Below are positions 1 to 64,000 of a DNA stretch of 64,000 nucleotides, piece by piece; positions within the stretch are counted from its first letter, which is position 1, and each line of letters opens with the position of its first letter. Origin of the DNA: Tubulanus polymorphus (lineage: Eukaryota; Animalia; Nemertea). A program made the translations under genes and the position numbers. The stretch covers positions 9,784,275 through 9,848,274 of the forward strand of contig NC_134032.1 in NCBI RefSeq assembly GCF_964204645.1, in the 5' to 3' direction. The notes under the pieces are model-generated. The model did no database searches. It was not told the DNA's origin and saw only the letters and a program-made list of their open reading frames with translations.

Positions 1-1022
1 TGATTAATGTTACAATTTTCAAATGATTTTACTTTTTCATTCATAAAATGTTTTTTAATTTCTACCCATTGATCTATCATTCTCATTCCTTGACAAAATA
101 TTTTATTCGCTATTCCTTCGATAGTTATTTCTACTTTTGTTATTTCAGGATTATAATAATTATCAACATTTATTGCACCATTAGTATACGTTCCAATAGT
201 AAAAAATATTAATATACCTTTAATAGATCTTCTAGGAAAGTTAATATTCTCATTTATTATTTCATCATTTGCATTAATAGTAACAGTTTTAAATTTATCA
301 ATATAATCATATAATAATGAAAACCCTTGATTGTATTTAGTTTGAATTATACTTGAAATATTTTCATCAGTTACTGTATCATATTCTAAACATATATTCG
401 ATAATTTATAACTCATATCTTTATTAACACTAGATATTACAATTTCATTTACAGGAGCAAATGTTATTTCGAATATAATATCTTCTTGAATTGCGTATTT
501 ATATAAAGGTGCATTATTATTTATCAATTCAAAGTCTAATGGAATTTTATATTTGCTTCCATATATACTTTTAATCAATTTATCTACATCATTAGTTAAT
601 ATTGCGCTATTAGCTTCTGATCTTAATTTATTTTGGTTTTCTGATTGAATTCCTTGAAATATCATATTATTTCTATTTTCTTTAGTTAACCACAAATCTT
701 TATAATGCATAAATAAATTATAATCATCTAATGAGAAAACTGTTTCTGGACCAATCTTTATTGTTAACTTTTTAATCAAATATCTTCCAACATTATCAAC
801 GACATAATTATTATTATTACCGATTACTTTTATATCAGCTGATAAATAAATACTGTTTGGAACATAAAAAGTATTTTGTGTTAATCTAGGAATTCTAACG
901 TATAAAGTTTCATCGGGATTGATATTAGAAGGGTTATGAGTAATTATATGATGTGATCTTTCTGCTTTAATAGCATTAGATATTCTATGATTCTTAGAAG
1001 GATTGATATAACTCCCACTCAT
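1..1022 (-). CDS. Putative double jelly-roll major capsid protein (3' end runs off the window)
   Basis: Not in the ORF track. Manual translation from ATG at 1022 is open to position 1: MSGSYINPSKNHRISNAIKAERSHHIITHNPSNINPDETLYVRIPRLTQNTFYVPNSIYLSADIKV...NVGRYLIKKLTIKIG...YKLSNICLEYD...NFPRRSIKGILIFF...YNPEITKVEITIEG. Alternating beta-strand pattern typical of Polinton/PLV MCPs. Confidence 0.75.
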   Translation of the reverse strand, partial: MSGSYINPSKNHRISNAIKAERSHHIITHNPSNINPDETLYVRIPRLTQNTFYVPNSIYLSADIKVIGNNNNYVVDNVGRYLIKKLTIKIGPETVFSLDDYNLFMHYKDLWLTKENRNNMIFQGIQSENQNKLRSEANSAILTNDVDKLIKSIYGSKYKIPLDFELINNNAPLYKYAIQEDIIFEITFAPVNEIVISSVNKDMSYKLSNICLEYDTVTDENISSIIQTKYNQGFSLLYDYIDKFKTVTINANDEIINENINFPRRSIKGILIFFTIGTYTNGAINVDNYYNPEITKVEITIEGIANKIFCQGMRMIDQWVEIKKHFMNEKVKSFENCNIN

Positions 1023-1046
1023 TTATTTAACAAAAAAATTAATTAT

Positions 1047-2611
1047 TTATTTTTTGATATTTTTTGATATCATATTTACTAAACCAAAAATAATAGCACT
1101 TACAACTGTAATTAAAAATAAAATAATATGTTCAGCAGCAAAGTTAATAATGTTTCCTGCAGATTTCAATATAAAACCAACAATTGAAGCAATAACTCCT
1201 GGTAAAGCTGCAGCAGATTTCTTTGATAGTTCCCATAAATATTTTGCTAATTTCTTTAAACCATCTTTAACTTTATCTTGTATAGAATTATTACCTGGAG
1301 GTTTATCTGGTTTATTGGGAGTAGGAGTAGATTTTAAAGCATTTGATATTGCTAAACCAATTGTTGTAAATACCATAGTTACAGCTGTTAGAATTGAAAG
1401 AATTGTTATTCCTTCTAATTCAAATAATAACTTTATTCTGTCTTTTAATGATATTTCAGAATTTGGTTTAATCAACAAATCTTTAAAAATAACTTTTAAT
1501 CTATTAATATTATAATCATATGATTTTAATAATAATTTAATTTCTTCTTTTTGTAATTCTATGTTATATTCTAAATCATCTTTTTCTTTTTCTAAATATG
1601 CATTTCTTTTTTTAAATTCAATTTCTTCAATAACTTTATTATCTCTATCTAATTTTAATTGTTCAATTTCTTTTCTTGATTTTAATAATTCATCTTCTAA
1701 AGTTCTAATTTTTAAATCTCTTATACTTTTATCATGCGCAATTTTTTCAGATGCAAGTCTTATACTAATAATTTCTCTAATTGCTTTATCAGAAAATATA
1801 TCTAAATCTTCTAATTCTTGATCTGTTGCATCAAGTAACCCATTCGGTAAAAGTTTTCAATTGGAACTTTATTTGATTTAGGTTTACTAGTTTTGGAAGT
1901 TTTATTCAGTAAGTTATCTAAACGTTTTTCTAATTGTGATTGACTTAAATCATTATCAATTTGTTGAGTGTCTCTTCTCGATGTTTCCGGTGTTGAAGAT
2001 CTTAATTTATCTCTATTCTCTTCCATTTCTGTTTCTAAATTATTATCGATTGTTTCAAATAATTTATTAATTCTTTGTTTAAATACTCTTTCATTTTTAA
2101 TAATTTCTTCTTGTGTTACATCTTCTGGTTCATTACTATTTCTTATTCTTTTAATTCTAGATAGGTTTAACTTAAGCAAAGTTGATTCTGCTAATATTTT
2201 TTCTTGTTTTTTATAAGAGATATCAATATAATAATCATCTTTCAAACGATAATAATATTCACCATCTAAAAATTTTAATTCTCTTATTAAATATCTGGCA
2301 CCTCTATCATTTATATTATATCCAGAATTTTCAAATACATGTTTGAAATTATAAATATATTCATTATATTCTAAATTTTGTTTTACTAAATCTGGATTTT
2401 CATTTTCAGGATTTATTCTCGATCTAGTTCTTCTATCAAATTCATCTGTTGATTGACCTTTAGAACCACTATCTGCTAAATTAGAATTATATGCTGATTC
2501 ATCATTATTATCAATATTAGTTTCTGCATCATTATAATCATCATCAATATATCCTTCATTATCATTTCCCATTTCTCCCATTTCATAATCTTCTACACCT
2601 TCTACTTCCAT
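1047..2611 (-). CDS. Acidic/coiled-coil protein with C-terminal membrane helices (~521 aa), split by a -1 frameshift near 1815-1858
   Basis: The 266-aa ORF (2611-1811) overlaps an ATG-less open frame from ~1858 to 1047 (LPNGLLDATDQELEDLDIFSDKAIREII...RLKVIFKDLLIKPNSE...) that includes the 143-aa hydrophobic ORF. Only the 2611 start has the element's promoter motif. Confidence 0.7.
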
Positions 2612-2627
2612 TTACATAATAAAAAAA

Positions 2628-4016
2628 TTAAAATTTAAAATATAATATTCCTCCGATTACAATTCCTATACAAGTTATAGCTAATTTAGTATTTTCATGG
2701 GATTTATTATCATCATTTAGTTTAATTATATCATGTTGAATATTATCAGTTTCAATATCTTCTGATGTATTGTAATCTTTTATTTTAGAATCATTATTTA
2801 ATTTAATATTCTTAGTTTTAGTTTCAGTTGATTGAATATGTTTTTTATTTTTTTCACCTTCCATTAATTTTGGAGCAGTAATAATCTTTTTATTTATATC
2901 ATTTAATCCAAATGAATTATTTATTGTTGCAGTTTTAATTAGATTATTATAACCAATTATGTTTCCCATCTTTAATACTAAATCATTAGAAATAATTAAT
3001 AGATTAGGGCCTATACAATAATTAAGTCTTACATGAGATTTATCTAAATAATTTTGATATCTTATAATGTTTTCTGGAATCGATCTATTTTTATCATTAT
3101 GTATGGAATCTTCAAATAAAACTTTAAACTGTTTTTGTGTATCGAATGATGTATTCAAATTTCCAATTATCGGTGATCTTGTTTCAACTTGTGATCCTAA
3201 AATACAAATCAAATAAGTTCTAATAGATTGATTTATTCTTTCTATACCTGATTTAGTAAAACCTTCACTATTTTCTAAAATAAAATAAACCCAACCATTA
3301 TTGTTTTCTTGTTTTAAATTATCATAAAATTTCGGTAATTTATTGAAATTTAATGTTTCTAAATCCTTTGTTTCTATTTTACCATAACCTAATTTTTTAT
3401 TATAGATATTATAAAAACTATTAGATGGTATGGGAAGTGCACAATATTCTGCAATCTTTTTAGGGCAAGGAAGTGATCTTATTGTTCCAATTTTTGTTCT
3501 AAAATCAGAATTATTTATATCTATATTAAATTCATTGCAAATTTTATAAAACTTAGATAAATTAATATTATTATCCAATTCTTTAAAATATCTAGATCCT
3601 GGTAAAGCACACTCTAATTCATTTAATATTATTCTGATTTGAAAGTATGTATGAAATCTAAATAAACTTTGAATTAGTTTATATTTAGAATTATTCAAAT
3701 GATCATTCCAACTAATTCCACATCCTGTTGTTGCACAATAAACAGCAAAATTTAATTGGTTCTGCCAATACTTCATATTAGATTTTAATAACCATTGTTT
3801 TTCATCTTTCAATTTTTTAAAATTAATTAAATATACATGAAATATATTTTCCATCTTTGCATTAAAATTATTAGTTTCAGTAACATAAATTTCTAAATTA
3901 GTTAGTGAATCTAAAACTTCATTTCTATATGTAATATCTTTATTAAAATCTATTGCTGGAATATTATATTTAATTGATTTATTATATCGGAAAGTTTTTG
4001 GAAAACTATCTACCAT
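2628..4016 (-). CDS. 462-aa viral protein with C-terminal transmembrane anchor, no signal peptide
   Basis: Intact ORF with a conserved-looking block WQNQLNFAVYCATTGCGIS, a low-complexity linker, then LAITCIGIVIGGILYFKF at the C terminus. Confidence 0.8.
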   Translation of the reverse strand: MVDSFPKTFRYNKSIKYNIPAIDFNKDITYRNEVLDSLTNLEIYVTETNNFNAKMENIFHVYLINFKKLKDEKQWLLKSNMKYWQNQLNFAVYCATTGCGISWNDHLNNSKYKLIQSLFRFHTYFQIRIILNELECALPGSRYFKELDNNINLSKFYKICNEFNIDINNSDFRTKIGTIRSLPCPKKIAEYCALPIPSNSFYNIYNKKLGYGKIETKDLETLNFNKLPKFYDNLKQENNNGWVYFILENSEGFTKSGIERINQSIRTYLICILGSQVETRSPIIGNLNTSFDTQKQFKVLFEDSIHNDKNRSIPENIIRYQNYLDKSHVRLNYCIGPNLLIISNDLVLKMGNIIGYNNLIKTATINNSFGLNDINKKIITAPKLMEGEKNKKHIQSTETKTKNIKLNNDSKIKDYNTSEDIETDNIQHDIIKLNDDNKSHENTKLAITCIGIVIGGILYFKF

Positions 4017-4033
4017 TTATATAATTAAAAAAA

Positions 4034-4468
4034 TTAATAATTTATTAATTCTTTTAATAATTTATCTTGTTCTTCAACTGTTATATGACCATTTAAACTT
4101 ATTATATAATCTAGTGTATTCTTTAATTTATTTATTTCTTTTATATTAGTTTTGATTTTTTCTTTATTACTTTTTATATTTAATTTTGAACTTATACCAG
4201 TTAAAACACTTGAACTTAATCCTAACACACCAATTGATATAGCTAAAGGTGTTAATGGACTGAATATTGCTAGAAATGTTATTACAGAACTAATTGTAAC
4301 CGAACCACTTATAATCAAATAATATATAATTTTACTTTTTAAATATTTTTTCTTTTTTATCTTTAAGTCACTTTCAAATTCTAATATTTGTTTTTCTAAA
4401 TATGTTTTTAATTTAGTTTTATTTATATCATGAGGAATAATATCAATACTATCAACTTTATCTTCCAT
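4034..4468 (-). CDS. 144-aa two-TM membrane protein flanked by coiled coils
   Basis: Hydrophobic hairpin IIYYLIISGSVTISSVITFLAIF / LAISIGVLGLSSSVLTGI. Promoter motif at start. Confidence 0.8.
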   Translation of the reverse strand: MEDKVDSIDIIPHDINKTKLKTYLEKQILEFESDLKIKKKKYLKSKIIYYLIISGSVTISSVITFLAIFSPLTPLAISIGVLGLSSSVLTGISSKLNIKSNKEKIKTNIKEINKLKNTLDYIISLNGHITVEEQDKLLKELINY

Positions 4469-4488
4469 TTATTTAGCAAAAAAAATTA

Positions 4489-4914
4489 CTAATTAGTAAA
4501 CTTATAAGCAACAAATATAACAATAACTGTTCCACCTAAAATCCATATTATTTCATATTTCTGTTGTTCTTTACTTGGGGTATAATAATCTGATAATTTA
4601 GGTTTGTATAGATGTAATTTTTCTTTATTGGTTACCGCGTTATATAAACTCATTGCATCATCAACTGATTGAAAATCTCTATGTGAAATCTTCTGATCAT
4701 ATAATTCTTTATTGATGTAATCCATATAGTTGTTTTGTCTCTTTTCTCTATATTCTTCTGCAGCTTTATTGTATTTCTCTAACGCTAAGTTATGTCTTCT
4801 TTGTTCTCCTAATGAACTATTTTTATCAATATGCTTAAATAAATAACCACCACCAGTAAATGCTAAAGCGTTAACAATTGCTGATCCTATAATAGTTATA
4901 ATTGCAGAAGCCAT
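4489..4914 (-). CDS. 141-aa membrane protein (N- and C-terminal hydrophobic segments, ExxRxNxxxE motif)
   Basis: MASAIITIIGSAIVNALAFTGGGYLF...EQRRHNLALE...IIWILGGTVIVIFVAYKF. Confidence 0.8.
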   Translation of the reverse strand: MASAIITIIGSAIVNALAFTGGGYLFKHIDKNSSLGEQRRHNLALEKYNKAAEEYREKRQNNYMDYINKELYDQKISHRDFQSVDDAMSLYNAVTNKEKLHLYKPKLSDYYTPSKEQQKYEIIWILGGTVIVIFVAYKFTN

Positions 4915-4939
4915 TTATTTAGCAAAAAAAATTATGCAT

Positions 4940-5161
4940 TTATATGGGAGGAATATATTTTTGTTTTTCCAAATAATCAATAGTTAAATTAGATAAAGTA
5001 ACTGCTAATGTTAACTTTAAAATATCATTTATATCAAATCTATCAACATTAACACTTCCCATTTTGAATACTTTTTTTAATACCATTGAATAACCAACAG
5101 TTCCAACTGATAGTAATGCGCCATTATATAATCCAGTTATTATCCACTTATTATCACTCAT
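4940..5161 (-). CDS. 73-aa small hydrophobic protein
   Basis: Intact ORF in the operon-like array, with promoter motif and two moderately hydrophobic segments. Confidence 0.7.
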   Translation of the reverse strand: MSDNKWIITGLYNGALLSVGTVGYSMVLKKVFKMGSVNVDRFDINDILKLTLAVTLSNLTIDYLEKQKYIPPI

Positions 5162-5518
5162 TTATTTATCAAAAAAATTACTATCATCAAAATATTTAGT
5201 TATCTTAGTGATGATTATTTCAACATTTATTTTATTACTAGTTTCATTTGTATATATTTCAATTATTATTTTTTTAATATCATCGATTATAAAATCTTCA
5301 TCTAATTCATAAAATCTTAAAGATTCTCTAATTAAATTAGTAATCTTTTCTACATTTAAAGTTTCTTTATCAATTGTTGTTTCATACTCAAATGTTGTTT
5401 CATTAGAAAATACAATATTTTTGATATGTGTTATTACATCATTAATATTAAATTTCATCTCTTTCTCACGTTTAAAATCAAATCCAAAACATATACTCGG
5501 TCCAACAGTTATATTCAT
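5162..5518 (-). CDS. 118-aa hypothetical viral protein
   Basis: Intact ORF abutting its neighbours, with promoter motif at start. Confidence 0.7.
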   Translation of the reverse strand: MNITVGPSICFGFDFKREKEMKFNINDVITHIKNIVFSNETTFEYETTIDKETLNVEKITNLIRESLRFYELDEDFIIDDIKKIIIEIYTNETSNKINVEIIITKITKYFDDSNFFDK

Positions 5519-5534
5519 TTATATATCAAAAAAA

Positions 5535-6290
5535 TTACTCTCTACATCTTATAACTAATTCATATATCACAGGAAAGTTATTTAAATCAATTAAGTATCC
5601 ATTATGATTTCTTATTTCTAATTTAAAATTATTAAATTTAGGAATGCAAGGTTTAAAATCACATTCTGTTAAATTATAATTTATTTGAGTTCCAAATTGT
5701 TTAACATTTTTTAGCGGTAAAATATTTAGTATACTAGAACTACAAATTGTTTCTTTAGTTGCTTCGAAAGTTTTTGTAGGCTCGATTAAATTGCAATAAA
5801 TATAAACGTGTGTAAAAGGTATTATATTTGAGCTGCCTTCTGCGTTTCCAGTAACTGTAAGTGGTTTAATTCCTAACATTTTAGCCAGTGGTTTGTTTAC
5901 CATAAATTTATGTTGTTCATTAGATATCTTTATTCTAATTTTATTAGTACTATCAATTTTATTAAATTTAATTTCAAATACAGAAGTGCCCCCGATTTTC
6001 AACCGAGCTCTTCTATTAATTTCCTGCGCTAATGATTCTAAATTATATAATCCTGGTTTTAAAAATATATGAAACCATTTATCTTTATTTCTCATATAAA
6101 TCATAAACCCTCTATGTTCAAAAGTTTTATCCGATATATTATAAAAAGAATTACATAAACTTATATTTACTAATTTTAAATCAACACAATTTTTGAATTC
6201 TCTGTCTAATTGTACTAATAAATTATGTGATTTATAATTTGTAAGTTTTCTAGAATCAACAAATATTCTGTATTCTTTTAATTCCGCCAT
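5535..6290 (-). CDS. Minor capsid (penton) protein, single jelly roll
   Basis: Penton-type motifs IFVDSR, ISLCNSFYNI, PGLYNLESL, VYIYCNLI, ILNILPL, LEIRNHNGYLIDLNN. Confidence 0.75.
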   Translation of the reverse strand: MAELKEYRIFVDSRKLTNYKSHNLLVQLDREFKNCVDLKLVNISLCNSFYNISDKTFEHRGFMIYMRNKDKWFHIFLKPGLYNLESLAQEINRRARLKIGGTSVFEIKFNKIDSTNKIRIKISNEQHKFMVNKPLAKMLGIKPLTVTGNAEGSSNIIPFTHVYIYCNLIEPTKTFEATKETICSSSILNILPLKNVKQFGTQINYNLTECDFKPCIPKFNNFKLEIRNHNGYLIDLNNFPVIYELVIRCRE

Positions 6291-6307
6291 TTATTTTACA
6301 TATTTTC

Positions 6308-6649
6308 TTATTCGAAATCTATTTCATTATGTCCTTTTTCATTCTTACCTTTGTATACAAAATAGAAATCACCAGAACATAATTCTTCTAGATCTTCACT
6401 TGATAATCTATGAAATCTATCTGGTAAATAAGTTCTGAATTTATATTTATTTCCTTTTAATCCTTCATATTCTAAATGAATTACTAATTTATCTCCATAT
6501 TTATTAGTAATTGTTTCAATGTTAGTAATTAAATATTTCTTGTGAATTGTTAACTCAGTTAGTTTTTTAAATTTATAATCTACAGATTTGACGCTTGAAG
6601 TATCTTTAATTCTATCTAAGAATTCACTGTGTACTTGTTTACTCTCCAT
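6308..6649 (-). CDS. 113-aa hypothetical protein next to pPolB (candidate OB-fold/ssDNA-binding, unverified)
   Basis: Intact ORF, short beta-rich protein (TNKYGDKLVIHLE, FRTYLPDRF). Shares an upstream motif with pPolB. Confidence 0.7.
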   Translation of the reverse strand: MESKQVHSEFLDRIKDTSSVKSVDYKFKKLTELTIHKKYLITNIETITNKYGDKLVIHLEYEGLKGNKYKFRTYLPDRFHRLSSEDLEELCSGDFYFVYKGKNEKGHNEIDFE

Positions 6650-6677
6650 TTATTATACAAATTTTTATTGAAATTGA

Positions 6678-9600
6678 TTAACACGTTAGAATCCTTTTCA
6701 TAATCTCATTTTCTTTTGTTTCTTCTCTTTTGAATTTTATATATTCATCTAAATTGCAACCATAGGCGACTGTGTGGATTCCATCATCTAAAATATATCT
6801 TTTATCATCAAATGGGTTTAGACTTATCTTCTCTATCTCTTCAATATACATTTCATGATCTTCAGATCTTAAACATTTCATTTTATGTTTTCTAACTTCT
6901 TCATTAAATATACAATTGATGTAATCTTTGAAATGAATATTCTTTTCTACTACACTTTTGGTTATTCCTTTTAACTTTTTAGCTTCATGTTCTTCAGTTT
7001 TATATGAATACATTTTAGATCTAATACCAATGAACTCTATCATTTCTTCACCGCCTAATTCATCTTTAAACTTCCCAGGAACTTTTTTATTATCATTGCT
7101 AAATAGTTCATGATTTTTTGGATAGTTACTAAAATCAAAATGGTGTTTTAATATTTTTAAATCATCTTTTATATTATCACTTTTTATCTTTAATATATAA
7201 CTGTCAGTATCAAAATATAATATTTCAATGTGTTTTTCCCCAAAATGGGGTTGCAATACATTATAATAGAATTCATACATCAATAGTTTTGAAATTTCTA
7301 AAACTGCAGCTCCAACATAAATAGGTTTATTGAACTTCATAGAAGTTCTTTTTAATTTAACTGCAGCTAAATTTTCATCGAATATTCTATTCCCTATGAA
7401 TTTCGGATACGATTGCAAATGTCTAATTCTTTTACCATTACTAACTAACTCAATATCATTTCTATTTCTAATATTTTCACATGTTTTTCCATAGAACGCA
7501 TTGTTCATTAGTTTAAAGTAATCTTTTTCAAAATCAGTTTTAGCTTCAGTTCTCTGTGTAGTATTAAAATCTATATATTTTTCTAACCATTTAGATTGAC
7601 TGAATGAAATATATCTATGTACTTTTTTTAGAATCATTCCTTGATTCAAATAAAACTTCAACATTCTATAATGTACTACATAATTATATTTATCTTCTTG
7701 AGTTACCATTAACTTTTCAGTATGAATATGATTATCGGGTTTAATTCTTTTTTGATAATTTGATAATTCTTCATGTTTAACAGTTTTATGTTCGGGACAA
7801 TATGCTAGATTTCTAGATTTGAATTTAATATTTTCAGGGTATTCTAAATCTACAACAAAGAAGTAACCAATATCTGAATCATCTGCAATATCTAGGATTC
7901 TTTTCTTCCAATCAAATTTATCAATTTGTAAAACTTCAGTTATTTCAAACATCCCATAAGGTTGTGGTTCCATCATTGCCCAACCATAAAGGTTATTTGC
8001 ATCTATATATAATAATTTATATCCAGGATTATCATTTACATTGAAATATCTATCACCCAATACACCTGAAACACCTCCTCTTATAGATTTTTCAAATAAT
8101 AGTAATTGATCTATATTTGTTAACAAATCCATTTTTATATCTGTAAATTTTAATCCACAATCCCATGTTAATCCTGGTGATGAATAACAATGACAAGGAT
8201 CAATATTGAAATATTTTAGGTTTACATCTCTAAACCTTTCAAATATATCAGTTAATAATAATACATCTGATTTTAAATATAAATCTACTAATTGTCCATG
8301 ATTTTTAATTTCGAAATGATTCCAAATATTCAATGTTCTATTATAAACTTCATCTTTAACATATTCATTTTTTAATTCATCATAGAATTGTTCTTTCAAT
8401 AATTCAGTTATTTTAAAATCATTATGATTTTTATAGAAAGAATATGGAATTGCTCCTTTATATCTCATTAATTTAAAATCATCATAATTTGGGTAATATT
8501 CTTTTAATATCTTTAATTCATCATCAACTAATGATTTTGATAAGTTATCTAATGAACTATTTAAAAATCTATATGAATCTATAAATCTTAGACAACCAAA
8601 TTGGAATGATATATAATTCTCAGATGTTTTAGCTAACATTCTAAATTTATAAGTTGGTATTTTATCTTTTGATTTATTTGAATTTAATATTTCTATTTCA
8701 TTATTAATTTCTTCTATTTTATGACACAGTTGTTTAATGAATAAATGCGCGTCATACCCCGATAAATTGTGAAATATAATGGGGACAAAATTTACTTTTT
8801 TAGCTTGCAAATTACAATTCTCATGTGCAGCGCCTCTAAATTTACCATTCAAATGGTCATGGTCTCTTACTTTTTTATCTTTATAATTAAATATCTTTTC
8901 ACAATAATAACATTTATCTGCAAACGCAAATACTTCTTTATCTTCTTCTGTCATTATAATTTCTATATTTGTATTCAATAATTTACTAAATCTTATTTCA
9001 TATTCAATTAATAAGTCACAAAAATAATTAATAACATTTTCATTTCTATACTGATAATATTCACTTTCAATTAGTTCTGGATAATCAGATTTAATATATA
9101 ACCCGAAAGCTGCAGCTGATTGATGAATCTTTTTAATAGTATTTGTTATTGGTGGTTCTTCTGAATAATCACTTTCATTAGAATTTAATTTCTTTCTTTT
9201 ATAATATATATCTTTTCTATCTTTATCTGTTAGTTCTTTATTTAATGATTCAAAATCTCCATATATAACAAATGGTACTTTATTTTTGTAATCATATTTT
9301 TTGAATTCTAATATTTTATCTTTTTCATTTGGTAAAACTAATTTACAATAATCATGATTATCACATAGTTGTTTATGATTTAATAATGTACTTTCATTAC
9401 TGAATCTATGTAAACATTTTCTACATAGATATATTTTATGGTGATCATTTTCTGATTTGAAAAATAAATCGATTTGTTTAATCCACATATAATGATTCTC
9501 ATAATATAGTATATCTATAACATCATTTGAATCATAATCTTTTGATAGATATAAAGGTTCTAATGTATAATGTTTAATATTATTTCCTTTTGTATTTGGT

Positions 9601-10700
9601 AATTTAATTAAATCAAATACATTTATTTTAAGATTATTATCTCTTTCTATTTTTGGAATATTTTTAATTCTAACAGGATACTTATCTATCTTATAATTAT
9701 TTTCAAATTGTTTATAATGAGTTAATCTACAAATATTATAAGTTGCAGGATGTAAACAACTTATTATAGCCCATAGAAAACATTTATCATCTTCATTTTG
9801 TACATTTATTACAGCATTAGTTTTAAATGGTAGTTTAATATAACTCGATGCTTCAATATCAGGTTCTTTATAATATGATAAATTATTTTCATCAATTGGT
9901 TTTGATTTAGTTAACTTATTATATTTTGTGTTATAAACATGTAAAGTTATAAATATTATCTCATCAAATATTAAACCAGATCCTTCAAAATATTTCTCTT
10001 CTATTTTAGTTTTTATTTCATTATAACATTTATTTAATTTATCATCTATATGTTGTTTAGATATAATATGTTGTGAATGAGAATTTATATTATATATTGG
10101 TTTATCTTCAGATTTTATAAACTTTACTTTAACTGATATACTAATTTTAGGATATTCAACATCTGTAATTATTTTTATTATTTCTTTCATATTTTCTAAA
10201 TGTTTTTTATTTTCTTCTAATGTTTTACCTTTATGAAATTTAAACTCAATAGCTGCTGGACCAATATCACTTTTAAATGCTTCGGTTATCTCTATATCTT
10301 TTTTATTATCTAATGAATTAATATAATTTCTTACATCTTCCATATATGGTCTTTTATTGTTTAATTTATTTTTTATTCTTTTAATTGTCTTCTGTTTCTT
10401 ATCGTTATCATTATCAAAATAATCTTCACCTAAAATATCATTATTCTTATTTCTAATATGACTTATAGATTTTAAATGTTCTTTATAATATCTTTTATCA
10501 CTGAATGATTGATTACATGTATCACATTTGTATGTTTCTTTTTCATTCTTTAATTCTTCTAATTTAGTTTCTAATATATCATCCTTATATTCTAGTTTCA
10601 ATTTATTCTCTAAATGTGTTTTAGTTTTATTGTGTCTTGCTTTTTGAGACTTGTCTATATCAATATTACATGTTGGGCAGTAGTACTTATTTGCTTCCAT
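6678..10700 (-). CDS. polB: Protein-primed family B DNA polymerase (pPolB), 1340 aa, multidomain
   Basis: ExoI IYGDFES, ExoII FHNLSGYD, ExoIII YLKSDV, motif A YIDANNLYGWAM, motif B KLMNNAFYGK, motif C YFDTDS. Also N-terminal C2H2 fingers, vOTU-like NEDDKCFLW...ENHYMWI, and HNH/EndoVII insert CYYC...DHDHLNGKFRGAAHENCN. Confidence 0.95.
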   Translation of the reverse strand: MEANKYYCPTCNIDIDKSQKARHNKTKTHLENKLKLEYKDDILETKLEELKNEKETYKCDTCNQSFSDKRYYKEHLKSISHIRNKNNDILGEDYFDNDNDKKQKTIKRIKNKLNNKRPYMEDVRNYINSLDNKKDIEITEAFKSDIGPAAIEFKFHKGKTLEENKKHLENMKEIIKIITDVEYPKISISVKVKFIKSEDKPIYNINSHSQHIISKQHIDDKLNKCYNEIKTKIEEKYFEGSGLIFDEIIFITLHVYNTKYNKLTKSKPIDENNLSYYKEPDIEASSYIKLPFKTNAVINVQNEDDKCFLWAIISCLHPATYNICRLTHYKQFENNYKIDKYPVRIKNIPKIERDNNLKINVFDLIKLPNTKGNNIKHYTLEPLYLSKDYDSNDVIDILYYENHYMWIKQIDLFFKSENDHHKIYLCRKCLHRFSNESTLLNHKQLCDNHDYCKLVLPNEKDKILEFKKYDYKNKVPFVIYGDFESLNKELTDKDRKDIYYKRKKLNSNESDYSEEPPITNTIKKIHQSAAAFGLYIKSDYPELIESEYYQYRNENVINYFCDLLIEYEIRFSKLLNTNIEIIMTEEDKEVFAFADKCYYCEKIFNYKDKKVRDHDHLNGKFRGAAHENCNLQAKKVNFVPIIFHNLSGYDAHLFIKQLCHKIEEINNEIEILNSNKSKDKIPTYKFRMLAKTSENYISFQFGCLRFIDSYRFLNSSLDNLSKSLVDDELKILKEYYPNYDDFKLMRYKGAIPYSFYKNHNDFKITELLKEQFYDELKNEYVKDEVYNRTLNIWNHFEIKNHGQLVDLYLKSDVLLLTDIFERFRDVNLKYFNIDPCHCYSSPGLTWDCGLKFTDIKMDLLTNIDQLLLFEKSIRGGVSGVLGDRYFNVNDNPGYKLLYIDANNLYGWAMMEPQPYGMFEITEVLQIDKFDWKKRILDIADDSDIGYFFVVDLEYPENIKFKSRNLAYCPEHKTVKHEELSNYQKRIKPDNHIHTEKLMVTQEDKYNYVVHYRMLKFYLNQGMILKKVHRYISFSQSKWLEKYIDFNTTQRTEAKTDFEKDYFKLMNNAFYGKTCENIRNRNDIELVSNGKRIRHLQSYPKFIGNRIFDENLAAVKLKRTSMKFNKPIYVGAAVLEISKLLMYEFYYNVLQPHFGEKHIEILYFDTDSYILKIKSDNIKDDLKILKHHFDFSNYPKNHELFSNDNKKVPGKFKDELGGEEMIEFIGIRSKMYSYKTEEHEAKKLKGITKSVVEKNIHFKDYINCIFNEEVRKHKMKCLRSEDHEMYIEEIEKISLNPFDDKRYILDDGIHTVAYGCNLDEYIKFKREETKENEIMKRILTC

Positions 10701-10780
10701 TTTAATACTATATTTTTTATTAAAATTGATTTTAGAAGTTCAATGATTTAAATGTTATTCATTTATGTGAATATTTTAGG

Positions 10781-11186
10781 AGTAATAGGGGTAATGGGCT
10801 TTCGGGTTAAAGGTTTAATGATCGAGTTCATTAATAACATATATTAAAAGTAATTAAAAAACTATAATATATTTTCATAACCGCGTGCATTTCAGTTGAA
10901 TAATAGAATAATTATTATCATTTGAATATATTTGATTATTTGAATTTGTGTATTGTAATTAAATCAATTGGTCGCGGAGCGGAGCGGTGGCGAAGCGGAG
11001 CGACCAATTGATTTAATACAATATGCTTTTTATATTATTGATATCTTAGAATAAATATTTAGTTTTGATATAAAATGCACGCGGTTATGAAAATATATTA
11101 TAGTTTTTTAATTACTTTTAATATTTTGTTTTTTAATGGGCTCGACCGTTCGACCTTTGATCTGAAAGCCCATTACCCCTATTACT
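10781..11186. repeat. Terminal imperfect palindrome/hairpin of the Polinton
   Basis: Perfect 23-bp arms 10781-10803/11164-11186, perfect 52-bp arms 10841-10892/11073-11124, inner stem ~10951-10975/11000-11023 and a GC-rich GCGGA-repeat loop. Confidence 0.95.
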
Positions 11187-11799
11187 TACTCTACTGGTAC
11201 TGTTTTATGTATCGGTTAGGTTTTCGTCGTGAAAAATGACCCTTGAAATTCGGTCTACAGACTCGCTCAGAAAACGTTTTGACACTTCTTTTTGAAAAAT
11301 GTTTGTGATCCCAGACCCCCCTCAGTGGGCGTCGCGCCTGCGGCGCTCGCGCTGTAGGCTTCGCCTCCAGCTTAACTCACGATATGGTCCCAATTTATGG
11401 AAAAAGAACCCCCCGCCGAAATCTCACGCTACGGGCCTGTAGCAATACGAATATGAACTAACTTCATCAACACCGATCGAACGAAAACGGAAGGAATCCG
11501 TACATGGCCACCAAGGCCGCATGAAAATCCATTTACTGTCGAAAACGATACCAAAAGCGAAGATCTGGGGGCGTCGTTGTACGGATTGCGATGACAACAG
11601 TCAGCCGTCAATAGTGGTCAATAGTCAGTGAAATTTCTGTACCGTACTTGGGGATCTTTGCATCCCTGCAAATCGTACCATTACATTTATCGCTCAACGT
11701 GTGCTTTTTGTTGGACCGGAGAAATATTAGTTGGTTTATATCAAATCACATGAATCTAAAATACTTTTGACAAGATTTTCACAAAAGCTTATTGAATAA

Positions 11800-12010
11800 G
11801 GCTAAACAAATTGATACCTTGTTTCTCCGCTTTGCTGAGCTTATCAGTTGACCCGGCCGGCCGTCTATCTACCCTATACATCACTTTTTTTAAATCGTGA
11901 TCAATTTTACCATAACAGACCCGGCCGCTATAGAAATGAATTGTTTACATATCTTATCATATTTAAAAAAGTGACCCCTGCCGCTGCGGAGAAACAAGGT
12001 ATCATTTTTG
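11800..12010. mobile_element. PIF/Harbinger-like MITE family H1, copy 1 (right end degenerate)
   Basis: TIR GGCTAAACAAATTGATACCTTGTTTCTCCGC. Same family as 18080-18281 and 19372-19591. Confidence 0.7.
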
Positions 12011-12600
12011 TATACCCTTGACGCTTGAAGGAAAATGTAAATTTATACATGTAACTGCAGGATTGTGTTGTTGTTGAATGAAACATTCTTATTCGTGTCA
12101 ACAGCACTGATGTAACCAGATGAAAAGTCCAATACAATCTATTGAAGTGAAACCACAACGTTTCGGCTGTGTTGTTGACTCATGAGAGCGTGTGATTGCA
12201 TTTTACATGTTTTGTGTCCAATCGTTGTGTATAGTCATAACATGTAATTACGAATAGATTACTGGCATTATTTTTATGAAAAGTGTCTGGAATTACTTCA
12301 TGAACACCAACCAATCAGTGTTGACCTCCTGTCGAAATCCTACTAAAGGTACAACTCTGTGGTCTGGGTCTACCCCTTCAAAAGTTCGACGCTTCCAGAC
12401 AAAATGCAAACATGTGACCCGTTTGTTGACGTCCTCTATCCACCTGCAGTTTATAAATGTCCTCCTGTCTTGTTAAAAGGCTTCAGAAAAACAGATCTTC
12501 AGAGACAACTATTTCTATGATCAGATCATTTTTTATTCCTTTTCGAGCTTGAACCAATTAAACAATGTGGTGAATAATTGAAATAAATCGAGCATCGGTG

Positions 12601-12902
12601 TTAGTGAGGACAGCATCTGCCTATCAATCGTGAGCAACAGCCACTGCTAGGTCCACCTTTTAGCCAGTAGGTTCCCATCTTTCCATTACAGGTGCAATGA
12701 AGTCCTCTCTTTTCAACCTCAACTTCTGCAATAGCAATGTTGAAAATAGTCGCATTCTCCAAGCTTCACATATGTTTAGTTTTGAATTCAATTAAACTAC
12801 AGTCGGAATTACACAGCATAATTTTGAACAAAAGTTACCTTCTGCGGCGATGGCTCCAATGACCATAAACAAGGCCAAGGCGATGAAAAGAGTCTTGTAC
12901 AT
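12601..12902 (-). CDS. Secreted cysteine-rich peptide precursor, APETx/BDS (beta-defensin-fold) toxin-like, 62 aa
   Basis: Coding exons 12902-12839 and 12725-12601 (GT-AG, phase 1) give MYKTLFIALALFMVIGAIAAE-EVEVEKR-GLHCTCNGKMGTYWLKGGPSSGCCSRLIGRCCPH*. Acceptor just upstream of the ATG (exon starts 12905), probable non-coding exon ending at 13352, AATAAA at 12532-12537. Confidence 0.85.
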
Positions 12903-13993
12903 ATTCTGAAAGTAAATGAGAATTTCTCTGATTACAGCAACTTTTGGCTGTTTTCATTTATTTTACTACTCTCTTTGTCTGATAAAGATGGTATTTGAGT
13001 CAATGTTATGTTATGACCTTGAAATCAGAAAGCAACGCTAGACCCCTCTGTAGGCATTCGAACCTGACATCATATCATGACACTGCCTCCATGCGAAACC
13101 CTGTCGCGGTAAACCTATCCCCAACAGGCATGCACACACTGTAGTTACGAACCTGGGGCCGGTTGCATATAGTCACGGCTAAGACTTTAGACTGGTCTTA
13201 GACCAACTTAGTTCTATAGCCAATCTAACAACTTAAGACCAGTCTAAAGATTTAAATACACTTTTGGAATTAAGCCACAACTGTGTAACCAGTCCCTGTT
13301 TCATTCCTGAGTCACCCCTACTTCTGCTGCTCATATAGCTTAGTCACCTACCTCAGATTTTTTGAGCGTCTTGTTGATGCGATCCACAACAATTGATGAA
13401 AGGCAGAAAATTATCGTTACATATAGTGTAGTGAGCGTTTTTACATAAGCAGCTTTGAAGAATTTTGGAATAAATCATCCAAGTTGCATCGGATATTCAC
13501 ATAATCGTGCTGAATATTTTCAGGCACGTAGAAAAAATAATTTATTTTTCATTATTTTCATGAATCCTTTGTTTGAGTGTCACATGAAAGTCTTGTAGTC
13601 ACATTTACATGTATATTGTCTTGAATGCATATTTTGTCAACACGTGGTCAGTTCATGTAGATTATATTTTCAACAGATGCAGTGACGTCAGTGAAAACGA
13701 TTGTGATGTTGAGGGTTTATTTCATTTCATTTCGTCATCTTTATTTCCGAATGAAACAAGTGAATATTACAAGAATGAATAAACTAAGAGATTGATTAGG
13801 TGTGTTATTCTATATCAATTCAGTGTGTAGCTAAACTAACTTAAAAATGTATAGACACCTTGAAAAATAACATATATATTGCTTAATATTTTCGATAATG
13901 AATAACATGATATGAAATCGTATGAACTTAAGGATAAAGTTAATTCGAATTTGACTATATCCATGATTGAATTGAATTGACCGGCAGACAGTC

Positions 13994-14459
13994 TTAGACC
14001 GGTGTAGACTGGTTACCGGTCTCTATCTTCAATTAAGGTGTTTTTATTTAAGCAACTCGTATAAAATCGCTTTGCTCCGCCGATTACTGTCACGTGGTAC
14101 AAATCGAATCACCTTAAATAAATGACCCTACTCCCACAACCGGAACCTGAATTTTCGGCGATTGAAAAAGCCGCCATTTTGTTTTTGATCTATCACCGAA
14201 CGCTCCACAGTCGTAGCAAATCGAATCAAAGCGCTTCGATGAGCGATTTGGTCGCGTTGGGTACTCGCGTTGGATATTTGGTTAAATAAATGGACGTTGT
14301 AGGCAAATCGTTGTAGGCGCGTTGCTTAAATAAATGGGCGATTCGATCCGATTTGATTCGAGTTGCTTAAATAAAAACGCCTTTAGATCTCCATTGAATG
14401 GGACAGGCAACCAGTCTAATTGAAGATAGAGACCGGTAACCAGTCTACAGCCGGTCTAA
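13994..14459. mobile_element. Nested inverted-repeat elements (outer ~42-bp IR, inner MITE 14036-14382)
   Basis: Outer TTAGACCGG.GTAGACTGGTTACCGGTCTCTATCTTCAATTA at 13994-14035 and its inverse at 14417-14459. Inner TIR AGGYGTTTTTATTTAAGCAACTCG. Confidence 0.7.
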
Positions 14460-15774
14460 CCCCGACATATCGATGAGGTAGTGCACATGCGATTTTTTCA
14501 CAAGAGTGTTTCAAAGAATTTCACAATTTCAATAATTTGAACTCAAACATTTTTGACGTATTAAAGAAATATATACGTATCAAATTAATTCAATATCAAA
14601 GAGAAAGGCCAATGAAGAATTGGAAAATGTGGCTTGGAAATTAGATCTGATAATTCTTTTTTAGTTGGGCAGATCCCCAAATGTTGATTTCTGATGCAAT
14701 TCTATATTAATCCCGATGACTCATCAATAAGATATTTTCTGTAAGTTGACCATTGGCCAGTTTACAAAAACGCTAGGTTGACCACTTGATGGGGAGGTTT
14801 TCCATTCGATAAGCTGGGGATACAGACCTATAGTCTATACAGCGACATTGCTCTCGACCAATGCGCTTAGTGATTCCACGTGTATTTAACAAAGAGCATG
14901 CGCACTGCGAACAAAATGGCGGAATTTCTCTTGTGAAAAAAAAAAAAATCTATGATAACAAAATAAACGCCGAATATTTATTCACAATTGTAATATATGA
15001 TTATTTTGAACCGCAAATATTGATGACGTAGTGCATATCGATGCGCATAGAACCTCTTATAGCGTAGTCATACAAACATTAATATAACGGTTTTTTCGGT
15101 GTCGAAAAGATTTTTGAATAACAAACTAGTTTCGCTAGTATCCTTCATACCCTTAATTACACAATGCAAAGTAATTTTAACTTAGAAATAAAGTATCGAA
15201 CCACTCTTAATAAATTCAACATCATATTGACGACCGCCTTTTAGGTGTTATATTTGCGTTTTCAGACAGATTCTATATTCATACAGTGTGGAGCTTTATT
15301 TTTAAAACGATTGTTACGGAAAAAAATGATTATGTTAATGATATCCGAGCTGTCTATCACGCAGATGTTTTTGCGACGAATGTTTTTTCCGCATTAATCG
15401 CCAGTTTTTTGTTAAACTAAGCTTTAGCCAGAGAGAAGCAGTTGTTCAAAATACGTCAAAAATGTATAATCATCAGGTTGAATACGCATAGCCCATAAAA
15501 ATAGGGATCGGTTTTTCGAACGAATTCATTTTTACATGTTGCAAGTTACTTTATCAACATTATAACCTGTCCTGGCTTAGCAGGTTGCAACCTGCAGGGG
15601 TTTCACAGTCAATTCATAGCTGATGAATTTCAAGTGCTACTTGAATGCAGTTCACTACGAAAAGAACGCCAGTTACATATTTCATCTTTCTCCTGGCAGC
15701 ACTCATCTTCACCCGTCAAGGGATTCGAACCCACTACGCTAAAGCTGTTCGCTGGTGGAAGCGAGTTCGGAGTT

Positions 15775-16035
15775 CTGTGTAGAGAGTAGAGACAGGTGTG
15801 AAGGGTCGAAACGGGAACATGGTGTCTACGGGACTGTGTAGAGACTAGAGACAGATTTGAAGGGTCGAGACGGGAACATAGTGTCCACGGGACTGTGTAG
15901 AGAGTAGAGACAGGTTTGAAGGGTCGAGACAGGAACATAGTGTCCACGGGACTGTGTAGAGACTAGAGACAGGTTTTGAAGGGTCGAGACAGGAACATAG
16001 GGTCCATGGAGAAAGACCCACGGGATCTGTAGAGA
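15775..16035 (+). repeat. 59-bp tandem minisatellite, ~4.3 copies
   Basis: Unit CTGTGTAGAGASTAGAGACAGGTTTGAAGGGTCGAGACRGGAACATAGTGTCCACGGGA starting at 15775, 15834, 15893 and 15952. Confidence 0.9.
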
Positions 16036-16393
16036 AAGATAACGCGTCATGAATTTAACAATCATCTTTATTTTTTTTGCAAAATTCAGACATTAATTTT
16101 CTTCATAAATTTGATGAATTCGAATTGATTAATGGCAATAAACATGCCCCAAACAAAATGCCCCGGGCCGGGTCGTTTTTTGAAAAAAACGGTTTGAGAG
16201 ATTTAAAGAAAGTTGATTTTATTTTTTAGAAACCAAAATAATTACACTCGTGTAATTCATTCAAGATTATATTTGAAACTAGTTTAGCTTTACCAGTAAA
16301 TATATATTATTTCTGGGAGGAAATCTCGACGGGAAATTGCTTACTTCGCATCTTGAATTTTTACTTCTGTTGACATTGGAGGCGTTTTCTTGG

Positions 16394-16591
16394 TAAGTGC
16401 AGATCCACACCTCTCGTGATTGACGCAATCTGCTGAATGACAGAATCCAGGCTAAAATCTTTCTAGTGAAGATATCTAAAAATTAACCAATGGCAAACCA
16501 CTGAATTGCTGAATTTTTAATCTGAAATACGTGTTGATATTAAATGTAATTGATTGAACCGTTTACGCGGGGAGGTGCGGATCTGCACTTA
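16394..16591. mobile_element. Small MITE
   Basis: TIR TAAGTGCAGATCCRCACCTC at both ends. Confidence 0.6.
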
Positions 16592-16879
16592 AGCTTATAC
16601 CGTTTCCATCATTCGATCTTTTCAATGAAAGTTTTCAAAAATCTAATTTGATTTTTTAAAATTGTTGGTAGGTTCACATGCGAAAAACGAATCCGATACG
16701 CGCCGTAGTGTTTTAGTTCAAATAATCGACTGTGGTGGCGCTATTGTACGGTAGGGTCGAGACGGGAACGGGTCGAGACAGTAACGGGTCGAGACGGGAA
16801 CGTGGATGGCTCATATATATATGGTTGAAAACAGCGAAATTTATTTTAATCAAAACACGATTTTTGCGTTTCGGAAAAA

Positions 16880-19800
16880 ATGTCAGACCCAATCGGAGAC
16901 GACGATATGAAGATCGACCCGGGAGACATCGTTGAAATTATAGAACTGGATGAAAATATCGATGGAAATCGAGGTAAAATCGATTTAAAGCGAAAAAAAC
17001 GTGAATCAAATTCAAATCACGAAACTTTATTCTGCATAATTTTTTACTTCAAAAAATCTAATTCTTAGTCCTCTAATTAGTCAAATCAATGACATCATGC
17101 TGGTATTTATTGCATCAACCATTTTTATGAAAAGGAGGTTCTAGAGCTAGCTAGGGAAGTGCACCATATTCAATCTATCAAGTTTAATATAAATGAATTT
17201 TCAAAAATGCAGTAGTAAATCATTACATGATTCTTTTTGTTTTTATTATAGAAGAGCAATTATTGAATGATTTGAACGAGATGGATTTTGAACATTATGA
17301 AGACGGTGATGACCTAGAACCCGGCAGAGAGGAAGAGGGCGCCACCGCTGAACCAGAAAGGGACGATTCGAAAGTTACATTCTCAAAACATAAAGGTACG
17401 TAATTTGGTAATATGATGATGTCATTGAGAGATCTATGGAGGCAGTCACCTTTTCAGGAAGTGTCTAAAATGGATTATTCAATGACATCATAGAGGGATA
17501 CATGGAGGCAGTCATCTTTTGGGAAGTGTCTAAAATGGATTATTCGATGACATCATAGGAGGATTTATGGAGGCAGTCATCATTTCGGGAAGTGTCTAGG
17601 GGATTATTTGATGATGTCATAGGGGGAATTTACGGAGGTAGTCATCTTAACTGGAATTATCTAATGAGGGATTATTTGATGATGTCAGAGGGGGATTTAT
17701 CGAGTCCGCCATCTACAGGAATTGTCATATCTTTCCTTTGATGGCTATATTTTTAGGTTCGGTGTTTTGCGTTGCTTCGAGTCCTAATTGTGAATTCGTG
17801 GTAACCGGGGGCGAGGATGACAAAGCTTACGTGTGGAGTCTCGACAACGGAGAACATCACTTCGAAACAGAAGGTAAAATACACGAGATTATACCTAAAT
17901 CGGCAGCCATACTGTTTGGGGCTCAAATTCATGTAATGCTGAAATCTCAAAAGATGATTGATTTCAAGAAGTTAAGATAAATCTAAATACTCGAACTTTG
18001 ACAGCTTCGAATGAGTCGTCCTATACTCAGGGATTCTCAGGGGTTAAATTCATGGGACTCGTAATTTAAAACCAGATAAGGCTAAAGAATTGATACCTTG
18101 TTTCTTCTAATCGGCCGGGTCACTTTTGTAAACTACAATAAAATTCGTAATCAGATCATTTCTATAGCTGCTGGGTCTGTTATGATTAGCTTAATCATAA
18201 TCGTTGAAAATAGTAATTTCATGGTAGATACGCGGTAGATAGGCGGCCGACCGGGAGAAACGAGGTATCCATTTCTTAGCCTAGGTATCAGAGGACAATT
18301 GCCCCCAAATTATTTAGGTGGTGTTAATCTAAATCAAAAAGGATTTTTAAATTGCAAGAATTTAGTTTCGACTTTGAAAATTAAGATACCTACGTACTCA
18401 AATGTCTTTAAATCCAACCCAACCCTAATCAGATTCGGAATGATTTTAATTTTTTGCCCGTACATACGTAGGTCATGAAGACTCGGTCGTCGCTTGCGGT
18501 TTCAGTCACACGGGGAAATACCTGGCGACTGGCGACATGGCTGGAAATGTTAAAGTCTGGTCGATGGCCGGGAAAGAATTGAAATGTTCTCTAGAATGCG
18601 GCGACATGGAGGTATGGGAATTTTGCTATTGTCAGACCTTTTTCATAAAAATAATAATAATAATAGTAATATGTCTTATATAGCGCTAAATCCAGCCAGG
18701 CTGCTCAGAGCGCTTTACATTTTTCGATATTATTACCCCGGCCAATATATGTTATACTCTAACATGTATCAGTCATCTCTCCCTGGGGAGAAGTAACACC
18801 GAGCTGCTAACAAACGCTCAGGAGTCATCTATCAGGCCAGGTACCCATTTACTCCTGGGTAGAGAGAGGCAATGAGGATAAGTCTCTTGCCCGAGGACAC
18901 TACAGCAATGTACGGGGTTCGAACCCACGACCTGGCTTCCCAGAACCGAACGCTCTAACCGCTCGGCCACACCGCTCCACCGCTATTGAAATATTTTAGT
19001 TGTCCTATCTTGCTCTGCCCTCTCCTCCCTCCCCATTTTGTCCCTCCCCTATTCCTCCATTTATCCTTTTTAGCCCTGTCCCCATAAAGCTAACTTAGGC
19101 TATTCCAGTAGAGTATTTTCTAATAATTTTAAGAACTCAACTGCTCCCAAAAATATATAAAACGCACAGAAAAAATCAGATTAACTTCTACAAGTTCATT
19201 TTGAATTAAACTACTATTTTTGATGTCATCGTGAAAATTGTACTTATTTCACTCAAATTTTGTGAAAATTACCACATTATTAGAAATATCAGGTAGCCCG
19301 GTCTGTCCCCACGTGCCTCTCTCTTCCTCTCGCTCTAAATGTCTGTGAATTGTTATAAAAAAACATGATAAGGCTAAACAAAAATGATACCTTGTTTCTC
19401 CGCAGCGGCCGGGTCATTTTTGTAAAATATGATAAAATTGATAAACAGTTCATTTCTTTAGCAGCCGGGTCTGTTATGGTAAAATTGATCACGATTTTAA
19501 AAAAAGTAATGTATAGGGTAGACAGGCGGCTGGCCGGGTCAACATTTAAGCTCAGCAGAGCAGAGAAACAAGGTATCAATTTTTTTTAGCCTAATGAGTC
19601 ATCATCATCATCATCATCAACAATGGTTGCCATAATTTAACACTACAAATTTTCATCCTTGTTTTAGTGGATGAAATGGCATCCGTCTGCCGACGTACTG
19701 ATCGCCGGTAGCTGCGACGGCGACGTCTGGATGTGGAAGGTGCCGAGCGGTGAATGTCGGACGTTTTCGGGACCGGGCTGCGCCTGTACGTGCGGCGTCG

Positions 19801-22672
19801 TTTTACCCGACGGTAAGTGACGTACGGTGTTACGCGGCTATTCGTGATTTCGCGACTTTTGAAAACTTTTGAAATCGTTTTTATTATAGGCAAGCACGTC
19901 GCCGTTGGTTACGAGAACGGTAGTTTGCGCGTGTGGGATCTGAAAACGGCCGCGTCGATTTTAACGATGAAAAAAGGTAACAACTTCATTTTCCGAAAGA
20001 GTCCTATTTTGAAGAAGATTTTTGTGATATTTGGAAGATTTTGATCGGTCAATGATCGTAGATCGAAATGTTATAACTTTATCAACACGAAGGTTTATAG
20101 TACTTTGTATAGATTAACTAGATTTCATTGCAAGTACAAGCTTTTGCTACTAGTGCATAGTAGCTTTATCAGGAGAATTGTGGTGGAGCCGCGTTAACCT
20201 GGTGTCAAATCAGTCAACTCAACTAGTGTATACAGCGGACCTCGTTACAGTAAACTTCACAGGACCAGAGAAAATCTGTTCGTTATAACTGATAGTTCAT
20301 TATATCCAGTATGAAATTTATCAAATACTCTCACTTGGGACAAAATTCTTTATTTATTATATCCAATGAATGCTTGGATCTGAGTTCGTTATAACGAGGT
20401 TCCACTGTAGTTGCTTCATCGGTAAATAAATCATTTGGGGTCATTCATTTATTACGTACGCATTAGGGGAGGAGGAGGGGTAAGTTCAATTGCGTACTGT
20501 AATGCTTGATGTATAAGATGGCCGATTTTGCGTACAGAGGGGGAGGGGGGTTGAAAAATTCAAATTTCATCCGTACGTAATAAATGAATGATCCCTTTAC
20601 CTGATGAAGGTGATAATAAACACTAGGAATCGAAAGCTTGTACTTTTGATAAAATCTAGTGAACCTTCGAAGTCCAATCTGTTTTCGTCATGTTTACTGA
20701 CTTAAACCGAAGTTATAAGGATTTTCATCGATTGATTGAGATGAATATTTGAATTTTGTTTCGCGTTTTCAGTTCACAGCGAGTCGGTAACGTGTATCGA
20801 TTGTAATAAAGATGGTTCAATACTCGCCACCGGATCAACGGACGTTCAAACTAAAGTCATCAGTATTCATTCTAAAAAGGTGCATCTCTCACTCCTTTTC
20901 CTCATTCCCTCCCCCTGACTCATCTCTCTCTTCGTGTCTTCCTTTCCTGCCCTCCTCTCTCACTTAAGCTTTCTTGCCAGTCTCCCTCCTCCCAGCTCCC
21001 CCTTGTTATCTCTTCTTTCATCCCTACTCTTTCCCTCGACTCTATTATCTCTCCTTTCTCTTCTGTCTTGCTGTATCTTCATTTCCCTCTCTTTCTTTCC
21101 TTCTCTACCTATCTCCATCTCCCTCTCACCCACTCCAACACTATCACTTTTGTCCTCTCTGTCCTTGGGTATCAGGAAAACTACCCCTGGGGAATTATCT
21201 CCGAACAATTGCCCAATTGTCCTAGGGGGCAATTAGCCTAGAATCCAGTCCCTCTGCTCTCCCATTTTCTCCCTCTCCTCTCCCTCTCCCTTCTATTCCT
21301 CCATCTCCCTCGAATAATTGACGATTTTCTATTTTCGTTTTAAAGGAGTTATTCTCAGTGAGTTGTCTGTCGAATAAACCGCCGGAGGAAGATTCCGTCG
21401 AGTCGGTCGTATTTTCATCGACTCATCCGTACCTGGCGACCGGGACACTCGCCGGGGTCGTTACGATCTGGGATCTCTCGTCGCAGACGCCTCGTCTCAC
21501 GTGCAACCACGACGTAAGTTAAAAGCTAATAAAACGTATTATGAAATTGCTAGAACTATGGAAATACGATACAGTAGATTTGCGCCTTACTCAAAATGCC
21601 CAAAAATTTTTCAATCTAGGAGAAATGGGCAATTAGTTTGTAGAAAGTCTAGTTTGTAGCCTACTTGTACATTGGACTAAACCTAAATCGGTAGTTGGCA
21701 CTAAGAATTTTTTTAAACCAAATTAGGCGATTAGCACCAAGATTTTTTTCAAACCAAATTTGGCCCGTATAAGATAGTGTATCAATTATTACCCAGAATT
21801 AATGGTTTAGTGAGATCAGCAGTACCGATTTAGGGGGAGTGTACAGTAATTGGGATATGAAAGTGATGCAGGCGCTTCCTCGAAATTTGATATTTTGTCC
21901 TTTAAAACTTCTTATATCCAGGAATGACCGATATGTAGGGACCATGTGAAAATTGATTTCTTCAAAATGCTAAAACCGCTACCTGCTATCTTTACGATCC
22001 TTACCCAGGTTCTATTGTAATCTTCACTTAACCTGTTCACTACCATTGCGACCGATATTTCGGTAGGCTGTATATGACCTGAAAAAGTGAACTAGTACAG
22101 GACAGCAGACTACTACAACGCAGTACATAGGTGTTTCACGCAGTACATAGGTGTTTATTGATTAGCAGAAACCTGTCCGTGTTCATTATAGTTCATATCC
22201 AGCTGTATAGGCGTTACACATACCGGTACATGCGTCATCAAAAATAAGCTAACGCCATCTGGTACAAAGCGTGTACAATTGTCTGGGAGTGAAAGGGTTA
22301 ATCGACTTTGCGCTTAACCGCTCGAACTAATCGAGAAATTTTAATTTTCAGGCCGGTATCGTAAAACTACGCTGGGACCCATCGGCCCCGTATATCTGTA
22401 GTTGTACGCTTGACGGCGCCGTTAATTTATGGGACGCCCGAAACGGAAAACGGGAATTCCAGTGGTTAGGACACACGACGGAAATATTGGACTTCGATTT
22501 TACGAGGTATAAAAATCATTTGCCGCGATCATTTTTCACGCACCAGGAATTCAAAAATCGGGAATTTTTTTCTCGTTTTTTTTTTTTCAGAGATAACAAA
22601 AGTCTAGTCACTGCATCCGGGGATGGAACGGCGAAAGTATTCCGGCGACAGAAGGAGCCTAGCAATGCCTGA
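16880..22672 (+). CDS. AAMP: Angio-associated migratory cell protein (WD40, Sqt1 ortholog), 412 aa, 10 exons
   Basis: Exons 16880-16973, 17252-17395, 17757-17873, 18472-18611, 19668-19812, 19890-19976, 20773-20879, 21346-21513, 22352-22506, 22591-22672, all GT-AG and phase-consistent. Acidic N terminus, then [71 protein letters not shown]. Confidence 0.92.
17410..17725 (+). repeat. Dispersed ~58-60-bp minisatellite family A
   Basis: Unit like TGATGTCATAGGGGGATTTATGGAGGCAGCCATCTTTTCTGGAAGTGTCTAGGG. Other arrays at ~24290-24670, 31560-31620, 44650-44830 (+) and 42580-43020, 62640-63010, 63290-63440 (-). Confidence 0.85.
18080..18281. mobile_element. MITE family H1, copy 2
   Basis: GGCTAAAGAATTGATACCTTGTTTC...GAAACGAGGTATCCATTTCTTAGCC. 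Confidence 0.7.
18651..18978 (-). mobile_element. tRNA-derived SINE with conserved core and LINE2-like tail
   Basis: Minus strand: A box TGGCCGAGCGG, B box GGTTCGAACCC, core GTGTCCTCGGGCAAG...CCCAGGAGTAAATGGGTACC, tail GTAAAGCGCTCTGAG...AGCGCTATATAA followed by (TTA)n. Confidence 0.88.
19372..19591. mobile_element. MITE family H1, copy 3 (complete, TAA target duplication)
   Basis: taa-GGCTAAACAAAAATGATACCTTGTTTCTC...GAGAAACAAGGTATCAATTTTTTTTAGCC-taa. Confidence 0.85.
20233..20407. mobile_element. Tc1/mariner (Tigger-like) MITE
   Basis: ta-CAGCGGACCTCGTTACA...TATAACGAGGTTCCACTG-ta. Confidence 0.75.
20437..20596. mobile_element. MITE with TIR GGGRTCATTCATTTATTACGTA
   Basis: Terminal inverted repeats. 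A second copy lies in the opposite orientation at 52874-53275. Confidence 0.8.
20883..21310 (+). repeat. CT-rich low-complexity tract in AAMP intron 7
   Basis: Nearly pure pyrimidine tract, interrupted at ~21167-21246. Confidence 0.85.
22032..22297. mobile_element. Probable piggyBac-like MITE
   Basis: ttaa-CCTGTTCACTACCA...TGGGAGTGAAAGGG-ttaa (imperfect TIRs). Confidence 0.5.
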
Positions 22673-23448
22673 CGATAATCATAAAAATATCGCGAAAAAT
22701 ATAGAAATTTAGATTTATTTTGTTTATAGTGATATTAGCGATTGTTGTTTTACCGGGCGAAAAATAAATGGATTTTTATATGAGAAAAAAGAATAGCTTT
22801 TCGGATTAATGCTAATTAAGAATGAATCAAGGATTCCAGTTCAAACGAGGCTACACATAGTAGTCTCAATAGGGTAGTTCTAGGCTGCAGATTGTTCTAG
22901 GAGATGGTAGGCCTACCAGGGAGAAAAGTGATGCCTGCATTTAGACGAGTAGAGAGCAATCTTAAATTAAAGATTTCAGCGCACCGTCGGATGTAAGTCC
23001 GAATTCAGAATAACTGGACCGAAGAACTTTAGGCCTATAGAGAAACCTATCGATGAAGCAAATCTGTCCCGAATTCAAAATCGAGAAGAAAAATTTTTAT
23101 ACATAATTTTCAAAATATCATGTATTCAAATTTGCAATTATAGCATTATTCATTACAAAGACATCAGTTTTTTCTCATTTCATAATTATAATAATAATAA
23201 TAACAATAATAACATCTCAATTCAACATTTTTTCAAAATAAAACTAACATTATTTAGTTACTAACAATATTTACGCAGTAATAGCATGATTTTATACGAA
23301 CAGATACGGCATAGTGATTTTTGGAGTAGAAAAATACAAAAGCAATCATCAAGATCGATATTTCATATAACGTACTCATCCATACTCAAAACTTAAAGAC
23401 CTGGGGTAAATCTAGTTTTGATTCACAGGCATAAAGTCGAAACACTAA

Positions 23449-23801
23449 AGCTACGTGTACACTAGCTCGTTGAACCCGGGTTTCCATGTACGCGGGTTCG
23501 ACGAAAACCTGGGTTCACAGCGAGTTGCAGTAGCAAGTCTACACTTAACTCGGCTTCGGTTGAACTGAATCCACATCCATAGTTCAAGTTCAAGGTCAAT
23601 TGTGGAGCTCAAACGCGTTCAACGCAGGTTAACCGTCTACACAAGCAAAAATGCATAGTCGCATGTGAACCTGGGGAAAACTTTTCTTTTTCAAGAAGGG
23701 TTTCTTAAACACGGTTTTACAGTACACTCTGCATTGAACCCGTGTTTCTAGTGTAGTGGAGACGCATGACCTGGGTCCAAGAAGCAAGTGTAGACATAGC
23801 T
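23449..23801. mobile_element. PIF/Harbinger-like MITE
   Basis: taa-AGCTACGTGTACACTAGCT...AGCAAGTGTAGACATAGCT-taa, with internal AACCCGGGTT-type palindromes. Confidence 0.75.
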
Positions 23802-24128
23802 TAACCAATTTAAAAAATGAAATCTACAGTATAGGCCCATCTCATCAAAGTTCTCATTTCAAACGATTCCAGTAACCAGACTGTCGCTAAGTTTCACAAT
23901 CGGATATTTTCCTCCCCCTGTCCCGTATAAAAAGCCGTTGTTTCACCCGTACCTAACCCAAGCCTTGCCCAGGCAGCCTACGCCCGCCCCCCCCCCCCCC
24001 CAATTGGAATATACCGTACAAAATAATATTTGAAGCTAAGTTTCAAGTGAAACGCACCTGATTTGTAAGAATAATGCTCCTGAAAACAGATGCATTCAAC
24101 ACAGTACCAGTGTATCTCATGCAGCAGT

Positions 24129-24131
<3 letters not shown>

Positions 24132-24187
<56 letters not shown>
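24132..24187. repeat. (TA)n microsatellite
   Basis: Direct observation. Others at 31873-31949 and 62549-62608. Confidence 0.95.
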
Positions 24188-24190
<3 letters not shown>

Positions 24191-25684
24191 CTATCAAAAG
24201 GTCACATGGAAAAATATTTTAAGCAAATTCTTTCTGCCCTTCAAATACTGAATTACAGTACTGTCATACAGAGCTAGTGACCAATACTCTCAGTAGGGAA
24301 AAGGATTGATTGTTTGAGGCCATATTTTCTTGAAGTGTCTATAAGAGTAATTTGATGATGTCATAGGGGGATTCATAAAGGCAGTCACAACCCAATAGGA
24401 TATTTTGATGACGCCATAGGGGATTTACGGGGACAAGCATCTTTTCTGGAAGGTTATGTTATATAAGCAATTTGATAATGCTATTGGTAGATTTATAGAG
24501 GCAGCCATCTTTCCTACCCGGAAGAATCTGATGATATCATAGGGGGATTATAAAGCAACCAACCTTTTTGTGCCCTATAGGAACTCATGTTGTTGTATGG
24601 GAATTCTTCAAGGGGGCCATTGTTTTAGAAGTGTCTTTAGGGAAAAGCTGATGATGTCATAGGGGGATTTAAAAAAAAATACTTTACAAAATATAGCTGT
24701 TTTCTAATATTGCAAGCGTTTAAATACCGTACAAAAAGTCTACCCTAGCATCTGAGGATGGGATCCAATTCCGCAGCGTTGTTCATTTCAATTAATTCAA
24801 TGGTAGCCGAATTCGAACTTGGAACTGCGGAACTGCAACCATCGTGCATAGATTAACTTGATTGTGTATGAACAATTCTCTAAAACTACCACAATTTTCT
24901 CGTACTTAACGGTTGGACATTAGCAAAAGTCTTTAAAATATTTCCAAAAGTAGCGATATCTACAAATCTTACTGGAAGACTTCACTTTCTTCTCAAAAAT
25001 TCAGCACGGGGTCTTATTTCATGAAAACAGTTCAATTTGTACGACCTTTTTACGTACACACTTGAAAACCTTCTTCATGAATTCAGCCGACTCTTGATTT
25101 TTATTTGGCGCATAAGCGCAGACTTTGTTCGACTAACGTTAATAAATCGACGTTGAATCGAATTGCATACAAGCAGCGACGACCAATACAAAACTGCGGA
25201 ACACATCTCTCCGCTGGCTTTCGTTCAAGAACGAAATAGATTTTCAAGCAAAAAGCGAATTTAAGCTGAATACCTTATTTGTCATCCTCACTTGCCAGGG
25301 TTTGATTGCCTCCCGCCGAGGAAGCTCGCGCCAATGCACAAACCCTGGCCACAGACGCTACATTGGACTTGTATTGCAACTTGTCTACCCAAGAAAGCTT
25401 GGACGGTGTAATAGACCAATGAAGGGTCTGCAGCCAGGGTTTGTGTTGGCGAGAGGAAATCGAACCCTTGCGAGCAAGGATGCCTATTTGTATAATTAAG
25501 TATTTTTAGCGAGCAGCAGCATTTTTCTATCGTAGGTATGATTTTTTCTTAAGGAAGATTATGTACGGCTGTCTGGTTTTTAGAAAAGGAAGGTGTTGAG
25601 ATCTATTCGTGAAAGAAAGATTGCATTATATTTTGCTTAACGAAATATTTACAGCGATTTGACAGACGACCTTCCTGTACGACA

Positions 25685-26350
25685 GACTAGTGCCAAGTGA
25701 GGATCTACCAGGTGGGCTAGTATGCAGTAGGACATCAACTTTTGCGACAATAGAGAATTTCCCTTGTGGCAAGTGAGGATCCACCAGGTGTGCTAGTGTG
25801 CAGTAGGACATAAACTACTGTGGCAATAGAGGATTCTACTTGTGGCAAGTGAGGATCCACTGGGTGTGTCATTGTGCAGTAGGACTTCAACTACTGTGAC
25901 AATAGAGGATTCTACTTGTGGCAAGTGAGGATCTACCAGGTGTGCTAGTGTGCAGTAGGACATCAACTACTGTGGCAATAGAGGATTCACTTGACGTGGC
26001 AAGTGAGGATCCACCAGGTGTGCTAGTAGGACATCGACTACAGTAACAATAGAGGAGTCCACTCGTGGCAAGTGAGGATGATCAACCAAGTCTGTTAATG
26101 TACTGTAGCATATCCACTACTGCGGCAATAGAGCATTCCATTAGCAGTACATTAGGAGCCACCAGGGCACTGGCATGCAGTACGATATCAGATACTGCGG
26201 CAACAGAGGATTCCAGTAGTGGCAAGTGAGGATCCACTAGGCGTGCTAGTGTGCAGTAAGACATACATCAACTAGTGCGGCAACAGAGTATTCCACCTGT
26301 GGCAAATGAGGATCCACCAGGTGCACTAGTGTGCAGTAAGGTATCAACTA
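25685..26350 (+). repeat. 76-bp tandem minisatellite family B, ~9 copies
   Basis: Unit GTGGCAAGTGAGGATCCACCAGGTGTGCTAGTGTGCAGTAGGACATCAACTACTGTGGCAATAGAGGATTCTACTT at 25766, 25842, 25918 and onward. Confidence 0.9.
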
Positions 26351-27091
26351 CGTCACGCCCTCTGCTTTCGCAGAGCCCCTATAATAAATCACATTTTTAA
26401 ACACACACTACATAAAAGCCAAGCGCTAAATCTAAGTCCGCCATTTTGAACCCGGGTTTCATAAGAAACCGCTTCACAGCATCACAGATATGCTTTTCCT
26501 GCATTACCCGACCCAGCACCGCAGCGTTAAAATTCTTACAATGCATTGAAACAATCGAAAAAACAAATCTATCTATAAATCTTTAAACAACTCGAATCAT
26601 TACTCACACTGCCAAACTGGGTCCCACAGAGTACAACGAACAAAATAATTCCCCTAGTTTTTCACTTAATTTTGAACAAAATCATATTTTTCGTAACAAT
26701 TTCCCGCAGATTTTCTTTTTGTTCAATTTGGAATCAGTCCTTGAAAATAAGAATTTTTCATGTGTTTTGAGATTCGATTCCTTAGCATTGCAAAAAAAAA
26801 TCCCTGAAAATGTAGTTTTCGTTATGATACAATTTCCCCTTCCCTGAATTCTAACATTTTCTTAAAAATATTCATACCAAATTCAAATTTTGCGGAAAAT
26901 CGAAATTTTCTTATGCGAAATTTAAAAAAATGTTTTTCTTCGAATTCAAAATTTCTAATCAGATTTACAACGTACCGGTACATAAATATGTGGAATATCG
27001 GAAATATTTTTTCTCTTCTTGAAAGACACGGGGCGAAAGTCGTGAAAAAATGTCTTTTTTTTCTTATGCGAAAAGTCCAAAAATGTTCGTT

Positions 27092-30000
27092 TTACGATTC
27101 GGTCGCCGACGACAACGCGCACAGGAACGTCAGCGAGAAAATCTGATTCTTCGGGTAGCGCACGTCGGGAAGCATTTCGTCCTGTATGTCGAGGTTGGTG
27201 TCGCGGATCACCGACGAGTGTTGACCGTCGACGATGTCGTCGTGGTAGGACTCGCGTTCGATTCCTGGCGAAACGAGAAAAAAAGAAAGATTTCGTGAAA
27301 TTCATAGATATTTGTTCCGCAAATGAGACACAGGGTGGCCACTTGAACCTGGAAATCGGGGAAAAGTCAGGGAATGTTCTTTTCCTTAAAGAAGTCGGAA
27401 TGAAGTCAGGAAATTTTGTAAAAAAGCTAAAACTCCGGGAAAAGTTAGTTGACTGTGTTAATCGATTGGATTCTTAGCAGATCGAGTCAGGGAAAGCAAT
27501 GTGCATGTCGGAATAGTCGGGGGAAAACCAGGTTTTCAGGAAAATTTTGTAAGTCCCAGAGTTTTACTAAACTTTTCGGATTCCCTGAGTTTTCCAGGTC
27601 AGATGCCACCTGCTTTACAGTCAAACGTAATGGAAAGTTATAGATTTTGGGTTCTGGGAATCAAGAGTCATTGGTAATGGGCGCAGCGATAGTCGGTGTG
27701 AAACTGACCTAAATGTTTGCTGATGAATCCTAGCGAGCCGTTCGCCGACAATGAGATACACTGTTGTGGAGATAGCGAGTAACGAACTTGCATCAGTTTG
27801 CCGATAATCGGTTTGACCAGAAATTGAAAATCCGTCTGCGCCTGGTGACAGGTACCCCTAGTGAGAAAATGGAAAAGCGTCCTTGAGAATTCTTATTCAG
27901 TGGATAATTGATATAAGTGACAATCATTATGTAATGCTACAGTGCATTAGCAAATTTCATCACTGATACACCGCACTGCAGTGCAGATGCACTGAAGTAC
28001 AACTGGCCAAATATATTAACATGTTTACAACGTTCTACAGGCATTATTTAACACTCGGAATTAATCTCATATTCGATCTTACTTGAGTGTCACCATTTTG
28101 CGGTCGGTTCGGTCGGATTTCATGGCGTACATTGCTTTGATGTTGTCCTTCCACTGGAATGTCTGCGAGTTCATGAACAATATCGGCGTGTCGCATTCGC
28201 GGCAACTGCGGTCGTCGAGCGGCAACATCCACGCGTCCAACGCAACCGCAGCTCTGAGTGAAACAAGAAAAAAATATCGCTTGAAATCGTTCCGGATGAA
28301 ATAAAGGACCATTGGTCCGGGTAGGATCTACTGAGCGCATATTGCAATTAGATGAAATCTTGGTGCACAACACCATCACCGTAGTAAGCAGGTCCAACTT
28401 TGATGATGTACACGGTAATAGGTTTTCCCCATGACTCACTAGCACGTGGCAGGTTTATTCTATATACATTAAACTCGGCCACTGAAGGTCTCTCCCAGTG
28501 ACATCATTATCAAGAAACAAGGTCAAGCATCGATTAGTAGAATGGGGAAAAATTCATTAAAATTGTGCTCATTTTCTCCCAGGACTTCCAAACGGCTAAG
28601 AGCTGATGGACAAAACTCTCTATATCAATTTCAACCCCCTGCTTCCCTCTGAATGACAAAATATCGGCTATGTATATCCAGTGGTTACAATTTATACCAC
28701 CAAGAGCTCACAGAAAGTTATTCTTGGAATCATTCTATAAGGATTGACACCGGTGCTCCTAATACCCCCCAAGGTGAATGTCAGAATTCACGATTTAAAT
28801 TCATAAAAAGATTTAACATTATCTACGTTGCCTGCCGCCGCTAGATTCGAAAATCGAAATGATCCCCATGAAAATCTCTAATGATAAACTAAAACACCCC
28901 CCGTCACTGTCACTTACTTGAATCGTTTATCTCTAGCACAGGTGGCGATACTGGTCACGCCCCCAAATGAATGTCCGATCACCGATACTTTTTCCGTATC
29001 TATCATACCCTACGAAAGAAATCAACGATTTTAAAATATGTCCGGGTGATACCAAAAATAAACATACGGTATCATCTAGGCCTACCAAGCCTCAAGATAA
29101 CCAGGGTTGTCAGCCTAAATGGGCTAGGACCAGCCTTTAATCTAAGCCTGACGCTGGTATTATAGACTAGCTTTGACTAAAAGCCTGTTGAGAACAAATG
29201 ACTTGACATAAGTTTAAACTTTAATCTTAGGCCAAGCCTTATATACCACTTTTATTTTCATCAAATGGGGCTGATTCCATAGACAAACTTTACTTTTGTT
29301 TTAACCAGTTTTAACATGAAAGCCGCAATCTAAATTGATTACCTGGAATTGACTCATATCATAGCGGAATCCTAGAATATTGCAGACCTCTTTCCCGGAG
29401 TCGAGACCTTCTAGGAAATCCAACATTCCAATAATTTCGTCCACTCGCTGGTGTAACTAAAATCACAACAAAAAGCAGCTAAAAATTCGTTGAAATCTCT
29501 CGTTCTCCACATGCTGGAATTTTAAAGGGCCTGTGTTTGTTGTTCAGTGTATGACATTGTGACTACTGAAGGAGCAAAGCTTTCGATCCACCAAAAATGC
29601 AGAAATTTAAGCTATCTAACACATTAGGCCTAGCTCAATATATTTTTCAATCTAATTATCAGCATTGATGGAATATTGAAATCCTCTGGCAGCAGATATC
29701 TTATGAGGGATGGCTGAGGGGTGGATGTAAAAATGAAAAGGGTGACCGCCCCTCCAAAACCTGTTATGGAGAACACTGTATTCCCACTATCGTTATATGA
29801 ATTTTTCTCCAGTGGGACAGCTATGTATACCGGTATATAGTATTTCTATTTTTCCTCTAAGGGAAGCACAGTACATTATATCCATCTCCCTAGGAGGCAG
29901 CACTGTAAAGTACCTGTCTGTTGCGCACGTCGAAGTCATCCAGAACCGGGTATTTCTCATACAGCCTCCACTCCTCTTTAAAACTATTATCGCGATGAAG

Positions 30001-31870
30001 TGGTAATTGCTTTATCGGCAACGCCATCAGCGACGATATTTCATCTTCATTTTCATCCGCTTCGTCGAAAACGTTACCGTCATTTTCACCGTCATCGTCG
30101 TCGCCACCGATAGAAATTCTAACGATCTCCTCCTCCTCTGTTTCCTGTTCCTGGAGTTCTGTTTGCCAGTCCTTTTCCCGCTCCGAATCCTGCTCCATTT
30201 GTTGGTCTTGTTCCCGTTCCGATTCCTGAACCTGTTCCGTCTGCCGATCAGGTTCCTGTTCTGAACCTTGTTCCGTCAGCGGCACCTGTTCCTGTTCCGA
30301 ATCCTCTTCTGTCTGCTGTTCCGTCTGCTGATGATTGTCCTGGTTATTGATTGATATCGTCTGCAGACAGTAGGTCATCGATGCGGAGCCGTCTCTATTA
30401 AAGAAAGAAAGAAACCGTCAAAATTTCAAAAGACAAACTCAAAGATTTCAATCCTTTCAGTGCGGTGTAAAAATCAGTGATGGGCTTTGCTAGTACACCG
30501 CATGGCCGCGTATTTATGTTCATAATAATAAGGTTTCATCTCTAATGAAAGATAGCAGCAGCACCTGTCAAACAGAGTTAAATACTAGTAACTACCAATA
30601 CACCGTGCGGCGGTGTAGATGCACTAATATATGCCTGTTATTTCACGCACTGGGGTGGGACTTTTGAAAATTTTCAAATTATCTCCAGCACTTCCGGGTA
30701 TTAATTAGTCAGCACTGAACGGGTTAATTAGATTTATCATAACGTCTTGGATGTTTTTCAGGTATAAGTCAGCACTGAAAGGGTTAATTAGATTTATCAT
30801 AATGTCCTCAATCGTTGCGTGTGCGCACCTGTGTTCCATAGCGGCCACGATGAAACCCTGACTCGCCATTTCTACGCAGAATGTCGTATAAGTCGTGCGA
30901 TTGGCGCCGATTCCGTGAGTGAAGATCACAACCGGCCATTTCGTATCCGATTCCAACAGCGGAGCCTGCCACAAAACTGGTACATACACGTCACCTGCAC
31001 AAAATAAAACAACAAGATTAAACACTCCGGATCCAGTTTCACAGTAGTGTGGGTTTACTTTGACTGTGGATTCAGGTCTACAGTTGTGACGGTTTAATTT
31101 GCCTATGGTTCCAGTTCTACAGTTGTATAGGTTAAGTATGACTCTGGATCCAGTTCCACACTTGTTTGGGCTTAACTAGATCCAGTTCCACAGTTGCGTA
31201 GGCTGAGATATAAGACTGATTCCTGTACCTGTTATGAGTCTCTCAACCTAAACCGAGTGGCCTCCAGAGCCAAATTTGACCCACACAACTGGGGAACTGG
31301 GTTCAATCAAATCAAACCCACACACAACTGGTGGAACTGGATCCTGGGTTCAAGGTTGCGGTCGATGATGAGATATGAGATTTTATCTCAATCGCTGTTT
31401 AACGCTACGTACCTCCGACAATCGAGAATATTTTGCCGAAAATCCGTTTGTTCACCTCTTTGAAATACGTGTACCCGTCGATGTATTGTTTCCGCGGCAA
31501 CCACAGCGGCCATTGCATCTGCCGTTCCTACGAAAGTAAACGAAAAACCGAACAAATAAATTTGATGAAATCATAGGTGGATTACAAGAGGCAGCCATCT
31601 TTTCAGCAAGTGTCTACCTGGGCATTTTTTTTTTAGTACAAATTAATTTTATTGAACAAGTCAATGGTATACAAAATAAATACATACTAAGGTCCAGAGG
31701 ACATTACAAGCAATTACGATTATAAATGAAATGACAGTGACATTTGACGGTGATCAAAAATTAATAAATGCACGTGAACTGATAATTACACTAAAGGATG
31801 ATAATAATAATAATAGTAATGATAGTAGCAATGAGTTGTAACAATAGAAGTAATAATAATGATAAATGGG

Positions 31871-31952
<82 letters not shown>

Positions 31953-34900
31953 GGGCAATATAGGCCTATATCACAGGGATCTATGTCGCGCTAGCTTGTT
32001 TTATTATTTTGATGATGACAGTTTGATGATGTCACAAGGGTCGTAGAGACTATATTCCCACGCTTGATGAATATCATTGAGAGTAACCCACAACATAAAT
32101 TCAAACAACTGTTACTTTTTCTTTAAATAAAAAATGGGTGGAAGGATTCCACGCGAAACGTAAGAAAAAAATTATCATGATCTTGATACGTAATGAGGGT
32201 ATTTATGGAAGCGACTATCTTCTCATCAGGAAAGCAACATCATGGTGGCCACTTTCCTCCATTTACAAATTACAAAATGTATAAATTCCCTGAGTTTCCC
32301 TAATTATTCTACATTATTACACAAAATTCAGTGAGTAAATCGTGACCCGAATTTCTTGGTCTAGAACGTTTAAATGTATTCACTCTTTATTAATCATGTA
32401 TTGATAACGAAATGCGCGGTCAGTATCGAAATTCCCAGGTTTACCGGGTGTTTTTTGCAAACAAAATTTTGTCAAATTCCCTGAATTTTTCTAAATTTTC
32501 TGATTCGCCGAATTTTCCAGGTCGGTGGCGCCACACTGAAAGGAAGGGGTTTTTAACATTTCAGCTCATTTTACAGAGTTCCTTCGCCAAAAAGTACTGC
32601 TGGTTACGGTCACCAAAGCCACAGCATTCGAAACGCAAAATTCCAATTAGGGAATCTTTCAATAGAACCTTTAAAAAACGTATCTTACGTATTCAAAGCA
32701 TTCGCGCTAAACAACGTTCTCAGGACTAGAAAAATCCATTTATGACAATTCTTTAAAGAATATATTTTTGCATCGAAAAGAAAAAAAAACATTCATTTAC
32801 GGCTATTGAATAACAATTCTTAGAAACTAGAGCATGCGCGCCCAGCAGGTATCGACGCAACGAACAAAAGGTTTTTGATATACGCTGCATAATATGCTCG
32901 TGTGACCCGTTCTGAATTGAATTATAAATAGGCCTATAGAGAAAAAACATTCCGAAAGCCAGACCAGTACCGCGCGAAAAAATGCTGTTAAAAATTTCAT
33001 AAGGGAACACCTTGGAAACGACGCGAATAAAATTCCGACGCAAGTAAGGTTCTGTGTATTTCACGGTTTGAGTTAGATTCGACTCCGGAGACGAAAAGGA
33101 ACGCAATTTAACGACAAAACTGTGAAACACAGGAGCCTGGACCCAGTTCCAAAGCCCGGGGTCGAAATTTCACACGCCGATAGGCCTATATGCTATTTAT
33201 TACACACTCCTGCCCACTCCCTGCCCCACAGTTTACAGTCTTATCCATGCACACATGAGGCCTATGTACATGAGATATTTAATTTATAATAGGCTTTTCA
33301 CTGTGGCATCCTCGCTAGCCAGGGGTCCAGTATCGCTCCCCGGCACACTGGCCTCACGACGCGTGATTTCATTACTGGTGCTGTTGCGCATGACGTCATC
33401 TATCGACTTGCGAAATACACTTGTTCGGTAAAACGTTCGTTGATTGGTCCCTTCAATGGGAATTCCAACAGAAGCCTAATGTTGTTTGTTACAAGCGCTG
33501 TGATTGGTATGACCGGATTCTGGTCGACTAGTAACGACTCCAACGACTCGTGAGGTCAAGGGGTTCGGAGATCAGCTTTAGCATAATGAGTTCGAATCCC
33601 TTGACGGGCGAAGATGCACCGTGGCTATCAGGGGTGCAGTTTGGAGGCATCGTTTTGTCTTTGAAATAATCTGACATATTTTTTCACCTCAAAAATCATG
33701 CAGTCTGCTCCTAACTTTGTACACGAACGTCTAGCCCGAGATTTAGCAGATATTTTTGTTTCATTCAAAAAGCCCCGTAACGGCAGTGTTTCGAAGAACG
33801 CAGTGGATATGGCCCTCTTAAAGAGATATTCTAACCCACTTTAATAATCCTGGGGACACCCATGACATTGCTGTAAACGTATCCCACAGATATATTTGCT
33901 TCCACATAGGGCGAACCGAAAAAATAATCCGCACTGTGCTCACCCTTTCAGTGCATCTACACCAAAGTGCCGTGTATAAATTGGTGATAGACTTTGCTAG
34001 TACATCACACTGCAGTGTATTGATGTGATTAGTACCGGTAATTAGTTGTTATCTCTATTGAAAGATGGCAGCACCTCTACCAATAACAATACACCGCACC
34101 ACAGTGTAGACACACTATAGCGGTATGCTCGTGGTTCACAGCACCCTGGGGTGTAATCTTTTAGTAATATACCAAAGAAGGATTTGCGCCAGGCTATGTA
34201 TAACTACGTGCGATGATTTCGCCCAATCCAGACGATCTTTCGACCGCATGAACATCGTCAAACAACAGTTGACGCTCGAGTCCAACGGCATCAACACGTC
34301 GGAGCCCATGTTCGTTATGCTTTGGATGATCGCACAAATTCGACCTTGTGCATTGCTCCTTTTTGGTACAGCCTCTCTAGGCTCGGGGATGTCCTTTCAA
34401 TAATGTACGTAGGACCGGTGATATAAAATCAACAATCATGGTATCAAAAATTTTGTACTTATTGATGAATAAATTACTAATTCAATCATATCGAATTGAT
34501 AGTGTATTCATTTCTCAATAAATATTAAATTGCGTACATAATTACAATACATAGGCTAACATTGACGAAATTTATTGAGGGGACACCCAAAAGTCGAAAG
34601 GCTGTACCAAATGATGTGGGGGGGGGGGGGTGTATAGGCCTATATTCAGCGAATTTCGAGCATCCCAACTTTTTGCCATATGGATTTGGACTGACCCGCG
34701 CACTAAAAAAACGACTAAACACGGGCGCGATGATTTAAGACTAAATCACTTCATGACAACAAGAGAGGTCGTAATCAAATCCGAGCGAACGCATACTTAT
34801 ATAGCCTAGTTACACGGACAGATTACATATTTTCGTCGATGATTATTAATTATTACTTGCGCCAAATAGCTATCTGGGTTATTGGTTCAATAGCAGACGG

Positions 34901-37900
34901 ATTCCGACCTCCCCCACTCAGACTACAGATACACGCTTTTATCAGTAATCGTAGTAGTACTTGCGCGTAGAAATAGTTTCTCGAACATTACGTGGCAAGG
35001 TGAAACCAACGATGACTCAAAATATTGCGGAAATGCTTCGTTTATTTAGGCTTTAGATATAAGCTGAAATTCTTGCGTTAAGAACAATGAATTATTTCGA
35101 TAGCTCGGATTTTTTAAACGCAAAATAGTTAGGTTGTTAGTTACCGATATCCTCCGCGCGATAGCAGGGGCATCCAATATAAACCTCAATTTCGGTATTT
35201 TCAAATATGGTCGACAGATTTTGAGGGCTGTATTTCCAATACGGAAATTGTTTTTAACTATCAATTTTACTTTTTAGCTTATAGGGAGAACCCCCCTTAG
35301 AGCAGCCCTCACCCTGAGCCCCTTACAACTCAAGGGTGCCCTATAATGATGTCAAAATATACCCCTGGACTGCTTTCCCAGGATTATGCCTGCCGAGCTG
35401 ATAAGATGATGATCGCGGTTATTGAGAATAAGGCCAGACGAAACCCGGGGGGGGGGGGGGGTCAAACCACGGTACAGGTTTGCTCAAAAGGTGAAGTGAA
35501 CCACAGCTCAAGCTCAATGAAGTTCTCTACTATTACATCACGCTGCAGCTGTATACTACACAAACACCGAGAAATATGCACTTCCCACAGCATACGGAAT
35601 TTCACTGATTCAGTGCTACAGTACTGTTATTAGGGGTAGAACAGAGTACATCAGATCTATAATGCAATAAAATCGGGATGAAGTATTTATAAAACTGAGA
35701 ACGCCTGAAATGATTAGAGTTCCCGATGAATCGAACTGTCGGTACAGTTTTATAGGGGTTGTGAATTTCCCAATCTGCTGCTGAACCCCCACGGGTGGAT
35801 ATCCAGAGGTCAATTTCAAGGGACTTTGATGCCCAGAAAGGCAACATTAGGTGTACTCCCGCACTGAGGGGTCAGTTTTTGAAGAACTCGTCATATCCCA
35901 AAAGGGCACCTTGATGTCCACAAACGCAATATAATGTGTGTACTTCCACGCTGAATGCACCTTTGTTGAGAAAATATAAAAGGGCCCTCAAAAAATTTGA
36001 TGGACTTTTGCAAGTCGCCCTGGATCCACCCCTGACCCCACATACCCTTCTTCAGACATTTTGTCATTCTTTTATCAGACTTCACACGTGATGCAGACTT
36101 CACCTCTGAGATATTTTTTATTGAGAATGAACTACCAGAAAAAAAACACCTGACAAAGTTAACTTCATCAGTACACTCTCTAAAAGTGATTGTCTACACT
36201 TTGCACTACAATAGCACCTACATTAGATTTGTTTGAACCGAAAGAAGCTAGGATTGGTTTTCATATAGGCCTAGTCAAAAAAAAAGTTTTGATTCAAAAC
36301 TAGCTCAATGCATTTAAAGGGCAGATTTAGGGGTGGACCAGGTGGACTGGTCCTACCTCTTCATTATGTTCTCCAAAAAGGTTTGAAAAAAGGTTTTTGT
36401 AAAGAGAATTTTTAAAAAGACCAAAAATATATCCAAATGGGCCCTCAGAAGAACCAGAAAAGTGCCTTTTCATCATTATTTTTCTGTGGGAGGGCCACCA
36501 GAACCCCCACCGATGTTTCTCTTGCAGCCCTCATATCTGCCCTTTTCAGATTAAGTGCCCATTCCGATTTCCAGGTCCACCACCGAGTAAGAATCCTAGA
36601 TACGCCCTCGGTTTTTATCATAACGCAATTAGGTCGGGAAATCCGAGGACACGCGAACTAAACTGGTATTTAAGAACGTAAATATTTAGTTGTCAGAGCA
36701 CCCACCCATAACTTGAAATTTATAGAGGTCAACTATATAGAACTTGGAGCTGAACGCTCTTCGTATGCATACAAATCGAAGCGCATACGGCATAAAAGGC
36801 TGTATTACAGTCCATACAAGTGATTTTCTATTGGATATATATTTTATTTCAACCATGGAGTTCACAGGAACGACTATATTATTTATAAATGAAACATATG
36901 AATACGAGCATTATAGGCATACGCCGTTCTTTTAAGCCTTTAAATCTGTATGCGCGAATAGAAATCTCCGTAAATAATCCTGTATGCGTTTTTGTGGTAA
37001 AAATTGCGAAATATCGAATGAATGCGATACTGATCTATTGTATCGTGTTGATTGAAAAATAACCGCGAGCTTTCATGGAATTTTACCCGTATAGGTCTAT
37101 TTCACGAGAAAACTACGATAGGATTGCTGTTTATAGGCCTAGGCCTACATATTTTCAGTGAAAATGATAAAACTTTGTGACCGAAAAGCCTTTCATTTCT
37201 GGCTTTATAGATAATAACTTATTATAACTTATAAAATATTTTGATTTCTATGAAGAGTAGATAGAATCCAATTGCCTCAGACCTTGTGGTACCAACAAAT
37301 AGGCCTAATCTATGAAGCAAGTAATTCCGCAATCAGAGTATTGATGGGTCATTCCATTACATGAATTTGAGAAGAAGAGTTTCAAATTTTGTCCGGGCTA
37401 TGTGATAATCCGAAACAGTGACCCCCAACCCATTTTCTCCAGTTTGGTAAACAAAATTCAGAGGTCGGGGTACTACGCGACTTAAGGCCTCCGCACACGA
37501 GCCTAAAACGGCGTACGCAAATGGCGCAGCGCAGTTTTCGGCTCGTGTGCGCGGGGGGCCTTTTCGAGCGCATTTTGTCGTTCGCCAAATATCTATCATG
37601 TTTGATATTTGCATTTCATTCGACGTCAATGCACATGCGCAATTACTCAAAAACTGATGATAGCGGCTAGTGTATTGATTTCATATTAGAAGAAAGATTT
37701 ATGACACGAATATCACTTTCTTTATGATATGGGATTACTATCAAAATCAGAAAAATTTCTTTATATTCAAATAGATTTGACAAGGGCAATAAAAAGTCGC
37801 GAGTAAATGGTGCAAATATGCAGTAAATATGGTGGTATAAGGCATAAGGCCATCACTTTGCTGAGCGCAGTTTTTGACTCGTGTGCGGGCGCTGTATTTC

Positions 37901-38567
37901 TGCGCTCAATGCGTACGCAAAATGCGCTCGTGTGAGGGGGCCTAAAGGCTTAGATTTTAAGACTATGTTAAGGTTAAGCCACAAGTGTGCAGCATTTCGA
38001 CTTATATCTGACCCGAGCCGATCAATTTGAGATCAGTCAGAGGCAAACTTGCAACTAGCCTACGCCACAACCATAACAATTAGGCTATTGTTTGTTTGGC
38101 TTTGGGTGAGATTGAAACATCATGTTCTTTTAATGAAAATAAATTCTCAATTTTAAAATAAAGTATTTTCTAAAATTTGCAAAAAATTTTAGTGGGTTTT
38201 TATCTTATTTTCCCCTTACCACATTTGAAAGTGGTTATTCCCACAAACCAAAATCCAAATTTCGAAAACTTACGATTACATTCGTTGTTTGCGTCGGGTA
38301 GAACATACGCACGAACACTCCACTCGTCGACGGGCCCGACATCACGTCCATGCATCCGACTGTGTACGCACCCGAGCCTTCGGGCAAGTGCCGGCGACAT
38401 TTCTCCGTGCGGAATTTCGACAGGTTCGGCAGACCGACCCGTGGGCGCCGCAGTACGGGCAGATTGATGCTCAAACGCCGCGGACGCGACAACAGCGACG
38501 CGGCGGCACCTGGATTCACGGTACGCGGAGCCCGAAACGAACCCCCGCGTCTCCGGAAATCTTTCAT
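27092..38567 (-). CDS. PAFAH2: Platelet-activating factor acetylhydrolase (PLA2G7/PAFAH2 family), ~584 aa, 9 coding exons
   Basis: Exons 38567-38274, 31527-31413, 30994-30829, 30394-29914, 29456-29343, 29009-28918, 28253-28083, 27857-27709, 27264-27092, phase-consistent. Motifs GAYTVGCMD, RMFYP, PVVIFTHGIGA, MASQGFIVAAMEHRDGSAS, nucleophile GHSFGG, LDAWM and GTCHQAQTDF (Ser-Asp-His triad). Confidence 0.9.
30452..30787. mobile_element. piggyBac-like MITE family P1, degenerate copy with duplicated right end
   Basis: CCTTTCAGTGC...AGTCAGCACTGAA(C/A)GGGTTAA, with the right end present twice 60 bp apart. Confidence 0.75.
31028..31350 (-). repeat. ~41-bp degenerate minisatellite family C
   Basis: Unit like ACTGTGGAACTGGATCCAGAGTCAAATTAAACCCACACA. 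A larger array lies at 59250-59770. Confidence 0.7.
37486..37942. mobile_element. PIF/Harbinger-like MITE
   Basis: taa-GGCCTCCGCACACGAGC...GCTCGTGTGAGGGGGCC-taa. Confidence 0.8.
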
Positions 38568-38831
38568 CCTAAAAATGAAAAAATTCTTTATCGCACGCAA
38601 TTTCAAAGATTTTTATACTAGTAGGCCTAATTAATATCAAAAATATTAAGCCCTAAGCCTAAGGCTAAGCAAAGTAACTTTAAACAACGTTTTCCAGTTT
38701 TCTGCAAGAACTTTCACAAGTAATATTTTGTAGTGTAGGGCCTATGGACCCCTCTAAAAAACACTAAAAGACGAGTGAAGAAGAACAAGAACTTGTTGTG
38801 ACAGTAGTGTGTGAGAAGAAGCAAAGCCTAC

Positions 38832-40154
38832 CTCTTCTTGTAACTTAATTCCAAAGTTCAGGTGAATCTAATACCCCGAGCAACTTAACAAAATCCTTAT
38901 GTTAGTGTAATCCAAACGCTTAAGGAAGAACTATCCGCTGACAATGACTGCACTCGCCGCCTACAAGAATATTTCAACTACTCGTGACATGTAATTCACA
39001 ACATGTCCGAAAGCGCCGCCATCTTGCAACAAATAGGTTGTCAACTATAGCGACCTTGACTTCAAAAATATCGGTTCAAAATTTTACCAATAATTTATTC
39101 ATTTGACGCCAAGCCTCGAAAGCATTCGAAATATTTTCAAATTCTCAATCCTCTCAATGATAAATTACTTAATTTGACCGCATTATTTCATTAATGAGGC
39201 TTTCTACTGACTCTAGCGCCATCTATCCACTAGCAAATGCATCAAAAAAATTGATTTATAATTAAAGATGTGAACTTAAAAGCAATCTTCTCTACACGAA
39301 TTTCCCAGTATTTTGAAATATTTCCATCCCCTTAATAATGGTTTTTGAAAGTAGCCCACCGCTCAGTAAATCTCAGAACAAGTTTTTTAAAACTAATTAA
39401 GGCGTTGGCAGCTTGCCAGGGTTTAGTGTAAGCTTATTGATTTGAGTGCTGAAACAGTGTTGCCACTCTCCGTCAAAACTGAGTAGTTTTTCCCACACAG
39501 GACCAACATGCCCGCCGGTCTAGAACCATGGAAAATAACGGTATTTCATCGTTTAATCGCCTTGCTTCATAAGATCACGCATCACTCGCTTCGAATCGCA
39601 CATAAAACGAACACTTTGACTTGAGAAGAGTTTTTCCAAAACTTTTTGAGAGGGTTGAGAATTAGGACATGAGGCACCCGAAAACAATTTCACATCAAAA
39701 CCCGCTTTAAAAGTCATCAACCTTTTCGGTATCTAAAAATCATCATTAAAATTCATTTATTTATCAAAAAAACTGAACTGAATACAAAAAAGGTGTACAA
39801 CTTAATTTCTTAGTAACTTCAGTATAGATGAATAAGGGTTTTAGAAAACAACGGTCCGGCAAGCGGCAGAAGCTTGCCTAAAACGTCCCCTATTCCCTCA
39901 CGCCTTAATCTTATCGAGTAAATGGCACAGGACCAATGTGTCTTTAGTTACTCTGTGAGCAGGTTTGACTCAAAACAAAAATCCATAGACAACTTAAGCG
40001 AAACGTCGGGGATTCCGACTTCTGCCGTCTACGAACAAATCACGACTATCAATCATAGCGTCCCTAGCAGCGAACTCAGGGCAGTTTTTGGGCTAATAAA
40101 CTGGTATTTTGCATATTCGTCGAGGGATCGAACCCTGTCGATCGGGTCAGAGAA
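38832..40154. promoter_or_regulatory. Probable divergent promoter region of the PAF-AH gene and FBXO16
   Basis: Head-to-head genes with start codons 1.6 kb apart. Minus-strand donor GAG|GTAGG at 38831 and a YY1-type motif CAAGATGGCGGC at ~39015-39026 (minus). Confidence 0.5.
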
Positions 40155-43100
40155 ATGTCAGGTATCGCGAAAAATCGCATTAAAAGTAGCTGGACCCCGT
40201 TAACAAACGAACAAGCGAACTGCAAGGTAAAAACTTCACTTCCTGGTTTCTGTCAAAAAATTCAAGGAATTGCTCAACTGAATACCAGCACAGGCACTTG
40301 AATATGGGCTTTGATAATGGATAAATATTTGATAATTTACCAACGTTAATCCTACTTCGATAGATCCGCCATGTTTTATAATAAATTTACCCATGATGCA
40401 ACGTGCGCCCGTCGTTTAGCTACTATACAGAAAGGCTGGAATTGGAAACGATCCTATCTCCGTAATGCTCAAATCTACCCGCAGTTATCGGGACAGCCGA
40501 ACACTGCCGATGATTGCCGAAGTACGTCCTTAGTGTCAATTTTAATCCTGAAATATAAGGAGCGCCCATAATTTCAATTGTAGATGATTTTTTTGGAAAC
40601 ATTGACACTGTTTTAGCTCCATTAAAGATTTTAAATGGCAACAAAATTGATTTTTGAAAATTCGCGATGCCTCTTCGGGATTGCTGTGACGTCATCTGTC
40701 CCGATAACTGCGGTTAGATTTAAGCATTACGGAGATAGGATCGTTTCCAGCCTTTCTGTATAGTATAGCTAAACGACGGGCACGCTTATCGGAATGAGGA
40801 AGGCTGAAATAACGATATGGTTTCTTAGATTTTGGTGTGTAGTTATCGAGGTATGGCACTTTAAAGTTTAAAGATTTGAGCAGTGTCTTCATATTTCAAT
40901 ACATCAACCACGTGTTTGTGCCCGGGGTGATGGTAATGCCAGGGAAGGAATCAAAAGACATGACATTCTATTCCTTTTTTGTGGATCTTTGCTTAGAATT
41001 GCATTCATTATGAGAAGAGCTTCAATCTTGATAAACTTGATGTTATTATTTTTTGTAGATCTTCGAAGAGAGGCGAGCATTAGTCGGAAAATGGGTCAGT
41101 TGAAATTCAACATCTACCCCAGCACAGCACAGGGGCCTGCTACAATGTCACCCCTCTGTATACTATAGCACTTCTCCAGGCAAGGGCGGATCTAAATGCG
41201 AGCGTCAGGAGCATGTGTGTTCCTGTCGCAAATTTTCGCCCTTTTGAAAAACGACAGCGATTTCTCTTATAGATATTCCTTTAATGTCACTCCAGTGCCT
41301 AGAAATTGCATAAGCATGCACTAAACTTACAAAACTTTCCAGGCCACCATTTTGTTTGAGCCCACTCCCTCGGTGCCGTGCAAACCCTGTAGGTACTTGC
41401 CCTTCTTCACAGTATGCCGTTTTACTTTCTTTTTGCTCCTGTCGAATTCAGACCCCTCGATCCACCCCTATCTAGAGATAATTGAAGTAAGCGAGGATTT
41501 AGAAGAAAACCCTTACACAGAGCAGATCGGACCGCAATTAACAAAAATATAAAACCCCTCAAGTAGTTATCTGATCTGGCTAGATAATCACTGAGGTGGG
41601 GGGTTGACTCCAGTTGTGCCAGGCCTCTGTGGTCATCCTTTCCATAAAAAAACAAATACAACGGGAGGAGTTAGTACTAGGCTATATAGGTTTATTTGTC
41701 TCATGAGCTTTCACTACGAATGTATAGGCCTAGTAGCTAACCTATGCCTAGTACTACTCGTCACATTGTATTCATTCTACACCCGGTTAACCCTTTCAGT
41801 GCGTCTACACCGCAGTGCGGTGTATGAATCGGTGATGGATTTTGCTAGTACACCGCACTGCGGTGTATTGATGTAATTAGTAATTAGTTTTTATCTCTAT
41901 TGAAAGATGGCAGCTCCTGTCAAACATAGTGAAATATTAGTAACTAATGATACACTGCGCCGCGGTGTAGACACACTATAGTGGTATTCCAGTTATTCAG
42001 CACACTAGGGTGGAATTTTTCAAATTATCTCCAGCACTATAGGGTATTGATTAGTCAGCACTGAAAGGGTTAACAGGCTCCTCTATGAATTTTCTCATGA
42101 AAAAAACAACTATTAGAATATTTCTCCCTCTGATTTCTCTCCAGTTCGATAAATGGACGGACGATCAGCGGAGGAAAGTGTTGCAGGATTTATTGCTGAA
42201 ATGTAAAGTGAAACAGTTACAATTCAGCGGAACGATTATAAATCAGAAAGTTCCGGTTTACAATGACGACTTCACGCGGCGTTTACCGAGGGTCATCTGT
42301 TTATACATTATGGGATTCCTGGATCCTCGCAGTTTGTGCAGGTGTTCACAGGTAAGACGACACCTTCGATCCCCCTTTGACATCATCAAATTTCTGTATG
42401 ATATCACGAAATTACATATCAGGGGTGGGTTTCATAGATGTGGAAGAAAAATAGTCCCTGGGAACATTTTGAAATTTGTCTATTATAACCATGGTTTCTC
42501 ATTGTAACTATGGTGGTTGTTACCCAGATTGAGGATTTACCCCTAGGGATAACTTTGATACTTAGTCTATGAAACCGGGCCCAGGGTTATCCGGAAGACA
42601 CTTCCAGAAAAGATGCCTGCTTCCATGAAACCCCCTATGACATCACAATATTACCTCTATAGATACTTCGAGTAAAGATTGCCGCCTTCAAAAATCATCC
42701 TATGACATCATCAAATTGATTAGGCCTACTGTAAATCCCCCTAAGACATCACAAAATTGCATACCGGGGTACTATGACCGATGCTTCCAGAAAAGACGCT
42801 TCCATAAATCCGTCTATGACATCATGAAATTAACCCTAGATGCTTCCAAAAAGGAAGGCCACCTTCATAAATCCCCCTTTAGACATCTTTAGAATTACTA
42901 CTACACCTCTTCCGGAAATGGATGGCTCCTCCAAAAATACCGAAATGACATCATCAAATTGTTGTTATGCATATAAGCACCCCTCCAGGTAAAGTGGCTG
43001 CTTCTATAAACCTCCTGTTATGGTTATCACATTGTTCTGTAGGTATGTTGGTTTTGGAAGCATTTATCCGAAGCTGATCAGATTTGGATGCCGAAGTGTC

Positions 43101-44482
43101 TACGTTTAGGTTGGTATTTGACGTTCGTTCCGAGTCCGTACGAAACCGGAATCTGGAAACGAAACTACATCGAAAACATTAAAAGTCTACAATACCTGCG
43201 ACCTAAGGTAAGAATTTTACTTCCAGATCGAGCCTGATAAGGTTAACGGGTCAATGCCTAAACTTGTTAAAAACGATTTTCAGGAAATCCCAGCAATGCC
43301 GGCGGATGACAAAAGAACAGAAACGGAAAAGACAGAAAGAACTGTCAGCATAAAAAAGCCGAAAGCGTCGCCGATTCGAGCGTGGAGAGGCTCGGATCCA
43401 CGGCCTCAAGATACGTGGAGATTCAACTATTTAGACAATGACGATGAAATACAGAAAGTCCAAAAGTTGTAAGTTGCGTAGCTTTGAATGTAGATTGTAT
43501 GATTGGTTTAGATGACTTCTGGGGCCGGTTGCTCAAAAGTTGGTTAGAGATAACCAGTGGATAGTTGATATGGTGACAATAGAAATTTCATTTTTACTAT
43601 GGTATTTATCCGCAGGTTATCTTAAACCAACTTTTGAGCAACTGGCCCCTGAAGTTTTCACCTTGTTACATGGGTTAAAGAATCAAAATGAACTTAGACT
43701 GGTTTTATCTTAAGTCTAAACGGTGGAACTAAATCAAATAAAGCTTAACTTGGTCTTATCTCATAAAGACTTGGAGTGAATAGTTGTTGAATTATTTTTT
43801 CAGGCGTCAAAAAGGCCTGTACGGCCCGGAGGCTGAATTGATTTCGGCGCAAGCAAAAAGTAAAGTAAAAACCGGTCGTGAGAATCTGTCGCGACAGAAG
43901 AGAAGCAAATCCCTTACGGTGAGTTCAATTATTGTTTTGTTAAAATCTCTCCGTTAGAATTGAGTATTTTTGTACGAGTTTCGAACAAATCTTTTTTATA
44001 TTTTACAGAAGTTGAATGGCTATATCCGTAAAGAGGAACCGCTCGGAGAGGACGGACGTCCGAAATGGGCGACGCACAAATCCGGATCACCGTTCGTTAA
44101 TCAGAGTTATATGGGCGACACGAAGACGGGGCTGAATGCCGGAGTCCGACCGGGGCCGGTTGTCAATCTGAGGAAAACTACCGTCAAACGAACCCCCAGA
44201 GACCCGCCATGTAAGATTTAGAATTTCCTAGAAATTGGGCCATTTTATTGACCCCTTTCTGCTTATTTGTATAGTCCAAACCCTTTCTGCCTAAGGGTAT
44301 TTGAATAGTCCAAACCCTTTATGCCTATTTGCTTAGTCTAATTGTATGTATAAAATGGCCAAATTTTTTGTCCCTATCCCTCTCTTTGCTATAATTCTCT
44401 ATTTATTCATTTTTCAGCTTCGGAACTGTTCAAGTCCACGCCGTGGCAACTACCTGGGGAGGATGCTCTTGAAGACGTATGA
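40155..44482 (+). CDS. FBXO16: F-box only protein 16, 348 aa, 8 exons
   Basis: Exons 40155-40226, 41059-41094, 42145-42351, 43043-43207, 43284-43468, 43804-43918, 44009-44210, 44418-44482. SSWTPL..., IFEERRALVGKWFDKWTDDQRR, F-box DFTRRLPRVICLYIMGFLDPRSLCRCSQVCWFWKHLSEADQIWMPKCLR. Confidence 0.9.
40407..40781. repeat. ~90-bp inverted repeat (fold-back element) in FBXO16 intron 1
   Basis: 40407-40496 is the near-exact reverse complement of 40696-40781. Confidence 0.85.
41791..42069. mobile_element. piggyBac-like MITE family P1, complete
   Basis: ttaa-CCCTTTCAGTGC...GCACTGAAAGGG-ttaa, 279 bp. Further copies at 52968-53239, 30452-30787 and a partial one at ~33943-34150. Confidence 0.9.
43521..43650. 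mobile_element. Short hairpin MITE (GGGGCCRGTTGC-type ends)
   Basis: GGGGCCGGTTGCTCAAAAGTTGGTT...AACCAACTTTTGAGCAACTGGCCCC. Related-ended elements at ~13155-13297, 42422-42582 and 53741-53985. Confidence 0.7.
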
Positions 44483-47069
44483 AATCAATGAATTCGACCC
44501 GTAAAATACTTAATTCATCCATAAATAGTTGCCACATTTTATCAAATTGTAAAGAAAGAACCACTTTTTCAAAACAGGGTTTAGACCTAGTTGTCTAAAT
44601 GACAAATTTTAGATTTACATATTTATCATTATTTATTCATTCCGTCCTAGTTTATGATGATGTCATAGTGGGATTAAGGGATTTCTTTAGAGGTGTATAA
44701 TTTTATAAAGTCATAAACAATTAATTATTTTTGAAGCCAGTCACCTTTCTGGAAGTTTCTAGGGATAATTTCATGATGTCATAGAGGGATTTATGGAGGC
44801 AGCCATCTTTTCTGTTGATTCTTATGTCATTTAGGGGTGTATCATTTAAATTCCATGTGAAGTTGGTAAATTTTCTGTAATCGTGTAACTCAGTTTTTTT
44901 TGGGGGGGGGGGAAAATTATCAATTTGTTTTAAATCGATATTTTAGCGTCGGATATAGCTCTGTCTTCTAATCCATTTGTGAAAATAATTTGCCAAATAT
45001 TTTAATCAACGATAAGTATTATATTTCGATAAAATATCATGGAGCAATTTCGTGAAAACTTTTCTACATTTTGTAAAAGTAAACAAAAATTAAACTCACT
45101 TTTTTTCTGTATACATGTAGAAATAAATTAATATATTTTCTATAGAAGTTGTTCAAACTCTTTTTTTATTTGTGAACCATCATCTCTTTGTCCGAGAAGG
45201 TTGCGGAGTACAGACTGAAGGGTCCAGGCTATACCTAGACTCTGTCCTGAATCTATGTTTGGAGTTTAGGCTAATCATTGGAAATAATCTGAATTTTTAC
45301 ACGAGCGAAAACATGGGGTGTAATCGAACAAAATAGTTTTCCAATTACCCAATCCTGCATGAACTGCAGTGGCGGATCCAAACCGTGGTGCTGGTAGTAG
45401 CCTACATGAACATTCTATGTGATCAAGATAAATTAGCAGCCTTTTTTTAATTATGAAACTGCCTGTCAAAAAAAGGAGAAAACCGGGTAAATAGACAAAA
45501 CTCTCATTTCTAAAAATCTATATTTCTGAAAGTGCCTAATTCTGTTGGTACAATGGTTGGAGGTCACCCCTGAACTGGGGATGGATTTGGGATGCAGCTT
45601 GTCTAGCCTGAGGGTGTGGTTCCAGGCAGATTGACATGGAACTGGATAAATGGCCCTATATGCAGCGTAATCATTGATCTTTCCCCTCAAAAACACCCAC
45701 TGCTCGGTGGTTCAACCACGGCTTAAGGTTCAGGAAGACATTCAAAAATCCCTCCTTTGTCGAGTGACCGGAGTCCTCGGTGAAATCGAAACCTCACCAC
45801 AAGAAAATAATAAATACCAAACCCGCCTGTTTTAATCTGAGCATTGTTTATTATTTTATTCATTTATTATTATTATTCATGTTCGTAGTTTACAAATCTC
45901 GCACAAGAAAGTTCAAGGTCATCGTACAATAATAATAGTGTCGCGAAATACACGGGCACACTCTTAAAATAAACCTAATTCCCACTTCCTGTGAACACTC
46001 GCTCACACTCACTCGCCGAGACACTCACACTGAGCTCAGAATGCACATTACTTATAAATAACATACACTTTATATATATATTTATATATTCTCATTATGA
46101 TATTGTGAACATCAATAAATTACACAGGGTTCTACGGGTTTTTCCAATTTCATTTCCATACCTTTTCCGTAGCCAGATTAAAAGATTTTCCATAAGTTAC
46201 ACATCACCCACCTGGAACATGTGCTTTCTAAGTAAATAAGTGCCGATTATTTATACCATCGACAAAGCGTTTTCATAAAGTTTGAAAAAACTTCGAAATA
46301 GAAGGAAAATTTTGTTTTGAGACCATTTCATGATTTAACACCTTTTCCATAGCCATGGAGAAAAAATCTTTCTAAGCTTTTAAATTGGGCCTCGTAAATT
46401 TTTCCCGTTTCCCAAAACATTGCAAAACCCGTAAGAACCCTGATGACAGTAAAACCAGCTTCAACATGCAGGTATCAAACTTAAGGGGCAAGTTGGCCAA
46501 AAGTTGATTAAAGTCAACCAGCGGATAAACGCCATAGTGACACTTGAAAAACAAACCACATTGTCTGTTCACCAGTTAACTCTAACAAACTTTTGGGTAA
46601 CTTGCGTCAGGCCTGGCAATCGCCCCATTAAGACATTCGGCAACCCCTCAAAAATTGGATAAATTGTAACAATAATCTAACGAATGAGGGATGAAGGGCC
46701 CAGCCTGAGGGGGGTCAAGGCCCCGCAGGTTTTAACTGCTGCAGCTTTGATACCGGCCAGTATTTACTGTATTAATTGACTCTTGTGTAGAACTTTAATG
46801 AATTTGTAGTGACTCGTATGAAATATAGGTGGCAGTACTATTTCTCGTGTGACAATCGTGGGTTCGACCGTAAAGCACGAGTCGAGGGTTAAGAATTTCG
46901 AAATTTCCTTATACAAATAGAGAATTCCACGCATCGCTTTTCAAACCACTACGTTAAGTATGACACTTGAAAATAATAGAATACAACAATCCCATTTCAA
47001 CAGACAAAATTATATAATCCTGAGAGGCATCCAGTTCCCAATTCTTATTCAGATTTGACTTAATCATAT

Positions 47070-47560
47070 AAACTCTACAGTCGAAATTAGTTCATTTTCA
47101 ATTCAATAATTCAACCAAAAGTCAAAATCAGTTCTTCGATTGCTTGAACCCGAGCAGTCAAAAAAGTTTGTTTTCAATTTTATTCAACTCAACTGTTAAA
47201 ATTAGTTCTTCAAATTGCTTGAACACTCTACAGTCAAAATTGGTTCTCCAAACGCCCAAACTCTACAGTCTAGTTCTCCAAATGCTCAGACTCTACAGTC
47301 AAAATCATTCTCCACTCTACAGTCAAAATCATTCTCCAAACTCTACAGTCAAAATCATTCTCTAAACTCTACAATCTGTTCTTCAAATTACTTGAACTCT
47401 AGTCAAATCAGTTCTCCAAATGCTCAAACTCTACAGTCAAAATTAGTTCTTCAAGTGCCTGGACTTTACAGTCATAATTAGGTCTGCAAATGCTTGAACT
47501 CCACAGTCGAAAAAAGTTCATTTTCAACTTACTTCTACTCGACAATCGAAATTGAACTGC
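47070..47560 (+). repeat. ~30-35-bp degenerate minisatellite
   Basis: Repeated CTCTACAGTCAAAATYAGTTCTCCAAATGCT. Confidence 0.8.
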
Positions 47561-49814
47561 GGAACTGGGACCTCCGACGGTTGTCTCATCCAACGAACTT
47601 CGGGGCAACACAGGAAAATCAGGGGGGGATACAAACACCAAACCGAGGTTTAGGGGGGTAAAACTCAACAAAAAAAAGAAAACAGCCCACAATTTATGCA
47701 CAAACAAACATCGAACATTCATTAAATTTACAAATCAACAATAATTCTGTACATAGAGCATAGTTTAAAGAAGGGCAATGTCGATGGCATCACCTCCTGT
47801 TCGACCAGAACAGTGTTGATCATGCGCTGAAATTTCTAATTCCGATTATAAAATCTAACAAACATTTCCGAATCTTCAACTCGGTATACGGTCCTGATTT
47901 CTAGCGAACTCCATTTTTTTCATCAATTTTGACAGCGCGTCAAAGGGGGGTACACAAAGTGAAAACTAGACTTGGTTCTGCAGTTTCGGTTAAAATCTAA
48001 CCATATTAGGAATCCCAAATTTTCAAGCAAAGATTTCGGACTAATCTACAAAACTGCAGAACTGGATACTCAGGAATTTCCTACTCTTCCGCCCCCCCCA
48101 CAAAACTTTCCGTACGAAGTTGCATCATTGAAGTACGTATGTACATTATATATCACTACTTAAACACGGAAGACAGTCGCCGTGGCAACGACGGCAACAA
48201 TGGGGTTGGATTGTTCAACTCAAATATTTCGAAATAAATTCCCGATGATATATATATCGTCCTTAGTTTTCTGCCCTGTAAATAAATTTCAAAACCGACA
48301 AATCATTTCCAAATATACAAAAACCTATCACATTCAAAATACACAGGAAATAATTACTATCAATATTAATATTATTATTATTGTTATTAGTATTTACCAA
48401 ACATACCATATTTCATTTTTTTATATATATATATATATATCTATAATTTTCTTGTATATATTTTACAAATGGATACTATTTTCTGATTTAAGGGTTACAC
48501 GCATGTGCTAGTGCACTCAGTAAACCTTACCTCACTCAGGCTGACTTTGAACTCGCACCTTCGCGCTATAATTGTTCCGAGTGATATACGCCTTCAAATA
48601 CCGGCCGTGGTATGAAAACCAGTAACAGAAAGGTTGCGGCCTAAATGCCGTCATATTCATGGGACCGGTTGCTTCGAGATTGTTAGAGATCACCGTACGA
48701 GGCATTAAATTGAAAAGCTCTTTTAGATAAACCATGTCACAAAAGCCAGGAGCAGAAATATCGTTTTCTATAACCATGGCACAGGAGCAAGTTAGTGAAA
48801 GGTTAAACCATGGTAACAGGGCCAGTTGCTATAAAGTATGGTACAGGAACTAGTAAGCAACTTAATGTTTGTATGGTTGTACCGTGTGTACCAGGTCCGT
48901 CGTAACAGGGCCAGTTGCTGAAAAGTTGTCTTGCATGACCATGGTACAGGAGCTAGTAAGTTAATGGTTCTACCATGTATACCATGGTTTCAGGGCCAGT
49001 TGCTGAAAGTTAGTTTTTTATTACAATGGTACTAAAGCTAGTTAGCTGGCAACCAAAACTTCAAAGATTCAAGAAATTTCTCGATGACTTCTACATCAGC
49101 TTAGGCGAAAAATATCACGACTTTCAATGCCGAAGGCGCAAATAATCATCTCTTGATCACGAGATGTTTTCCAATTCAAATTCACTCCCGAGTTCAAGGT
49201 CGGTTTACCGTAAATTTCCGTTTTCCCCACACACTACTAATACAAACAAAATATCAACAAATATCGTATTATCATTTCATTTACACAATATCATACATCG
49301 AATTATTTCATCTAAACGCATCATCTATTTACAGTTGTTTTTTAGTGCGCACACACTTTTCGTGAATCATTATAACCATTTACTTTATAATTGGGACATT
49401 TTTTGGCAGATGATGAAAAAGTGCAAAAAAATTCACGGTGTTTTTTTTTTGCGAAGAAAAGGTTAACCACGACAACATCAATAATTGCTTAAAGCACTCA
49501 ATAGATCCCTTTACCCCGGAATCATTGCGAAATATTTGGATATTCACGTAATGAATTTGTCTGCTACACACGAAAACTTCTATGCGTCTTTTGTCAGAAC
49601 AGTCATGGATCCTAGAATAAATCCTAGAAAAATTCGAGTAAATCCTAGAATAAATTGTCTAACTTAAACATCATTAACGTATCATGGATCTACGCGTGAA
49701 AAATTCATTCTCATCAACAGTGCATGCTGGGAAATCCCTGACCAGGAAAAATATCATCATGGTTTGTACAATAAACGCCGGACTAAGTGCATATATCGGT
49801 ACATAAAAACATGT

Positions 49815-50345
49815 AGCATGCACATGTGACATGTTATCATCACATGTGACATGTTCTATCGAATGTAACTATCACATGTGACATGTAACTATTATGTCAC
49901 ATGTTGTATAACTATCACGTGTGACATGTTACTACCACATACGAAATGTAACTATGATGTCACATGTTGTATTACTATCACATGTCACATGTTACTATCA
50001 CATGTCACATGTAACTACCGCATGTGACACGTAAATGTTAAATGTCACGTATGTGAAATGTTACTATGACATGTGACATGTTATCACATATGATATTTGA
50101 CTTACACATGCAGCATATGTCAACATGTATCAAAATAGGGTACTCGCACATTAATACCAGTTCCTATTACATGGATACATGTTACATGCACATGTAATGC
50201 ATGTAACAAAGGAGACACGTATTGTATCATAACATTTTGTGAGAATGTAGAAGAACGTCTCTCAAAAAAATTTCCTTCGCTACATGAAGCATGTTAGACA
50301 TGTAACGCGAACATGTCACATGGGCTGCTACTTGTCATACATGTA
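49815..50345. repeat. CATGTGACATGTTACTAT-type palindromic minisatellite
   Basis: Dense ACATGT/CACATGTG palindromes in both orientations. Confidence 0.85.
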
Positions 50346-50951
50346 TCTCATACAACATCGATCAGGTATCATCGCAATAATAGCAGCACATTTACACATA
50401 CATATACAATAATAGTTTATACTTAGAAATATAGATGGCATATTAAATTCTTTTTTTTTTTCATTTTTCATTCGCTACGAAATTAAATTTGATTTCATTT
50501 TTCGGTTGTTACAAAAAACATTCGGTCGAAGCAGTCGCATTTAGTATTCAAGCTGGCGAAGACGAGGGGAGAGGGAGGATAGACTTTTCATTCGAGGGTC
50601 TTGAATCGAGAAATAAGGGGAGAGGGACTGAAAGCGCTTCAAGCGAAACTAATACGAGTCGACTTTTTCAAAAAAATCATCATTGCTATAAAGTCAGAAA
50701 TTAAGATGGCTGCGTCCGAAACCCCCTATGTCATCAACGTCGATCGAGAAACCGAAACATTGCTTTTTTTTCTGAATGAATTTCGAGCACATTTTTTTTT
50801 CTATAGAATATCTCTCCGGCATTGCTATTTCTTTCTTGAATTCTAGAACATTGAAACATCTTTGTGCGAATCTCGAATACGAAGGGCGTGTGTTATCGTG
50901 TGTACTAACGATGAAGTCATGCAGTAGGATAGGACGAGGAGAGGCCGGGGT

Positions 50952-53900
50952 TCACTGTATGCAGCACGGTTTCTGTCCGTTTTTCAGCTTCAGACGCGAT
51001 TTCGGACGGTAACGTTCGAGAAATGAAAGCTGTTTGGCGTTGATCGCGCCGCGACGTTTCCTACAACGAGACAACGATTCGTATCATTTGAGAAAACATT
51101 CTTAACTTATGACATCCAGGGATGAAAACGGCCCATATTGAAAAAGTCTGAAAATATTTTCAAAAAAAAAGAATTTTTTTGGGGAACAAAAATCAGTAAC
51201 TTTTAGCCAAAAAACTTACTTCCTTTTGGTCAAAATGTTAATAGTTTGGGCCTGAATTAGAGCCGCTTTTTGAATGAGACGCCATATTGGTTTCTCCGAC
51301 TCCACAGTTGTGCTAACAACTGCCGAAAACCGTCTTAAGGAGCACTCCTAACTACGGAGCACTCCGATGTGACGCCCGCGATTGCGGTGATTGAAGCGAT
51401 TGAGGTGATTTACACTGTTCTCAGGAATATATAGAAAATGTTAGAAAAGGTCGGAAATGCGTCTATGGTCAGAAGATTTTCATCCCAGAACATCATACGG
51501 GGTATTAATATGATCGCGTAACAACAAAGGGAACTCAATATTCAGCCTGGATTGCCGAAGTGTTGACAATCACTTTTTGAAAGTGTGCTGAAAATGTCGA
51601 ATTTCCGACTCGATTGCAGTTCATTTTCAATGAGAAATGCCTCTGGCGAAGCCCTGGACACATGTGAAGCGCGCATGAAAGTTATTTAAAGTTTTCCGAT
51701 AAATGCCTAACATCTGGTTTTTTTTCAGTTCATTTTCAATTACAAACATCTCTGCTGAGGTTCTGAATGCATGTTAACGTTCAAAAATTAGCAGAACGTT
51801 TAGTATCGTAAGGGGGTGCAGGTCCAGACAGCAGATTGATAACACCTATTTGATACTCACTGTCTAATAAGGGCCACGGCGTCTTCATATTTCATCCCTG
51901 ATTCGATTAACGCGATAGCCACAAGTACAGGAGCCCTGCGAGAACAAAAACGTAATCATTTCAAATACATAAGCATACGATGTATGGCTAGCATACCTTG
52001 GACGAGCAACTGATCATTCCCAGTTGCTTGTAAGGCACATTGAAAATCCTATGAAAACCAATTTCAATTCTTAAGGGCATCCAAAGTCACGTGTCAAATA
52101 GGTCAAATTTGTCAAAGTTTTAGCCAGTTGCGGCAAGTGTTGTTGATTATGGAGCACGTACATCGGCAGATATCACTGTAAACTGAGAACAACCAGTTGC
52201 TCAAAAATGGAATATGGGCAACTGGCTGGAACTGGAGAAAGATCATTGCTGACCAGTCATAAGCCTAGCGTACATTGACACATTCAACAAACTGATTGTA
52301 TCTAGCCAGTTCCTATCTGACTCCAAAAACTGCCTTGCAACTAGTTGTCTTCGGTTACTCTGTCAATGTACGCAAGGCTTAAAACAGAGCAAAGCTAAGC
52401 TCTAAGACTATACATTAACGATTAAACTACCTTCCGAGACCGGCGACGCAGTGAACAGCCACACAACATCCGGGATCCTCGTTGAAACGAGTTTTCAACA
52501 AATGAAACCAATTCTCGACGATCTCGTTCGGAGGCGGCGTACCGTCATCGAATGGGTAATCCTAAAAAAAAGGAACGAATATCTAGTTTGCATGAAGGAC
52601 TAGACACAAGTGCAGGAACCCTTCGAAAACACAAAAACCTAATCATTTCAAATAAAAAACCATACGATGTACATAGACTTTTATTTAATTTGCTTCTTCC
52701 CCCTGACCTCACCAGCAAAGAATTCAATCAATTAATGGTCATATAACACATAGACGGAAACCATTTTACGCGCGATCCAGCACAATCTCAATGAGAAAAG
52801 AAAACTCCCCGATTTCTAGGTTAGTGGCTACCCTGTAGAATTGCTCTACTCATCGAAAACAAAAAGCAACCAAGGGATCATTCATTTATTACGTATGCAT
52901 CAAATTTGAATTTTTCAACCCGCTCTCCCCCTATACACATAAACGGCCATATTTTCATATACATTAACCCTTTCAGTGCGTCTACACCGCAGTACGGTGT
53001 ATAAATCAGTGATGGATTTTGCTAGTACACCGCACAGCGATGTATTGATGTAATTAGTAATTAGTTTTTATCTCTATTGAAAGATGGCAGCACCTGTCAA
53101 ACATAGTGAAATATTAGTAACTAACGATACACCGCAGTATAGTGGTATTCCCGTTATTCAACACACTAGGGTGGAATTTTTCAAAATTTTCAAATTATCT
53201 CCAGCACTATAGGGTATTAATTAGTCAGCACTGAAAGGGTTAAGCATTACAGTAATGTAATAAATGAATGACCCCCAACAGCGACTAAACCAGAAATTTG
53301 ATTTTAACTTTTTCATGAAACTGAATCCACGTTAAGGAATCATCCCTTACAGGGGTCGAACTCTTCGATACTTACGACGACGTTAATACCGTGCGTCTGT
53401 AGTTTATCCGTACTGTACGTCGGTTCACAAACTCTCACTACGTCTTTAGCGCCGTGGCGACGCAACTCCTAGAAAATAACAGACATTTGTTAGCCAAAAC
53501 CTTTACCGACCTTACCTAGGCAAAACTCGTCCAATCCAGGGTTCTCACTGAACCCAAGACTCCCCAATTGTAATTGAAGATATCTTCATTTGGGGACGGG
53601 TATGTTCCTTGACTTATGCACTAATCACCAGCAAGAACAAGGCTCTAAAAATTTGAATTCCACAATTTTCCAGAAAATAGTCAGAATTCCTTCATTTCCA
53701 GGAAGAAAGTCAGAATTCCCTGATTTTCTCGAAAAGAGTCGGGGCCCAGTTTCACAAAAAGGTTTAACTAACACCCTCAACCCGCTGAGCACCACGCAGG
53801 GCAGGGCATTATAAGCGGATTCGATGTTTCTTTTTCCCAATGGGGAGAGACCAGAGGAGAATATTCGACCAAGAAACTCTGTCGCCACCAGGGTCCTCCT

Positions 53901-54224
53901 AACTGTTAAATCGATTCAATTTCTTCATTAATGAAGTTTATCTTAAATCGATTTAGGCCGTAATCCTTTTCGTGAAACCGGGCCCAGCTGCAGAATTCGC
54001 TGATTTTAACGGGAAAAGAGTCGGAATTCTCCGATTATTCCCGCGCGCAGAAAACGAACAGCTCCGGAATTCCCCGATTTCCCTGGTCAATCCGATAAAC
54101 ATCCGAAAATTACCTCGATATATTTATCCATGTTGGCGTCGCTCGGACGATCGGTGATCAAAAATCGCATGTTCTTGAATTCGATTTCGCTCGGTTCGGG
54201 TTTTCGAGCCTTCATGTTGGACAT
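50952..54224 (-). CDS. PTP4A1: Protein tyrosine phosphatase type IVA (PRL), 172 aa, 5 coding exons
   Basis: Exons 54224-54114, 53468-53376, 52561-52431, 51935-51861, 51060-50952. [24 protein letters not shown], active site [22 protein letters not shown], CaaX CCIQ*. Confidence 0.96.
52874..53275. mobile_element. MITE with nested piggyBac-like P1 copy (52968-53239)
   Basis: Host MITE TIR GGGRTCATTCATTTATTAC, interrupted at a duplicated TTAA. Confidence 0.85.
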
Positions 54225-55015
54225 TTTACGCGCGGAACAAAACGAAAATGGCAATATTTAAGAATGATATTTAACAATGTTTTTTTTGCCCGGATTTTCG
54301 GTAATTGTTTTTGTCTCTATAATTTTTGGCACGTCGTGTTTTTTTTCTACGTAAAATAATGTTATCACAGGTGTCGATGACGATAGTTCGAATAATAGTC
54401 AAGGGGGGGCTGCTGTTGTTGTCGAGACTAATTCTCGGGCATTAAATGCTATCATAGGGCGTTTGTAAACTACGCACACTGAAGACACACGGACGAACGG
54501 GGGCGTTAGTAAATTCTACGCACAAGAATTCACGAACACAAACGGATTTAAGCGTCGAGAATTCTTCTCTAAAAATATCGAATACTGCGATCGCGCGGTT
54601 TTTTTCGTGTGTCGATTTCACAATTTCGAATTATTACACGTCGATCTATCGTAATACTGTACAATCGCGCTGACCAACCAAGCGATAATATAATAATATG
54701 ATATATATATATATATATATATACAAATATTTATATTCATATATAATAATAATAATCAAATCATTAATGCGCGAGCGAGAGGATGGCGACGCAAAGTTCT
54801 TTTTTTTTATAGATTTTTTTCCTTCAAAAATCCCCAGACAGCGACGATATTTCAACCCATTCAGAGAGAGCGAGAGGGGGTAAGAGGTATATTTTTTCGA
54901 TCACAGATATGCCGTTTAGAAAAAACGCGAAGAACAGAAAATCGTCGTCGGTCTTTTTTTTTTGTTTCTCGTCGGAATACACGCTCAATCTATGTGTGTA
55001 CGACCGTGTTAAAGT

Positions 55016-56573
55016 TTAGTTCGCGTCGCAGCTGCTGAAGAGGTGGCGAAGGTCGACGCGGTCGGCTGCGTGTTGAGATTGGCAGAATTCACCACTGTTT
55101 AAGATCTGCTCCATAAATGTTACACCGGATTTGCTGCTAAATACCTAAAATATGGACAAGAAAAAAAAAATTACAGCTTTTACTGACGATTGAAAAGAAA
55201 ACCGGAGTTCGAACAAGGTTCCTTTAGAGGGGTGGATTTAGGGGGGGTGGGGTGGTCTCGGGTATGCGCTTATTTCCATTGAGGTGGTCGTTTTCGTCAA
55301 AACAAAGATCATTAAAACATCCCGCTTTGACACTCATACTTTAGGAAATTGCATAATTTGAAGATGTATTTTCTCGAAAGTATCCATAACCGAAGCTGGG
55401 CTCGCTAGTAATAGCCTATTACATGGCTGCTTCGTCTGAGAAATGCCTTTTCTTTTTTTCTGGACCCGGCTTCCAATTTAGCATGGGCAGATTTAGGAGA
55501 GTTGATTTCATGATTAATAGGCTGGTTAATTAATGATCTATCGACTATATCATAATAGTCATCTTCGGGAATACTGCAGATACTTATTGAGTAATCAAGA
55601 GGTCTTTATTTTCTGGTGTTCGAATTACGAACTAATCATCGTCGCAACATGGACAGTGTTTCATCAGAATGGTTTTATTTATTCAGAACATGTCACAACT
55701 TGTTAACGTGTGTCCTTGCATACTTCATGCACATATAAACACGTACATATTATGTAGTAGATACATACATTTATCCATATGTAAATCTGGTCTATTATTA
55801 TCATTATGAGTATGATTATCTTTATATCAATTTATCAAGTTTATGAATTCTTTTTTTCACAGGGCAATCCCCCTACCACGCATAGCCTCCTAAGGCTTGG
55901 GAATGTCCATCTTATCTATGTAGCTACCTATTTGTGTATATCTTAAGAACTATGTTTATAATGTATGTATAATAAGTAAATCAATCACTATCTATCTATT
56001 GACATGATCGCATGTTCACGTGAATAAAGCTGTATCAACATCCAATGCACATGTTAGGCTACCAGAAAAAAATATGCCTTAGAAGTATATACGGACAGCA
56101 ATTATTTACAGACACATGCGCATGTGTAACGATACTTGGACATGCTTTTACTGCAGGGCTCTTACGGGTTTTCCAATTTCATTTTTCCATTGCTTTTCCT
56201 TACCTAGATTATAAATTTTCCACACCCCTAAGTTAGACGTTGTCAACATAGGCCCATTCAAAAAAAATAAGTGCCAATTATCAATACCACCGACTATGTG
56301 TTTTCATAAAGTTTGTCATCAACCAATATTTGTAGTAAGACATTTAGGCCTAAAGCCAAAATTCAAAATAGATGGAAAATTTCATCAATTTCTGATTTTC
56401 CACAGCCATTGAGAGGAAAAAAACCAAATTTCCATAGCTTTTCCAGGGCCTGAAGAAAAATACATGTTCACACTGCACATGCACATGCCTTAAAAACATG
56501 GCCTATATACGTACATGTTGGTACCGATGATGAAATTGTTTTATTAAACGGTACTTACTGAAATGAACTCCAT
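55016..56573 (-). CDS. Conserved peptide uORF in the PTP4A/PRL 5' leader (47 aa spliced; 32 aa from the internal ATG at 55114)
   Basis: Micro-exon 56600-56559 (TTTTCAG|...|GTAAGT) spliced to the exon starting at 55144 gives MEFISVFSSKSGVTFMEQILNSGEFCQSQHAADRVDLRHLFSSCDAN*. This matches my recollection of the vertebrate PTP4A uORF motif G.TFME....SGD[YF]CQAQH. Confidence 0.8.
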
Positions 56574-59045
56574 ACAGGTATTGACGAAAAGACCAGGAAA
56601 CTGAAAAACAAGAATAGACACGATCGAATTATTACGATTAAAAAGTCATTCTCACAACGAACGACACCGCTATCCTGAACAGGTGTGGTCGGTCTCCTCG
56701 TCGACACCAATCCCACCCAGCGCTCGAAAATAGAAACACGTTCATAAAAATACTTCCTTCCTAGGATCGGTTTGCGTACTTAACTAATTGTACACCTGCC
56801 GCCCACTTCGTTTGAAATATCTCCCCGGCCTCCCGACTGGGGGCCAGTTTCGCTCAAGATTCCGGTAACCAGCTAAAACCAGTTGACAGACGACACCTTA
56901 CTACGGTATTCTTCCGGTCTTGAGTCTGGTGTTAGATTTAACCAGGGGAGGTTAACTCAATTCCTAATGAATTGAGTTAACACTAAAAGGGTTTCTAACA
57001 AGCAGTAAGGCTAAAAGCAAATATAAGTGAAATCTTGGAGTTATCATTTGTCGAACAGGAAAGAAATTCTAAAAATGGGCTTGCTGACATGCAGATTCAA
57101 CGCCGGTCGGTGTGCGCTGCTGAAAAAAAGCAACTGATTAAACAAAATCATAAAACAACGAAAAAGACAACCGACATAGCCAATATACGAAAGGAACCTA
57201 GATTTTATTTTACTGCATAAAATGTGTGTAAATATCAGATCCCAAGGAAGTTCGTAACGAAAGTTATCGACTCCCCAAGCAAGTAATCAATCCCTGTGAT
57301 AGCAAGAATAGGCTTGCAAGCCAGTGATAATTATTCTTCAAACCAGTCAAACCAAAACAACCTATGGATAGATAACTTATACTCATGCTACACTAGGACA
57401 TGTGAAAATTGCCCAGAAGCGACGCGCCCTTAGCTTTTGATAATCTGACCAGGAGCCAGTATCGCAAAATTACGACTGCTGTGGCAGAAACATTTTTCAG
57501 ACCGGCTTGTTAAGTCAAAAAGCAGCACTTTTCAGAACTTTTCGATGTTTTCGTAAAAAGCAAGCACAAGATCAGGGCCTTTAGAACTTATCTCACCGAA
57601 GTTATTCTCAGTAGTAGCATTCGGTAGACTCGCTATAACGAACCGTGACATAAAACTGGCCTCTGAAGTTTAACTTATCCAACCTTTGAGCACGCGAAAA
57701 AAACAAAGAACCTTAAGCAGGGCTGCCCACCTCTGAAAACTGCTAGCAGGGAATAAATGGAATTTTTTTCAGTAACGTTTCACTGAAATAAGAAAGAAAC
57801 CGTTGAAATTAATCAGTAATCAGCGGTAAGACCCTCAGTAACGTATTTCACATTTCTGTATACGCATCAAACAAATCGAATCAGTATTTCTCGCCAGGGT
57901 CCCTACATTCCAGAATTAAAGACGTTTTCAAGGAGAAAATTTCAAATTTCGAGGAGCCTACGCATCTGCACTTTCACCTCCCAATTACTGTCGACTCCTC
58001 CTGAATCGGTACCGTATATCTCAGTAAACCACTTAATCCAGTAGACTCCTTATGTATAATAACTAGGCCTAAAACCAAAAATATTTTCTAATTGCAAATT
58101 TCTCAAAAAGGACTTTTGGGCCATTTGCTCAAATTCAAGGATATTCGAGGACCTTGACAAACATTTTTGGGTGAGGAGTCTTCAAGGAATCAAGCAGTCG
58201 TAGGGACCCTGCTCGTAATGAAATAGTAACAAATACTAAAAATCGACAACAGTTAGCAGCTCCGCTTAAGGCAAGGTGGAAACTGTTCTCGGCGGTTGCG
58301 AGGTTGCCGCGCAGTTTCGGTCACGGATAGCGACGTCGCCGGGCAACGTTTGTTAAGACGCGGGGATGTTACCTGGCAGCTCGCCAACCGATCGACTCGC
58401 GATCAAAGACCGGACGGGCAAAACGAAAAAAAAAATCAATAATGGATCATCGTCTCCGTTCGAACTTATCGACCGATCGGGAGAAAGGAAGGCACCGTCG
58501 CGGCGATCGACTGACCGACCCGATGAAAAGAGTCCCGATAGACTGCTTAATATCGCCATTAATACCGAACAATAGGGAAGAATGTGAAATAGATTGATAT
58601 CTATATCGCTACCGTCATACCGGGAAGAGCAATCCCTCTCTCTCTCTCACTCTCTCTCTCTTCCCTTTCACTCCGATCACGCGGTACAATACGTGCGTCG
58701 AGCTACACGACGGAAAAATCAATCAAAACCCTCTTAGTTACTCTTAATACGTTCGACATTCGATCGAAAACATAATCAGCGTGTGTATCGCCGGTAAAAA
58801 CCTGGCGAATTTAACCCGTCCACTGCTGAAAACTATTTATCTATTTATTTATTTTCATTTATTTTATTTATTACAGTGACATGTACATTGTATATGAAAA
58901 CAAAACAGAATATCAAAATTTTGGTACCCAGTCCTAATTAAGACTTATAAGTCACTTTATACTAATTGACGACATAATCTTACGAATATACATATATATG
59001 CATATATAAGTGCCTGTATATACATATATAAACATACATATACAC

Positions 59046-59076
<31 letters not shown>

Positions 59077-59249
59077 CACATACCCACACACATGTATAAA
59101 GATATTTCCACAAAATGAATGGTTACAAAATTGAGTTCAAAAGTAAATTTCGTTTTGGGCCATGCAGCAAAGAGCAAGTTGGAGAGTAAAATTCGATGGC
59201 TACACATAATTTGTATTCGCACTATATGTTCAAATCGAATTCGAGTAGA

Positions 59250-59770
59250 AACTGTGCAACTGGGTCAAAAGTCAGATTCAGCTTCAACGCAACTGTGGAA
59301 CGTTGGACCCAGAGTCACAAGTAAACGTGTAGATCCTATATACAACCTGTGGAATCGGTCCAAACTCAATTAAGCCCGTAGGCAACTGTAGAACTGGGTG
59401 CCGAGTCAAATTAAACCACGCAACCGCGAAACTGTATCGGGAGTAATTGAACCCATACAACCTGTGGACTTGGGTCCAATGTGAAATTAAGCTCACGCAG
59501 TCAAATTAAACCATTACAGTTCCGTGGGACCGAGTCCAGAGACGGATAAAACCGATATACATCCCGTGGAACTGGTCCAAAGTGAAATTAAACCCTCACA
59601 ACTGCGGACCAGAGTCAAATCAAACCCATACAACTGTAGAACCGGGTTAAAAGTTAATAAACTGAAAACTTATTCAACTATGGCAATAAGCCCAAGTCGT
59701 GCAGGCGTGGAACTTGGTCCAGACAACTGTGCGCGGAAGTGGATCCAGACTCAAATCAAGCCCATACCAT
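59250..59770 (+). repeat. Minisatellite family C array
   Basis: Repeated CAACTGTGGAACTGGGTCC...AGTCAAATTAAACCC. Confidence 0.75.
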
Positions 59771-60159
59771 TGACAATGAGAACTAATGCAGACTTGCACC
59801 ACAAGGAGAGGGTTAAACATCAGCCTAATACGCGTAGAGATTATCTGCGACCTTGGTTGCGGTAAGTCGAAGGTCACATTTATATAATGTACAACAGACT
59901 GATAGTATATAAGTGACGTCGTTGCAAAAGGACAAAGATCACCGGGTAGATTGTAGATCGTACTACTACCCTTCCTCGACGAACCCGTTGTATTAATCAC
60001 TCCGCACTGTTCATATACGGTGAAATCACTTTATCTCTAAGACAAGAATTCGGGTTCAAGAATCAAGCGAACGATTTTCGTTCATGACGAAAATGCGATA
60101 ACCAATTTGCCCGGGTCGAATTCCAAATTGTCGAAGAGAGTTTGTCACAAGTATGGAAT

Positions 60160-61055
60160 ACGAGTTCGTCTCCGTAGAGCTCGTACTCATCCCTCGCTTG
60201 TAGATCGGCATTTCTTCTTCAAAGTTCATCAATTGTATGTGGGGAGATTACTCTAATGGATCCGAGGTTTACCGCAGCCACGGTATTCGAAAAGAGGGAA
60301 AAAAGTAGTATATCCCCTCATAGCCCAAATGAGTTCGTCTCCTCATAGCTCTCCGCAATGAGTTTGTCTCCCAACAGAGCTCAGATGAGGTAGTCACCAC
60401 AGAGCTCGAATGAGTTTGTCTCTTCATACCTCAAGAGGAGTTTGTCTCCAGAGCTCAAAGGAGATTTTTTTTTTTCAGAAATCAAATGAGTTTTTCTCAG
60501 AGCTCAAATAAGTTTGTCTCCTCAAAAGAGTTCACTTCAACTATAAAGCTTAGACCTAGGATTAATGACCTAGAGTAGGCTAAGACCGATACTCACTTGC
60601 TGATAGACCCCCGACATACTCCAGAGTTCCAGTACCACAGTTGTGAGTTAAGAGTTAAAATCAAGTCCATTTTCAATGTTTCAACTCTTAAGGGTCAAAT
60701 CTAACTCAGAACCGTGGAACTGGATGCAGTATCACACTTGTGTGAGTTACAGTTAACTCTCGAGTTAATAAAATCAATCAGTCCATTTTCAATGAGTTTC
60801 AACTCGAAAGGGTCAACTCACAAGCGTGGAATTGTATACAGTTCCGAAGCTGAGAGTTAGAGAACTCTAGAGTTAACTCCGAGAGTTAAAATCAATCAGT
60901 CCATTTTCAATGAGTTTTAAATCTTACAGGTCAAATTGAACTCACAATCCGTGGAATCGGATACAGTTCCGTAGCTGTGAGTTAGAGAATTCTCGAGTTA
61001 ACTCCGACGAAAGTTAAAATCAATTTCGAAAATCTCGCAACTGTGGAACCGGAGA
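60160..61055 (+). repeat. Two adjacent degenerate tandem arrays
   Basis: GAGTTYGTCTC...AGAGCTCAAAT units at 60160-60530, and ~115-120-bp GTGAGTTAGAG...TCCATTTTCAATGAG units at 60625-61055. Confidence 0.7.
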
Positions 61056-61659
61056 GAGTCAACCGTACCAGTGATAAATCCACAACAGAATCACTGAACT
61101 AAAACAAAATTCATCCTCGAAACAGCGGCGAAAAATTGATAAACGTATTATTTTTCGACGATATGAATTTCGTTAAAATGTCGAGGTAATTCTGTTGCAG
61201 CTCGTTATCAATCGTTCGACACACTCTCTCTCTCTCTCGACCGCAAAACTGCAACGTATACTCCTAATCCGAGGTCGTACTCCCCGTTACAATTGGCTCG
61301 AGGCCAATACGAGCGCCGCTAGCTGAAAAATACCGTCACCCGAAATTGAGAATATTTCCGACGACACCGACACACGGGTCACAATCACCAGCAGGATATA
61401 TACTAAACATACAGAGGGGTGAATAAAATTAGGTCAGCGGTTATAAACCACCGGAAAGGCAAATAATTAGAATTTTCATTGAAATGGACGAACATAGATA
61501 TAGGGGCAGGGAACCGGAAGCACTGCTATAGTGTAGTGGAGCGTCATTTAGTTCCTGGTCATTCATTGAAATAAGCTTACAACGAGCCACTGTTTAGTTT
61601 TTCAATTGAAAAATAGATGAATAGAATGAAATAGGCTGAAAACCCGAGAAACCTCAACT

Positions 61660-62200
61660 ACTTGTGCACACCAACCTCACTTGCCAGAACTGGAATCCTC
61701 TGTTACCGCAGTAGTTGATTTCCTACTGGCACTGCGCACTAGCGATACCTGGTGGATCCTCACTTGCCACAAGTGGAATTCTAGCCTATTGCCACAATAG
61801 TCGATGTCCTAGTACTGGACACTAGCGACACCAGGTGGATCTTTACTTGCCACAGTCCTAAATGAATTACAGTAGCCTATAGCCAAAGTAATTGATGTCC
61901 TACTGCACACTTACACACCTGGTGGATCCTCACTTGCCACGAGTGGAATCATCTATGGGCGCAGTATTTGATATCTTACCGCATACTAGTGACACTTGAC
62001 TGCTCCTCACGTTGCCACAAGTGGAATCGTCTAGCCTATTGTCACAGTTACGCAGATGATGCCGAGTACACATCGCACACTAGAGACACCTGGAGAATCC
62101 TGACTCACCCACAGACCTAGATGAAGTCCTGTATTGCCAAAGCAGTTGATATCCTACCGCACGCTCGCCAATCGCCAAACAACCTCAAGTGTAATCCTAT
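61660..62200 (-). repeat. Minisatellite family B, inverted degenerate array
   Basis: CCTGGTGGATCCTCACTTGCCAC units, the reverse complement of the 25.7-kb array. Confidence 0.85.
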
Positions 62201-62545
62201 ATCGTCGCTATCCTGGATGTCCTTCCGGCACATCAACGTACCTGGTAGGTGCTCTATATCGCCACAGTCGGTAAATTCGTTAAACGGACACAATGTATAT
62301 TTGGCTCACCTGATCCGGAGTCAAATTGAACCCACAACACTCTTCAAGTGGTTACATCACCACGACCTGCGGTAGTATATTAGCTTCAGTGAGTACGTAC
62401 TCCAAGCTTTCAGTAGCAAATTACCGATGTATATACTGAGACAGACTAACACTTCCTGTATTACAACAGGAAAAAAAAACTCACAAATAAACAAATTCCT
62501 TTCATCGCGAGAATATTCTGTACTCTATGCCTTCCTGATCATACT

Positions 62546-62612
<67 letters not shown>

Positions 62613-64000
62613 AAAAGGCAAAAGGCCATCCGCATTAATTCTCCCTATCCTCCCCTCCCCCTGATGTCATCATCGGCTACCTTGATAAATCCATATGAAA
62701 TGATGATGCCTAGAGACACTTCCAGAAAATATGACCGCCATCGCATACATAGATTCCCCAATGAAAAGCCAGACACTTCCAAAGAAAGTATGATTACCAT
62801 GATAAATTTCCTAATGGCGAGCCCTATAGCCTAGACACTTCCAGAAAAGATCGCGGACGTCGTAAATCCTTCTATGACATCATCAAATTACGCGTAGAGA
62901 CACATTTCAAGAAAATATGACCACTTCCGTAAATCCCTGCGACAAGCCCTATAGATACTTAATCTAAGATAAGATTGCAGCCGTCAAATCCCTCTTTTAC
63001 ATCATTAAATGCTGTACCTACACCAACCAGAGGGCGTCGCATAACACTGGGGTCATTCGTCAGTTCGTTTTCGATGATATTTGAAATTGGATTTTAGGCT
63101 TTCAAATTCAAATCATCGAATAGATATAAGATCCGCTTCACCACTCAGCGTACGGTACTCGCTGAAAATTGATTTATCAACGAAGAAAATAACTTAGAAT
63201 TTAAACGTAGAAGGAATTTGAAACGCTGTAACCCAGTGCCACTAGCGACACCTGGTGGAATCCTCGCTTGCCGCAGTAGCGTCGCCGGTACCCCATCACT
63301 CATAGAGATGCTCCAAGAAAAGATGGCTACCTCCATCCCATACGACATCATCAAACTAAACTCCTGTAGATATTTCCAGAAAAGTCGATGCCTCTATCAA
63401 TCCCCTAGATGGCCCTACTACATTTCCAGAAATAAAAGCACTTTCGCGAATTAATCGCTTTTTCACATTATTAAATTACTCGCGACAGACCCTTCCGGAA
63501 CAGGTGGCCCTGTCTCCTGACATTAAACATTAAAAACAGTCGCCGAATAAAAAATACCGATAATTACAGTATGGATATAAATAATGACATGATCAGCCAA
63601 ATGACTATTAAAAGGCTTTTTTCCACTACTCGCTATAAATAGTAATAATTCGTTTGCGGCTAAATTTATCTCGGTGCAAATGGAGCGTAAGGAACTGATG
63701 ATGCGCGCTCCCAGTGGTTACAGCAGCATCAATCAGCTTCCTGATTATCATTTGTCAGCATCTTTTAGCCACTTTGCTTGTACGTTGTAATTTCGACTGC
63801 AGTGCATTAAAAAGTAGCCGCCGTTTAAGACAATCTATCAATTTTATCTAAATTGCCGACCGTAGTATCCAGAAATAGAAATGATACCTATTTATCATCA
63901 CCCAGCTTTATGAAAACCTACAAACAATTCTTCCAATGCAATTTCAGGGTTCTTGGTCTCCAAGACCAGTCTCAGACTTTCGAGGACCTTTTTGAGACCC

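Follow-up and report, generated by a model that had tools for sequence, protein, structure and literature searches.

Our analysis supports that the element at the start of the window, i.e. the whole 64,000-nt stretch of DNA analysed here, is an endogenous multicopy Polinton of the nemertean Tubulanus polymorphus. As far as can be judged from its letters, the motif at the gene starts behaves as a candidate promoter, and this notion is supported by the finding that it tracks starts and not stops. We consider it probable (roughly 0.6) that the element is a virophage-like satellite, the start signals of which a co-infecting poxvirus-like virus likely recognises with its cytoplasmic RNA polymerase; a benefit to the host is excluded from this claim.

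Genes and end of the element

The window copy carries genes of the Polinton kind, coding for a double jelly-roll capsid protein, a mavirus-like penton and PolB, and is cut by the window edge inside the capsid gene. Relatives of the element add an rve integrase and an A32 packaging ATPase, both of which are present in loci L001 and L012 (capsid 76% identical). The features of the window copy are as follows:

10781..11195, minus strand: element end, with the minus-strand start AGTAG at 11195 and a 406-nt imperfect palindrome at 10781-11186
10698..10720, minus strand: A-rich core and TAAAATG ahead of PolB, a putative intermediate-like promoter
6678..10700, minus strand: PolB, Polinton-type family B DNA polymerase, 1340 aa, N-terminal zinc fingers, PolB motifs in the translation
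6308..6649, minus strand: 113-aa ORF, function unassigned; A-rich core and TAAATG at 6647-6668
5535..6290, minus strand: penton (minor capsid protein), 251 aa; A-rich core and TAAATG at 6288-6311
5162..5518, minus strand: 118-aa ORF; T7-N6-TAAATG at 5516-5537
4940..5161, minus strand: 73-aa conserved small ORF; T7-N6-TAAATG at 5159-5180, within upstream coding sequence
4489..4914, minus strand: 141-aa ORF, two hydrophobic segments; T8-N6-TAAATG at 4912-4934
4034..4468, minus strand: 144-aa ORF, two hydrophobic segments, weak SLATT-like match under cut-off; T8-N6-TAAATG at 4466-4488
2628..4016, minus strand: 462-aa conserved ORF, C-terminal hydrophobic anchor; T7-N7-TAAATG at 4014-4036
1047..2611, minus strand: conserved gene, three C-terminal hydrophobic segments; T7-N6-TAAATG at 2609-2630
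1..1022, minus strand: major capsid protein (double jelly-roll), extending past the window edge; T7-N6-TAAATG at 1020-1041

Polinton ends begin with 5'-AG, as does the minus strand at 11195. The palindrome next to it folds with a z of -19.9, and a search of seven related loci, whose ends may be missing, turned up no large terminal palindrome. Behind 11186, 1501 reads have loose ends with an agreement of 0.34. These read ends run into many different flanks, and the element is multicopy. Relative to two host repeats, the element contig is about 4-6 times deeper in run X1 than in X2 and X6; as summed depth is not a copy number, this difference was set aside.

Motifs and context mark PolB as a putative protein-primed-type family B DNA polymerase. 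Its Pfam matches are Endonuclease_7 and a zinc finger only, with DNA_pol_B_2 unmatched, and its C-terminal 1099 aa used as query retrieved 32,422 relatives at E<=0.001, the best being 78% identical. The model of the penton (pLDDT 72.7) has the mavirus penton as top fold match (E 2.7e-10). The major capsid protein has 104 homologues and its model (pLDDT 83) matches the PBCV-1 capsid fold (E 2.3e-8), while its sequence gave no Pfam match above cut-off, no relative in viral_contigs and no PDB match. For the 462-aa protein there was neither a Pfam match nor a usable Atlas match, and the gene running from 2611 to 1047 is disrupted near 1850-1860 in the window copy and spread over two frames. The sequence-only reading had counted five membrane proteins among these genes; four of them show a hydrophobic segment at a Kyte-Doolittle value of at least 1.6, and the 73-aa ORF shows none.

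Start motifs in the window and in related loci

As that reading had noticed, seven minus-strand genes start in a frame of the form TAA-T7/8-N6/7-TAAATG (positions as listed above). The frame is matched seven times, whereas dinucleotide shuffling of the AT-rich element alone (500 rounds) gave a mean of 0.002 and a maximum of 1, and the observation is confirmed; shuffles of the whole window gave a mean of 0.02. All seven T runs of at least 7 on the coding strand of 1-11400 fall in this frame. Further details were likewise borne out: there is no letter difference between the 4466 and 4912 copies, the copy at 5159 sits within the 118-aa ORF, the starts at 6649 and 6290 read TAAATG and that of PolB (10700) reads TAAAATG. 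A T7-N6-TAAATG match at about 39772 lies in host DNA, is linked to no element and was rejected as chance.

The three starts without a T-run, i.e. those of PolB, penton and the 113-aa ORF, have a second motif in common, ATAA(A/G)AA-N8-11-TAAA(A)TG. The element contains three matches, all at these starts, and 0 of 500 shuffles reach three, for a pattern derived post hoc from the same starts. This A-rich type of start (TAAA initiator, A/T-rich core further upstream, no T at -10), found at three of the ten starts in the window, recurs at the orthologous genes for ATPase, penton and zinc-finger proteins, the pattern being post hoc and its consensus weak. The tight gene spacing pointed out from the sequence is real (gaps of 28, 17, 16, 0, 25, 20, 17, 16 and 24 nt) and is weak evidence taken alone, since sister Polintons that lack the motif are compact as well. 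Depletion of T5 on coding strands is seen in the window, but also in group E, and was discarded as support.

Among related loci, TAA directly ahead of the start codon (TAA/ATG) was found at 83 of 113 starts in groups A-C (A 52/67, B 26/39, C 5/7) compared with 4 of 169 in sister groups, AT-rich sisters included (E 4/158, D 0/9, locus L057 0/2), the starts compared sharing ancestry and not being phylogenetically independent. At ATGs that are not starts the corresponding counts are 134/2722 in A, 54/1417 in B and 17/237 in C. When GC content is controlled for, TAA/ATG is present at 2 of 36 starts in E loci below 40% GC and at 8/11 and 19/29 starts in A and B loci of at least 35% GC. Orthologues in the six closest loci mostly keep their T-core or A-core class; the 113-aa and 118-aa genes differ in class between the window and L001, where the orthologue of the 113-aa ORF has a T-type start.

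Viral promoters and alternative readings of the motif

According to PMC11980589, vaccinia late promoters consist of TAAATG with T 10 nt upstream, and intermediate promoters of TAAA with an A-rich core. The claim that the Polinton motif best matches poxvirus late promoters, with TAAATG on the start codon and T about 10 nt upstream, held up. T at this distance is found at 7/7 T-core starts of the window, 42/52 starts of group A and 20/31 of groups B and C, compared with 28/38 pox and 13/38 iridovirus-like starts, the pox reference being 38 starts from five chordopoxvirus stretches. Of the 83 Polinton starts, a positional classifier placed 48 with pox, 27 with other large viruses and 8 with the iridovirus-like class; for group A alone it returned 23 pox versus 21 other. 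In a blind IMG/VR motif scan, the top TAA/ATG share among loci with more than one scored ORF belonged to a poxvirus core region (L146, 6/8), which has 14-nt divergent pairs resembling those of L019, L059 and L060. By comparison of start regions, the Polinton profile fits poxvirus late promoters better than iridovirus-like ones, and the A-rich class, which includes the starts of PolB, penton and ATPase, seems to resemble poxvirus intermediate promoters. An asfar-like helper, also envisaged earlier, is unsupported, because the ASFV late initiator is TATA and the invariant Polinton element is TAA/ATG.

The element could be a helper-dependent satellite of a different nucleocytovirus, iridovirus-like or other Megaviricetes, which often starts its genes with ATAAATG. 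This we judge unlikely: TAA/ATG indeed marks 38/130 starts of iridovirus-like and 73/344 of other large viruses, 21 of the 52 group A starts were scored as 'other', and iridovirus-like particles have been reported from marine invertebrates including Nereis (PMC5923455). However, iridovirus-like starts read AATAA/ATG in 37 of 38 cases and are without a T-tract, whereas AATAA precedes only 23/52 and 10/31 of the Polinton starts, and the T-profiles of the latter correlate at 0.52 and 0.60 with pox compared with 0.24 and 0.03 with iridovirus-like starts.

Quite unlikely, too, is an autonomous nuclear Polinton that uses host RNA polymerase II and a lineage-specific compact initiator, with a pox likeness reached by convergence. 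As the element is integrated and multicopy, at least one step has to begin in the nucleus. Near stops there is a modest excess of AATAAA (21/101 versus 12.5 expected), as host-type poly(A) signals would give, and TAAAT within coding sequences of groups A-C is not avoided (332 versus 324 expected), while it is depleted in poxvirus (29/49, 100/134) and iridovirus-like genes. Against this stands that a start at or a few bases from the ATG leaves no 5' UTR and that T occupies position -3 at 91 of 113 starts in A-C, whereas sister group E keeps a purine (115/158). T at -3 is a disfavoured Kozak base, and we know of no animal Pol II core element of such form.

It is very improbable that the motif acts at 3' ends or in translation, be it as a T-run terminator, as the AATAAA poly(A) site of the upstream gene or through stop-start coupling (TAA-ATG) within a polycistronic RNA, and this reading is already largely refuted. 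In the window all genes are tandem, the TAA ahead of the T-run is often the upstream stop, and AATAAA lies within 4 of 7 motifs; among the 83 TAA/ATG starts, however, 25 are divergent, without a same-strand upstream gene, only 4 take the TAA as upstream stop, and many read GTTAA, TTTAA or TGTAA ahead of the ATG. T is enriched at -16 to -10 of TAA/ATG starts (p 6e-14), also when divergent starts only are considered (p 8e-6), and none of the 18 convergent 3' ends carries such a run of T7. The proposal that T-runs serve as terminators is thus not supported, as they track starts and precede divergent genes. Because the motif heads divergent pairs and the T-run follows starts, we favour a promoter over a terminator, a stop-start overlap or Kozak context. 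A trans-splice acceptor was rejected, as no AG precedes the ATG.

Just as remote is a poxvirus-derived polymerase of the element's own or of a cytoplasmic linear plasmid partner, since no RNA polymerase domain was found in the 58 proteins scanned, which come from incomplete elements and include what follows the capsid gene in L001, L002, L012 and L013, and no upstream element of ATNTGA type was noticed on informal inspection. Its precedent is the yeast pGKL elements, which, according to PMC6211774, use TAAAN, 5' poly(A) leaders and their own polymerase.

For a satellite of a poxvirus-like virus, a DNA copy of the element would leave the nucleus and reach the helper factory. The helper polymerase would start in the AAA of TAAAT and, by slipping there, add a poly(A) leader at the 5' end; the T at -3 would therefore be absent from the mRNA. 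A-core genes (PolB, penton, packaging ATPase, zinc-finger proteins) would be transcribed first, as an intermediate class, and T-core genes (major capsid and membrane proteins) as a late class; transcripts would end without discrete terminators, and the rve integrase known from relatives would return copies to the host genome. No helper virus was found, nor a poxvirus of nemerteans in the literature searched. Apart from the A32 ATPase, which is a general family, the scanned proteins include nothing pox-specific; a comparison of 116 poxvirus ORFs, all from one core region, with 633 ORFs of Polinton loci gave no similarity, and the closest named dNK relatives are non-poxviral.

If the satellite reading is true, the mavirus-type endogenous virophage model extends from protists to animals, promoter evidence joins the single report of poxvirus hyperparasites, and poxvirus-like viruses are predicted in marine worms; it bears on the transcription of animal Polintons and on a possible dependence of some of them on a helper. 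A wider claim seems rather doubtful, namely that a widespread invertebrate Polinton lineage consists of endogenous poxvirus virophages with the helper's intermediate-to-late cascade, forming an inherited inducible antiviral defence and revealing undiscovered marine-invertebrate poxviruses, with TATA-at-ATG sisters tuned to asfar-like helpers, so that promoter grammar tells the helper.

Comparison with known systems

To our knowledge, the yeast cytoplasmic virus-like elements pGKL1/2 have neither capsid nor integrase. They are linear and have a TAAAN initiator at gene starts, but they encode an RNA polymerase and a capping enzyme of their own and use an early-type upstream element (PMC6211774). 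Vaccinia intermediate and late promoters (PMC11980589, PMC5294985, PMC12917281) share TAAAT(G) on the start codon, a T-tract 5-7 nt upstream in one class and an A/T-rich core in the other; membrane and capsid genes fall into the T class and the packaging ATPase into the A class. The T-run of the element exceeds that of vaccinia in length and uniformity (7-8 T in the window), TAAAT inside genes is not avoided, and the promoters of the element are candidates.

Mavirus and the EMALEs of Cafeteria (PMC8547959) and Gezel-14T/PgVV (10.1101/2022.07.28.501842) are integrated or helper-dependent small DNA viruses bearing the helper's promoter motif, as is proposed for the element, and the mavirus penton has a predicted fold likeness to that of the element. 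Mavirus is silent until CroV infection, and EMALE types differ in motif (PMC8547959). In contrast to the element, these systems have protist hosts, Imitervirales helpers and TCTA or AAAATTGA motifs, and their dependence has been shown experimentally.

Maverick-Polintons/adintoviruses (Polintoviricetes; PMC8502044) share PolB, double jelly-roll capsid, penton and many integrated animal copies, as well as the rve integrase and A32-type ATPase of the element's close relatives. They differ from the element in that no adenain-type protease was found among the 58 proteins scanned, no complete element included, and in that its capsid is without a Pfam match above cut-off. The open-access main texts searched contain no description of poxvirus-type promoters in Polintons.

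The entomopoxvirus-associated viruses of Barth et al. 2024 (PMC11296320) are also small and Polinton-like and have been proposed as poxvirus hyperparasites. They encode a cysteine protease with no rve integrase detected, and the word 'promoter' does not occur in the main text of that paper. The host here is a marine worm, and while the evidence there is co-purification and gene sharing, here it is promoter grammar.

Gene content, end structure and copy number of the element

Over its first 11.2 kb, the window differs from the remainder in GC content (21-26% vs about 40% beyond) and contains ten genes, all on the minus strand, which by their content mark the element as a Polinton. The 1340-aa gene encodes a PolB, for which very many relatives exist; the gene at 1022 and the 251-aa gene are predicted to fold as a double jelly-roll capsid and a mavirus-like penton, respectively. 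Where a relative's capsid is 76% identical, genes for an rve-chromo integrase and for an A32 ATPase come further along. The gene running 2611->1047 is broken near 1850-1860 in the window copy. Of the five membrane proteins named in the sequence-only reading, four possess hydrophobic segments and the fifth does not. One two-helix membrane protein (window 4034-4468; in relatives L001:2541-2975 and L008:2348-2956) gives weak, below cut-off matches to SLATT or ApoL-like domains; SLATT-like genes are noted in Poxvirus-associated Polinton-like viruses (10.64898/2026.10.13.758929). Two relatives carry a deoxynucleoside kinase gene (L001:10340-10981, L006:2895-3377), a trait that would suit replication away from nuclear nucleotide pools.

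The element end at 11195 has AGTAG as its first bases and contains an imperfect palindrome of 406 nt (10781-11186; fold z -19.9), which is GC-rich at its tip and whose displaced strand could self-fold; no palindrome of this type was found in seven related loci. Since raw reads bearing the same species label cover the element at a mean depth of ~540 vs 20-33 in two unique flank bins, and 1501 reads run past its end into dissimilar sequence, the element is a multicopy integrated family. No read spanning the window copy's own junction occurs among the matches listed. In host reads, the T-run length at 4027-4033 and 4924-4931 differs by one base between copies. One host exon in the window is 95% identical to FBXO16 from the nemertean Tubulanus polymorphus and 65% to that of Lineus, which identifies the host as a ribbon worm.

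Host features in the window
Within 16880-42507: exons of the host similar to a WD40 gene and a PAF-acetylhydrolase (both by eye) and to FBXO16
Near 11700-12100 and 13200: high-copy host repeats (raw reads)

Start signals in the element and its relatives

All seven genes proposed to begin with the frame TAA-T7/8-N6/7-TAAATG (T-core) were found at their coordinates, with seven occurrences in the element and at most one in any of 500 element-only shuffles. The start motif is a real feature of the element genes, and 7/7 coding-strand T7+ runs sit within it. The three remaining starts (PolB, a 113-aa gene and the penton) share ATAA(A/G)AA-N8-11-TAAA(A)TG (A-core), a post hoc pattern which occurs three times in the element, each time at one of these starts.

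From a metagenome scan, the best 80 of 102 relatives were kept. A capsid tree was built from the 40/81 loci with an ORF >=280 aa, and the other 41 were assigned to groups by best tblastn match. Gene starts were picked automatically as ORFs with a diverged homologue matching at the N-terminus, identical upstream 20-mers being scored once; because broken ORFs contribute false internal starts, the following shares are lower bounds. TAAATG is present at 52/67 starts in group A (15-row clade, support 100/99), 26/39 in group B (4-row clade, 100/100) and 5/7 in group C, vs 4/158 in sister group E (17-row clade, 100/100), 0/9 in group D and 0/2 in the sister locus L057. AT-richness was ruled out as the cause (E loci <40% GC, 2/36; A and B loci >=35% GC, 8/11 and 19/29). 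Judged from these sequences, the signal is a lineage trait, for which single and repeated gain are not separable, given midpoint rooting, a deep fork left open and the long branch of L056.

TATA, which resembles the ASFV late initiator (TATA; PMC7163114), lies within 12 nt of ATG at 7/9 starts in D (p 1e-8) and 28/163 in E (p 3e-8). It is often seen at this distance in loci lacking TAAATG (L030, L031, group E, L255-L260), and some TATA-type sister starts have an upstream T-tract. L255-L260 and the P0048 cluster are relatives of the capsid that are catalogued as parts of bacterial assemblies; these are likely stretches of eukaryotic DNA that ended up in the bacterial bins.

Promoter, terminator or translation signal

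The arrangement of the 83 TAAATG starts (25 divergent, 37 tandem with a gap, 4 with TAA as upstream stop, 12 at contig edges and 5 without a neighbour within 150 nt) and their upstream composition point to a promoter, neither a terminator nor a translation signal. T at -16..-10 is enriched compared to 205 non-start TAAATG sites, also for divergent genes alone. The suggestion that T-runs serve as terminators was not borne out: a T7 run is found at 0/18 convergent 3' ends and TTTTTNT at 1/18. T at -3 is a poor Kozak context; it occupies 91/113 starts in groups A-C, vs a purine at 115/158 in E. Vaccinia transcription, as described in PMC6211774, begins in AAA and slippage produces a poly(A) leader; such a start would render T at -3 harmless.

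Head-to-head pairs in which one or both genes start with TAAATG are 14-30 nt apart or overlap by 22 nt; the 14-nt arrangement is also seen in L146, a poxvirus locus.

Loci with head-to-head TAAATG pairs
L007, L008, L010, L012, L015, L019, L022, L059, L060, L062

The predicted helper and its relation to known systems

We consider a poxvirus-like virus the most probable helper, i.e. the co-infecting virus whose RNA polymerase would transcribe the element (probability roughly 0.6). Vaccinia late promoters combine TAAATG with T ten bases upstream (PMC11980589), intermediate promoters combine TAAA with an A-rich core (PMC11980589; PMC5294985), and it is the viral polymerase itself that recognises TAAA (PMC12917281). 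Among the six closest loci, the T-core accompanies membrane genes and the major capsid gene, and the A-core is found at the genes for PolB, penton, ATPase and zinc-finger proteins, although two genes change class between loci; this echoes vaccinia, where packaging genes are described as intermediate and membrane genes as late (PMC5294985, PMC11980589). A blind IMG/VR motif scan returned at least 120 loci. Among the matches listed that have at least two scored ORFs, the top TAAATG share belongs to the poxvirus core region L146 (6/8), followed by the iridovirus-like contig L084 (3/6). The scan also contains L118:1060-5991 (46% GC, one DUF5872 gene), with TAAATG at 5/12 ORFs.

Another large virus as helper seems unlikely. 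Reference starts came from 5/13 poxvirus stretches, 13 that are iridovirus-like and 27 from other large viruses, the latter two labels resting on one shared gene, the Pfam content of four loci and family associations. AATAA precedes ATG at 37/38 iridovirus-like TAAATG starts, 12/38 of pox, and 23/52 and 10/31 of Polintons, and the T-tract is absent from iridovirus-like starts. A positional classifier, which was right for 26/38, 32/38 and 49/73 starts in leave-one-out runs, called 48 of the 83 Polinton starts pox, 27 other and 8 iridovirus-like; for group A alone the calls were 23, 21 and 8. The near-invariant AATAA before many start codons in iridovirus-like contigs L084 and L201-L213 is possibly a late signal, of which the review text at hand makes no mention.

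Several observations count against a poxvirus-like helper: groups A-C show no avoidance of internal TAAAT, which pox and iridovirus-like genes do show; there is a mild excess of AATAAA close to stops (A-C, 21/101 vs 12.5 expected; E, 10/140 vs 4.3); and the first nuclear exit of an integrated copy without host-type promoters is left unaccounted for. Transcription by the host polymerase is slightly less probable still than another large virus. T5 depletion was dropped as support, being common to groups A-C and E. No similarity was found between 116 pox ORFs and 633 ORFs of Polinton loci, nor any poxvirus-like gene among 58 element and relative proteins (Pfam).

Our literature search found no description of a poxvirus-type start signal in Polintons. 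Moths are reported to harbour poxvirus-associated Polinton-like viruses (PMC11296320), in a paper whose main text holds no promoter analysis; the word 'promoter' is absent from two 2026 preprints on such viruses, and the egovirus preprint ties pox relatives to parabasalid Polintons via a gene, not via promoters. Helper promoter motifs are described for the genes of mavirus/EMALEs (PMC8547959) and for PgVV (10.1101/2022.07.28.501842), and it is these systems that the element would resemble in its way of working.
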